From contig JBNRSN020000012.1 of the NCBI GenBank assembly GCA_051313645.2, positions 36,518,001 through 36,582,000 of the forward strand: a stretch of 64,000 bases of DNA, read 5' to 3'. Below are positions 1 through 64,000 of the stretch, one piece after another. The stretch is from Centroscyllium fabricii (Eukaryota). Position 1 is the stretch's first letter. Each line of letters begins with the position of its first letter. The notes beneath the pieces are model-generated. The model saw only the letters and a program-made list of their open reading frames with translations, was not told the origin of the DNA and ran no database searches. The position numbers and the translations under genes were made by a program.

Positions 1-267
1 AGAAATTATAAAGCACAATGCCAGCAGCTCCGTACAAATCAAGTCCTTATTGTTACTCACAGTGACTGGTGCCAGACTGGTAGGCACCAACCATCTCCAC
101 TTTCCAGTTGGGTTTTTATTTCTTTTGTTTGTGATATTGTCTAGCTGATATATTTAGATGTAACGCATTAATCAGTAACATCATTGGTGGCTGTTGCTGA
201 TGATTCTGCCATTCCCATTTACACCTCCTCCAGACTCATCTTCTGTTTCTATCCCATTTCCATCCCC

Positions 268-860
268 GTTGCGGCCGCTCCTCGAGGCAAAGTCAATCTG
301 AACGAATCGGCCGCCATCCACAGTGCCGGGAGGGAGCCCGGTAAGGCTGCAAGATGCGGGGCGCCGATCGACCGACGGGGGTGAGAGCTCGGAGGACTCG
401 GGGAGATCCGGGATGTCGCCGGGGGGCTGAGTGCTAGGCCCCAGGTTTCGGGGGAGCCGGAGAGTGCTGGCTAGGCCCCAGGCTCGGGTGGAGCCGGAGG
501 GTGCTGGACTAGGCCCCAGGTTTGGAGCTGGACTAGGCCTCGGGCCTGGAGTTCGGAGCTCAGGGGAGCTGGGATGGCACCTGGACGAGAGCCAGGCCCC
601 AGGATGCTGTTCCTGAAGTTCGGAGATCCATGGATTCGGGGGAACTGGCATGGTGTCGGGCCGAAAGGAGTGAAGTCAAGAGAAACAACGGAAGGAACAG
701 CGGCAGAGCAAGTTGACGGAGCGGTAGAGGACAATTAACATCGAACTGAGAGGCCGGAGCAGGAATGGGACCCACGATGATGGTGCAATGGCTGACGTCT
801 TGTGGGCTCGTGCGTGCCGGGCAGCTTAATGTCCTTGTTGCGCGGTGCGTTTGGGTAGCA
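268..860. repeat. Unclassified GC-rich interspersed repeat with short internal CTAGGCCCCAGG tandem units
   Basis: Abrupt GC increase; 3-4 ctaggcccc units at 430-545; 790-845 resembles 8720-8780. Confidence 0.4.
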
Positions 861-880
861 GTAAGCATTTCACTGTCTAA

Positions 881-1126
881 AACATAGAAACTAGGAGCAG
901 GAGTAGGCCATTCGGCCCTTCGAGCCTGCTCCGCCATTCAATGAGATCATGGCTGATCATCCAAACCCAGTATCCCACCCCTGACCTCTCCCCATATCCC
1001 TCGATCCCTATCGAGCCTACACTGACACATATCCCACCCTATCCCCGTAACCCCACATATTCAATCCCCCTAACACTAAGGGTCAATTTATCATGGCCAG
1101 TCAACCTAACCCGCACATCTTTGGAC
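881..1126 (-). mobile_element. HE1-like V-SINE, 3' part
   Basis: CR1-derived tail (gaatggcggagcaggctcgaagggccgaatggcctactcc) plus part of the V-domain; matches other copies in the window. Confidence 0.9.
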
Positions 1127-1174
1127 TTCTTTGGACTTGATTGTATTTAGTACATGTGACAATAAACTTGAACT

Positions 1175-1415
1175 TTTGCCTCGCACCATCATCCCTTTTG
1201 TCATTTAATCTCTCCTGCCTTGCACCCCATCACAGACCCTCCCTTAGTTCTTTCCTCCCTCCCGCCTGCTCCCTGCCTCTGTACCTGCTTAAAACCTGTT
1301 GACATCTCTAACTTTTTCCAGTTCTGACGAAAGGTCATCGACCTGAAACGTTAACTCTGTTTCTCTCTCCAAAGATGCTGCCTGGCCTGCTGAGTGTTTC
1401 CAGCATTTTCTGTTT
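1175..1415 (+). mobile_element. Penelope-like terminal repeat fragment with hammerhead motif
   Basis: Homologous to 52690-52905; CTGACGA-aggtc-atc-gacct-GAAACGTT at 1324-1352. Confidence 0.75.
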
Positions 1416-1898
1416 TCATACCATTGATAGTTTCACAGAAACATCTTTCTCCCGCCGCCATTTTGTAATAAGTGTTTCCCACATTTCTCCCTCTGGCAGG
1501 CGTTGAGTGGAGTACGGCCTCATGCCACCAACAGCCCTCTCGAACCTCGCACACGTGACCATTCATCATGTGTGAGCCTAGACAGTGAAGTTTGAGAGGC
1601 TATTCAGCCATTCAGGACATCACAGCCAGCCCCAGTACCGTTCCCACCTGCAGGCCATACACACACACACACTATTTATTCCCAGCAGTGATCGCTGGAA
1701 AACATTCAATCGTGGAAACCCAAGCTAAATTTTCCCTCACTAGCCACAGGCACTGAAGCCAACGTGGCAGTCCACTTGCGACACCAGCTGAGAATAGCAC
1801 AGACCAGGAATCAAAACGTGGATCTCTGGCTCAGTACTGTACAGGGACTATCTTATCTTTCAGATCCCCCCCTCCCGCCCCATGCAATGTGCAGTAAT

Positions 1899-3187
1899 GG
1901 CCCAGAAATTCGGGTCGGAGGCTTCCCGCGGGTGTAAGCCTCCGACCTGCACTTACCTAGCACGCTGGCCGTTGAGCTGTAGGCCCGCGTGGTATTCCGA
2001 TCCTGGGCTTCCTCCAACTGTCGGCGCGCTGTGCTCGCGTATCCCAGGGGCGCAGTTAGTTTGATGCGTCCCCTGGGATCACGTGGGCCATGGAGAGCCA
2101 ATGGTAGCAGGGAATTGCCAATTCATAAAATTGACAGGAAGAGCTGTCAAGATAGAAAATACCGTAAGCCCCAAAACATCACTAAAACTTCAAATACATT
2201 TTTTTAAAATCACATTTTGAAAATAACTATATATTACATGAAATAACTATTTTAAACAAAAATTATAATTTTTGAAAAATTAATTACATTTTCTAACAGG
2301 GCTAAAAATAAACTTACCTTTCTTTAAAGTATTTAAAAACAATAAACCTGTGGATAAATGTTTCAATTTTAATTAATTCACCACTTACTTTGTTAAAAGC
2401 AGGCTTTTTACATGTGCAACTTTGGGAGACATGGGGGGGAAAAATTGGGTTGCTTTCGCCAGCTGTTAGCGCCCTAAGAGGGCTGCTAATGGGGCGCAAG
2501 GCACCGAGTGCCTGGGCTGGCGCCTCCCGTTATATTCAGCGGGGTGACGGGCAGCCATATTTCTTGTTGGCCGTCTGCCAGCACCTGCCGTCCCCGGCCT
2601 TCCCTGATGCTGCCCCGCGGAGTGCTGGCTGTGCTCCGTGAGCCCGGCACTTCCCTCGAGTGCCGGGCTCCTTTGGTGGCACTCCAATCCCCGGCGGTCC
2701 AGCGGGGCTCCGCGCCACGCTAGGCCGCTCCCTTTTAAGAAGGGGAGGGAGGCCTGCAGTGCCACGGCGCGGCGTGCTGCAGAGCGTGGCGCAGCGACCC
2801 ACAGCGGCCGAAATTGAGTTGTTGCGCCCAAGGAACGAGGTGCGGCGCCTGCAGTAGCGTCTCACCTCCTACTTGGGGCGCTAAAACACAATTTCAGGCG
2901 GAACGGCGCTAACTTTTTCGGGACGCTAAAAGTAGCGCACCACTGAGGTTAGCACCCCAACCCAACTTTTCCCCCTTACTCTCCCGGAAAAACCTAGAAA
3001 AAAAGTAAGTTCGATGCGCATGCGCTGCCTCTCCCACGCACATGTTCCACCTCTGAACCCCTTTCAGGGGAACGGAAGTTTCGGTTTCCCGCGCATGCGC
3101 AGTGCATGCATGAAACCGGCACTTACGTTGGGCCTTCGCGTGAGTACACAGCGCGTACTCACGCATTGGGACCCAAATTTCTGGGCC
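1899..3187. mobile_element. Non-autonomous TIR DNA transposon (PIF/Harbinger-like MITE)
   Basis: TIRs GGCCCAGAAATTCGGGTC / GGACCCAAATTTCTGGGCC; AAT left flank; inverted partial copy at 58891-59929. Confidence 0.75.
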
Positions 3188-3856
3188 AAAACCTCCAATG
3201 TATGAAAATCACATGCTAAGACACAACACTGTGCAATTTCATGATGCTTTTGAATTCTACGCTTTTTATGCCGACAGCCTGAGGCAGTGGCTTTCCCTCT
3301 AGGTGAAGACAGTGGGGAAAAGGTTCGGAGCCAGAAGAGACCCAAATAGTTACGTTTTTGTTTACTGTACTTGTGGGGCCAGGAGGAGCAGGAGTGCACC
3401 GTCAGGCCTCACATGGAGAGCTTAGGCCTCCCTTGCCGTGGACCTGTTCTATTTCCTGATTTCGAGCCCCCTGCAAGGCAGCCCCGCAAGCCGATCCCAC
3501 CACCTGCCCGGTGTCGGTGGGTAGCCACCCGTGCAATTTTCCACCTCTTCCCACCCAGAATGAGTGATGTAAATGAAGCCCAGGAGTTAAAATAGCCCGG
3601 GTCTAATTTCTGGAACAGCGGGTGAGTATCTAACTCGCGCCCCTACCCACGCACCCGGAGTTAAAATGGGGACCACTGTCTTTCTCACTGGAGTGTGATC
3701 TTTCCTCTACCCACCTCCTACTGCCGGTAACCCAGCTGAAATGAGGACATCATTGCACGGAGAATTGTGCAGAAGAATCCATGTCCTGTCAACAAGCTGC
3801 AGTGTGAATTTTACACTGAGCATTGAATTACTGCCTTATAATGCAACCAGAGTAGA

Positions 3857-4443
3857 TACATAGAAAATAGGTGCAGGAGTAGACCATTCGGCCCTTCGAG
3901 CCTGCACCGCCATTCAACACGTTCATGGCTGAACACGCTACATCAGTACCCCATTCCTGCTTTCTCGCCATATCCCTTGATCCTCCTAGTTGTAAGTATT
4001 ACATCTAACTCCCTTTTGAATATATTTAGTGAACTGGCCTCAACAACTTTCTGTGGTAGAGAATTCCACAGGTTCACCACTCTCTGGGTGAAGAAGTTTC
4101 TCCTCATCTCAGTCCTAAATGGCTTACCCCTTATCCTTAGTCTGTGCCCCCTGGTTCTGGGCTCCCCCAACAATGGGAACATTCTGCCCGCATCTAACCT
4201 GTCTAAACCCGTCAGTATTTTAAACGTTTCTATGAGATCCCCCCTCATTCTTCTGAACTCCAGAGAGTACAAGTTCAGTTGATCCAGTCTTTCTTGATAT
4301 GTCAGTCCGGCCATCCCGGGAATCAATCATGTAAACCTTCGCTGCACTCCCTCAATCGCAAGAATGTCCTTCCTCAAGTTAGGAGACCAAAACTGCACAC
4401 AATACTCCAAGTGTGGCCTCACCAAGGCCCTGTACAACTGTAG
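3857..4443 (-). mobile_element. CR1 LINE 3' fragment
   Basis: ORF 3943-4326 encodes the CR1 ORF2 C-terminus (LYSLEFRRMRGDLIETFKI...RNFFTQRVVNLWNSLP); conserved 3' tail. Confidence 0.92.
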
Positions 4444-4910
4444 CCTGAATCCATTCTACACTCTGCCGACACACTGTATTATGGGACTAGGGCATTGTCC
4501 AGTCACAGTTAATGACCATGTTTAACTAAACTGGACTTTATCACCCAACCACTAGTTTTCTTTTTACATAATTTGTTATTAATCATAGACCACAGATACT
4601 GTGTCTTCAGTGGAGCAATCAGGTATGGGTCGGTCTGGAGAAGTATTTTATATTTTTAATTTGATGGACTGGATGTTTATTATGACTTTTTATGTTCACC
4701 ATTTCAGGGACTAAATGCCTGAATTGTGTTGGCAGAAATGAAAATAACAGGGTTACAGCAATAAAGAAAGTGACGATAGCCAGAGCAGCAATTACTGTCC
4801 CCACCACCCGAAACCAACAAAAAACACAGCGCCTGTTTCCTTATACAGCAGAGCGCAGATTAACAGGAATATTTAAGTAAAGTGTAACACAATTTTCCCA
4901 CTTTCTGCAG

Positions 4911-5115
4911 GGCATTATACTTCTGCCACAAAACGTCCGATGGACAGGAGAAAGCAGAAGCTGTGAGAGACCGAACAGAGCTGAAAAACGAACTGGATGC
5001 ATATAAGGAACTGAATAACGTCGACTTCAAAGTCCATATGGTGCTGTCTGTGCCGATAAATTACAACGAAGATTTTGTCAAACTGACCTCGCAACCTGGG
5101 TCTATTAAATGGTGA
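4911..5115 (+). CDS. Candidate terminal coding exon of an unidentified host gene
   Basis: Acceptor ttttcccactttctgcag|G; 67 open codons (ALYFCHKTSDGQEK...LTSQPGSIKW*) in non-repeat DNA; AATAAA near 5679 and 5720. Confidence 0.45.
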
Positions 5116-5873
5116 AAGTAGAATTGATGCAAGAGTGGGTACACTAGCAACTCCGATTGTCTGTCTGCAATGGATATATATATACTCCAGCAAATATTGC
5201 ACCTTTGCTTAGCTCTAGTAGCACTTTATCCAATGAATGTTAATAATCAGGGCATGATTTATTTGGGTTAAACTCTGTCAACACAGCAAACAATTGAAAA
5301 TAATGTGTGCAATTGATTACACTTTTAAGATTGTTCTTATCCTGTTTGACCCCCTTTCCTCTCTACCCATTGATCCCCTTTCCTCTCTACCCATTGCTTT
5401 GTCAGTTTGTACGATGGAAGATTGCAGATGGTCCCTCAGCCACAGTCAGTGCCGCTCTGAATGAGCTGAGGGGCAATTGATGGAAAGCCGTCCACCTATC
5501 TAGTAACCTTATTGATAGCTATCATGTAGCGGGTTGTACATGTGAATGTTGCGCACGTCAGTCGATGGAAAAATTCACACAGCTGCGACTACAACATGGG
5601 AAATGTAGAAATACCTGTAACTTTAGGAGGATGATCTGAGATAGTAAATTGAAGTCAACCTTCAAGACGAAAAAGAGGAATAAATGAACAAAACCTCTGA
5701 TTTGATTTTGCTCACGTAGAATAAATAAAATAAACTCCAGATATAGTTATTCCTTTTTAGGGATGTGTTCCTAATTTAGTTTAATCGTCTTAGGTTTCCT
5801 AGATTTACCGAATGTTACTGATGTATCCCGCAAGTACAAAGGCATTTGACAATCTAACCTCCTTTTTTGGTTA

Positions 5874-6119
5874 AACATATAGAAACATAGAAGATAGGAG
5901 CAGGAGTAGGCCATTCGGCCCTTCGAGCCTGCTCCGCCATTCAATGAGATCATGGCTGATCATCCAAACCCAGTACCCTATCCCTGCCCTGTCCCCATGT
6001 CCCTCTCGAGCCTGCACCGACACATATCCCACCCTATCCCCGTAACCCCACATATTCAATCCCCCTAACACTAAGGGTCAATTTATCCTGGCCAATCAAC
6101 CTAACCCGCACATCTTTGG
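5874..6119 (-). mobile_element. HE1-like V-SINE, 3' part
   Basis: Same tail and V-domain as other copies. Confidence 0.9.
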
Positions 6120-6279
6120 ATCCTGTTAAAAATAATGTACTTAACGAATTTAAATGTACCTTGCCAGCTTTGCACATGCTTAACAGAATTAAAAATTATA
6201 TACTTACATTATTTACATATCTACCTTGCTAGCTTTGCGTGTTTGAAAAGATTTAGATTGTTAGCCATCTTGCACCCTC

Positions 6280-6770
6280 CATAAACTGGAGCTCATCCAA
6301 AACTCTGCTGCCCTTATCCTTACTCGCACCATATCCTGTTCACCTATCACCCCTGTGCTCACTGACCTACACTGGCTTCCACGTCCGGCAACGCCTCGAT
6401 TTTAAAATGATCATCCTTGTTTTCAAATCCCTCCATGGCTTTTCCCCTCCCTATCGCGGTAACCTCTTCCAGCCCGATAATCCTCCGCAATCTCTCTGCT
6501 CCTCCAATTCTGGCCTCTTGCACATCCCCAATTTTAATTGTTTCACCATTGACAGTTGCGCCTTTAGCGACCTAAGCCTTAAACTCTGGAATTCCCTCCC
6601 TAAACCTCTCTCTCCTCCTTTTAAGATGCTCCTTAAAACCTACCTCTTCATCTGGCCTAATATCTTTTTAAGAGGCTCAGTGTTAAATTCTATTTGATAC
6701 CGCTCCTGTGAAGCGCCTTGGGATGTTTTACTGCGTTAAAGACACTATATAAATGCAAGTTGTTGTTGTT
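6280..6770 (+). mobile_element. L2 LINE 3' end
   Basis: ILVFKSLHG..PPY..LWNSLP; tail cctgtgaagcgccttgggatgttttact...tataaatgcaag(ttg)n. Confidence 0.85.
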
Positions 6771-7374
6771 TAAGCCAACAATTTTGAATGTATGCATAAC
6801 ATGTTTGTACAATGGGAGTGAGGTTGTAATAAAGACACCTATAAAAAGTTAATACCTCTGCAGCTGATTTACGTATTACTTTTCACAAATGATTTTATCG
6901 GAGCTGTAATAAACTTATTTGTTTTTTGAGGCGCTTCAAAGCTTTTGGGTGCCTATGGATCATAGCTGGAGAGAACAAAAACTGAAGCACGATTAGGACA
7001 GGAATTAGTCTTGAGTAACAAAGCTGCACATCTGACGTACGAGTACAGAAGCCTTGCATGAAGTGTTGAAGTGTGAGAGCTTTGTTACACCTTTAGTGCT
7101 TATTATCCAACTTCTGGTAGCTTTGTTGCTATTTCTGTTAAAGGTCTTTTTTGAAAGTGCTTTTGCTGTTTATTATTCGGGATTCAGCTATAATTGACTC
7201 TCATTTTCATTCGAAAACACTTGTTCGAGAGAGATTTCAACTGGCAGGAGAATTGCTTTTTAGACCGAGGCAGAATGGCGAGGTGCAGCGACAACAGCTC
7301 TTGTTTCTGGCATTAGAATTAGAGCTCTAAATTAGGGGCCGTAGCTCTGGTGATGTTGTCCCAGTCATGATCTT

Positions 7375-7505
7375 TTAGATGATGGATAGCCTCGCTACAT
7401 CTTTTGTTATGGATGGACTCTGCTGTGGAGCAGGCCACTTTATACCTGGCCAGTGTTCGAAAATAGCCTTGTACTGTTTGGAGTCAAGACCAGTACCTGG
7501 GCAAG
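7375..7505 (-). CDS. Candidate terminal coding exon of an unidentified minus-strand host gene
   Basis: Acceptor ttttttctccag|; frame CPGTGLDSKQYKAIFEHWPGIKWPAPQQSPSITKDVARLSII*; minus-strand AATAAA near 7170. Confidence 0.35.
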
Positions 7506-7690
7506 CTGGAGAAAAAATATTCCATCACTCAACAGATATGTGCTTTATAGAGGACAGAAAAGTAATTTGAAAGATTTGGCCTGAGATTCCATCACTCAGA
7601 TGCCTGTCCCCCAATGCAATAGATTGCATTCCCACAGATCCATTATTGCTTCATTAGCCCACCAGTTAGAAGAGAAAAGATTGCACATTG

Positions 7691-7918
7691 AGTTGTAAAA
7701 CACGACTTCCGAAATAACTTAGGAAGAGTTGCTGGTCGGCTAGCTGAGGGCGCCGACCGGGGGGGTATAAATACTCGGGCATGGGCCCACCTTGGACAGA
7801 GACAATCTGAAACCAGGAAGCTAGTGACTGTTAACTAGCTCTCCTTATGTTGTGTTATAAGCTGAATAAAGCCTTGCTTTATATTCGACCAAGAGCTTAG
7901 TAAGTCTTTATTACGTCA
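7691..7918 (+). mobile_element. Solo LTR
   Basis: 5-bp TSD CATTG on both sides; TATAAATA, AATAAA, ends TACGTCA; starts AG rather than TG. Confidence 0.75.
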
Positions 7919-8871
7919 CATTGATCAAAACATTTACTGACACCAAAGGGTTGATTTTTAACCCTATGGGAATGGTGCCATCATAGGGTTAAGATGTGGA
8001 GAAATTTGAAACCCAGACTGCCTGCTGTCTCAACTGAAGTAAGAAACATGGTCTGGACCTCATGTTAGGCCCACAAGAGGTGAGCTTTATCAGTTCACTT
8101 TGCTCCCTGCATAGTTTGACTGTTCCCAGCAGCCCAGCCAAGAACTAGCAAATTCACTCAATGAAGGTGAGTTTATGTCAAGGCAAGGTGGGAATTTAAA
8201 CTCCTGACAGTTTGATTGGAAGTCTGGAGACCTTTCAGTGTTATTTTTGGGGTATTTTACTTTTGACAGGTTGATAATTATAACAGTAAATGAATAGAAA
8301 ACAAGAAAAAAAAATGAGTTGCAGTTTGGGATCAACACAAACCTAATCGAGCATAGAGCTCTGACGTACATCACCTTCCAGTTGGCTTTAGAAATACTGT
8401 TAACATATCAAGCCCGGAAACTGACACATTTGCAAGCAAACGATTATCTAACCTCTCCAGCCAACCAATAATAGGATTTTGGTTGTTAGATGACCTGAAG
8501 CAATCGGTCCCAGCCCAATTGTAAATCAATTCAAAGACCTTTACAACAGCTACTGAATGAGTGAATTATCTGACCTCTTAGAAATAGGCAGAAGTGATCT
8601 TTTCAATTTGTAATTGTGAGGTTCTGGATATGAACCGCAGAAAGGACTTTAAGAACTTTGCGTGCAGGAGTGGTCGGAGCGGTGCGGAAACAGGACTTGT
8701 GATTGATGGCGCTGGTGAGGTGGCTGCCGTCTCACGGGCTCCGGGCGTGTCGGGCAGCTTAGTGTTCTTTGTTGCGCGTTGAAACTTCATATCCAAAAAA
8801 GAATGTGTCCGCAGGTTCTCTGATGCTTTCTCTTACTCAGCTGCAAATGTGTTTCCACTGCTATCTGAGTT

Positions 8872-9633
8872 ACATAGAAGGTAGGAGCAGGAGGAGGCCA
8901 TTCGGTCCTTCGAGCCTGCTCCGCCATTCAATGAGATCATGGCTGATCATCCAAACCCAGTACCCTGTCCCTGCCTTCTCCCTCGATCCCCATCGAGCCT
9001 ACACCGACACACGGTGGCGCAGTGGTTAGCACTGTTGCCTCACAGCACTGGAGACCCGGGTTCAAATCCAGCCTCGGGTACTATCTGTGTGGAGTTTGCA
9101 CATTCTCCCCGTGTCTGCGTGGGTTTCCTCCGGGTGCTCCGGTTTCCTCCCACAGTCCAAAGATGTGCGGGTTAGGTTGATTGGCCAGGATAAATTGACC
9201 CTTAGTGTTAGGGGGATTGAATATGTGGGGTTACGGGGATAGGGTGGGATATGTGTCAGTGCAGACTCGAGAGGGATATGGGGACAAGGCAGGGACAGGG
9301 TGCTGGGTTTGGATGATCAGCCATGATCTCATTGAATGGCGGAGCAGGCTCGAAGGGCCGAATGGCCTACTCCTGCTCTATGTTTCTATATCCCACCCTA
9401 TCCCCGTAACCCCACATATTCAATCCCCCTAACACTAAGGGTCAATGTATCATGGCCAATCAACCTAACCCGCACATCTTTGGACTGTGGGAGGAAACCG
9501 GAGCACCCGGAGGAAACCCACGCAGACACGGGGAGAATGTGCAAACTCCACACAGATAGTACCCGAGGCTGGATTTGAACCCAGGTCTCTTGTGCTGTGA
9601 GGCAACAGTGCTAACCACTATGCCACCGTGCCA
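8872..9633 (-). mobile_element. HE1-like V-SINE split by an oppositely oriented copy
   Basis: 3' half at 8872-9008 and 5' half at 9389-9633 join into one consensus copy. Confidence 0.85.
9009..9388 (+). mobile_element. HE1-like V-SINE, near full length
   Basis: tRNA-like head (A box TGGCGCAGTGG, B box GGTTCAAATCC), V-domain, CR1 tail. Confidence 0.9.
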
Positions 9634-9753
9634 CCGAGTTATATCTATCTTACCAAATGAATAATCTATTGTTACTGTACCGATAAAGGTTTTACTAAAA
9701 ATTGCAACACACACTGCCACAGTCTTTTTGTGCAACTTCCTGCAAAACACAAT

Positions 9754-11620
9754 GGACCGGATTTTGCGGTCAGTGGCAAACGAACAGCGCTCGCCGTTTA
9801 TTAGGCTTACAGCTGCCCACAAAATTTTTGTGGGCCTTTGGGTGGCAACTTACAGTTAACGGGAGTCTAAAACAGCATGTCGGTCTCTACAGGGGGGCTG
9901 GGACCTGTGTGAACAGGGTAAGCAACAGTGTGTCTCGTCAACCAATCAAGTTGAAGAATCCTCACTGAGCCGCGCAGAGTCTAAACCAGGAAGTGTAAAG
10001 TAGAATATCTAATTCAATGTAAAATCAGGTACAGAAAGTGAAATGAAGATGGGATTGAGAGAGAAATAAGAGACGGAAAGAAAAAGTAAAACATTAACTC
10101 TTAAAAATCTCCAACAATAATTAAAATCTGAAGGAAAGAGATTGCACACATGTAAAAGTAAATTTTTAATGCCAAAGAGGTTGTTTGGTAATAATTTAAA
10201 CTCATACTGTTAAAAATTCACTTGCACTTGAATGGAAAAGCCCTAATGTTTTCTGGCATGGTTAGTGAGTATCTTCCTTGCTGCAATGCTTCATCTCACC
10301 CTCAGTAAGCTCCCCACTGGAGTGGAGCTAATTTACAGAACAAACGGGAAACTGTTCAACCTCCAGTCCAGATCCAAGGTCGTCCCATCCTCTGTCGTCG
10401 AATTACAGTATGCAGACGACGCTTGCGTCTGGCGCTCACTCGGAGGTCGAACTCCAAACCATCGTCAACACCTTCACCGAAGCGTACAAGAGCATAGGCC
10501 TTACACTAAACATCCGTAAGACAAAGGTCCTCTACCAACCTGCCCCTGCCACACAGTACTGCCCCCCGATTATCAAAATCCATGACGAGGCCTTGGCCAA
10601 CGTGGACCACTTTCCATACCTCAGGAGCCTACTGTCAACAAGGGAAAACGTCGACGACAAAGTTCAACACCGCCTTCAGTGTGCCAGTGTTGCTTTCGGT
10701 CGCCTGAGGAAGAGAGTGGTTGAAGACCAGGACCTCAAACCCGGCACTAAGCTCATGGTCTACAGAGCAGCAGTGCTATCCGTCCTCCTGTATGCTTCAG
10801 AGACATGGACCATGTACAGCAGGCACCTCAAAGCACTGGAGAGATACCACCAATACTGCCTCCGCAATATCCTGCAAATCCATTGGCAGGATAGGTGCAC
10901 CAACGTCAGTGTTCTTGCTCAGGCCAACATCCCCAGCATCGAAGCTTTGACCACGCTCGATCAGCTCCGATGGACGGGCCACATTGTCCACATGCCCGAT
11001 ACAAGACTCCCAAAATAAGCGCTCTACTCGGAGCTCTGGCACGGCAAGAGAGCCCCAGGTGGGCAGAGGAAACACTTCAAGAACACCCTCAAAGCCTCCT
11101 TGAAAAAATGTAACATCCCCATCGACACCCGGGAATCCCTGGCCCAAGACAGCACAAAGTGGGGGAGAAGCATCCGGGAAGGCGCCGAACACCTCGAGTC
11201 TCTTCACCGGGAGCAAGCGGAAGCCAAGCGCAAACAGCGGAAGGAGCGCACGTCAACGTAAGCACCCCGCCCACCCGCCCCTTCAACCACCGTCTGCCCC
11301 ACCTGTGACAGAGACTGTCGGTCCTGCATTGGACTCATCAGTCACCTGAGAACTCATTTTTAATGTGGAAGCAAATCATCCTCGGTCCCGAGGGACTGCC
11401 TACGAAGAGTGGGTAAGTACTGCAACTTCATGCCCTTCATGTGTCTGAGTGCCGAGTCTCTCGAGGAGCTTCTGGAGGAGCAAGACAATTCTGACAGCAA
11501 ATTCCTGATTTCCACCTTTAACTGCGCATGTGTGGACGCCGGAAGTTGCTGTCGAATTTACTCCTTAATGACGGTGCGCGCTGTTAGCCTCACCATTATT
11601 CCTGCCGCAAAATTCGGGCC
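9754..11620. mobile_element. Harbinger-like MITE interrupted by an RTE LINE
   Basis: TIRs GGACCGGATTTTGCGG / CCGCAAAATTCGGGCC; TSD AAT/AAT. Confidence 0.75.
10271..11406 (+). mobile_element. RTE (BovB-like) LINE, 5'-truncated
   Basis: ELQYADD, LNIRKTKV, FPYL.S, LLYASETW, QLRWTGHIVHMPDTRLPK; frameshifts and stops. Confidence 0.9.
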
Positions 11621-12466
11621 AATGTTTATTCTATTATATCAATGGCAACACTCATCTGATGACTCCAAACAACTTCTCATTCATTCTTAGTAAATTCCAG
11701 AGCACTTTCAGTTCACTCCCTTTAAATAACAGGAAATACCCTGTGCAAGCATAAATGTAAATAAACCAGTCACTTGATGGCAAGCTGGTAAGTTGTGCTT
11801 GTGTTACTAGGTTTTCTTTTATATAAACTATGTACTTCACTAAAATGGCAGACGATTTTGAATGGGCAAATTGGCTAACCCTACTGGGTGGTGATGAGAC
11901 CGATACAGGATGGGCAATAAATGCTGGCCTTGTACGGGACGCCCACATCCCATGAACGAATATTTTCTTTAAATGGAGAATCTGGATACTGTAGCATAGT
12001 GCTTATGTTACTATGCAAAGGCCTGGACTAATAATCTAGGGAAGTGAATTCAAATCCCACCACGGCAATTGGGGAATTTAAATTCAGCAGAGAAACGTAC
12101 TTTGCCCCAGGAGAAAGTGGATTCATTTCCAGGACCCACATGCTGCCAAGCAAAGCTGAGAAACCAACAATGCCTTGAAGTACAGTCAGACATTTCTGAG
12201 GGAATGGGCTGCAGGCTCGCAAATGTTAGCCTAAAACATGAAGCGAATGAGTAGCAGTCAGAGCAGCAGCGTAGTCTAGCAGTGTGGCGTAATCCTGACA
12301 ATGGCATCCAGGAGTCCACAAAGTCAAATTTGACCAGAGTTTCCGCCGTTGAAAAGAGCACAGCAAAAGCAGAAGCAGCGGGTTTGGGGTTGAGCAATGC
12401 AATGTACTCTTGTCGAGATGGCTTTGAACTCGTAGCTTGAACTTGTAGTTCAGGCTAAAATGCACC

Positions 12467-13155
12467 CATGTTGAAGTTCGTTAATCCGGCACCCGAAAAA
12501 CCGGCAGCTTCAGACGTCCGGCACAGATTTCCCCGAGTGGTCGGCGCATGCGCAGTGCTGCTCCTCACCGTCCGCAATCCCCGACTGGCCTGCGCATGCG
12601 CAGCGGCGCTCTTCGACGCTTTACAAAAAACCCCGTACCTGACATGAAGCTCGGGCCCCGTGAAATGTTGGACCAAATGCGCACTGGTCCCGACGGCGTG
12701 GCTTCAGCCGCACCCGAGCTTCCGGGGTGTATCCCGACGGTTGGACTGTGCTGTAGTGCTATTTTTGCGCGCTGCGGGCAGTTGGACTGCTCCACCTGGA
12801 AATCGCCCCTGTACTGTGTGATCTGTTGCACCCGCGTGCTGCGGGCAGTTGAACTGCTCCACCCAGAAAGCTTTGAAATCCCCCCTGTACTCTGCTCTGT
12901 TCCACCCGCGAGCTGCGGGGAGTTGTACTGCTCCACCCGGAAATCGCCCCGTGCTCTGTGCTCTGCCTCCACCCGCGCGCTGCGGCCACCTGCACTGGTC
13001 TGCGCGTGCTGCAGCCACTTCGAATGTTCTGCGCATGCGCGTGGCCATTTTGAATGGTCCACGCATGCGCTCGGGACAGCTTCATTCGTTTGGGTTTTTC
13101 AGTATTCCGGCACGGGCCTGGTCCTGACCCTGCCGGATTAACGACCTTCAATCTG
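12467..13155. mobile_element. TIR MITE (Tc1/pogo-Tigger-like ends) with internal tandem repeats
   Basis: TIRs CATGTTGAAGTTCGTTAATCCGGCA / TGCCGGATTAACGACCTTCAATCTG; three ~70-bp units at 12770-12980; TA TSD not preserved. Confidence 0.65.
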
Positions 13156-13274
13156 AATTAGGGCCAGGGAATCTTAAACGGTGGGGAAGGGGAGATTGGG
13201 GGGAAAAGACAAAGGCTGACAATAGATGGCCATGGATAGAGTTGCAATGGAGAGAACCTCAATTAAGTGGCTGC

Positions 13275-13468
13275 TGTGAGAATAACTGTGACTGATGTAA
13301 AGTCAGCACAGTCTGCTTTACGTCTGACGTCACGCCCGAGTGGCGGGAGCGGACGCCATCTGTAACATGCCTCAGTTGAGGCTTGGAGTTGATGGTAGAA
13401 GACCTGAATAAAGAAGCTCCGGTTAAACTAAGTGTTGGCCTCCCGACTGATCTCTTCATAACATTACA
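13275..13468 (+). repeat. 5' LTR of Mag-like element
   Basis: TG...CA, AATAAA; direct repeat of 17715-17908. Confidence 0.95.
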
Positions 13469-13479
13469 TGGTACCAGGA
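13469..13479 (+). promoter_or_regulatory. Primer-binding site, probably tRNA-Leu
   Basis: TGGTACCAGGA immediately after the LTR; complementary to the 3' end of vertebrate tRNA-Leu(UAA). Confidence 0.7.
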
Positions 13480-13512
13480 TTAGCGAACTCACCAACGGAC
13501 TGAAGCAGCAGG

Positions 13513-14349
13513 ATGGAAGGTATCAAACCCCCAGCAAATCGTCAATTAGACGGCAATGTGGATGAAGATTGGCGCGTATACAAACACAGATTTATGTTAT
13601 ACCTGACGGCCATCGAGGCGACCACAAGCTCAGGCACACGGAAAGTTGCACTTCTACTGATGGTTGCGGGCGTGCAGGCAAGCCAGTTGTTCAACACTTT
13701 TGCTTTTGAGTCCGAGGAGGACAAAAGTGACTTTGATAAAGTTATAAAAAAGTTCGAGGACTTTTGCACGCCAAAGAAGAATGAGGCCGATGAAAGGTTT
13801 GTGTTTCGCTCCAGAACACAGAAACAGGGGGAGACCTTCGATGTCTTCGTGACTGACCTAAAAATCAAAGCACAGTCATGCAATTTTAAGGTTCTAAAGG
13901 ATTCGATGATAAGAGATCAGATAGTCTTCGGCATATATGATAAGAAACTGCGGGAAAGAATGCTGAGAGACAGCGATTTGAAGCTGGAAGAGGCAGCCAA
14001 GATCTGCCACATGAGCGAGCTATCAGCATCGCAAACAAAAACGTTCGAGGGGAACGTCCAGGGACTGCAGAGTCTTCCAGTAGATGTAATACAGAGAAGG
14101 GAGTATGGAGAGCCACGAGGGCTTGCAGACTATCACAAAATGGCGGCGCACAACGCGAGGGAGCCTCGAGGGGCCAGCGAGCACAAAATGGCGGCGTATG
14201 ACTACAGAGAGGCCAGAGGACCCAGTGACCACAAAATGGCGGCGTATGACTACAGAGAGGCCAGCGGGCTTAGTGAGTACAAAATGGCGGCATTCGAATG
14301 CAATCGGTGCGGCAACAAGCATGGGGCCAGGCAGTGCCCAGAGTATTGA
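13513..14349 (+). pseudogene. gag: Gag (Mag-like); stop codon within the second zinc knuckle
   Basis: ERFVFRSRTQKQGETFDVFVTDLK, IRDQIVFGI, C-terminal CNRCGNKH..C. Confidence 0.9.
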
Positions 14350-14391
14350 AAAAGCTGTGCGAAATGCAAAGGAAGAAATCACTTTGCAAGA

Positions 14392-17300
14392 ATGTGCCTT
14401 TGGGAACAAAGCAAAAAGCCGGTGCACGCAGTAGGGGCAGCAGAAGAGGTGGCCCAATCATGGTATGTGGGAATGGTGCGAGACGCGCAGCCCACAGGAC
14501 CAAACAAAGAGGCCTGGGTCGCTCCTATACAAGTAAATGGAACAACAATCCCCTTTAAGCTCGATACGGGAGCAAAAGCGAACTTGATAAGCTGTGGGGA
14601 TGTAAAAAAACTAAAAGTTAAGCCTCAAATGATAAACAGGACGGTGTCCTTAAGAGCGTACAATGGACAGAGCATAGAAACAAGAGGAATGTGCAGATTG
14701 AAGCTGATAGTTAAACAGCGCAGGCACTTCCTCAACTTTGTGATAGTGCCAGAAGGGCACGAATCTTTATTAGGTGATGAGGCCTGCGTGGACTTGGGAT
14801 TAGTCAAACGAGTGTACACTATTAATGACATAAATGAAGCTCAAAGTGACCGGCGAGGAAGCTTGGACATAAATATTGTGGAGAGATATGCGGACGCATT
14901 TCAGGGGTTTGGAGCGCTGCCCCTCACGTACTCGATTAAATTAAGGGAGGATGCACAACCAGTTATACATGCACCCCGGAGAGTGCCAGTGGCCCTCCGC
15001 GAAAAGCTGAGAAATGAGCTGGAGCGAATGGAGGGATTGGCGGTGATAAAAAGAAAAGAACAGCCAACTGACTGGGTCAATTCCATGGTCTGTGTCAGTT
15101 CAAAGACCAATGATAAACTGAGGGTATGCATGGACCCCAAAGATTTGAATGCAAATATAAAGAGGGAACACTATCAGATCCCAAAAAGGGAGGAAATAAT
15201 GAGCGAAATGGCAGAAGCCAAATTCTTTTCAAAAATGGATGCATCCCATGGATTTTGGCCACTTAAATTGGACGAGGAAAGTGCCAAGCTCTGTACATTC
15301 AACTCCCCGTTTGGGAGGTACTCATATCAACGCCTGCCATTCGGAATAAGCTCAGCCCCAGAAATATTCCACAGAGCAATGGAAATGATTATAGAGGGCT
15401 TGGAAGGGGTGCGAGTGTATGTAGATGATACCGTGGTATGGGGTTCCACACAGAAGGAACATGACAGCAGGCTGGAAAAAACACTCCAGCGCATACAACA
15501 ATATGGGTTCAAACTAAACAAAGAAAAATGCCAATTTAAAGTACAGGAGATCAATTTCCTGGGAGATAAAATCTCCACAGAAGAGGTACAGCCGGATCAA
15601 AATAAGATTAAAGTGATACATGACATGGGAATGCCTGAGGACAAAAAAGGGGTGCAAAGGGCCCTTGGCATGGTGAACTATCAAGGGACATTTATCCCAA
15701 ATCTGGCCACGAAAACTGGGCACCTGAGGAAGCTGTTGCACCAAGAGACAGAGTTCCAATGAGGACATGAACACGAACAGGACTGGAAGGGGCTGTTGCG
15801 GACTTTAGCAACCGAACCCCTGTTAAAATTCTTTTGTCCGAACAAAAGGACAAAGGTGTCAACCGATGCTTCCAAGAATGGGCTCGGGGCGGTTGTACTA
15901 CAAGAAGATGAAGGTGAATGGACGCCAGTGGCATATGCGTCAAGGTCAATGACGGCTACAGAGTGCAGGTATGCACAGAGTGAAAAAGAATGCCTGGGTC
16001 TTGCATTTGGGTGCAAAAATTTCCACACCTATGTGTATGGACTACCAAAATTCACACTAGAGACAGACCATAAGCCATTATTAGGCATAATAAAGAAAAA
16101 CTTATGCGATATGTCACCACGAATTCAACGCCTCATGATGAGGCTCCAGCGGTATGATTTTGAACTCACATATGTGCCAGGGACACAAATGTACATTGCA
16201 GATGCATTGTCCAGAGCGGCACCGTGTGCCATGCAGCACAGTGACACAGAGGAGGACGTGAACCTCCATGTAGACATGGTCTACGCAGCACTGCCAGCTT
16301 CGTCACAACAGCTGGCGGTTATAACAAACGAAACGGCAAAAGATCCCGTGCTGAGGAAGGTAGTAAAAAACCTTCAGGAGGGATGGAAGAGAGGTTCCTG
16401 CAAACAATACTACCAGATACAGGGGGAACTGTCAGTGGTAAACGGAATCCTACTAAAAGGGGACAGAATTGTGGTGCCCACCTCCATGCGACCGGAGATG
16501 TTCGGGAGGATACACGAAGGGCACCCGGGGGTCGAGAAATCCAAACGGCGGGTGAGAGAGGTACTGTACTGGCCAAATATGAATGCGGACATTGACCAGT
16601 AAATAAGTGAATGTGCCACGTGCCAGGAATATCAATATAAACAAACTAAGGAACCCCTTCTAATGACAGAAATCCCTCATCGCCCGTGGGGAAAAAGTAG
16701 GAACGGACATGTTCCATTTTGGGGGAAAGGACTATTTGTTAGTCATAGATTACTATTTGAATTATCCTGAGATAGCCCTGCTGTCTAGCACCACGTCAAG
16801 AGGTGTTATTACACACCTGAAATCAATCTTTTCGAGACAGGGCATCCCCGCGACACTGGTGTCGGATAATGGACCCCCATATGCCAGCCAAGAATTTAGA
16901 GCATTTGCCTCTGAATATGATTTCCAACACATAACGTCTAGTCCGCACTACCCTCAGGCAAACGGAAAGGGCGAAAAGGGAGTGCAAATAGTCAAACGAC
17001 TCCTTGAGAAAGCAGAGAGCAGCAATGCCGACCCATACTTGGCAATAATGTCATACAGGGCTGCACCACTGGCAAGTGGCAAGTCACCAGCCGAGTTGCT
17101 AATGGGCAAAAAACTAAGGACAAGAATACCTTGTTACACTGCACCAGACCAAAGAAATGATAACTGGGCGGAAAAGGCTAGAAGGCTGCAATTGACCCAA
17201 AAGAGGTCCCACGATAGGAATGCCACAGGACTAGCCCCACTGCAAGAAAGGGACATGGTCCGCATTCGGGGGACCAGAGTCGTGGTCAAAAAAGGCCACA

Positions 17301-17506
17301 GTCCAACAGCAGGTTGCCCCCAAATCCTACAATGTGATGACGGAATCAGGAGAGGTGTACTGAAGGAACGGGAGGCACCTCCTGAAGACAAACGAGACAT
17401 TTTGCCCCCAAGAGGGGGGAGAAGAAGAGGAACAGATGGGGGAGACCTCACAAATGGAACAGGAAACAAGGGACCTGAGTGGTCCAGAGACGGATGCAAG
17501 AGATAG
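14392..17506 (+). pseudogene. pol: Pol (protease-RT-RNase H-integrase), broken by stops and frameshifts
   Basis: LDTGA, YVDD, TDAS, TDHKPL, ADALSR, HHCC zinc finger, SDNG, PQANG. Confidence 0.95.
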
Positions 17507-17714
17507 AATGGGGGACAGAAGGCCTGTGATCAGAATGGACTTGTGACCAGGAGTGTAATGTAATAACAAACATGTATTGTAAATAGTTACAGGGGTGCCT
17601 GGAAAGGGCTCCTAAGGAAAGTCATCATAACCATGGATATTCGTGTAAATATGTTATTTCACTATGTTATCAATAGTTCATGTATGTACAATGTTACCCC
17701 TATAAAGGGAAAGA

Positions 17715-17908
17715 TGCAAGGATAACTGTGACTGATGTAAAGTCAGCACAGTCTGCTTTACGTCTGACGTCACGCCCGAGTGGCGGGAGCGGAGGCCATC
17801 TGTAACATGCCTCAGTTGAGGCTTGGAGTAGATGGTGGAAGATCTGAATAAAGAAGCTCTGGTTAAACTAAGTGTTGGCCTCCCGACTGATCTCTTCATA
17901 ACATTACA
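17715..17908 (+). repeat. 3' LTR of Mag-like element
   Basis: Direct repeat of 13275-13468, preceded by a PPT. Confidence 0.95.
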
Positions 17909-18746
17909 GTTGCCAGCACAGGAGCCATCTTAATAAAAACTCCAATTCATTTTGAAGTTAATTCAAGCGCTGCCACCTGATTAACATGACACAAGCTTAT
18001 CAGTGCCAAGTAAAGTCACCAAGTTTCCAGGAAATAAAGATTAATCACTGAAGAGGCAACTTGGGAGAAAGATCATAGGGGCATTAAAAAATAGGTTTTT
18101 TTTCATTTTCTTCAAACACTTTTATTCATGAGTTATAAGAAAAATATTGGAGATGGAAAAAATGACTGTTTAACTGACTATCACAATTTATTCAATTGGT
18201 TAACTAAGAGTCTGTTCGCTTTCTAATTGGCATGGGTTGAGTCCACCACGAGGATGGACATGCTCGGGAGCCAATGGCGGGAGCCTGGGGACAGGGCAGT
18301 TGGTGGTCGGAGGTCATGTGACGAAACCGCCTGGAATACATCCAACCAGATTTGGCAACCCGAGAGCGAAGCCAACCATGCTTCATACCAACGCTAAATG
18401 TGTAATGTAAATGCACTGTTACTATTTACAGCAGCTATTAAATGTTCTTTAAATTAGTTATTCTTTCCACTGGATTTTACTATATTTATATTTTATTGGA
18501 CTATTAAAATGTTTTCTCTCTGAAACACTTTATAAAGATGCAAAGATCAGATTGCTTCATACATAATTTTGACAGATAACAAAATCTGAGATTGTTAATG
18601 TTTTGCATTGTTTGGGATGCTGTCTAATTGCAATTTACCTAGTTGTGCTTTCACGATTCTTTTTAATTTTTCTGTTAAATTTTCCTCACACCATTCCCTG
18701 GCTGAGAGTGAAGGCAGGCAGCCTGCTCCAAACCTTCTGGTATGCT

Positions 18747-18991
18747 TGATGCACTATCAATAACCTCAAAAGACTAGAAGTTATGTGAATAAACGATAGG
18801 CTTTTATTTGCTAAGGAGGAGCATACCTTTCTGCTGAGTGACTGGTCCAAGACTGAAGGGGGGTTGGGGAGCAGTTACCCTTATACCTGGGTCCGGGGGA
18901 GGAGCCACAGGCGGGGCCAGCAGGGGCATGTCCAGACAGGTTACATGCAGTGGACTATAATACAATATGTACAATACAATGGTTTACCACA
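18747..18991 (-). repeat. 3' LTR of element A
   Basis: TGTGGTAAAC...GCATCA on the minus strand; about 13 differences from the 5' LTR by eye. Confidence 0.95.
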
Positions 18992-19034
18992 TTCACCCCC
19001 TGTTTAAAAAAGAGTCCGGCGGGGGTGAAGCAGA

Positions 19035-20246
19035 TTAACAGTCACTATAGATTGAGACGGTCGGGGGGTCTGGTCCACCGCTGCGACCGTCGTAGAGCCG
19101 GCTGTGGTGCGGGTTCCGGTCTTGAGCGGTCCTGGGTGGTCTGGAACCCAAGACCGGAGTGTCGTCCTCGGCTGCGTCGAGTTGGCGGGTGCGTGGTGAC
19201 GGATCCTGGGGCATTGGCGTGCTGACCACAGGGTATGGAAGGACATACCATGGTACTGGTGCATCGTGGGCGGCGGTGGGGGGTGCGGTGGTCTCTGGGG
19301 CTCCTGAGGGTGCCAGATCTCTGATGGAGACCGTGTCCTCCCGCCCGTCAGGGAACGCCGCATAGGCGTACTGAGGGTTTGCGTGGAGGAGATGCACCCT
19401 CTCGACCAGGGGGTCCGACTTATGGCCCCTGATGTGCTTCCGGAGTAGGACGCGTCCTGGGGACATCAGCCATGACGGCAGCGAGGTCCCCGAGGCGGAA
19501 TTACTGGGCAAGCCAAACATTTTTTCGTGAGGGGTAGTGTTAGTGGCCGTACAAAGGAGAGATCTGATGGAGTGGAGCGCGTCGGGGAGGACATCCTGCC
19601 AGCAGGAGCCTGGAAGGCCTGTAGACTTCAGGGATAGCAGGGCGGCCTTCCAGACCGTCGCGTTCTCCCTCTCTACCTGTCCGTTTCCCCGGAGGTTGTA
19701 GCTGGTAGTCCTGCTCGTGGCGATGCCCCTGGCGAGCAGGTACTGACGCAGCTCGTCACTCATAAAAGAGGACTCCCCTGGTCGCTATGGATATAGCTGG
19801 GGTACCCGAACAGGGTGAAGAAGCTGTGCAGGGCCTTAATGACCGTGGAGGAGGTCATGTCCGGACAAGGGATGGCAAAAGGGAAACGTGAGTACTCATC
19901 AGTGACATTGAGGAAGTACACATTGCGGTCAGAGGAGGGGAGGGGCCCTTTGAAATCGACGCTCAGGCATTCAAAGGGGCGGTGGCCTTTATCAGGTGTG
20001 CTCTGTCTAACCGGTAAAAGTGCGGTTTGCACTCAGCGCAGACCTGGCAGTTCCTGGTCATGGTCCTGACCACCTCGATGGAGTAAGGTAAGTTGCGGGC
20101 CTTGATGAAGTGGAAAAACCTAGTGACCCCCGGGAGGCAGAGGTCATCGCAGAGGGCCCGCAGCCGGTCTACTTGTGCGCTGGCACATGTACCGCGGGAT
20201 AGGGCATCTGAGGGCTCATTAAGCTTCCCGGGCCGGTACAAGATAT
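19035..20246 (-). pseudogene. Integrase of element A (frameshifted)
   Basis: LSVDFKGPLP, IHSDQG, GNGQVEREN; resumes the host frame after the nested insertion. Confidence 0.9.
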
Positions 20247-20622
20247 TGTAGAGGCATGCAGGCCTGAAGAACCACGCTGGACACAGAGAATTCGGAAAAC
20301 AATCATTTAATGTTAACACAACTATGGCCAGGTAGCAAAGAGACTGAGCCACCTGGAACCAGGGTATTTAAAGGACCCGCGGTTGGTGACGTCACTGCCG
20401 GGTGTCCACCTGGCGACGTCATCACGCCGGAAGTCGCGGTGACGTCATCACGCCGCCCAGCGGGCGGGGCCGTCTCGCAGTACTCCCGAGGTGGACTCGA
20501 TGGTCCTGGTGGGCATGTCGCCACACAGCTCCCCCCCAGAATCTGTGAGGGAGAGCAAAGTTTAACCTAAAGTAGAAAGGAGCATAAAGTAAAATAAAAA
20601 AATGGAGCATAAAAGTTGAGTC

Positions 20623-23442
20623 TCAGGCGAGGTGTTGAGGTGGCCTGATGATGCGGCCAGCACGTGTCGTGCGCTGCTCCTTGTTCTGCGTGGGAGTGTG
20701 GGCGGGTTTTGGTGCGGTAGGGCGTCCGCGTTTTGGTGGCTGCGCGGGGACTGTTGTCTCGCCCGCCATTACGTGTGCCGGTTTGAGCCGGTCGATTGAG
20801 ACAGTCTCAGCTCTGTTGCCCATTTTTATCTGGAACGTTTTAGGTCCCGCCCGAAGCACTCTGTACGGTCCGTCGTACGGTGGCTGTAGTGGTGTTCGAT
20901 GTGCGTCGTGGCGGACAAACACATACTTGGCATTCTCGATGCCATCTGGAACACGTGCTGCCGGCTCTCCGTGCCGGGCCACCGGAAGTGGTTTGAACGC
21001 CGCTGCCTGGTTATTGAACTCCTTGAGGCAGCGGTCGGCTGACCAGGGTTCGTTGGTGTCCGCGACGAACTCGCCCGGTACGGTTAGGGGTTGGCCATAG
21101 ACGAGTTCCGCCGCTGAGGCGTGCAGGTCTTCTTTGGCTGCTGAACGCAGGCCGAGCATTACCCAGGGCAGGCAGTCGGTCCAGGTCGCGTCCTTAAGGC
21201 TGGCCCGCAGGGAAGCTTTGATGGAGCGGTGGAACCTCTCGCAGAGGCCATTGGCCTGTGGGTGGTAGGCGGTGGTTCGGTGCAGGGTTGCCCCGAGGTC
21301 GTGGGCGATGGTTGCCCATAGGGTTGAGGTAAATTGGGGGCCCCTGTCTGACGTGATGTCGGTGGAGATGCCGAAACGTGCGACCCAGGTGGCAATGAAG
21401 GCCCTGGCCAGGTCCGCGGTGGTGGTAGCGGTGAGGGGGACCGCTTCTGGCCAGCGGGTGCTGCGGTCGACCATGGTCATGACATGTGTATGTCCCCGTG
21501 ATGGTGGTAGTGGTCCGACCAGGACAATATGGACATGGCTGAAGCGTCTAGCTGGGATGGCGATCGTTTCAAGTGGCGCCTTGATGTGCTTGTGCACCTT
21601 GGCGCGCTGGCAGGCATTGCAGGTGTTGGTCCAGGCGTGGACATCCTTGCGCAGGCCGCGCCAAACGAAACGCGCAGAGATCAGCTTTGTGGACGCGCGG
21701 ACGCCGGGGTGGGACAGGTCATGGAGGGTCTGGAAGATGTGTCGCCTCCATGCGTGGGGGACGACGGGTCTGGGCTGCGGGAGGGAGACGTCGCAGCGGA
21801 CCTCCGTGGCTGTGGGCCCGTGTGCTACGGTGGCCAAGAGCAGGCCGGGGAGGTTGGTAGCTGGGTCGAGCAGATCGGGGTCGGTCAGTTGGTCGGCCGC
21901 CAGTTTGGCGTAGTCAACGGCCGTTTGAACGGAGTTGATGGTGGGGCGTGAGAGGCAGTCGGCGACCACGTTGTCGCAGCCGGCGATGTGCTGAATGTCG
22001 GTGGTAAACTCCGACACAGCCGCGAGCTGGCGCTGCTGCCTGGCCGACCAGGGTTCAGAGATCTTAGCCATTGCAGACACAAGTGGCTTGTGATCCACGA
22101 AGGTTGTAAAGTGGCGGCCCTCTAGGAGGAAGCGGAAGTGGCGCACCGCGAGGTAGAGAGCGAGTATCTCCCTATCGAAGGCGCTGTACTTGACCTCCGG
22201 GGGCCGGAGTTGTCGGCTGAAAAAGGCCAGGGGTTGCCAGGAGTCGCCTGTCCACTGCTCAAAGACTGCTCCGACTGCGCGGTCGGAGGCGTCGGTGGTG
22301 AGGGCTACTCTGGCGTTGGGCCTAGGGTGGGTGAGGAGCATGGCGTTGGCCAGGGCGGTTTTGGTTGCGGTAAAGGCGGTGGTGGCTTCGGCCGTCCACT
22401 CGACCGCAGCCTTGTTGGACTGGCCGCGGGTGGCGTGGTAGAGGGGGGCCATGAGGGCGGCTGCTCCAGGGATGAAGCGGTTATAAAAATTGACCATCCC
22501 GAGGAATTCCTGCAGCCCCTTGATGGAGTGCGGGCGGGGAAATTCCTGGACCGCCTGCACCTTGGAGGGCAGGGGTATGGCGCCGGTCTGGGAGATGTGG
22601 TAGCCGAGGAAGTCGATCGTCTCGAGGCCGAATCGACATTTGGAGGGGCTTAATATGAGGCTGTGTTCGACCAGGCGGTTGAAAAGGGCCTTGAGGTGGA
22701 GGAGGTGTTCCTGGGGGGAGGTGCTGGCCACGAGGATGTCGTCTAGGTAGACGAACGTGAACTGCAAGTCCCGCAGGACTGAGTCCATGGGGCGTTGGAA
22801 GGCCTGGGCCGCGTTTTTAAGTCCGAAGGGCATTCGGAGGAATTCAAAAAGGCCGAAGGGGGTAATGACGGCTGTCTTAGGGATGTCCGCCGGGTGCACT
22901 GGTACCTGGTGGTAGCCCCGTACCAGGTCGATCTTTGAAAAGATCGTGCAGCCGGCTAGCCTTGCTGAGAAGTCTTGGATGTGGGGGACGGGGTACCTGT
23001 CTGGGGTGGTGGCGTTGTTGAGGCGGCGGTAGTCTCCGCAGGGGCGCCAGCCGCCGCCGGGTTTGGGGGCAATGTGGAGGGTGGAGGCCCAGGGGCTGCT
23101 GGAGCGGCGGATTATGCCGAGTTGTTCCATGATGTGGAACTCGGCGTGCGCGATCTCCAGCTTGGCCGGGTCCAGCCTACGTGCGTGGGCATGGACTGGG
23201 GGGCCTGTGGTGGTGATGTGGTGCTCCACCCCGTGCTTGGCCGTACGGGCTGTGAAGGTGGGGTTGGTGAGGGCTGGGAACTCCGCGAGGAGCGTGGCGT
23301 ACGTGTCGGAGTTCCGGGCTCGGCAGTGGGATGCTGCGTGGGTCTGGTGTGCCTGCCCTGTGGAGCATGGGATGGTCGACATGTTGTGGATGTGGACCAG
23401 GCGGCGTCTGGTAACGTCGACCAGTAGGCCGTGGGCGCACAA
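20623..23442 (-). CDS. pol: Pol (RT-RNase H-integrase) of the CsRn1-type element
   Basis: 939-aa open frame; YLDD, TDAS, DHKPL, HHCC, SDRG, NGLCER; first integrase Asp replaced (HIVLVG). Confidence 0.9.
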
Positions 23443-24445
23443 AGTCGGCCCCGAGTAGGGGTATTTTGACTTGGGCTGTGATGAAGTCCCACTTGTATGT
23501 GTGGCCTGCCAGCTTGATGGTAAGCTGGCGGGTGCCGAACGTAACTATCTCGGAGCCGTTTGCGGCTTCGAGTGGTGGGCCTTGGGTGCCTTGTTTGGTT
23601 TCTGCGGGGGAGGCTGGCATGATGCTGTGCTGCGCGCCTGTGTCGCAGAGGAAGCGGAGGCCTGAGCCGCTGTCCATGACGAAGAACAGTGCTCCGGAGC
23701 GGCCTACGGACATGGTGGGGCTTGGGCTGGTTTGGGGTTTGAAGGTGCAGGGCTGGACGCAGCGCTGCGCTTTGTCTTCAAACCTGGTGTGGTAGTAGCA
23801 CCAGCCGGGGCCTGTGGTGCGTGGCTTTTTACGGGTACGCACTGGCCTGGGTTTGGACTTGGGGCCAGACCTGGGGTGCGCGTAGTACTGCTCCGGTGGA
23901 GCAGCAGTGGGTTGGCACGTGGCGGCTCGGGTGCGCTCGGCCCTCATCAGCTTGTCGGCCTCCTCAGCCAGTTGCTCTTTAGTGTAGTGATCAAGGACCG
24001 TCAGAGCCGGTCTGACAGAGGGGGGCAGTTTGAGGAGGAACAAGGCGCGCTTAATGGTGGCCGGGTCGCAGTTGAGCGCTTCCATTTGGGCCCAGAGGTC
24101 CGATGGGTCTGCGTCCCCGAGTTCGGGGAGGTTAATGAGCTGGCAGTCGCGCTCGAATTGGGTGTGGGTGAATTTTTTTAGCAGCGCGGCCTTAAGCGAT
24201 TCGTACCTGCCAGCAGTTGGTTCGTGCTGTATCGATGACCACATTTGGTCGACCGTGGTCTGTGAAAGGGCCGCGAAGAGCAGGCTGTATCGATCGTCCC
24301 CCTGTATGCCATGGATGCGGTAGGTGTTCTCTGTGTTGAGGAACCAGGCCGCTGGACGTAGTTCCCAGAACTCTGGCAAGTTTGGAATTTGGCCGTAGTT
24401 CTGGCCCCGTCTGTGGAGTCGTGCTGTTTGGATCCCTGCTGGCAT
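23443..24445 (-). CDS. gag: Gag-protease of the CsRn1-type element, frameshifted from RT near 23443
   Basis: LPEFW...[34 protein letters not shown]. Confidence 0.88.
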
Positions 24446-24826
24446 GGTGGTTGTGATTCAACTGAGGCAGCTTGGTCCTCTGTCCTGCAGCAACTGCTTC
24501 ATTATGTTCCCTTGGAATTCGTTCCAAGTATCGAGGTCACCACTGTAGAGGCATGCAGGCCTGAAGAACCACGCTGGACACAGAGAATTCAGAAAACAAT
24601 CATTTAATGTTAACACAACTATGGCCAGGTAGCAAAGAGACTGAGCCACCTGGAACCAGGGTATTTAAAGGACCCGCGGTTGGTGACGTCACTGCCGGGT
24701 GTCCACCTGGCGACGTCATCACGCCGGAAGTCGCGGTGACGTCATCACGCCGCCCGGCGGGCGGGGCCGTCTCGCAGTACTCCCGAGGCGGATTCGATGG
24801 TCCTGGTGGGCGTGTCGCCACAATAT

Positions 24827-26445
24827 CATAATTGTAGGTGGAGAGTTCGATTCTCCACCTCAATATCTTGTCGTTCTTGATTTTGCCCCGCTGCTTATTG
24901 TTGAACATAAAAGCAACTGAACGTTGGTCAGTCAGCAGGGTAAATCGCCTGCCGGCCAGGTAATGCCACCAGTGTCGTACGGCTTCTACAATGGCCTCGG
25001 CCTCCTTTTCGACAGAGGAATGTCGAATTTCGGGGCCCTGGAAGGTGCGTGAAAAGAAGGCCACGGGTCTGCCCACCGGGTTAAGGGTAGTGGCCAGGGC
25101 GAAGTCGGATGCATCGCTCTCCACCTGGAATGGGATGGATTCGTCCACGGCGTGCATCGCGGCCTTGGTAATGTCTGCCTTAATACCGCTGAAAGCCAGG
25201 CGGGCCTCTGCCATCAGGGGAAAGGAGGTGGACTTGATGAGGGGGCGACCCTTGTCCGCATAATTGGGGACCCACTGGGCGTAGTATGAAAAGAAACCCA
25301 GGCATCTTTTCAGGGCTTTGAGGCAGTGAGGGAGGGGGAGCTCCAGGAGGGGGCGCATGCGGTCGGGGCCGATGACTCCATTCTCCACGACACAACCAAG
25401 GATGGCGAGGCGGGTTGTGCGGAATACACATTTCTCCCCGTTGCAAGTCAGATTCAGGAGTTTGGCGGTGTGGAGAAATTTCTGGAGGTTGGCGTCATGG
25501 TCCTGCTGGTCATGGCCGCAGATGGTGACATTATCCAGATACGGGAATGTGGCCTGCAGCCCGTTCTGGTCAACCATTCGGTCCATCTCCCGCTGGAAGA
25601 CCGAGACCCCATTGGTGACGCCAAAGGGGACCCTTAAATAGTGGTAGTGGCAGCCATCTGCCTCGAAGGCAGTGTACTGGTGGTCCTCCGGGCGGATAGG
25701 GAGCTGGTGGTACGCAGACTTCAAATCGATGGTGGAGAACACCCGATATTTTGCAATCTGATTGACCATGTCAGATATGCGGGAGAGGGGTTACGCGTCC
25801 AGCTGCGTGTATCGGTTAATGGTCTGACTATAGTCAATGACCATGCGGTGCTTCTCACCAGTCTTTACGACCACCACTTGGGCTCTCCAGGGGCTGGTGC
25901 TAGCCTCGATGATCCCCTCCTTCAGGAGCCGCTGTACCTCTAACTTGATAAAGGTTCTGTCCCTGATACTGTACCGCCTACTCTTGGTGGCGACTGGCTT
26001 ACAGTCTGGGGTGAGGTTCGTGAACAGCGGAGGAGGGGCGACTTTAAGGGTCAAGAGGCTGCAGGTGGTGCGCGGTGGGCGATTTAAAGGCTGCTGGCTG
26101 CAGGCAGCGGGGGGAGGGGCCGAGGGGCTGTGGGTGGCGCGCTGTGGGCGATTCAAAAACTGCTGGCTGCAGACAGAGATGGGGGAAGGGGCCCACCGTA
26201 CTCCATTGTCACGCTCTGGACGTGACATTGAAAGTCGAGCCCCAGTAGCACGGCAGTGCAAGCTGTGGCAGCACGAGGAGTTTAAAGTTTTTATATTCTG
26301 TGCCCCGCACCATCAGGGTCGCTACGCAGTAGCCATAGACATCCGCTGTATGAGAATTTGAGGCCATCGATATCTTTTGGCTTGCTGGCCACACCGACAG
26401 AGAGTAGCGCCACACCGTATCTAGGCCGTTTACCTTAATGGCCAT
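24827..26445 (-). pseudogene. pol: Protease-RT-RNase H of element A
   Basis: SPWRAQVVVV, IDLKSAYHQ, PFGVTNG, YLDN, SDAS, TDQRS; several frameshifts. Confidence 0.92.
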
Positions 26446-27494
26446 CATAGACCTGGCGAGTTGATGAGGCCTGGATTGGTCCAGGGTGATGGAGGCCAGC
26501 GTTGGGTTCGATGAGTCGTACGTTGAGGCGGTGGAGAAGTCGGGCCCTGGTCCCAAGATGGCAGCCTGCACGGTTTACACACGGCCGGCAGCGTCCAAGA
26601 TGGCGCCTGGTCCCAAGATGGCGGCCTGCACGGTTCACACGCAGCCGGCGGCGTCCAAGATGGCGGCCTCCACGGCCCACATGTGGCGCTGCTTGATTTG
26701 GGGGCTGGTTTGGTTCTGCACACCTTGGCGTAGTGTCCCTTCTTACCGCAGCCGGAGCAGATCGCGTCCTTCGCTGGACAGCGTTGTCTGGGGTGCTTGG
26801 CTTGACGGCAGAAATAGCACTTCGGGCCGCTTGGTATCGCAGCTGTCGTCGGGTCACTGGTGGGTCGTGGCGGAAGTGGCGTAGCGCAGGCCTGCGGCCT
26901 CCCCGAGTCCCAAGATGGCAGCGTCCGCGGTATCCACGAGGCGGCCGCGTGGTCAGGGGAGTAGGCGTCCATGTTCCTGAGGGCCACGTCTAGCGAGTCC
27001 GCGAGCTCTATCGTCCTTTGCAGGTCGAGCCCACCCTGTTCCAACAGTCTTTGTCGGATATAGCCAGACCTGATGTCGGCGACATAGGTGTCCCTGATCA
27101 AGCTCTCGGTGTGCACTATAGCCGTCACCGCTTTACAGTCACAGGCCCGACCGAGGGCCCTCAGTGCCTGCAGGTATTCATCGCCCAACTCACCGGGTTG
27201 CTGCTTGCGGGTAGCCAGGAGGTGCCTGGCGTAGACTGTGTTGACCTTCTTAGTGTACTGGCTTTTTAAGAGCCTGATCGCTTCGGGGCAGGACGTGGCG
27301 TCTCTGATCATTGAGTACACTCGGGGGCCTACCCGGGAGTTGAGGACCAGCAGCTTTTCGGCGCCTGTCCGGACGGTTGTGCCGGATGCGTGGAGGAACG
27401 CTTCGAAACAGCTCAACCAGTGCTCGAACATGTTAGAAGCATCTGGCAATTGCGGATCCAGTTCTAGTGTTGTAAGTTTTAGAATTTGCTCCAT
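26445..27494 (-). pseudogene. gag: Gag of element A
   Basis: YARHLLATRKQQPGE, IRQRLLE, two CCHC-type knuckles; homologous to 34115-35035. Confidence 0.9.
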
Positions 27495-27518
27495 GGTACA
27501 AAATTTAGCGAATAAAAT

Positions 27519-27763
27519 TGATGCACTATCAATAACCTCAAAAGACTAGAAGTTATGTGAATAAACGATAGGCTTTTATTCACTAAGAAGCAGCATACCT
27601 TTCTGCTGAGTGACTAGTCCAAGACTGACGGGGGGTTGGGGAGCGGTCACCCTTATACCTGGGTCCGGGGGAGGAGCCACAGGCGGGGCCAGCAGGGGCA
27701 TGTCCAGACAGGTTACATGCAGTGGACCATAATACAATACGTGTAATACAGTGGTTTACCACA
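27519..27763 (-). repeat. 5' LTR of element A
   Basis: TATAAG box, TCAGT Inr about 30 nt downstream, AATAAA. Confidence 0.95.
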
Positions 27764-28202
27764 ATGCTGCAACCATGAAGTAATCAAGAGCTACATACGG
27801 TTGATTTCCCGTCTGATTTTCACTTACTTCCTGTTTTTCTGCTTAATGGAAATGATAAGACTTTAAACTTAGTGTGAAGAGAATTCAGCCATGGTGAGGA
27901 AGCACTTACTTCCTGAGGACATTAACACCCTGCTGTGTCACCACTACACAGACACCAGTCACCGTCCAGTACATGACCCAAGTGGCCATTGTTCATGTGT
28001 AAGACTAGACAGTGAGGGTCAATGGGCTATTTCTTCATGTGGGACATCACAGATGATTCATACATGTGCAATTCAGCTCCATTATCTTAACCAAGTGACC
28101 TACTGGGAGCCCCTCCAAAGATGTAAATTGTTTTATTATTAATATGATATATAGCTATGATAAAACCTAAGATATTGAAATGATTCAACTGAACATGTGT
28201 CA

Positions 28203-29140
28203 CCAACAACACCTTGTATTTATATACCGCCTTTAACGAAGTAACACGTCCCAAGGCGCTTCACAAGAGCATCATAAAATAAAATTTGAAACCGAGCCAC
28301 ATAAGGGGAAATTAGGGCAGATGAACAAAAGTTTGTTCAAAGAGGTAGGTTTTAAGGAGCATCTTAAAGGAAGAAAGAAAGGTAGAGATGCAGAGAGGTT
28401 CAGGAAGGAAGTTCCAGAGGTTGGGGCCTCGGCAGCGGAAGGCACGGCCGCCAATGGTTGAGCGATTAAAATCAGGGATGCTCAAGAGGGCAGAATTAGA
28501 GGAGCATGGATATTTCGGGGGGGGGGGGGGGCGGTTGTGGGGCTGGAGGAGATTACAGAGATAGGGAGGGGCGAGGCCATGGAGGGATTTGAAAACAAGG
28601 ATGCGAATTTTAAAATCGAGGCGTTGCTTAACCGGGAGCCAATGTCGGTCAGCGAGCACACAGGCAGACGATTTTTGCGTGACCGCAAGTTTACGTAGTG
28701 TAGAACGTGGGAGGTCAGCCAGGAGTGTGTTAGTGTGGTAACCGTAATTACCAGTGTATATATATGGATGTGTTCACCTTCAGCTCTGTACATTGTGTGT
28801 ATATATATGGATGTGTTCACCTCCAACTCTGTACATTGTGTGTATATATATGGATGTGTTCACCTCCAACTCTGTACATTGTGTGCAAGGCCAGGTCAGC
28901 CACACCTCTAACTCCTCCCCTCAGGTGGGAGCTTATAGGTGAGGGCCGCCCTGCCCCCGCTCATTCTCGCCTTGAACTCGACAGGAGACTAGCTCCATTG
29001 TAAGTGAATAAAAGCCTGTAGTTTGGGTAACTACTCGTCTTTCGTGTTTGATTAACGATACGTCAGTTAGAATAGTCAAGTCTGGAGGTAACAAAAGCAT
29101 GAATGATGGTTTCAGTAGCAGATGAGATGAGGCAGGGTCA
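28203..29140 (-). mobile_element. L2 LINE 3' portion interrupted by a solo LTR
   Basis: HWLPVKQRLDFKI.ILVFKSLHGLAPPYL; L2 tail at 28203-28270. Confidence 0.85.
28734..29065 (+). mobile_element. Solo LTR related to elements A/B, with three 43-bp tandem repeats
   Basis: TGTGGTAA...GATACGTCA; TSD GTTAG; AATAAAAGCC. Confidence 0.92.
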
Positions 29141-29141
29141 A

Positions 29142-29657
29142 AAATGTCCACTTCCCTGCCCACTCCCCGTAACCCCTTATTTCCTTATCAGCTAGGAAAC
29201 TGTCTGTTTCCGTTTTAAATTTATTTAATGTCGCAGCTTCCACAGCTCTCTGAGGTAGCAAATTCCATAGATTTACTACCCTCTGAGTGAAGAAGTTCCT
29301 CCTCATCTCAGTTTTGAAAGGGCAGCCCCTTATTCTCAGATTATGCCCCCTAGTTCTGGTCTCACCCATCAGTGGAAACATCCACCTGATCAAGCCCCTT
29401 CACAATCTTATATGTTTCAATAAGATCGCCTCTCATTCTTCTGAATTCCAATGAGTAGAGGCCCAACCTACTCAACCTTTCCTCATAAGTCAACCACCTC
29501 ATCTCCGGAATCAACTGAGTGAAACTTCTCTGAACTGCTTCGAGAGCAAGTATATCTTTTCTTAAATATGGAAACCAAAACTGTACGCAGTATTCCAGGT
29601 GTGGCCTCACCAGTACCCTGTATAACTGCAGCAGGACTGCCCTGCTTTTATACTCAT
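29142..29657 (-). mobile_element. CR1 LINE 3' fragment
   Basis: [29 protein letters not shown]. Confidence 0.9.
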
Positions 29658-29901
29658 CTGGAGGTTGGCCTTATCTCTAGTTGACTTCTTTTTCTTTACA
29701 GGGCGGATCTAACAATTATCTCCTTAGCAGAGGAGAACTGCAGGCATCTGCTGTGGCTGCAATCAGAAGAAGCAGTTAAAGGCCTTTTTTGAAAATGTAA
29801 AGATAATGCTCCACCTATCACTCAGTCAGACAGATCACCCTTTCCTCTTCACTGGTATTTTTTGAGAGAAGCCGCTGCTGCATTGCCGAAAGTCTGCTGG
29901 G

Positions 29902-30178
29902 TGTGGTAAACGTGTATTTACCATCTGTATATAATGTCCACACCAGTAATGACCTGACGGCATTACTGGTCACATACCTGTATATCTGTAAATACCTGAC
30001 GGCAGGAACTGCCCCACCTCTAACTCCTCCCCTCAGGTCGGAGTACATAGGTGGCTGCTGACCATCCCCCGTTCATTCACCGTCTTAACCTCATCCGGAG
30101 ACCAGCTCCATTTATAGTTAATAAAAGCCTTTAGTTGAGGTAACTATTCGTCTTTGTGTCTTAACTGACGATACGTCA
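29902..30178 (+). mobile_element. Solo LTR related to element B
   Basis: TGTGGTAAAC...GATACGTCA; TSD CTGGG. Confidence 0.92.
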
Positions 30179-30951
30179 CTGGGCAGATACATACATCTTA
30201 TACTAAGGCTGTTACTGTCGCTGCTTAAAGAAAGTGAAATAAACTGGAGAAAAGTCACAATACAGAAGGTCCAAAAATAATTTTTAAATGAGAGAAATGT
30301 TTTCAGAAACAGTAAACCTTTGCTAGACTTTCCCTGTCAGTCTTTCTCTTACATTGATTGCCTCCCTTGCAGTCGCAGAGCAAAATTCTCTAAATGGCAA
30401 TGGGAGTCTTTTTGTTCTCTACCGCCCACCCAAGTAGCATAGAAATGTTATCACCAAGATATCTTCACCGCTTTCCTCCCTCAGCCTCTGTACCACACGA
30501 CTTCTCAGCCTCGGTGATTTCAACCTCCATCTCAATTCATCATGCTCTGTCTTCTCTGAGTTCACTAGCCTCCTAACCTCCCTTAATCTCTTCATCCTTG
30601 TCAACTCCCCAACCCATATTCACGGCCACCCCCTCGACCTTGCCATCTCTTGTGGCCTCGCTACTCCCATCGTGCCAATCGCAAATAAGGCCATCTCTGA
30701 CCACTTCCTCGTATTGCTCTCCACCCACATCACCCTTCCCCACCCCAACCCTACTTCCTTCAGTGACTGACCCTGGAAAAAGCTCTCTCCCAACTCTCTT
30801 ACAAGTGCACTTACAAAATCCCAACTGTCCAGCCTTTGGCCTTCCATTCACCATGACATTTCTGCTCAACCACACCCGGGCGAAATTGCCCGGCGAAAGA
30901 CGCGGCCTGCTCGAAATGCGGTAAGAAGGGACATTACGCTAAAGTCTGCCA

Positions 30952-31350
30952 GGGGCGGCACGGTGGCACAATGGTTAGCACTGCTGTCTCACAGCACTGG
31001 AGACCCGGGTTCAAATCCAGCCTCGGGTACTATCTGTGTGGAGTTTGCACATTCTCCCCGTGTCTGCGTGGGTTTCCTCCGGGTGCTCCGGTTTCCTCCC
31101 ACAGTCCAAAGATGTGTGGGTTAGGTTGATTGGCCATGATAAATTGACCCTTAGTGTTAGGGGGATTGAATATGTGGGGTTACGGGGATGGGGTGGGATA
31201 TGTGTCGGTGCAGGCTCGATAGGGATATGGGGAGAGGGCAGGGGCGGGGTGCTGGGTTTGGATGATCAGCCATGATCTCATTGAATGGCGGAGCAGGCTC
31301 GAAGGGCCGAATGGCCTACTCCTGCTCCTAGTTTCTATGTTTCTATGTTC
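30952..31350 (+). mobile_element. HE1-like V-SINE, full length
   Basis: A/B boxes, V-domain, CR1 tail with (TTTCTATG)n. Confidence 0.92.
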
Positions 31351-31534
31351 TACCACCACCTTTGATGCCCTGGTCCCTATTAAAACAATTAGTCTCTCTC
31401 ACCCTGGCCATTCCCCCTGGTACGGCCCTCATCTTCACTCCCTCAAGTCCAAGGGACGCAAACCTGAACGGATATGGCGGACAACTAGTATAACCATTCA
31501 CTGCCAGATCTGGCTGGACCACATAAAGCATTAG

Positions 31535-32130
31535 AGAAACATAGGAGCAGGAGTTGGCCATTCGGCCCTTCGAGCCTGCTCCGCACATTCAATATGATCA
31601 TAGTTGATCCTCGATCTCAATACCATGTTCCCACTCTCTCCCCATACCCTTTGATGTCTTTTGTGTCAAGAAATCTATCTATCTGTCTAGAATATCCTCC
31701 CTGCATCCAGTCTGTCTAGCCCTGTCAGAATTTTATACATTTCAATGAGATTCCCTCTCATTCTTCTAAACTCTAGTGAATACAGGCCTAGTCGACACAA
31801 TCTCTCCTCATACGACAGTTCTGCCATCCCAGGAATCAGTCTGGTGAACCTTCGCTACACTCCTTCTATGGCAAGTATATCCTTTCTTAGGCAAAGAGAC
31901 CAAAACTGCACACAGTACTCCAGGTGTGGTCTTACCAAGGTCCTGCATAACTGTAGTAAGACATCCTTGCTCCTGTACTTAAATCCTCTTGCAATGAAGG
32001 CCAGCATACCATTTGCCTTCCTAACTGCTTTCTGCACCTGCATGGTTGCTTTCAGTGACTGGTGTACAAGGACACCTAAGTCCCTTTTTACATCAGCATT
32101 TCCCAATCTAGCACCATTTAAATAACTATC
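31535..32130 (-). mobile_element. CR1 LINE 3' fragment with an internal deletion
   Basis: RDLGVLVH, KANGMLAFI, RPHLEYC. Confidence 0.9.
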
Positions 32131-33827
32131 GGGTCCTGCTATCATCTGCCAAAATTGTTCACTATTCCAGAATCATTCTGGAATGCAAAGATAAACCCCA
32201 GATTCTATTCTCTTCTGCTAACCATCTTCTTAAACCCCACTCCCCTGTCTCTTCCACCCTCACATTCGACAACAAGAGTGAAGAGCTCATGGACTTCTTT
32301 GTCTCTAAGATTGAGACCATCCGTTCAGCTGCCTCTGCCACTTCCCTGCCTTCCCCTAGCCCATGAGGCCAAACTTCCTCTAAGGTTTCCCCCTGCCCTA
32401 GCCCTGAACTCACATCTTTCTCCAGTTTCTCTCCAATCTCCCCTCATGACCCCTTCGTGCTCATCTTGTCCATGAGACTCACTTCCTACTCCCTTGACCC
32501 TATTCCCACCAAACTGCTGATCACTCAACTTCCTTTTCTGGCTCCCATGTTAGCTGACATTGTTAACAGTTCTCTCTCCTCAGCTACTGTCCCCTCTCCC
32601 TCTAATCTGCCGTCATCACCCCTCTCCTTAAAAAGACAACGCTTGACCCCTCCATCTCTGCAAACTACCGCCCAATCTCCAACCTCCCTTTCCTCTCCAA
32701 AGTCCTTGAACAGGTTGTCGCCTCCCAAATCCGTGCCCATCTTTTCCGCAACTCCATGTTTGAATCCCTCCAATCAGGTTTCCGCTCCTGCCACAGTGCC
32801 GAAACCGTTCTCATCAAAGTCATAAGTGACATCCTTTGTGACGGTGACAAAGGTAAACTATCGTAAACTATCCCTCCTCGTCCTTCTTAACTTGTCTGCA
32901 GCCTTTGACACGGTTGACCACTCCATCCTCCTCCAACGCCTCACCACCATCGTCCAGCTGGGTGGGACTGCCCTCGCCTGGTTCCATTCTTATCTCTCTA
33001 ATCGTAGCCAGAGAATCACCTGCAACGGGTTCTCATCCCGCTCCTGCATCGTTACCTCTGGTGTCCCCCAAGGATCTATCCTTGGCCCCTCCTATTTCTT
33101 ATCTACATGCTGCCCCTTGGCGACATCATCCGAAAACACAGCGTCAGCTTCTACATGTACGCTGATGACACCCAGCTCCACCTCGCCACCACTTCTCTCG
33201 ACCCCTCCACGGTCTCTGAATTGTCAGACTGCTTGTCTGAAATCCAGTTCTGGATGAGCAGAAATTTTCTCCAGTTAAAGACTGAAGCCATTGTTTTCAG
33301 TCCCCGCCACAAACTCCGTTCCCTAGCCACTGACTCCATCCCTATCCCCAGCATCTGTCTGAGTCTGAACCAGACTGTTTGCAAACTTGGTGTCATTTTT
33401 GACCCTGAAATGAGCTTCCGATCACATATCCGCAGCATAACTGAGAACCCCATTTCCACCTCCGTAACATCGCCCATCTCCACACTTGCCTCAGCTCATC
33501 TGCAGCCGAAACCCTCATCGATGCCTTTGTTACCTTTGGATTTGACTGTTCCAATGCACTCCCGGCTGACCTCCTACGTTCTACCCCACATAAACTTGAG
33601 GTGATCCAAAGCTCGGCTGCCCATGTCCTAACTCGCACCAAGTCCCATTCACCCATCACTCATGTGCTCGACATTGGCTCCCGATTAAGCAGCGGCTCGA
33701 TTTCAAAATTCCCATCCTTGTTTTCAAATCCCTCCATGGCCTCACCCCTCCCTATCTCTGTAATCTCCTCCAGCCCCACAATCCCCCCGAGATATCTGCA
33801 CTCCTCTAATTTTGCCCTCTTGAGGAT

Positions 33828-34096
33828 TGTGGTAAACTGGTATTTCACCACAGTATCGTACCACTGTAATGGTACCATAATGCACCACTGTACATATGTA
33901 GATATCTGTATACAGGAGCCTGCCTCAGCTGACCCACCTCTGACTCCTCCCCTGAGTCCAGGTATATAGGTAATTGCCTACCATCCCCCGGTCAGTACAG
34001 ACCCGAGCTCAGCTGAGACACGCTCCATTCTATAGTTGATAAAAGCCTTCAGTTGAGGTAACTATTCATCTTTGTGTCTGAATTGACGATACGTCA
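33828..34096 (+). repeat. 5' LTR of element B
   Basis: TG...CA; TATATAG box; TCAGT Inr. Confidence 0.95.
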
Positions 34097-34114
34097 ATTT
34101 TATTTACTATAATT

Positions 34115-35035
34115 TTGAACATGGAGAGCAGTGCAGTAAAACCGGACCGCCTCGATATCAACCCTCAGGCGCCCGATGCGGCGAACAATTTCGAACATTG
34201 GTTTGGCTGTGTCGAGGCCTACATGAAGGCCATGAAGGCGACCAGTGAGGAGGACAAACTCCAAGTACTGGCATCCAGGATCAGCGGCCGGGTGTATTCA
34301 CTCATCAGAGGCATCAAGACCTATAAAGAAGCTGCCAAGAAGCTGAAGGACAGCTATATGCGCCCGGTCCACTCGGTTTATGCCAGACACATATTGGCGA
34401 CCAGAAGGCAACGGCTGGGTGAGTCAAACGAAGAATTTTTGTTTGCGCTCCAAGCCCTCATACGGGCCTGCGACATCAAGGCAACGACGGCCGAGGAAGG
34501 GGCCAATCTCCTGGTCCGCGATGCATATGTAGCAGGACTCAGGTCCAGCCAGGCCCGACAACGGCTGTTGGAACAAGAGACTCTATCGCTCGAGTCCGCT
34601 ATCATGCTGTCTAATGCGGTGGACAGAGCGCTCAAGCGTATGGACGCTTACGGGGACAATGACTCTCACACGGGCCCACCTAACCTCTGGGTGCTGCAGA
34701 CACAGGCCGAAGCCCCAATGACAGCAGCGGCAGCTGCGAAGACGGCGGCGGGTCCCAAATGCTACTTCAGGGGCCAGGCGAAACACCCGCGAGCGCTGTG
34801 CCCCGCGAGGAATGCGACCTGCACGAGGTGCGGGAAGAAGGGACATTTTGCGAAGGCTTGCAAGTCCAGCCTGACCTCAAGACCCAACAGCGCGGCCTGC
34901 GAAGCCAACGATGCCACTCTGTGGCCACAGGTATGGTGCTGCAGCGCGACCCAACAGCAGCCAGCCAGGTGCAAATCGCGGGCACCGCCATCACTTTTAA
35001 AATCACGGCGGCGGCCAGCCGCGCGCGCGGCATAG
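34115..35035 (+). pseudogene. gag: Gag of element B
   Basis: YARHILATRRQ, RQRLLEQ, CTRCGKKGHFAKAC. Confidence 0.9.
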
Positions 35036-35459
35036 GCGCCGCCATCTTCAGCGTGACCGCGGCCAGCCATGTGTGACCCACCAGCGCCGCCATCTTCCAC
35101 ACAGCGGTCAGCCGCGTGCAAACCACGGGCGCCGCCATCTTGCCTACAGCGGTCAGCCGCGTGCGAACCACAGCTGCCGCCATCTTTGCCGCGGCCGCCA
35201 TCTTGCCCACAGCGGTCAGCCGCGTGCGAACCACGGGTGCCGCCATCTTGCCCACAGCGGTCAGCCGCGTGCGAATCATGGGCGCCGCCATCTTTGCCGC
35301 AACAACAGCTAGACACATGCGAAACGCCAGCGCCGCCATCTTCGGAGCGGCCATCTTGCCACTCGCCCCAGACGGGGCCCCAGCCAGCGGAGGGCCCCCC
35401 ACACACACAACATCGGCCTCAGCCACAGTCAATCAGGCCAGGCCGCACGCCTTATCCAA

Positions 35460-38400
35460 CTCCATGATGGGGATCAAGGTGGAGGGGCACGCCACTAACT
35501 GCCTGTTCGACACCGGTAGCACAGAGAGCTTCATTCATCCCGACACAGTGCGGCGCTACGCACTGCAGACCCAGCGACGCATTACCAAATCTCCCTAGCC
35601 TCAAAGTCCCACTCGGTGGACATCACCGGCTACTGCAGCGTCAGGCTCACCATCAGGGACCGCACTTACCGTAATTTTAAGCAGTACGTTCTCCCGCAGC
35701 TGTGCGCCCCAGTATTACTGGGACTGGATTTCCAGTGTCACCTGAAGAGCGTGACGATGGAATACGGTGGGTCCCTGGCCCCCCTCACCGTCAGTAGCCG
35801 GGCCGATCCCGACCTAACGCGGCGCTCGACTTGCGGCCTGTCCACACTGAAAGTCGACCCCCCCTCGCTGTTCGCCAACCTCGACCCCAAGTGCAAACCC
35901 ATTGCAACCAAAAGTCGGCGGTACACTGCAGGGGACCGGGTGTTTATCAGGTCGGAGGTCGAGTGCCTGCTAAAGGAAGGAATCATTGAGGCCAGCACCA
36001 GCCCCTGGCGGGCCCAGGTCGTGGTGGTTAAGACGGGCGAGAAACTGCGCATGGTCATATACTATAGCCAGATGATTAACCACTACACTGGGCTCGACGC
36101 CTACCCCGCATCTCGGATATGGTAAACCAGATCGCCCAGTACAAGGTCTTCTCCACGATCGACCTCAAGTCGGCGTATCACCAGCTCCCCATCCGGAATT
36201 CCGACCACCGGTACACCGCCTTCGAGGCGAACGGCTGGCTCTACCACTTCCTCTGGGTCCCCTTCGGCATGACCAATGGAGTGTCGGTCTTCCAATGGGA
36301 GATGGACCGGATGGTTGACCAAAACGAGTTGCAGGTCACTTTCCCGTACCTGGACAACGTGACCATCTGCGGCCATGACCAGCAGGACCATGATGCCAAC
36401 CTCGCCAAATTCCTTCACACGGCCAAACGGCTGAACCTGACGTATAATAAGGATAAGTGCGTCTTTAGTACGGAGCGGCTCGCCATCCTCAGCTATGATG
36501 TGGAAAACAGGGTCCTCGGCCCCGATCCCCAACGTATGCGTCCCCTGCAGGAGCTGCCCTTACCCCACAATCTCAGAGCCCTGAAGAGATGCCTGGGGTT
36601 TTTCTCCTATTATGCACAATGGGTTCCCCAGTATGCAGATAAGGCCAGACCTCTCCTCAAGGCCGACATCTTCCCACTCCCGGCAGAAGCCCAAGCGGCA
36701 TTCGCCCAGATCAAGGAAGACATCATCAAGGCGACCATGCACGCCGTTGATGAGTCCATCCCCTTCCAGGTGGAAAGCGACGCATCGGACTTTGCCTTCA
36801 CCGCCACCCTCAACCAGGTGGGCAGGCCCGTAGCGTTCTTCTATCGGACCCTACAGGGACCCGAAATTCGCCACTCCGCAGTGGGAAAGGAGGCCCAGGC
36901 TATTGTGGAGGCAGTGCGCTATTGGCGCCACTACCTGGCCGGTAAGAGATTTACCCTACTCACCGACCAACGGTCGGTGGCGTTTATGTTTAACACTAAA
37001 CAGCGGGGTAAAATTAAGAATGATAAGATCCTTCGGTGGCGGATCGAGCTCTTGACTTATGAGTATGACATTCTTTACCAGCCAGGTAAGCTCAATGAGC
37101 CCCCGGACGCCCTGTCCAGGGGAACGTGCGCCAGCACCCAGCTTGACCGGCTGCAGGACCTCCACGATCGCCTCTGCCACCCGGGTGTCACCAGACTCTC
37201 CCACTTTGTGAAGTTCCATAGCCTCCCCTACTCCATCTCGGAGATCAAGGCTATGACCAAAGAGTGCCCTATCTGCGCTGAATGAAAACCCCAATTTTAC
37301 AGGCCAGACAGGGCGCACTATCTCGGACCGGAAAACCCTGCAGCGGGTAGTCAAAACTGCCCAACGAAATACCGGTACACAGCTACCGTCAATGGAAAGC
37401 ATCTACCTCAAACGCTGCTTACGGAGGTCTATGAACATTATTAAAGACCCCACACACCCCAGCCACAGTCTGTTCGCCCCCCTGCCCTCCGGGAGGCGCT
37501 ACAGAGCAATTTGCACCCGCACGACTAGATTTCAGAACAGCTTCTTCCCCAGGGCTGTCAGCCTCCTGAACTCTAAAAAGAAACTCCGGTACCTGCACGC
37601 CTGATAATGTACTCTACTGTATGCATTTTGCATGTAATTTATTTATTTTATTTGCACTACTCTCGGGAGAGTCGAGTCTTCGTCTCGTTGTATTGTACTA
37701 GTACTCTGCAATGACAATAAAACTTGAATTGAATTGACATCATCAAGCCCACCTGCCCCTTCGAGCGCCTGAGTGTGGACTTCAAAGGTCCCCTCCCTTC
37801 CACTGACCGCAACTCGGATTTCCTCACGGTCATCAACGAGTTCTCCCGCTTCCCCTTTGCCTTCCCCTGCCCAGATATGACGAGCGCAATGGTGATCAAA
37901 CACTTCACCACGCTGTTCACCATTTTCGGTCTCCCCAGCTACATCCACAGCGACCAGGGGTCGTCGTTCATGAGCGACGAGCTGCGTCAGTTTCTGCTCC
38001 AGAAGGGGATTGCCTCGAGCAGAACGACCAGTTACAACCCCCAGGGGAACGGCCAGGTAGATAGGGAGAACGGGACAATCTGGAGTCCAGAGGCCTTCCA
38101 GTATCCCGTTGGCAGCAGGTCCTCCCTGACGCGCTCCATTCCATCCGCTCTCTGCTGTGTTCCGCTACCAATGTCACACCTCACGAACAATTGTTTTCCT
38201 TCCCCAGGAAATCGACTTCGGGGACAGCACTCCCGCTGTGGCTGACCACCCCGGGGCCAGTCTTGCTTAGGAAGCACGTCCGCGGCCACAAGACTGACCC
38301 CCTGGTGGAACGGGTGCACCTGCTCCACGCAAACCCGCATTATGCGTACGTGGCATACCTGGACGGGCGCGAAAACACAGTCTCAATCAGGGACCTGGCG

Positions 38401-38679
38401 CCCGCCGGGACCACGATCACGGAACCCCCGGTTGAGCCTCAGCTCCACCAGCCACGACCCACCGAACACTGGCCCCCATACACACACACACACACCGGGG
38501 CCCTCGACATCAACGACCGACGAACAGAGGTCGGACATCGCACCACTGCCACCATTGGCGGACGACACAACCCCGACCCCGCGACCAGAACCACCATCAC
38601 CGGCACCCCGTCGGTCCCTCAGGCAGACACGGCCACCCGAGAAACTGATCACAGAATGCTAAATTGCCAACTGTGTTAG
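35460..38679 (+). pseudogene. pol: Pol of element B (PR-RT-RH-IN), disrupted
   Basis: LFDTGS, YLDN, SDAS, HHCC, VDFKGPLP, HSDQG, GNGQVDREN. Confidence 0.93.
37319..37737 (+). mobile_element. Rex1/Babar LINE 3' fragment inserted in the integrase of element B
   Basis: IIKDPTHPSHSLF.PLPSGRRYR...NSFFPRAV; tail ATGACAATAAA(TTGAA)n. Confidence 0.88.
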
Positions 38680-38722
38680 CGCATGTTCACCCCGCCGAAC
38701 TCATTTTTAAAGAAGGGGTGAA

Positions 38723-38983
38723 TGTGGTAAACCTGTATTTCACCACTGTATTGTACCACTGTAATGGTACCATAATGCACCACTGTACATATGTAGATAT
38801 CTGCATTCAGGAGCCTGCCTCAGCTGACCCACCTCTGACTCCTCCCCTGAGTCCAGGTATATAGGTAATTGCCTACCATCAGTACAGACCCGAGCTCAGC
38901 TGAGACACGCTCCATTCTATAGTTAATAAAAGCCTTGAGTTGAGGTAACTATTCGTCTTTGTGTCTGAATTGATGATACGTCA
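38723..38983 (+). repeat. 3' LTR of element B
   Basis: Direct repeat of the 5' LTR with an 8-bp deletion. Confidence 0.95.
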
Positions 38984-39049
38984 AGGATCCCTGATTATAG
39001 TCGCTCAACCATTGGTGGCCGTGACTTCTGTTGCCTGGGCCCTAAGCTC

Positions 39050-40039
39050 TAAGTTATACATTTTGGAAAAAAAAATCATAGAGCAAGTTATTTTCTAAAT
39101 CGGGAGGAGCTGCGTAGTAATACAACGCAAAGGGACCTGGGGGTACTAGTGCATGAATCACAAAAAGTTAGTATGCAGGTGCAGCAAGTGATTAGGAAGG
39201 CCAATGGAGTCTTAGCCTTTATTGCTAGGGGGATAGAGTATAAAAGCAGGGAGGTTTTGCTGCAGCTGTATACAGTATTGGTGAGACTGCATTTGGAATA
39301 CCGTGTGCAGTTTTGGTGTCCATATTTAAGAAAGGATGTACTTGCTCTGGAGGCAGTGCAGAGAAGGTTTACACGGTTAATTCCAGGGATGAGGGGGTTG
39401 ACATATGAGGAAAGGTTAAGTAGGTTGGGACTTTACTCATTAGAGTTCAGAAGAATGAGAGGCGATCTTATTGAAACGTATAAGATCGTGAGGGGCCTTG
39501 ATCGGGTGGATGCGCTGAAGATGTTTCCAATGATCGGGGAGACCAGAACTAGGGGGCATAGTCTTAGAATAAGGGGGGGCTCTTTTAAAACTGAGATGAG
39601 GAGAAACTTCTTCACTCAGAGGGTGGTTAATCTATGGAATTCGCTGCCTCGGAGCTGTGGAAGCGGGAACATTAAATAAATTTAAAACCGAAATAGACTG
39701 TTTTTTAGCAGACAAGGGAATTAGGGGTTACGGCGAGCAGGCAGGGAAGTGGACCTGAGCTATTGTTAGTATAGTAAGACCTGAGTGATCTCCTGGACAA
39801 GTTTTGATCGCCTAGATTGGGGTCGGAGAGGAATTTCCCGGATTTTTTTCCCAAATTGGCCTGGGTTTTTATCCGGTTTTTCGCCTCTCCCAGGAGATCA
39901 CATGTTTTTTTTGGGTGGGATGAAGGGTGATAGTGGGAAGAAGGTTAGGGTAGGATCAGCCATGATCTTGTTGAATGGCGGAGCGGGCTCGGGGGGCCGA
40001 TTGGCCGACTCCTGCTCCTATTTCTTATGTTCTTATGTT
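39050..40039 (+). mobile_element. CR1 LINE 3' fragment with an extended 3' UTR
   Basis: ORF 39149-39679 encodes the CR1 C-terminus; standard tail at 39955-40039. Confidence 0.9.
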
Positions 40040-40094
40040 CTCTGGAATTCCCGGCCTAAACCTCTCCCCATTGCTCCCTCTCTTCCCTCCTTTA

Positions 40095-40298
40095 ATGTGG
40101 AGGTGCCGGTGTTGGACTGGGGGGGACAAATGTAAGAAGTCACACAACACCAGGTTATAGTCCAACGGTTTTATTTGAAATCACAAGCTTTCGGAGCGTT
40201 GCTCCTTCATCAGGTGTTGAAGGAGCAACGCTCCGAAAGCTTGTGATTTCAAATAAAACTGTTGGATTATAACCTGGTGTTGTGTGACTTCTTACATT
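40095..40298. mobile_element. Penelope-derived palindromic mini-element with hammerhead motif
   Basis: Near-perfect inverted repeat at 40129-40298; CTGATGA-ggagc-aac-gctcc-GAAAGCTT on the minus strand; flanking CCTCCTTTA duplicated. Confidence 0.8.
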
Positions 40299-40758
40299 CC
40301 TCCTTTAAGATATTCCTTAAACCTACCTCTCTGACCAAGCTTTTGGTCACCTGCCCTAATCTCTCCTTATGTGGCTCGGTGTCAAATGTTTTGTCTTATA
40401 ACACTCCTGTGAAGCGCTTGGGACGTTTTACTATGTTCTGGCGCTATATAAATACAAGTTGTTGTTGTCTTACTTCTCCGATACAAAATGTAAGCAAACA
40501 CACTTCCAGTAACTATAAAGATCCCAAGTGCAGAAGATTTTGGGGCAGACGCAATCCCATCCCCATTAAGGTAACCAAGTCACTGGGACCTGACTGTTTA
40601 TCCCCAGGAATCCTGAGGGACCTTTGGGAATAGCTTTAACGGAAAATTATGCTAAGGTCTGCAGGGGGCCAAATTTCACACCCTCTTCAAAAAAGGAGAC
40701 AGAAACAAACCAGGAAATGATAAGCTAGTTAGTCTTACTGCAGTTACTGGTAAACGAC

Positions 40759-41158
40759 TAGGGGTAGACTTTTGACTTTTGGACAGCTGACCAGCGGAGT
40801 GCACTGGTGGGCCAGCAGGAAGGTCTGGCAGCTAATAGACCGCAGCCATTTTGAGGCCCGGGCCTCATTTGAATCTTGCCGGCGAGCTGCGGAAGCCCGA
40901 TGCAGCGCGCCGGTTTTGGGCCCCAGGAATGCGGGCCGGCCGAGACGTCAGCAGCATCTCCAGGCAGACCCTGAGGTGGGTTGGGAGCCAAGGCCAAAGG
41001 GGGCTGACATTGGCATGAACTAGTTTAGTGGGACAAGGAGCAGCACTTCTGCCCCTTCTGTCCCCGCCCCGCACCATGAAGTTAATTTAAGACCTTATAC
41101 AAACTTCTTTGAAAATTCATCCAATATGAGATGTGAACCCCTTGAAAACTTCTACACT
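40759..41158. mobile_element. Probable MITE
   Basis: Imperfect TIRs GGGGTAGACTTTT / AAAACTTCTACAC around a GC-rich body. Confidence 0.4.
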
Positions 41159-41968
41159 TTAGCAACCTAGCCCCACCCCACACATTGCAACAGAAGAACC
41201 TCTGACTTACGGTGACTAATGCTATGAGATCTGCTAGTATAATTAAAAGAAAAAGAATAAATATCCTCCTAACACGGCAAACATTACAACGAAATGCAAG
41301 TAATAAACAAAACAAAAAAAACAGACATCAATCCACTCTTTGTGCTGGCAGGCCAATCAGGCGAAGGGAACGAAACATTTCAATATACTGCAAGCTGTTT
41401 CAAATCAAGTGGCGTGAGTTTTCATTACATTCCCATGGACATATTTCATGATTTTTCTATAGATTTGGAATTGTAGCTCTGCTTATGGTTCCATTTATAT
41501 CAACGAGCCTGTAGATCACGCTCTGCACTCTCATCAGCCCTGCAGTTAAAGACTATTGATTCACTCCCTTTGAAGTAGGCTTCTCATTTTTAAGCTGCGC
41601 TGAAAATGTTTTAAAATTATTTGGGCGTGAAATTGGCACTCTAGCCAATTGGCCCATTAGTGCCCGGAAATGGGCGCAAGAGGTTTTAGCGCCGGGCGCT
41701 AACGTTTTTGCGGCCCACCCAAAATTCGGCAAGCGAACGCCGCCGGCGCTAACTGTTAGCGCCCACTGCTGGCCGCACGTCAATCAGTGCAGATATCCTG
41801 GTGCAACGCCCGCCCTCAGGGCTTCACCCGAAATTGATGAGCAACCGCCTAACTGATGCGCAGCGCAGCCCGCGCCAGCTTTCACAAACGCAGCCGAGGC
41901 AATGTGGGGCCACTGGGGCGTTCTTTAAAGGGAGACACTTCCTCCCTTTCATGCGGTGGTCAATTTTT

Positions 41969-42237
41969 GGGAGATCGGAGACAGGCAGAGGGAGGTTAGG
42001 AGAAATACAGAGAGAGACAGAGGGAGGTGAGGGGAGATCGGAGACATACAGAGAGAGGTTAGGAGAGTTACAGAGAGAGACAGAGGGAGGTGAGGGGAGA
42101 TTGGAGACAGAGAGAGGGAGGTTAGGAGAGTAACAGAGAGAGACAGAGGGAGGTGAGGGGAGATCGGAGACAGACAGAGGGAGGTTAGGAGAGTTACAGA
42201 GAGAGACAGAGGGAGGTGAGAGGAGATCGGAGACATA
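41969..42237. repeat. Purine-rich minisatellite, about 63-bp unit, four copies (a fifth unit resumes at 43060)
   Basis: gggagatcggagac...gggaggttaggagagttacagagagagacagagggaggtgag repeated. Confidence 0.9.
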
Positions 42238-43059
42238 GGGGGGGATTTTGCTGGAAGGGCAGGAACCTGGTGGGGATTGGTCTGGGCCGCCTCGGGCCCC
42301 GCCCGCCCAAACAGCTGGGAAGGCCACACAATTTTAGTTTAATTAGGTTGTTAAATCCACGCCAGCGGCAGCGGGAGGTAATTAGGTCAATCGAGTCGGG
42401 CTGCAACGGGGCTGCGAGCAGTTTGATTGACAGTTCCAGCACTGGTTGTTGTCAGTTCCCATGGAAACACTCCACTGTGACATCACAGTGGAGTGGAGCC
42501 AATGGGAAAGGCCAAGTGCTGGTGACTGACAGGTGGGCGGGCGGGCTCTGAATCCCTCACTTGCAGCGGCTGTCAGGAACTGTGCAGAACTGAGATGTCT
42601 CAGTTTCTGCTCACAGCTGCTGCTGCAGCCAGAACGGAGTTACTTACTCCTCTAAGGTGCTGGAGACATGCCAAGCATTTGGCAACATGTCCTCCACACC
42701 TTGAAGGAGAAAGTAATAAATGCAAGAAGTCACACAACACCAGGTTATAGTCCAACAGTAATAAGCAACGCTGTGCAAAACCCAGCGGGGTTTAAGGTGA
42801 CCGGGTTAGGGCGGGAAACGGGGCAAAATGGCTGAGGGCCCTTAAAATGGCATTAAAGATGCCAATTAAGGGCCCTTAATGAGGTGACAACCCATCCCCG
42901 CCGGTCGGCGGCGGGAAGGTTTCGGGGCGGGGAATCTGGGCGGGGGAAAATGAGAAAGCGGCGGGGATATGGCGGGGAGGGGCGGGACCTGCCGGTTCCG
43001 CTATTTTGCCGGCCGGGCCACCGAAAACCCCGCCTCATGGGGACATGAAAATCCCCCCC
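42238..43059. mobile_element. MITE nested in the minisatellite
   Basis: TIRs GGGGGGGATTTT / AAAATCCCCCCC; TSD ATA; the interrupted unit is restored on removal. Confidence 0.8.
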
Positions 43060-44880
43060 ATACAGAGGGAGGTTAGGAGAGTTACAAATAGAGACAGAGG
43101 GAGTGGCACTCGCACTCGACAATTAGCGCCTGAATATTGGCCGTTTGCACCCGTGCAAACGTTTGATTTAGCACTGCAATCTGCAAGGTGGCGCTAAAGC
43201 GAATATCGGGAGATCGGGCGCTAATTTGCACCCGGCGCTAATTTTAGCGCTGCGCCCAGTGCAGCGCCCCAAAACGTGCGCAGACCGATTTAGCCCCCTT
43301 TGTCTTCCTTTAAAGACTGGAGAAGCTTTGTTTTATCAAAAGAATGAAAGAAAAGGGAGTGGCGGTTACCGCTTTGGTTTAATTTTTAGGCATGAACTAA
43401 TAGTTTATTTGTGGCTGCCACCTTCAACGATAATCATGAGGAACAAATGTTATTTAATACTTGCTGTTGTGAAATCCTGCATTCAGAGCATTTGCCTGGC
43501 TTCTAAAGTGTAGACTCAGATTTCACATTAATAGCATTTCAATGGCTAAGTGGATGGGTCGGTCCAGTTTTGCCACCTAAAAGAAATGAAAAAATTGCTG
43601 CTCGATTCATTCATCTTTGGAATAGACAAAACACAAGGGCACGGATTTTGCGGTCAGCGGAGCAGACTTCTATTTGCGTTTTATTGGCCTGGAGGTTTGC
43701 AAAGGACTGTTTCCAGCACTGTTGCCTCGCTCCTGGCTAAGTTATAACTCCGAACACCCAGGTCTGTTTGTATCAGCGGTTTGAGATATAGACAAAAGAA
43801 TGGGAGTATTCACTTATACACTTTATATATGCAGCTAGCAGGACACATTGGTATGTTAAGAGACCTTAAATACCTTCAGGTTGAAGGCTATAATTGGTTT
43901 CCTCAGGAGAGAGCAAGCCTTTTCTCTTCCTGGGTAACTTAGCTGCAAGCTAGTAACCAAAGCTGGCTGCATATATAATGTATCCAAATTAATGTTCCTA
44001 CTAATTTGCATTCTCATGTTACAAACATATCTTGGTGTTCTGCGTTAGAATGAATCGATTAATGAGGCAACAGTCCAACATCTCCAGTTCATATTAAGTG
44101 TAAATAGGACGGAGTTGGCTGGGATTCATGGGATGGACTGCCAAGGCTTGGAGGCCACATAAGAACATAAGAAGTAGGAGCAGGAGTAGGCCATACGGCC
44201 CCTCGAGCCTGCTCCGCCATTCAATAGGATCATGGCTGATCCGAACTTAGACTCACGTCCACTTCCCTGCCCACTCCCCGTAACCCCTTATTCCCTTGTC
44301 AGCTAGGAAACTGTCTATCTCAGTTTTAAATGTATTTAATGTCGCAGCTTCCACAGCTCTCTGAGGTAGCAAATTCCAAAGATTTACTACCCTCTGAGTG
44401 AAGAAGTTTCTCCTCATCTCAGTTTTGAAAGAGCAGCCCCTTATTCTAAGATTATGCCCCCCTAGTTCTGGTCTCACCCATCATTGGAAACATCCTCACC
44501 GCATCCACACGTTCAAGCCCTCTCACAATCTTATATGTTTCGATAAGATCGCCTCTCATTCTTCTGAATTCCAAGGAGCAGAGGCGCAACCTACTCAACC
44601 TTTCCTCATAAGTCAACCCCCTCATCTCCGGAGTCAACCCCCTCATCTCCGGAATCAACCAAGTGAACCTTCTCTGAACTGCCTTGAGCGCAAGTATATC
44701 TTTTCTTAAATATGGAAACCAAAACGGTATGCCGTATTCCAGGTGTGGCCTCACCAGTACCCTGTATAACTGCAGCAAGACTTCCCTGCTTTTATATTCC
44801 ATCCCCCTTGCAATAAAAGCCAAGATTCCATTGGCCTTCCTGATCACCTGCTGTACCTGTATACTAACCTTCTGTGTTTT

Positions 44881-46291
44881 TACAGACCTGTAAGCCTTAC
44901 ATCGGTGGTGGGCAAAATGTTGGAGTCCATCATTAAGGATGTAATAGCAGAGCACTTGGCAAATGGGGACAGGATAGGACAGAGTCAACATGGATTTACA
45001 AAAGGTAAATCGTGCTTGACGAATCTGTTGGAATTCTTTGAGGAAGTAACTGGTAAAATAGATGGGGGAGAGCCAGTAGATGTGGTGTACCTGGACTTCC
45101 AAAAAGCCTTCGATAAGGTCCCACATAAAAGATTAGCATGTAAAATCAAGGCGCATGGGATAAGGGGAAAAGTATTGACGTGGATAGAGAACTGGCTGGC
45201 AGATAGAAAACAGAGAGTTGGAATAAACGGCTCATTTTCTGAATGGCAGGCAGTAACAAGTGGGGTACCTCAGGGATCTGTTCTGGGTCCCCAGCTGTTC
45301 ACAATTTATATTAATGACCTAGATCAGGGAATCGGATGCAGCATCTCCAAATTCGCAGACGACACTAAACTAGGAGGGGGGGTAGGCTCAGAGGAGGGGA
45401 TCAGGAAGCTCCAGAGCGATTTGGACAAATTGGGGGACTGGGCAGATACATGGCAAATGCACTATAATGTGGATAAGTGTGAAGTTATCCACCTTGGGGG
45501 CAAAAACGGGAGGGCAAATTATTATTTAAATGGCAATAGATTGGGAGATGGGGAAGTACAGCGAGACCTGGGTGTTCTTGTGCACCAGTCATTGAAGGCG
45601 AGCATGCAGGTGCAACAGGCGGTCAGGAAGGCAAATGGTATGCTGGCCTTCATATCAAAAGGGTTAGAATACAGGAACAAGGACACCTTACTACAGCTGT
45701 ACAGGGCACTGGTGAGACCACACCTCGAGTACTGTGTGCAGTTTTGGTCGCCTCATCTGAGGAAGGATGTTCTTGCCATGGAAGGAGTGCAGCGGCGATT
45801 CACCAGGCTGATACCAGGAATGGCAGGAATGACCTATGAGGAGAGACTATGTAGTTTGGGGATGTACACACTGGAGTTTAGAAGATTGAGAGGGGATCTC
45901 ATAGAAACATATAAAATTCTGACAGGCCTGGACAGACTAGATGCAGAAGGAATGTTTCTGATGGCAGGAGAGTATAGAACTAGGGGACACAGTTTAAGGA
46001 TAAGGGCTAAACCATTTAGGACAGAGATGAGGAGGAATTTCTTCACCCAGAGAGTGGTGAACCTGTGGAACTCACTGCCACAGAGGGCAGTGGACGCCAG
46101 CTCATTAAACATATTTAAGAGGGAATTAGATATATTTCTGCAGGCAAAAGGGGTTAAAGGTTACGGAGAGAAGGCAGGGACGGGATACTGAACTGAAGGA
46201 TCAGCCATGATCTCATTGAATGGCGGAGCAGGCTCGAAGGGCCGAATGGCCTACTCCTGCTCCTATCATCTATGTATCTATGTATCTATGT
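44881..46291 (+). mobile_element. Young CR1 LINE, 5'-truncated
   Basis: Uninterrupted ORF2 portion, 3' hairpin tail, (TATCTATG)n end. Confidence 0.95.
44905..46191 (+). CDS. CR1 ORF2 reverse transcriptase, partial
   Basis: QHGF, YLDFQKAFDKVPH, GVPQGSVLGP, FADDTKL. Confidence 0.93.
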   Translation: MVGKMLESIIKDVIAEHLANGDRIGQSQHGFTKGKSCLTNLLEFFEEVTGKIDGGEPVDVVYLDFQKAFDKVPHKRLACKIKAHGIRGKVLTWIENWLADRKQRVGINGSFSEWQAVTSGVPQGSVLGPQLFTIYINDLDQGIGCSISKFADDTKLGGGVGSEEGIRKLQSDLDKLGDWADTWQMHYNVDKCEVIHLGGKNGRANYYLNGNRLGDGEVQRDLGVLVHQSLKASMQVQQAVRKANGMLAFISKGLEYRNKDTLLQLYRALVRPHLEYCVQFWSPHLRKDVLAMEGVQRRFTRLIPGMAGMTYEERLCSLGMYTLEFRRLRGDLIETYKILTGLDRLDAEGMFLMAGEYRTRGHSLRIRAKPFRTEMRRNFFTQRVVNLWNSLPQRAVDASSLNIFKRELDIFLQAKGVKGYGEKAGTGY

Positions 46292-46766
46292 ATGTTTGCA
46301 TGCACCAGGATCCCCAGATCCCATTGTACTGTAGCACTTTGCAGTTTCTCTCCATTTAGATAACTTGCTCTTTGATTTCTTCTGCCAAAGTGCATAACCT
46401 CACACTGTCCAACATTATATTCCATCTGCCAAATGTTTGCCCACTCACTTGGCCTGTCTATGTCCTTTTGCAGGTTTTTTAGGTCCTCCTCACTCACTGC
46501 TTTCCCTCCCATCTTTGTATCATCGGCAAACTTGGATACATTGCACTCGGTCCCTTCCTCGAAATCGTTAATATAGATTGTAAAGAGTTGGGGTCCCAGC
46601 ACTGACCCCTGCGAAACACCAGTAGTTACTGATTGCCAACCCGAGAATGAACCATTTATCCCAACTCCCTGTTTTCTGTTAGATAGCCAATCTTCCACCC
46701 CTGCCAGTATAGTACTCCAATCCTGTGATTTTTTTATCTTGTGCAGTAATCTTTTGTGTGGCACAT

Positions 46767-49197
46767 TGGATTGGATTGGATTGGATTCGCTTTATTGTCA
46801 TTGCACAGTACAAGTAAAATGCAACGAAATTAGGTGTGTCCAACCAGAGTGCAAACAGCAGTTATATGCATATATATAAAAATATACAGTAAAAGAGTAT
46901 ATACAATAAGTGCAGTAGGTTAAAATGCCGTTAAAAATACACTATATAAAAGTTATATTCGCTATGGTCTTATGTACAAACAGGTTATGAACATAATAGC
47001 ATCTCATGATCTTCAAGGGCTAGGCAGTATGAGACGGGGTGGAGTACTTTGTCAACAGTCTGACAGCTGAGGGGAAGAAGCTGTTAATAGTCCTGTTGGT
47101 TCTGCCCGGGAGGCTGCGATAGCGTGACCCAGTGCGAGTGCCACGTTGGGCAATAAACAGTCCATGGTTCGGATGAGAGGCGTCTCCGATGATGTTACGT
47201 GCCCTCCGTAAGCACCGCCTCTCATAGACTGAAGTGATGGATGGGAGCGAGGTCTTGGTGATGCGTTGGGCGATTTTCACCACCTTCTGCAATGATTTTC
47301 GGTCGCTGATGGTACAGTTGCCGTACCAGACTGAGATGCAGGTGGTAAGGATGCTCTCAATGGTACAGCGGTAGAAGTTCATCAGCACCTGAGAGGATAG
47401 GCGAAGTTTAGCCAGTTTCCTCAAGAAAAAGAGGCGCTTGTGGGCCTTCTTGACCAGAGTTGAGGTATTGGTGGTCCAGGAGAGGTCTTCAGAAATGTGA
47501 ACTCCCAGGAACTTAAAGCTGGTGACACACTCAACCTCCTCCCCATTGATATGGATGGGGGTGTGCGTGCCTTTTTTGTTCCTTCTGAAGTCCACGATAA
47601 TCTCCTTGGTCTTTTTGGTGTTGAGTACCAAGTTATTGTTGGTACACCACTCTGCTAGGTGCTGGACCTCTTCCCTGTATGCCGTCTCGTCATTGTTGCT
47701 GACGAGCCCAACCACTGTGGTGTCGTCTGCAAACTTGGCAATGGTGTTTGAGCCATGGACAGGATTGCAGTCATGCGTGAAGAGGGAGTAGAGAAGGGGA
47801 CTCAGCACACAGCCCTGTGGGAGACCAGTGTTCAAGATGAGGGACGAGGATTTGTACTTGTCCAGTCTGACGTGCTGGGGTCTGTTGGTCAGAAAGTCCA
47901 GTATCCAATTGCAGAGGGAGGGGTCGATGCCAAGGCCAACAAGCTTGGTGATCAATTTGGAGGGGATGATAGTATTGAATGCCGAGCTAAAGTCAATGAA
48001 CAGGAGTCTCACATAGGTGTTGCTCTGGTCCAGATGGTAGAGGGCAGGGTGTAGTGCTGCTGAGATGGCATCATCTGTACTCCTGTTCTGACGGTAGGCA
48101 AACTGATAGGGGTCAAGTGTGGATGGGAGGCATGATTTAAGATGAGCCAAGACCAGCCTCTCGAAGCACTTCATGATGGTAGAGGTGAGTGCCACGGGTC
48201 GGTAGTCGTTGAGGCTCACTGGGGAGGCGTGTTTAGGAACAGGCACAATAGAGGTCGATTTGAAACACGTAGGGACTTTTGCTTGGGCCAGAGACAGATT
48301 GAAAATGTCGGTCAGGACCCCGGTCAGTTGTTCAGCACAAGCGCTGAGTACACGTCCGGGGATGCCATCAGGGCCAGCAGCCTTACGTGAGTAGGTCCTG
48401 CTCAGTACAGCATACACATCTGTGGGGGAGAGTGTGAGGGGAAGGTGGTTTGCAGGGATAGTGGCCTTGGTGGCCATCACGTGGTTGTCCCTGTCAAAAC
48501 GAGCATAGAATTCGTTTAGCTCATCTAGAAGGGAGGAGTCGGTGGTCGGGGGGGAAGCGTGGGTGGATTTGAAGTCAGTGATGGCCTGCAAGCCCTGCCA
48601 CATGCGCCGAGGGTCAGAGACATTGAAGTACTCCTCCACCTTAAGCTTGTGGCTGTGCTTAGCCCTTTTGATGCCCCTTTTCAGGTCAGCCCGGGCTCGA
48701 CTGTAGGCCTGTGCGTCCCCTGACCTGAAGGCGATGTTGCGTGCCTTCAGCAGTTGTCGGACCTGCCCGTCCATCCACGGCTTCTGGTTTGGGAAGATTG
48801 CAATTCGTTTGATGATGGTGGCATCATTGATGTTAGTATTGATGACATCCAAGACAGAGGAGGTGTAGGAGTCGATGTCAGTGTGTGAGTCCACTGTGGC
48901 TTTTGCAGCGAAGTTACTCCAGTTAGTGTACTGGAGCTGATGCTGTAGTACTGAGTCTGCCCCCTCAGGCCAGACTTTCACTGTCTTGACTGAGGGCTTG
49001 ACTCGCTTGATGAGGGGGTGATACTTTGGTAGGAGGAACAGAGAGGTGTGGTCTGACTGACCCAGGTGGGGAAGGGGGAGGGCCTTGTATGCGTCTTTGA
49101 TGTTAGTGTAAACATGATCTAAGGTCTTATCTCCTCTTGTGGGGCAGGAAACGTGTTGGTAAAATTTGGGGACCACGGGCAATGGTTTGGACATCCT
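46767..49197 (-). mobile_element. Rex1/Babar LINE, 5'-truncated
   Basis: Long ORF plus tail ATGACAATAAAG(CCAAT)n. Confidence 0.93.
47020..49194 (-). CDS. Rex1 ORF2 (endonuclease C-terminus plus RT), 724 aa open
   Basis: [44 protein letters not shown]. Confidence 0.93.
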
Positions 49198-49457
49198 CCG
49201 AGCTATATTGGCCCGGAATTTGCAGTGGGTAACGACGGCGAACTGTCAGTGATCGCTGTCATTACCCCTCTGAAACAGACCGCAGCTTCAGCATTTAGCG
49301 CACGCACAGCTAAACGTGGAAATCCTGAGGATGCGGTCAGTCATTCACTACACCGACACAGGCTGCGCTGTGGAATCCCCACCACTGCCATAGCCGGCAA
49401 TCAGTGGAATCAATGGAACTGATGAAAACTTAGGCTTTTCCACGCTAATATCACTGT

Positions 49458-49859
49458 TAACATAGAAACATAGAAGATAGGAGCAGGAGTAGGCCATTCG
49501 GCCCTTCGAGCCTGCACCGCCATTCAATGAGATCATGGCTGATCAACCAAACCCAGTACCCTGTCCTTGCCTTGTCCCCATATCCCTCGATCCCTATCGA
49601 GCCTGCACCGACACACATCCCACCCTATCCCCGTAACCCCACATATTCAATCCCCCTAACACTAAGGGTCAATTTATCATGGCCAATCAACCTAACCCGC
49701 ACATCTTTGGACTGTGGGAGGAAACCGGAGCACCCGGAGGAAACCCACGCAGACACGGGGAGAATGTGCAAACTCCACACAGATAGTACCCGAGGCTGGA
49801 TTTGAACCCGGGTCTCTAGTGCTGTGAGGCAACAGAGCTAACCACTGTGCCACCGTGCT
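49458..49859 (-). mobile_element. HE1-like V-SINE, full length
   Basis: tRNA head, V-domain, CR1 tail. Confidence 0.92.
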
Positions 49860-50449
49860 GTCATTAAATACATCATTAAATGTTAAGCCTTGTTAGATTA
49901 GGTGTAACTGGGGTTTTAACAGCGCATTGACTGCTAAACAAACATTCTGGCCCTGAAAAAGTAATTTTTATATTTGTGGAGTGTCAGATTTCTCCATTAT
50001 GCCAAAAATTACAATTTAAAAAAATCTTTATTTTTTATTCAAGTTTATTCATGATGTTTCAGCTTCTACATTATCCCCATGTGAGAATCCCAGTTTTTTT
50101 TAAAAGTCTGGGTAAAAGCAGCTTTTCATTTCCTGGTTTGCACTCTGTGAGAATTCTTCAAAGTGATTGGCTGCTCAGACAACTTGTTGACATCACTACA
50201 CAATCACAGAGTACTGCGGATGCTGGAAATCCAAAATAACAACAGAAAACGCTGGAAAAAACTCAGCAGGCCAGGCAGCATCCGTGGAGAGAGAAACAGA
50301 GTTAACGTTTCAGGTCAAAGACCTTTTGTCAGAACTGGAAAAAAGCAGGAAATGGAAAGCAAGTTTAGGGACTGGGAAAAGTGGGAGGGATGAAAGAACA
50401 AAGGAGAAGGTCAGTGATAGGATAGAAAGCCGGAGAGATTAAGAGACAT

Positions 50450-51303
50450 TGAGACAGGTTGAGTAATTGGGCAGGTGCACGGCAGATGCAGTATAATGTG
50501 GATAAATGTGAGGTTATCCACTTTGGTGGCAAAAACAGGAAGGCAGATTATTATCTGAACGGCAATAGATTGGGAGAAGGGGAAGTGCAACGAGACCTGG
50601 GTGTCCTTGTGCACCAGTCGCTGAAGGTAAGCATGCAGGTGCAGAATGCAAATGGTATGTTGGCCTTCGTAGCGAGAGGATTCGAGTACAGGAACAAGGA
50701 TGTCTTGCTGCAGTTGTACAGGGCCTTGGTGAGACCACATCTTGAGTATTGTGTGCAATTTTGGTTCCCTGATCTGAAGAAGGATGTTCTTGCCATGGAG
50801 GGAGTGCAGCGAAGATTCACCAGACTGATACCTGGGATGGCAGGAATGATGTACGAGGAGAGATTGGGTCGATTGGGATTATATTCGCTGAGTTTAGAAG
50901 AATGAGAGGGGATCTCATTGAAACTTATAAAATTCTAACAGGGCTAGACAGACTAGATGCAGGAAGGATGTTCCCAATGGCGGGGGAGTCCAGAACCAGG
51001 GGTCACAGTCTAAAGATAAGGGGTAAGCCATTTAGGACAAAGATGAGGAGGAATTTCTTCACCCAGAGAGTGGTGAACCTGTGGAATTCTCTACCACAGA
51101 AGGCAGTTAAGACCAATTCATTAAATATATTCAAGGAGTTAGATATATTTCTTAAGGCTAAAGGGATCAAGGGATATAGGGAGAAGGCAGGTACGGAGTA
51201 CTGAGTTTGGATGATCAGCCCTGATCTCATTAAATGGCGGAGCAGGCTCGGGGGGCCAAATGGCGTACTCCTGCTCCTATCTTTTACGTTTCTATGTTTC
51301 TAT
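50450..51303 (+). mobile_element. CR1 LINE 3' fragment nested in the Penelope repeat
   Basis: CR1 C-terminal ORFs; GAGACA on both flanks. Confidence 0.9.
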
Positions 51304-51754
51304 GAGAGACATTAAGAGATATTCAAGGCAAGAGGAGGTGGTAATGGAAAAGGTTAAGGAACAAAGGATGGTTCTGGATGAAGTGTTAATTGCGCTGACA
51401 GGATGAAGGACAGCTGCCTTGCGGGAGGGAAGGAAAAAAGGCCAAACCAAAAGTGTGGATTAAAAAAAAGCAAAATATATAGGGGATGAAGCCCCGGCCT
51501 TTGCTGAGGACTGATCATTCTGGGGCAAAGAGGGCAAGGTCAGAAGGGATAGTGAAAACGTGGCAAGGGGTGAGATTGGGAGAAGCGGCGTCAGAGGAAA
51601 CTGAAGTAGAAGAAGGTTCTGGAGGGACGTTGGTGTTCCTGGGCTACACTTCCTCCCACTCACCTCCTGTAAGGACTCTATCCCATTCTCCCAGTTTCTC
51701 TGTCTCCGCCGCATCTGCTCCGACGATGCCACCTTCCATACCAGTGCTTCCGAC

Positions 51755-52684
51755 ATGTCTTCCTTTTTCCTCAACCGAGGATTACCCTCTACCGTGATTG
51801 ACATGACCCTCGACCGTGTCCGTTCTATCTCCCGCACTTCTGCCCTCACCCCTGCCCCTCCTTCCCAGAACCACGATAGAGTTCCCCTTGTCCTCACCTT
51901 TCACCCCACCAGCCTCCACATTCAACGGATCATCCTCCGCCATTTCCGCCATTTCCACCACCTCCAGCATGACCCCACCACCAAATGCATCTTCCCCTCA
52001 ACTTCCCTTTCCGCATTCCATAGGGACCGCTCCCTCCGCAACACCGGAGTCCACTCCTCTACCACCCACAGCACCCCTTCCCCTTCGCCCGGCACTTTCA
52101 CGTGCAAGCGCAGGAGATGCAACACATGCCCTTATATCTCCCCACTTCCCACTGTCCAGGGCCCCAAACACCCCTTCCAGGTGAAACAGCGATTTACTTG
52201 TACTTCTTGCAATTTAGTATACTGTATTCGCTGCTCACGATGCAGTCTCCTCTACATTGGGGAGACCAAAAGCAGATTGGGTGACTGCTTTGCGGAACAC
52301 CTCCGTTCAGTCTGTAAGGGGGACCCTGAGCTCCCGGTGGCCTGTCACTTTAATTCACCGCCACATTCCCACTCAGACCTCACTGTCTGCGGCCTCTTGC
52401 ACTGTTCCACTGAAGATCAGTGTAAGCTCGAGGAACAGCACTTCATCTTTCGATTAGGCACTTTACAGCCCTCTGGACTAAACACAGAGTTCATATCCTC
52501 GGCCCCTATCACATATATATATTTTCCTTTTTTTGTCCACACTTTTTGTTTGGCCTTTTTTCTTCCCTCCCACATGGCAGCTGTCTTTCATTCTGCCAGT
52601 TCAATTCACACTTCATCCAGAGCCATCCTTTGTTTCTTAACCTGTCCCATTACCACCTCCCATTTTGCCTTGAATATCTCTTAA
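51755..52684 (+). pseudogene. Penelope C-terminal linker plus GIY-YIG endonuclease
   Basis: CKRRRCNTC, LVYCIRCSRCSLLYIGET, FAEH, LEEQHFIFRLGTLQPSGLN. Confidence 0.9.
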
Positions 52685-52812
52685 TGTCTCTCAATGTCTC
52701 TCAATCTCTCCGGCTTTCTATCCTATCGCTGAGCTTCCCTTTTGTTCTTTCATCCCCTCCCCCTTTTCCCAGCCCCTAAACTTGTTTTCCATTTCCTGCT
52801 TTTTTTCCAGTT

Positions 52813-52845
52813 CTGACGAAAGGTCTTTGACCTGAAACGTTAACT
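52813..52845 (+). ncRNA. Minimal hammerhead ribozyme motif
   Basis: CTGACGA, stem II aggtc/gacct, GAAA, palindromic AACGTT. Confidence 0.65.
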
Positions 52846-53371
52846 CTGTTTCCAACTTCATGGATGCTGCCTGGCCTGCTGAGTTTTTCCAGCGTTTTCG
52901 GTTGTTATGTTGACATCATTGCAGCTCTCCACTGGAAATCCCCATGACCGTCGAAAAAGGCAAACTTTTCGGCCATGGAAATTGCAAGACCGCTGTGGGC
53001 AGCTTTCTTCGGGGCCTGCGGCGAGCGCCTTTGCTTTGCTGCTGACCGCAAACTACAGGCCATTCTGTTTTCACTCATGTCACTGTCTTTACTGTAGGAC
53101 TCTTCACAATGTGCGTCCAATATGATAAGCAAAGTATGGGCCTGTTAGACTGCTGGTTTTGCAGCGACGGAAATCGGTTTCAGATATGCATTGATAAAAA
53201 ACTGGAAGTATAATTAAGAATGAGACTCCCAAACCAAACTAAGGTCAGGGGAGAATCTCTATCATTTGAGGTTTGCACTAGGTGTATCTGGTATAAAGTT
53301 ATCTTGAACAACTCCTAAACACTTAATGAGACAACATGAGAACATTTTAAACTTCATTTGTAATGCAAGAT

Positions 53372-53779
53372 AGAAACATAGAAACATAGAAACTAGGAGC
53401 AGGAGTGGGCCATTTGGCCCTTCAAGCCTGCTCCGAAATTCAATGAGATCATGGCTGATCATCCAAACCCAGTACCCCACCCCTGCCCTCTCCCCACATC
53501 CCTCGATCCCTATCACGCCTCCATCGACACATATCCCACCATATCCCCGTAACCCCACATATTGAAACCCCCTAACACTAAGGGTCAATTTATCCTGGCC
53601 AATCAACCTAACCCGCACATCTTTGGACTGTGGGAGGAAACCGGAGCACCTGGAGGAAACCCACGCAGACACGGGGAGAATGTGCAAACTCCACACAGAT
53701 AGTACCCGAGGCCGGATTTTAACCCGGGTCTCCAGTGCTGTGAGACAACAGTGCTAACCACTGTGCCACCGTGCCGCCC
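53372..53779 (-). mobile_element. HE1-like V-SINE, full length
   Basis: tRNA head, V-domain, CR1 tail. Confidence 0.92.
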
Positions 53780-54502
53780 TCAAGATGACATGCACAGGGG
53801 TCTGTTACCGCTTGGCTGAGAGTGGGCAATATAACTTGGCACTATTTGCTGCAGATCAGGCTCGACAGATTCAGATACAGTCTGGGACAGATATCTCTAA
53901 TACAACTGATCCCATAGGGAAAAAAAAGGAAGAGTTAATATTCTAGCTCAATCCTAAGGTTCTGCCAGCATTCACATGCTGCTTTTCTCTCAAATGATCA
54001 GAATTCTCCACTGAATTCTAACTTCTTATTGCATCAATTATAATTATTTGCCATCATTGATTCTCACCACGCTCCAGCAGCCTATCCATCTTCTTCTATT
54101 CCTGATTATCCTTTCACTGGTGTGCTCCCCACCAAGCCCTAGCTATAGATATCATTGCGACAACAGTTTTGAAATTGACTATAATTTTGCATAATTGTTG
54201 GATAATGTTCAGTCCATGCCAACTGTTCCTGGTATTATAATCTGTACTTGCTGGCCATTTCTATTCTAAACTGTTGAAACATTGTCCTCTTCCTGATTCT
54301 ATTTCCTATCTATTAGGCTACATTTGTTTATCTTATTTTCTTGGGGATCGATTTTGCTCCCCTCACCGTCCTGATCAGTGGGATATCTCTGTAAACTCCT
54401 CCAGCCCACAACCGTCCGAGATATCTGCGCTCCTCTAATTCTGGCCTCTTGAGCATCCCCGATTTTAATCACTCCTTACAACTTATCTCTTTCCGCCCTA
54501 AT

Positions 54503-55856
54503 GGGCCAAAAATTACGATGATCGCGGGAGGTTTTTGAGCCGGGTGCTCATGCACCCGAGCTCCGAATTGCAGGTACAGGTTGAGCACCGTTAATTCGGC
54601 ACAGGCGGGACTAGGCCTACCGAAAAAAACAGGAGAGTGAAGTCGGCCAGTGCGCGCGCACCATTCAAAATGGCCGCGTGCATGCGCACAACTTTGGAAA
54701 TGGCCCCCGGAAGTTTTGATCACCTGCAGTATAGCTGCAGCCGCCCAGAACCCGCCGTGCAAAGATCCCTCAGCTCGACTCAACAGGCAGACAGGATGGG
54801 ACTCTCCCCCCACCCCACCCCGGCACACAACCATAAATTAAGGCCCAGGCTGCAGGCCCAGCACAGCACTAACAAGTTAGTAGAGTGCGGTCCCAGTCCC
54901 GGGCAGCGCTGAGGGAGTGAGGCCGGAGCGAGCGACAGATCCTTACTGTTCGGCAGCGCATGAATGAGGAGGCAAAGGTCGGTCCAGCCTCCGGTGGCCA
55001 TTTTGAATGATCTGCGCATGTGCTCGCCGTTCGGCGGCGCATGCGCAGATCATTCACTGAAGCATCGACCGCAGCAGCCATTTTGCGCATGCGCAGGACA
55101 GTCAGGGCATTTAATGCCGGACGACCGAAGTTGCCGGCTTTTTGGTTTCCGGATTAGCGGTGCTCAACCTGTAGCAGCCGTTTCCCGCTACTACCTGCAA
55201 TTCCGATGGCGTCCAGCGGGGGATCGCGAGCTGCAGCCGGCTGGATCGCATTCGCCTGTGCACCAGGAGGTGCGCAGTGGACTTCCGATTTTTTTCCGAG
55301 TTTTTTATCGCGGTAAGTATGGAAGATTTTACACTTAAAAAAACAGCCGTAACCACCCGTTTTTAGTAGGTAAGTCTTTATTTTATAGAATTTAAGTATT
55401 GTTTTAGCAGGTTTTTAATTGTTTTAAACTTTAAAGACAGGTATGTATACTTTTAGGCCAGTTAAAAACATTATTTTTTTTTCTAAACTTTTATTTTTTA
55501 TTTTAAAAAGGTAATTTATGTTAGTTAGAGTATTGTTAAAAAATGTGGTGTTTTTAAAATTTTATTTTTGTGTTTAGATGTGTTTTTGAAGCTCTTCCTT
55601 TTCAAAACTTACACAGATTTCTCCGTGTAAGTTATGAATGGATGATTGCTTCCATTGATTGGCTCCCTGCAGGATCACGTAGTCCCGTGCATTATCTCCC
55701 ACTAACTACGCCGTTGAGTTGCACCAGCAGGTCGCTTGGAGCTTGCAGCAGCTGTACAACTCGGGATTTTACATCTCATAATTGCAAAATGGCAGAAGTG
55801 CAGGGTAAGTGTACCTTGGAACCTAGCAGGAAGGCTCCAAGGCTAATTTTTGGGCC
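54503..55856. mobile_element. Harbinger-like MITE inserted in an L2 3' tail
   Basis: TIRs GGGCCAAAAATTA / TAATTTTTGGGCC; TSD AAT/AAT; L2 pieces at 54385-54475 and 55857-55965. Confidence 0.75.
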
Positions 55857-56072
55857 AATATCTCCTTATGTGGCTCGGTGTCAAATTTTGTTTTCTAATA
55901 CTCCTGTGAAGCGCCCTGGGAAGTTTTACTACGTTAAAGGTGCTATATAAATACATGCTGTTGTTTTTATTGATGATATATTGGTGAGAGCCCCAAGTGT
56001 GGTAAGGTGAGGTCTCAAAAGTTTGTATTGGAAGACTCGTGGGATGTTCTTCTGATTCTGTTCGCTCTTCAG

Positions 56073-56141
56073 ATTTTAGCGGAGACAAGAGAGGCTCAAG
56101 ATTTATTTTGTCCGATGCCAAGCTATTTAGATGTTTAAAAG
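56073..56141 (+). CDS. Possible 69-nt symmetric exon (unassigned)
   Basis: ttctgttcgctcttcag| ... AAG|gtaatt; one open frame FSGDKRGSRFILSDAKLFRCLK. Confidence 0.2.
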
Positions 56142-56504
56142 GTAATTGGTTCACACCCTGTCAATAGAGAACTCCTGGAGCCTGAGATATATTCGGTTGT
56201 TGGTTCCGTTCACTGAAACATCGAACAAAAGAGGCGCCTGCAATCCCCTCTAGCACAAGAAATGAATTGGAGGCATGAGGGATAAATGAGAATGGAGCAT
56301 GGACCATTGGAAGCGTGCAGGACTGGTCATAAGTTATTTGTAATGGGGGATGAGTATTATCAGCCAGGAGAAGGCATCGTGGAAACAGAAGTCTGCAAAG
56401 TTGAAAGAAAGACTTGCATTTATATAGCGCCTTTCACAATCACCAGACATTCCAGAGCGCTTTACAGCCAATGACGTACTTTTTGAAGTGTAATCACTGT
56501 TGTA

Positions 56505-56872
56505 AAATTCTTGCAAGGCTTGTCAGGGTAGACGCAGGGAGGATGTTTCCCCTGCCTGGGAAGTCTAGAACCAGAGGTCGCAGTCTCAGAATAAGGGGTC
56601 AGCCATTTAGGACTGAGATGAGGAGAAATTTCTTCACTCAGAGCGTGGTGAATCTTTGAAATTCTCTATCTCAGAGGGCTGTAGAGGCTCAGTCATTGAG
56701 TATATTCAGGACAGAGATTGATAGACTTTTGAATATTCAGGGAATCAAGGGATATGGGGATAGTGCAGGAAAATGTTGATGAGGTGGAAGATCAGCCATG
56801 ATCTTATTGAATGGCAGAGCAGGCTCGAGGGGCCAAATGGCCTTCTCCTGCTCCTATTTCTTATGTTCTTAT
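56505..56872 (+). mobile_element. CR1 LINE 3' fragment
   Basis: DAGRMFPL..RTRG..RRNFFTQ plus tail. Confidence 0.88.
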
Positions 56873-57013
56873 GTCTGTTGAGTCATATCAATTCCTGGGT
56901 GTTCTGATAGATGTCTACTTTAGCTTGGGCACGTTGGTAGTAGGCCTGTCTTTGGAGGCTGGGATTCTTCTTACTAAGCTCCAGATAACCCTGTGGTCCA
57001 ATGCCCAAATGGG

Positions 57014-57349
57014 TGTGATAAACTATAATCTGTGCATTTATCACTCATCCTGTTGTATATAATAGGGAACCATAATCTGTACATTTATCACTCATTGTGT
57101 TGTGTATAATAGGGGTGACTCACTTTGCCTGAGACTGTATGTAAATATGTTACGTATGACTCACCCCAGGTAATGTGATCACGTGGCCCAACGGACTTCG
57201 CCCTCAACTCCTCCCCTCAGTACAGGCTTATAACCTCGGGTTCGCCACCTGAGGGCCAGATTCGTTGGACCACGTCTAGTTCTAAGATATAATAAAAGCC
57301 TTTAATTGCTTTTATAAGACGGCCTCCGCTAGCAGTTATTTGCGCTTCA
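57014..57349 (+). mobile_element. Solo LTR distantly related to the A/B group
   Basis: TGTGATAAAC...CTTCA; TSD ATGGG; CTCCTCCCCTCAG and AATAAAAGCC motifs; two ~47-bp tandem units. Confidence 0.85.
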
Positions 57350-57457
57350 ATGGGTACAGTAGTCCTAGTTAGATAAGTAGCAGGAAGCTTACCTGTGTTT
57401 TGTATGAGTATACTGTGTAAGTTTAGTTACTTAAACTCCAGCAGTACACTTTATATC

Positions 57458-58556
57458 AACAACAACAACTTGCATTTGTAAAGCACCTTTAACATAGTAA
57501 AATGTCCCAAGGCACTTCACACGAGTGTTGTAAAACAAAATTTGACACGAGCCACATAAGGAGATATTAGGACAGATGAACAAAAGCTCAGAGAAAGAGG
57601 TAGGTTTCAAGGAGCATCTTAAGTGAGGAGAGAGGGGGTCGAGAGGTGGTGAGGTTTAGGGAGGGAATTTTAGAGCTTAGGCCTAGGCAACTGAAGGTAC
57701 GGCTGCCACTGGTGGAGCGATTAAAATAGGGGATGTGAAAGAGGCCAGAATTGGAGGAGCGCAGAGATCTCGGAGGGTTGTAGGGCTGGAGGAAATTACA
57801 GAAATAGGGAGGGGCGAGGCCATGGAGAGATTTGAAAACAAGGATGAGAATTTTAAAATTGTTAGGCCAGAAGCAAATGTAAGTCAGTGAGCACAGGGTG
57901 ATGGGTGAATGGAACTTGATGCGAGTTAGGACACGGGCAGCAATGTTTTGGATGAGTTCAAGTTTATGTAGGGTTGAGGAAGGGAGGCTGGCCAGGACAG
58001 CATTGGAATAGTCAAGTCTGGAGGTAACAGAGGCATTGATGAGGGTTTCAGCAGCAGTCGGAGTTGGGCGATGTTATGGAGGTGGAAATAGGCGGTCTTG
58101 GTGATGGAGCGGATATGTGGTCAGAAGCTCATCTCAGGGTCAAACACAACTCTAAGATTGCGAACGGTCTGGTTAAGCCTCCAGCAGTTGCCAGCGAGAG
58201 GGATGGAGTCGGTGGCTAGGAAACTGAGTTTGTGGTGGGGACCAAAAACAATGGCTTTGGTCTTCCCAATATTTCTGCTCAGCCTGTACTGGATGTTGAC
58301 AAGAAGTGTGACAAATTAGAGACCATGGCGGGGTCGAGAGAGGTGGTGGTGAGTTAAAGCTGGGAGTCATCAGTGTATGTGTGGAAACGGACATTGTATT
58401 TTTGGATGATGTCACCGAGGGGCAGCATGTAGATGAGAACTAGAAGGGGCCAAGGATAGATCTTTGGGGGACTCCAGAGATAACGGTACAGGAGTGGGAA
58501 GAGAAGCCATTGCAGTTGATTCTCTGGTTACGATTAGATAGATAAGAATGGAACCA
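57458..58556 (-). mobile_element. L2 LINE (RT to tail), decayed
   Basis: Reverse-complement homology to 33000-33820 and the L2 tail. Confidence 0.85.
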
Positions 58557-58890
58557 GGCACGGTGGCATAGTGGTTAGCACTGTTGCCTCACAGCTCTGG
58601 AGACCCGGGTTCAAATCCAGCCTCGGGTACTATCTGTGTGGAGTTTGCACATTCTCCCCGTGTCTGCGTGGGTTTCCTCCGGGTGCTCCGGTTTCCTCCC
58701 ACAGTCCAAAGATGTGCGGGTTAGGTTGATTGGCCATGATAAATTGACGCTTAGTGTTAGGGTGAATTAAATGTGTGGGGTTACGGGGATAGGGTGGGAT
58801 ATGTGTCGGTGCAGGCTCGATAGGGATATGGGGAGAGGGCAGGGGCGGGGTGCTGGGTTTGGATGATCAGCCATGATCTCATTGAATGGC
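58557..58890 (+). mobile_element. HE1-like V-SINE, 3'-clipped
   Basis: A/B boxes and V-domain. Confidence 0.9.
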
Positions 58891-59929
58891 ACTGCGCATG
58901 CGCGGGAAACTGGCACTTCCGTTCCCCCGAACTAAAGGGTTAAGAGGTAAAGCACATGCGGGGGAGCAGCAGCGCTTGCACATTGATCTTACGTTTTGTT
59001 TACAGGTTTTTCTGTCCGGGTAAGTCTGAAAAAGTTACACATGAAAAAAGCAGCCGTAAGGCCTGCTTTTAACAAGGTAAGTGCTGAATTAATTCAAATT
59101 AAAACATTTTTTCCACAGGTTTATTATTTTTAAATACTTTAATGACAGGTAAGTTTATTTTTAGCCCCGTTCAAAATTATTGTTTAAAATAGTTGTTTCA
59201 TGCAATTTATAGTTATTTTTAAAATGTGAAGTTTTAGTGATGTTTTGGGGCTTGTAGTTTTCATAGTTTTGACAGCATTTCCTGTCAAACTTATGAATGG
59301 AGCATTCTCTGCTCCGATTGGCTCTCCATGGCCCACGTGATCCCAGGGGACGCATCGCATTAACTGTGCCGCTGGGACACACAAGCACTGCGCGCCAGCA
59401 GTTGGAAGAGGCCCAGGAACGGAATTCCACGTGGGCCAGCAGCTCAACGGCTGTGCGCAAGGGCGGCACGGTGGCATAGTGGTTAGCACTGTTGCCTCAC
59501 AGCACTAGAGACCCATTTTCAAATCCAGCCTCGGGTGACTATCTGTGTGGAGTTTGCACATTCTCCCCGTGTCTGTGTGGGTTCCCTCCGGGTGCTCCGG
59601 TTTCCTCCCACAGTCCAAAGATGTGCGGGTTAGGTTGATTGGCCATGATAAATTGACCCTTAGTGTTAGGGGGATTGAATATGTGGGGTTACGGGGATAG
59701 GGTGGGATATGTGTCGGTGCAGGCTCGATAGGGATCGAGGGATATGGGGACAAGGCAGGGACAGGGTACTGGGTTTGGATGATCAGCCATGATCTCGTTG
59801 AATGGCGGAGCAGGCTCGTAGGGCCGAATGGCCTACTCCTGCTCCTATCTTCTATGTTTCTATGTTTCTATGTAAGTGCAGGTTGGAGGCTTGCACCCGC
59901 GGGAAGCCTCCGACCCGAATTTCTGGGCC
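58891..59929. mobile_element. Partial inverted copy of the 1899-3187 MITE family
   Basis: Ends CCGAATTTCTGGGCC|ATT; extensive reverse-complement similarity. Confidence 0.8.
59461..59872 (+). mobile_element. HE1-like V-SINE, full length, inside the MITE
   Basis: tRNA head, V-domain, CR1 tail. Confidence 0.92.
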
Positions 59930-59934
59930 ATTAA

Positions 59935-60615
59935 TTAGGAGCAGGAGTAGACCATATGGCCGCTTGAGCCTGCTCTGTCATTCAATAAGATCTTGAGATC
60001 TTATCATGAGATTTCGACCTCAACTCCATTTTCCAACCCGATCTCCATATCCGTTGATTCCCCTAGAGTTCAAAAATCTATCTACCTCAGCCTTCAATAT
60101 AGAATCATAGAAAGTTACAGCACCGATGGAGGCCATTCGGCCCATCTTGTCTGTGCTGGCCAACAAAGAGCTATCCACCCTAATCCCACTTTCCAGCACT
60201 CGGTCCGTAGCCTTGTAGGTTTCGGCACTTCAACTGCATATCCAAGCACTTTTTAAATGTGATGAGGTTTTCTGGCCCTACCACCCTTTCAGGCAGTGGG
60301 TTCCAGACCCCCACCACCCTCTGGGTGAAAAGACTTCTCCTCAAATCCCCTCTAAATCTCTGACCAATTACCTTAAATCTATGCCCCCTATCCACTCTAT
60401 CTAGGCCCCTCATAATTTTATACACCTCAATTAGGTCTCCTCTCAACCTCCTCATTTCCAAAGAAAAAAAACCCAGCCTATCCAATCTTTCCTCATAGCT
60501 AAAATTCCTCAGCCCAGGCAACATCCTCGTAAATCTCCTCTGTGCCCTCTCTAGTGCAATCATATCCTTCCTGTATGTGGTGACCAGAACTGCACACAGT
60601 ATTCTAGCTGTGGCC
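59935..60615 (-). mobile_element. CR1 LINE 3' fragments (two subfamilies)
   Basis: RRLRGDLIEVYK, FTQRVVGVWNPLP; two tails. Confidence 0.85.
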
Positions 60616-61504
60616 TGTGGGGCTCCTAAAATTCCCATATCCCCCAAGTTTTAATGAAGGGGACCTTAATTGGTATGAGGGGCCTCCCCAGTAAAAGGAA
60701 TTTGGGATTTTTGAACACCTGAATCACTACAAAAGGTTAAGGGACCTTAAAACATTCTGGACTTTTGATGCTAAGGGATCCCAGGAAGAAAGACAGATTT
60801 TGGATGTTTAAGTTGGAGGAAAAACCTACAAAGTCTAAAGAAACCCGTCAAGTCTAAAAGACACCAGCATACAGGCTTCTGAATAAACAAACGGTCTAAC
60901 TGAGACATGCAGGAAAACAGACAACCCAGACAAAGTCAACATTATTGTAACTTTGCAAAACAAAAGAGAACATTCAAGAACATGAATAAGTAATGCAAAA
61001 TGATCAGTTAGATTGAAACCAAATCAAGTATTCCAGGCCAGGGCTTAAACAAACAGTATAGACCTCCAAAGGACAATAGAGACAGGAGGTAGCAATTTAA
61101 CGGCCGTGAATATTGATGCACCCGACATGTACATTTGTTTTGAAATATCTGAACAGGAGGTAAACTCCCAAAAGCCAGTTAACTTAAACGACCCCCATTG
61201 TTTTAATGAGCCTGCCAAAAATCGGACAATGCATGAGCCGAGATGGGCTCCAAGATAAGCGTTGGGATTTTAGTATAACTGGGCAAGCTAAGCACAGACA
61301 AAGATGCAGAGCAACCAGGAAGCAAGCAGCAAGACACAGGCCAGCAGGAGCCGGCCAGCAGGTGGAGGCACGGAGGCGAGGGGCAAACAACGCGGGATGA
61401 CTTGACCGAGTGCAACAAGGCCGCAACCACGGGCCTACACGACGACCACGAGCCTCGCGGTACCCAAGAGCCAGGTAAAACATTACCTTAGGGTCAATGC
61501 CACA
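60616..61504 (-). mobile_element. Possible long solo LTR (unclassified)
   Basis: TGTGG...CCACA termini; ATTAAA near the minus-strand 3' end; no TSD. Confidence 0.35.
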
Positions 61505-61559
61505 GTCAGGCACTAAATGCAGGCCTAGCCAGCCAGTGACGCCCACATCCCATCAATGG

Positions 61560-62690
61560 ATATTTTTCATGCCCTCTCTTTGCTTTCCTAATTTCCTTTT
61601 TAATTTCACCCCTGCACTTTCTATACTCCTCCAGGATTTCTCCAGTATTGAGTCGTCGGTACCTGTCGAAAGCCTCCCTTCTTTACTTTATCCTACCCTG
61701 TATGCCCCTTGACATCCAGGGAGCTCTAGATTTGTTAGTCACACCCTTTTTCTTTAAGGGAAAATACTTGCTCTGAACCCTCAGGATCTCCTTCTTAAAT
61801 GCCTCCCCACCACCCCCCACCCCTCCCCCCGCCCCCCCACTGCTGTGACACTGATTTACCTTCAAATTTCTGTCTCCAGTCCACTTTGGCTAAATCACAT
61901 CTCAGCTGAGTAAAATTAGCTTTTTCCCAATTGAGAACTTTTATTCCTGGTCTATCCTTATCCTTTTCCATAACTACCCTAAATCTAACTGAATTATGAT
62001 CACAACCACCAAATGCCCCCCCCTACTGATACCCTTTCCACCCGCCCAGCTTCAGTCCCTAAAACTAGGTCCAGAACCGCCCCGTCTCTTGTTGGGGTTG
62101 CTACGTACTGGCTAAAACAAATTCTCCTGAATGCATTTTAAGAATTCTGCTCCCTCTATACCTTTCACACTAATTTTATCCCAGTTAATATTAGGGAAGT
62201 TGAAATCACCGACTATTACTGCCCTATTTTTGTACATCTCAGAAATTTGCCTACATATTTACTCTTCTAACCCCATCTGACTGTTTGGTTGTCTCCAGTA
62301 CAGACCTAACAGTGTGATTGCTCCTTTTTGGTGTTTCATTGGATGATCCTTCTAAGATATCATCCCTCCTTTAATCAATATTGCAATCCCCCTCTCCATT
62401 TTTACCCACTCTCTCTCATCTGCAAACCCTGTAACCAGCAATGTTGAGCTGCCATTCCTGCCCTTCTTTCAGCCACGTCTCAGTAATAGCTATAATATCA
62501 TACTCCCAAGTGTATATCTGTGCCCTCAGCTCATCTGCTTTATTCCCTAGACTGCTTGCGTTGAAGTATATGCCATTTAGCACTGCCAAACTCCCTTGTT
62601 GTCTATTTTCTAGCCTTTGTTTTCTCTGTCTTCCAATCTCAATTACTAATTTTCTGCCTTCCATTTCCAGCTTTGCTTCTCTCCCTTATA
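61560..62690 (-). mobile_element. CR1 LINE endonuclease region
   Basis: YFNA.SL.NK.DEL...DIIAITETWL. Confidence 0.85.
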
Positions 62691-62696
62691 AATCTA

Positions 62697-62984
62697 ATAA
62701 TAATAATAATAATTCAACTTTATTGTCATTATACAATGTACAAGTACATGAACAACAAAATGTGATCTTGTAAGCTCCCAAGAGTCCAGCAAAGTCGCTG
62801 CATCTGTGCGCGCCGCCATTCCATTTTTCCATCATTCTTCAGCCAACCGCCCCTCCCCGGGGCTCCTTTTGTGACCTTCTGCACCTGGTATTCCCTGGTG
62901 GTCACCCCTCCAAGGGCTAACCAGGCCTGGCCCTGCTTAGCTTCGAGGTCTTGCCAGTGACCCTGTCCCTAGACCCAGGAACAG
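62697..62984 (-). mobile_element. 5S rRNA-derived SINE with a Rex1-type 3' tail
   Basis: GAAGCTAAGCAGGGCCAGGCCTGGTTAGCCCTTGGA...GGGAATACCAGGTGC resembles 5S; tail ATGACAATAAAG(TTA)n; TSD AAATCTA. Confidence 0.8.
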
Positions 62985-63077
62985 AAATCTACTCTCAAGT
63001 TCCCATTCTCATTCTTCTAAACTCCATATAGTCTTATCAAAGCCCCGTACAATTGTAGCAAGACTTACTCTTATAGT

Positions 63078-63335
63078 TGATACGCTATCAATAACTCCAA
63101 AGACTAGAAGTTATGCGAAGAACAGATAGGCTTTTATTCACTAAGAAGGAAGCATGCCTTTCTGCTGAGTGACTGGTCCGAGACTGAACGGGGGTTGGGG
63201 GAACAGTCACCTTTATACCTGGGTCTGGGGGAGGAGCCACAGGTGGGGCCAGCAGAGGGCATGTGCAGACAGGTTACATGCAGTGAGCTATCACACAGTA
63301 TATACAGTACAGTGGTAATACAGTGGTTTACCACA
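63078..63335 (-). mobile_element. Solo LTR of the element A family, inside a CR1 fragment
   Basis: Close similarity to 27519-27763; TSD ATAGT. Confidence 0.93.
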
Positions 63336-63482
63336 ATAGTCCAACCCCCTTGCAATAAAAGCCAACTTACCATTTGCCTTCCTAACTGCTTCCTGTAAAT
63401 GCATGGTAACTCTCTTTGTTTCCTGCATGAGGACGCCTAAATCTCTCTGAACAGCAACATTTAATAGTTTCTCACCATTTAA

Positions 63483-63865
63483 AGTGCTGTAGCAGGGGCA
63501 GAAACCTGATTGGAGGGATTCAAACATGGAGTTGCGGGAAAGATGGGCACAGATTTGGGAGGCGACAACACGGCCAAGGACTTTGGAAAGGAAAGGGAAG
63601 TTGGAGATGGGCGGTAATTTGCAAGGACAGGGAGGTCAAGGGTGTTTTTTTGAGGAGAGTGGTGATGACGGCAGATTTGAAAGGGGAGGATGACGGTACC
63701 AGATGAGAGGGAACCATTAACAATATTAACTAACATGGGGGCCAGGAAGGGAAGTTGAATGGTAAGCAGTTTGGTGTCAATAGGGTCGAAGGAGCAGGAG
63801 GCGGATCTCAAGCACAAGATGAGAGGTCATGTGGGGAGATAGGAGAGAAACTAGAGAAAGATGCT
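63483..63865 (-). mobile_element. L2 LINE fragment
   Basis: DPI.TKLL..QLPFLAPML, ANYRP. Confidence 0.8.
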
Positions 63866-63927
63866 GGGGGTTCCTAAGGCTTGGCTCTTGCCAACCCGTG
63901 CCTATGGGCTTAGGGGTATGTGTCACT

Positions 63928-64000
63928 GTAAGAAGTCACACACCAGATTATAGTCCAACAGTTTTATTTGAAATCACAAGCTTTCGGAGCGCTGCTCCTT
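63928..64000. mobile_element. Start of another Penelope-derived mini-element, cut by the window edge
   Basis: Matches 40131-40208. Confidence 0.75.

Follow-up and report, generated by a model that had tools for sequence, protein, structure and literature searches.

A natural YLDN active-site motif in an abundant Ty3/Gypsy retrotransposon family of Centroscyllium fabricii

Introduction

Natural replacement of the last aspartate of the YxDD motif by asparagine has a precedent in BEL/Pao retrotransposons of nematodes, where YVDN occurs in C. elegans Cer7-Cer12 and in the hookworm Atlas virus (PMC554778, PMC9094657). These carriers appear intact and recently inserted, and PMC554778 states both that the activity of the Asn form is still to be determined and that the question of whether a working element can carry Asn at this position is open.

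The same substitution at the same position has been engineered in two yeast elements. In Ty3 reverse transcriptase (RT), polymerase activity is lost in D151N and D213N but survives in vitro in D214N, which is less processive and does not transpose; the authors suggested that the metal is held by D151 and D213 (PMC5371799). In Ty1, D211N lowers kpol 223-fold, alters pyrophosphate binding ~170-fold and blocks transposition, and second-site suppressors in RNase H restore 5-10% of transposition (PMC2148107). Of the three aspartates, these mutants mark the third as the easiest to do without, and the puzzle posed by a natural Asn form is therefore the missing in vivo penalty.

Here we analyze two Gypsy-type elements in a window (the whole 64,000-nucleotide stretch of DNA studied) from the Centroscyllium fabricii genome, for which an initial annotation had noted YLDN and proposed a naturally compensated active site. 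Its premise that Asn at the second Asp blocks Ty1 transposition agrees with PMC2148107. The YLDN case is real, and is a product of neither decay nor, very probably, mobilization in trans. Unlike the BEL/Pao carriers, this family is of the Gypsy type and lacks env; it is spread over many animal phyla, vertebrates among them, has ~222,000 motif copies and belongs to a clade that has switched between Asn and Asp repeatedly. The Ty3 and Ty1 mutants keep polymerase activity in vitro and fail to transpose in vivo (PMC5371799, PMC2148107), whereas the YLDN form has amplified in nature, contradicting the in vivo Ty3 result within the same superfamily. No paper on a YxDN clade of Gypsy elements was found in the literature searched, which lay outside most subscription journals, Repbase and GyDB.

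Results and Discussion

Two broken window elements share YLDN and are of the Ty3/Gypsy type

Elements A and B had been claimed to encode YLDN with synonymous differences in three of the four codons, and reading both loci bore this out: B encodes TAC CTG GAC AAC (36347..36358, plus strand) and A encodes TAT CTG GAT AAT (25541-25530, minus strand). Both motifs lie inside Pfam RVT_1 domains with RT_RNaseH next to them, and both align with the YLDD (D213/D214) of Ty3 RT, so that Asn occupies the third catalytic position. Both copies are broken by stops and frameshifts. By itself the two-copy argument is weak, because all three codon differences are C/T and one falls at a CpG; the genome-wide counts below settle inheritance. 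The features of the two elements are as follows.

33828..38983, plus strand: element B, a full-length but broken Gypsy LTR retrotransposon of 5.2 kb, with a 5-bp target duplication (AGGAT) and LTRs 93% identical
33828..34096, plus strand: 5' LTR of B (TG...CA)
34031..34044, plus strand: 5' LTR segment of B complementary to the primer-site position, as judged by sequence pairing; the fold of B's 5' region is without this stem
34097..34111, plus strand: primer-site position of B, lacking TGG and complementary to the LTR segment of B that holds the poly(A) signal
34121..35035, plus strand: gag of B, with a CCHC zinc knuckle
36110..36496, plus strand: RVT_1 match of B (Pfam, E=1e-19)
36161..36163, plus strand: first catalytic Asp of B (motif A, IDLKSAY), Asp in 328 of 339 in-clade proteins
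36347..36358, plus strand: YLDN motif of the B RT, aligned to Ty3 YLDD
36755..37060, plus strand: RNase H domain of B (Pfam), its four acidic residues invariant in a 71-row alignment
37739..38478, plus strand: integrase core of B, frameshifted
38709..38722, plus strand: polypurine tract of B
38723..38983, plus strand: 3' LTR of B
18747..27763, minus strand: element A, broken and of a subfamily other than that of B, with target duplication AGCAT, LTRs 95% identical and a nested insertion
20247..24822, minus strand: nested Gypsy element inside A, of a different family, with YLDD, a TGG-type primer site and LTRs 98% identical
25530..25541, minus strand: YLDN motif of the A RT
27505..27518, minus strand: primer-site position of A, complementary to the LTR segment of A that holds the poly(A) signal

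Between its gag and protease, element B also has tandemly expanded units of 45-63 bases (34950-35360), and the start of its integrase is split by ~400 additional bases (37340-37738).

The family is Ty3/Gypsy (Metaviridae), as judged by its structure, its order of domains and the similarity of its RT. Its elements have TG...CA LTRs, a polypurine tract and short target duplications (5 bp in both window elements and in many other copies in the genome), and the domain order is gag-protease-RT-RNase H-integrase, with one locus (L061) encoding a CCHC box, DTG, RT, DAS and the HHCC start in order within a single 1,439-aa frame. The best sequence match of the RT is Ty3 RT (E=2e-48). Structure prediction, proposed alongside the original observation as a check, confirmed the RT-RNase H fold (mean pLDDT 85; a caulimovirus RT ranked first and Ty3 second in the fold search) and gave no active-site contacts. 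YLDN replaces the canonical YxDD, which is usual in Ty3/Gypsy and not strictly defining, and the tRNA primer site that is usual in the superfamily and absent in the Tf1 group is lacking. Assignment to BEL/Pao (Belpaoviridae) was rejected on three grounds: the family has two CCHC boxes and not a triple, only Gypsy-type Pfam domains are found, and the RT groups with Gypsy-type matches.

The 1,439-aa Gag-Pol of L061 is longer than that of invertebrate members of the clade (about 1,200 aa). The single long reading frame and short LTRs would fit the Cigr-1 clade of Ty3/Gypsy, a possible placement. That clade has been reported in a tunicate and in molluscs (PMC6238403; see also PMC3670739), and the text and supplement portions of PMC6238403 that were searched do not mention the YLDN motif; a term search of PMC3118150 returned nothing relevant.

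YLDN is the inherited motif of an amplified family

The pattern YLDN[VI]TICG has 222,000 exact matches in the 7.2-Gb genome, compared with 311 genome-wide for YLDD, 489 for YLDS and 896 for YLGN in the same flanking pattern, the last being a dead control in which an essential Asp is changed to Gly. Each of these variants is one A-to-G change from YLDN, and the reversed control pattern gave 0 matches for each count. YLDD is rarer than both control mutations and is therefore at or below background. When the first 30 of the 311 YLDD copies were placed with 62 YLDN copies on a DNA tree built with the motif codon masked, the state changed 26 times where shuffling gave a mean of 25.7, and 324 of 500 shuffles were as low as observed, indicating that the sampled YLDD copies are independent one-off mutations.

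Codon comparisons agree with inheritance of the Asn. A and B differ with dN 0.124 and dS 1.37, a dN/dS of 0.09 (bootstrap 0.05-0.13; 296 codons; Nei-Gojobori). Of the 62 YLDN copies, 55 had sufficient codons for comparison; among these, dN/dS is 0.08 over 715 pairs with dS>0.8 and 0.42 over 19 pairs with dS<0.1, the pairs being non-independent in both sets; the rise in the closest pairs is as expected from post-insertion decay added onto selected divergence. The RT with YLDN has thus been under purifying selection. The counts of 222,000 and 311, the scattered YLDD copies on the tree and the dN/dS values together rule out post-insertion decay, as had been argued from two copies, and identify YLDN as the inherited normal motif of an abundant Ty3/Gypsy family. 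A family that places about one motif in every 32 kb of this genome would be mislabeled under annotation rules that treat YxDN as a mark of dead copies.

A YLDN-bearing subfamily has also multiplied recently. One 81-base YLDN stretch has 1,529 exact matches in the genome, and 12 sampled loci of this stretch are 98.9-99.5% identical (about 99.2%) over 3.1 kb, with 6 of the 12 open throughout. Loss of coding without selection, the mark of non-autonomous elements, was not seen, as dN/dS is 0.08-0.09 between subfamilies and young copies retain open frames. It is likely from this pattern that elements with Asn still copy themselves. The copy numbers amount to population-scale evidence that a natural Asn form replicates well, from which we infer its enzyme activity.

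If the YLDN copies were defective and depended on a YLDD helper acting in trans, young autonomous YLDD copies should accompany them, and these were searched for. A looser pattern with 479 matches revealed the one amplified YLDD (YLDDITVCG) family found in this genome, which belongs with the YLDN elements to a wider clade and is a candidate of the kind this explanation needs, and the search patterns are blind to helpers with other flanking residues. The YLDD family has at most 138 matches, however, with Asp in 93 of the first 100. In 16 sampled copies its RT-RNase H is 49-69% identical to that of YLDN elements in the best segments, the copies are 89.5-94% identical to the first copy, the LTR differs from that of the YLDN family, and none of the 16 has an open frame >543 aa. 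Being small, older, broken and distant, it is too poor a match for the young YLDN burst and was rejected as the helper, and an amplified helper within the YLDN family is excluded by the scattered one-off YLDD copies on the tree. A passenger RT, moreover, would not hold a dN/dS of 0.09. Young autonomous YLDD copies able to mobilize the YLDN copies were thus not found in these searches, and we consider a YLDD helper extremely improbable.

The YLDD family is possibly an independent arrival in this genome, as judged from its sequence. Its loci (L221-L236, e.g. G000:C1:258583700-258592700) have a Gag whose start resembles the one in invertebrate members. Four further loci (L237-L240) are low-copy relatives with a motif ending ...AG, two of them with LTRs and the same self-complementary primer site as the clade.

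A different proposal is that Asp is regained downstream of the DNA, either because A-to-I editing alters the codon or because the Asn is deamidated. In its favor, the codons AAY and GAY are one A apart and Asn can deamidate. Edited RNA would enter DNA as GAY, yet YLDD is rarer than the two control mutations; nearly every member has Val or Ile after the Asn, which is a slow context for deamidation. Restoration of Asp therefore seems barely credible. In contigs from four sequencing runs whose RNA status is a guess, none of the differences listed fell at the Asn codon, with 77 more differences beyond those listed.

Asn and Asp alternate within an animal-wide clade

Homologues with Asn extend far beyond this genome. 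The motif ends in DN in 102 of 120 shorter homologues (12 DD, 6 other), in 93 of 120 long homologues (26 DD) and in 65 of 80 metagenome loci (11 DD) that were retrieved by patterns leaving the motif out, several of these loci coming from the same assemblies. The closest named homologues are from sharks and rays, and the named hosts include sharks, rays, corals (Oculina, Acropora), a ctenophore (Mnemiopsis), a mollusc (Plakobranchus) and a shrimp (Palaemon); named DD carriers include Trichuris, Apostichopus and Cyamophila. Two clade members (P0131, P0161) carry bacterial metagenome-assembled labels and are probably animal DNA in those assemblies.

From 387 proteins, the 359 that cover the core and have DN or DD were kept for a tree built with the motif column masked. 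In this tree, 319 rows form one clade (support 100) of 230 Asn and 89 Asp proteins that contains every DN, and the 40 outgroup RTs are all DD. The nested element inside A (20247..24822, minus strand) falls in the outgroup and is younger than A. The Asp neighboring the Asn is kept in 334 of 339 in-clade proteins, and of the 11 in-clade proteins scored as lacking the first catalytic Asp, 8 are uncovered or gapped at that position.

Within the clade the Asn/Asp state changes 37 times, compared with 69-86 in shuffled trees. In a reduced tree of 36 rows, hand-picked after the first tree had been seen, no fewer than 7 changes are required by well-supported branches, and grouping all Asp rows as one clade is rejected (AU p=6e-5); all trees were FastTree or quick IQ-TREE runs. 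Listed members covering the motif are all Asp in 7 of 9 Asp-led clusters, one of the other two clusters having Asp plus one Gly and the last having one Asp and five Asn. The last cluster looks like a one-off, which means that some of the 37 changes are decay, while most Asp rows represent real families. Among 50%-identity representatives at >=40% identity Asp is the commoner state (53 Asp, 41 Asn), and early-branching clade members are mostly Asp, so Asn is not the universal state of the clade. In the shark and ray branch, Asn is present in 21 of 21 rows; it looks fixed there, a pattern that strict neutrality predicts poorly.

The primer-site position is complementary to the LTR of the same element

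Tf1/sushi retrotransposons are self-primed and have no tRNA primer site, and the YLDN clade resembles them. Of 32 elements examined, 7 lacked an LTR pair, and none of the other 25 has a primer site starting with TGG. In the 40 of 57 elements that could be scored, the perfect match of the primer-site sequence was a median of 13 nt to the element's own LTR compared with 5 to the LTRs of other elements; the boundary rule behind this score required a T-run, and the 25-element TGG count is the unbiased one. The partner of the primer site is the poly(A)-signal segment of the same LTR, and the two sequences change in step between subfamilies. In B the complementarity is 13 of 14 bases to the 3' LTR and 12 of 14 to the 5' LTR. 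The stem was present in 26 of 41 Asn and 0 of 6 Asp metagenome loci, three of the Asp loci being without a 5' end, and in 0 of 47 control regions. In the best fold of the 5' region, A and L061 form the stem and B does not.

These patterns suggest that the clade probably primes on its own RNA. As in Tf1/sushi, the primer-site position would pair with the element's own RNA; unlike in Tf1/sushi, the sequence it pairs with overlaps the poly(A) signal and is apparently placed some tens of bases past a TATA-like box, not in the first RNA bases. Judged by titles and the beginnings of abstracts, none of the self-priming papers listed concerned the YLDN clade. The LTR end of B and its subfamily, adjoining the primer-site position, is a small hairpin (TGACG-ATA-CGTCA, 34084-34096).

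A link between Asn and self-priming was considered and dropped. On inspection, the Asp member L148 and the genome's own Asp family also have a self-complementary primer site, and three of the stemless Asp loci are those that lack a 5' end. Self-priming appears common to Asn and Asp members and so does not explain the switch between them.

Clade-wide tolerance of Asn fits better than paired compensation

Several residues in the palm and fingers set this clade apart. Thr occurs two residues after the Asn in 270 of 319 in-clade proteins and in 0 of 40 outgroup proteins, NGV replaces NAP in motif B, and a fingers segment is changed. All of these are present in the Asp members too. The initial annotation had read the Asn as compensated, and compensation arising lineage by lineage at second sites would follow the example of the Ty1 D211N suppressors, which restore 5-10% of transposition (PMC2148107). 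Raw residue frequencies do differ between Asn and Asp proteins at a few columns. Across 10 Asn/Asp sister pairs that are 71-86% identical, however, no residue in RT-RNase H co-switches with the motif: the best of 410 columns does so in 5 of 10 pairs, which at low power gives P=0.81. The sister pairs also share all 14 other active-site-proximal columns inspected, minor swaps aside, and underpowered independent-pair tests of 14 columns in 14 pairs gave nothing among the results listed. A change paired with the Asn thus failed to appear, and the unusual neighboring residues do not distinguish Asn from Asp members, leaving compensation within each lineage distinctly doubtful.

Since no residue tracks the Asn/Asp switch, tolerance across the whole clade fits better than residue-for-residue compensation. 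We think it probable that the Asn-bearing RT works with two essential aspartates plus Asn, in a clade-wide active site that would tolerate either Asn or Asp. The two kept aspartates may bind both metals, as proposed for Ty3 D151 and D213, and permissive changes fixed early in the clade could have removed the in vivo penalty seen in Ty3 and Ty1. The permissive background would have come first, after which either residue could work. Candidate permissive changes, chosen by clade conservation only, are the Thr two residues after the Asn, the NGV replacing NAP in motif B and the remodeled fingers segment. Natural Asn and Asp sister enzymes would make the role of the third carboxylate testable without engineering.

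RNA-virus polymerases such as mononegaviral L and birnavirus VP1 carry GDN or ADN in motif C. They resemble the YLDN RT in having Asn at the equivalent palm-hairpin position in working polymerases and differ from it in being RNA-dependent RNA polymerases with no sequence relation to it.

Tolerance alone leaves aside whether Asn is favored in some hosts, where it might tune polymerase rate, pyrophosphate release or RNase H coupling, for example for self-priming. The uniform Asn of the shark and ray rows points this way, as does the absence of any amplified Asp subfamily among the 222,000 copies, which fall in subfamilies saturated at silent sites; the separate Asp family in the genome stayed small, and pyrophosphate binding is the property altered ~170-fold in Ty1 D211N (PMC2148107). 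Against it, many invertebrate families nested among Asn families are fixed for Asp, Asp-bearing members have the same self-complementary primer site, and copy number depends on many other factors. We regard an advantage for Asn as unlikely. A composite scheme joins these ideas: a two-aspartate RT in which the clade Thr and rebuilt motif B would replace the third carboxylate, with Asn in sharks and rays selected for self-priming and so helping the family to rank among the commonest LTR families in a vertebrate genome. As a whole it is speculative and rather improbable, and tolerance of either residue remains our preferred reading.

Other repeats in the window

Two further Gypsy elements in the window, the one nested in A (20247-24822, minus strand) and one at 13256-17908 (plus strand), have YLDD and YVDD, respectively, and TGG-type primer sites. 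These two non-YLDN elements may be of the CsRn1-like and Mag-like types. At 9010-9635 the window also holds a 243-base inverted repeat (97%) with 135 bases between its arms, built of a common dispersed repeat.
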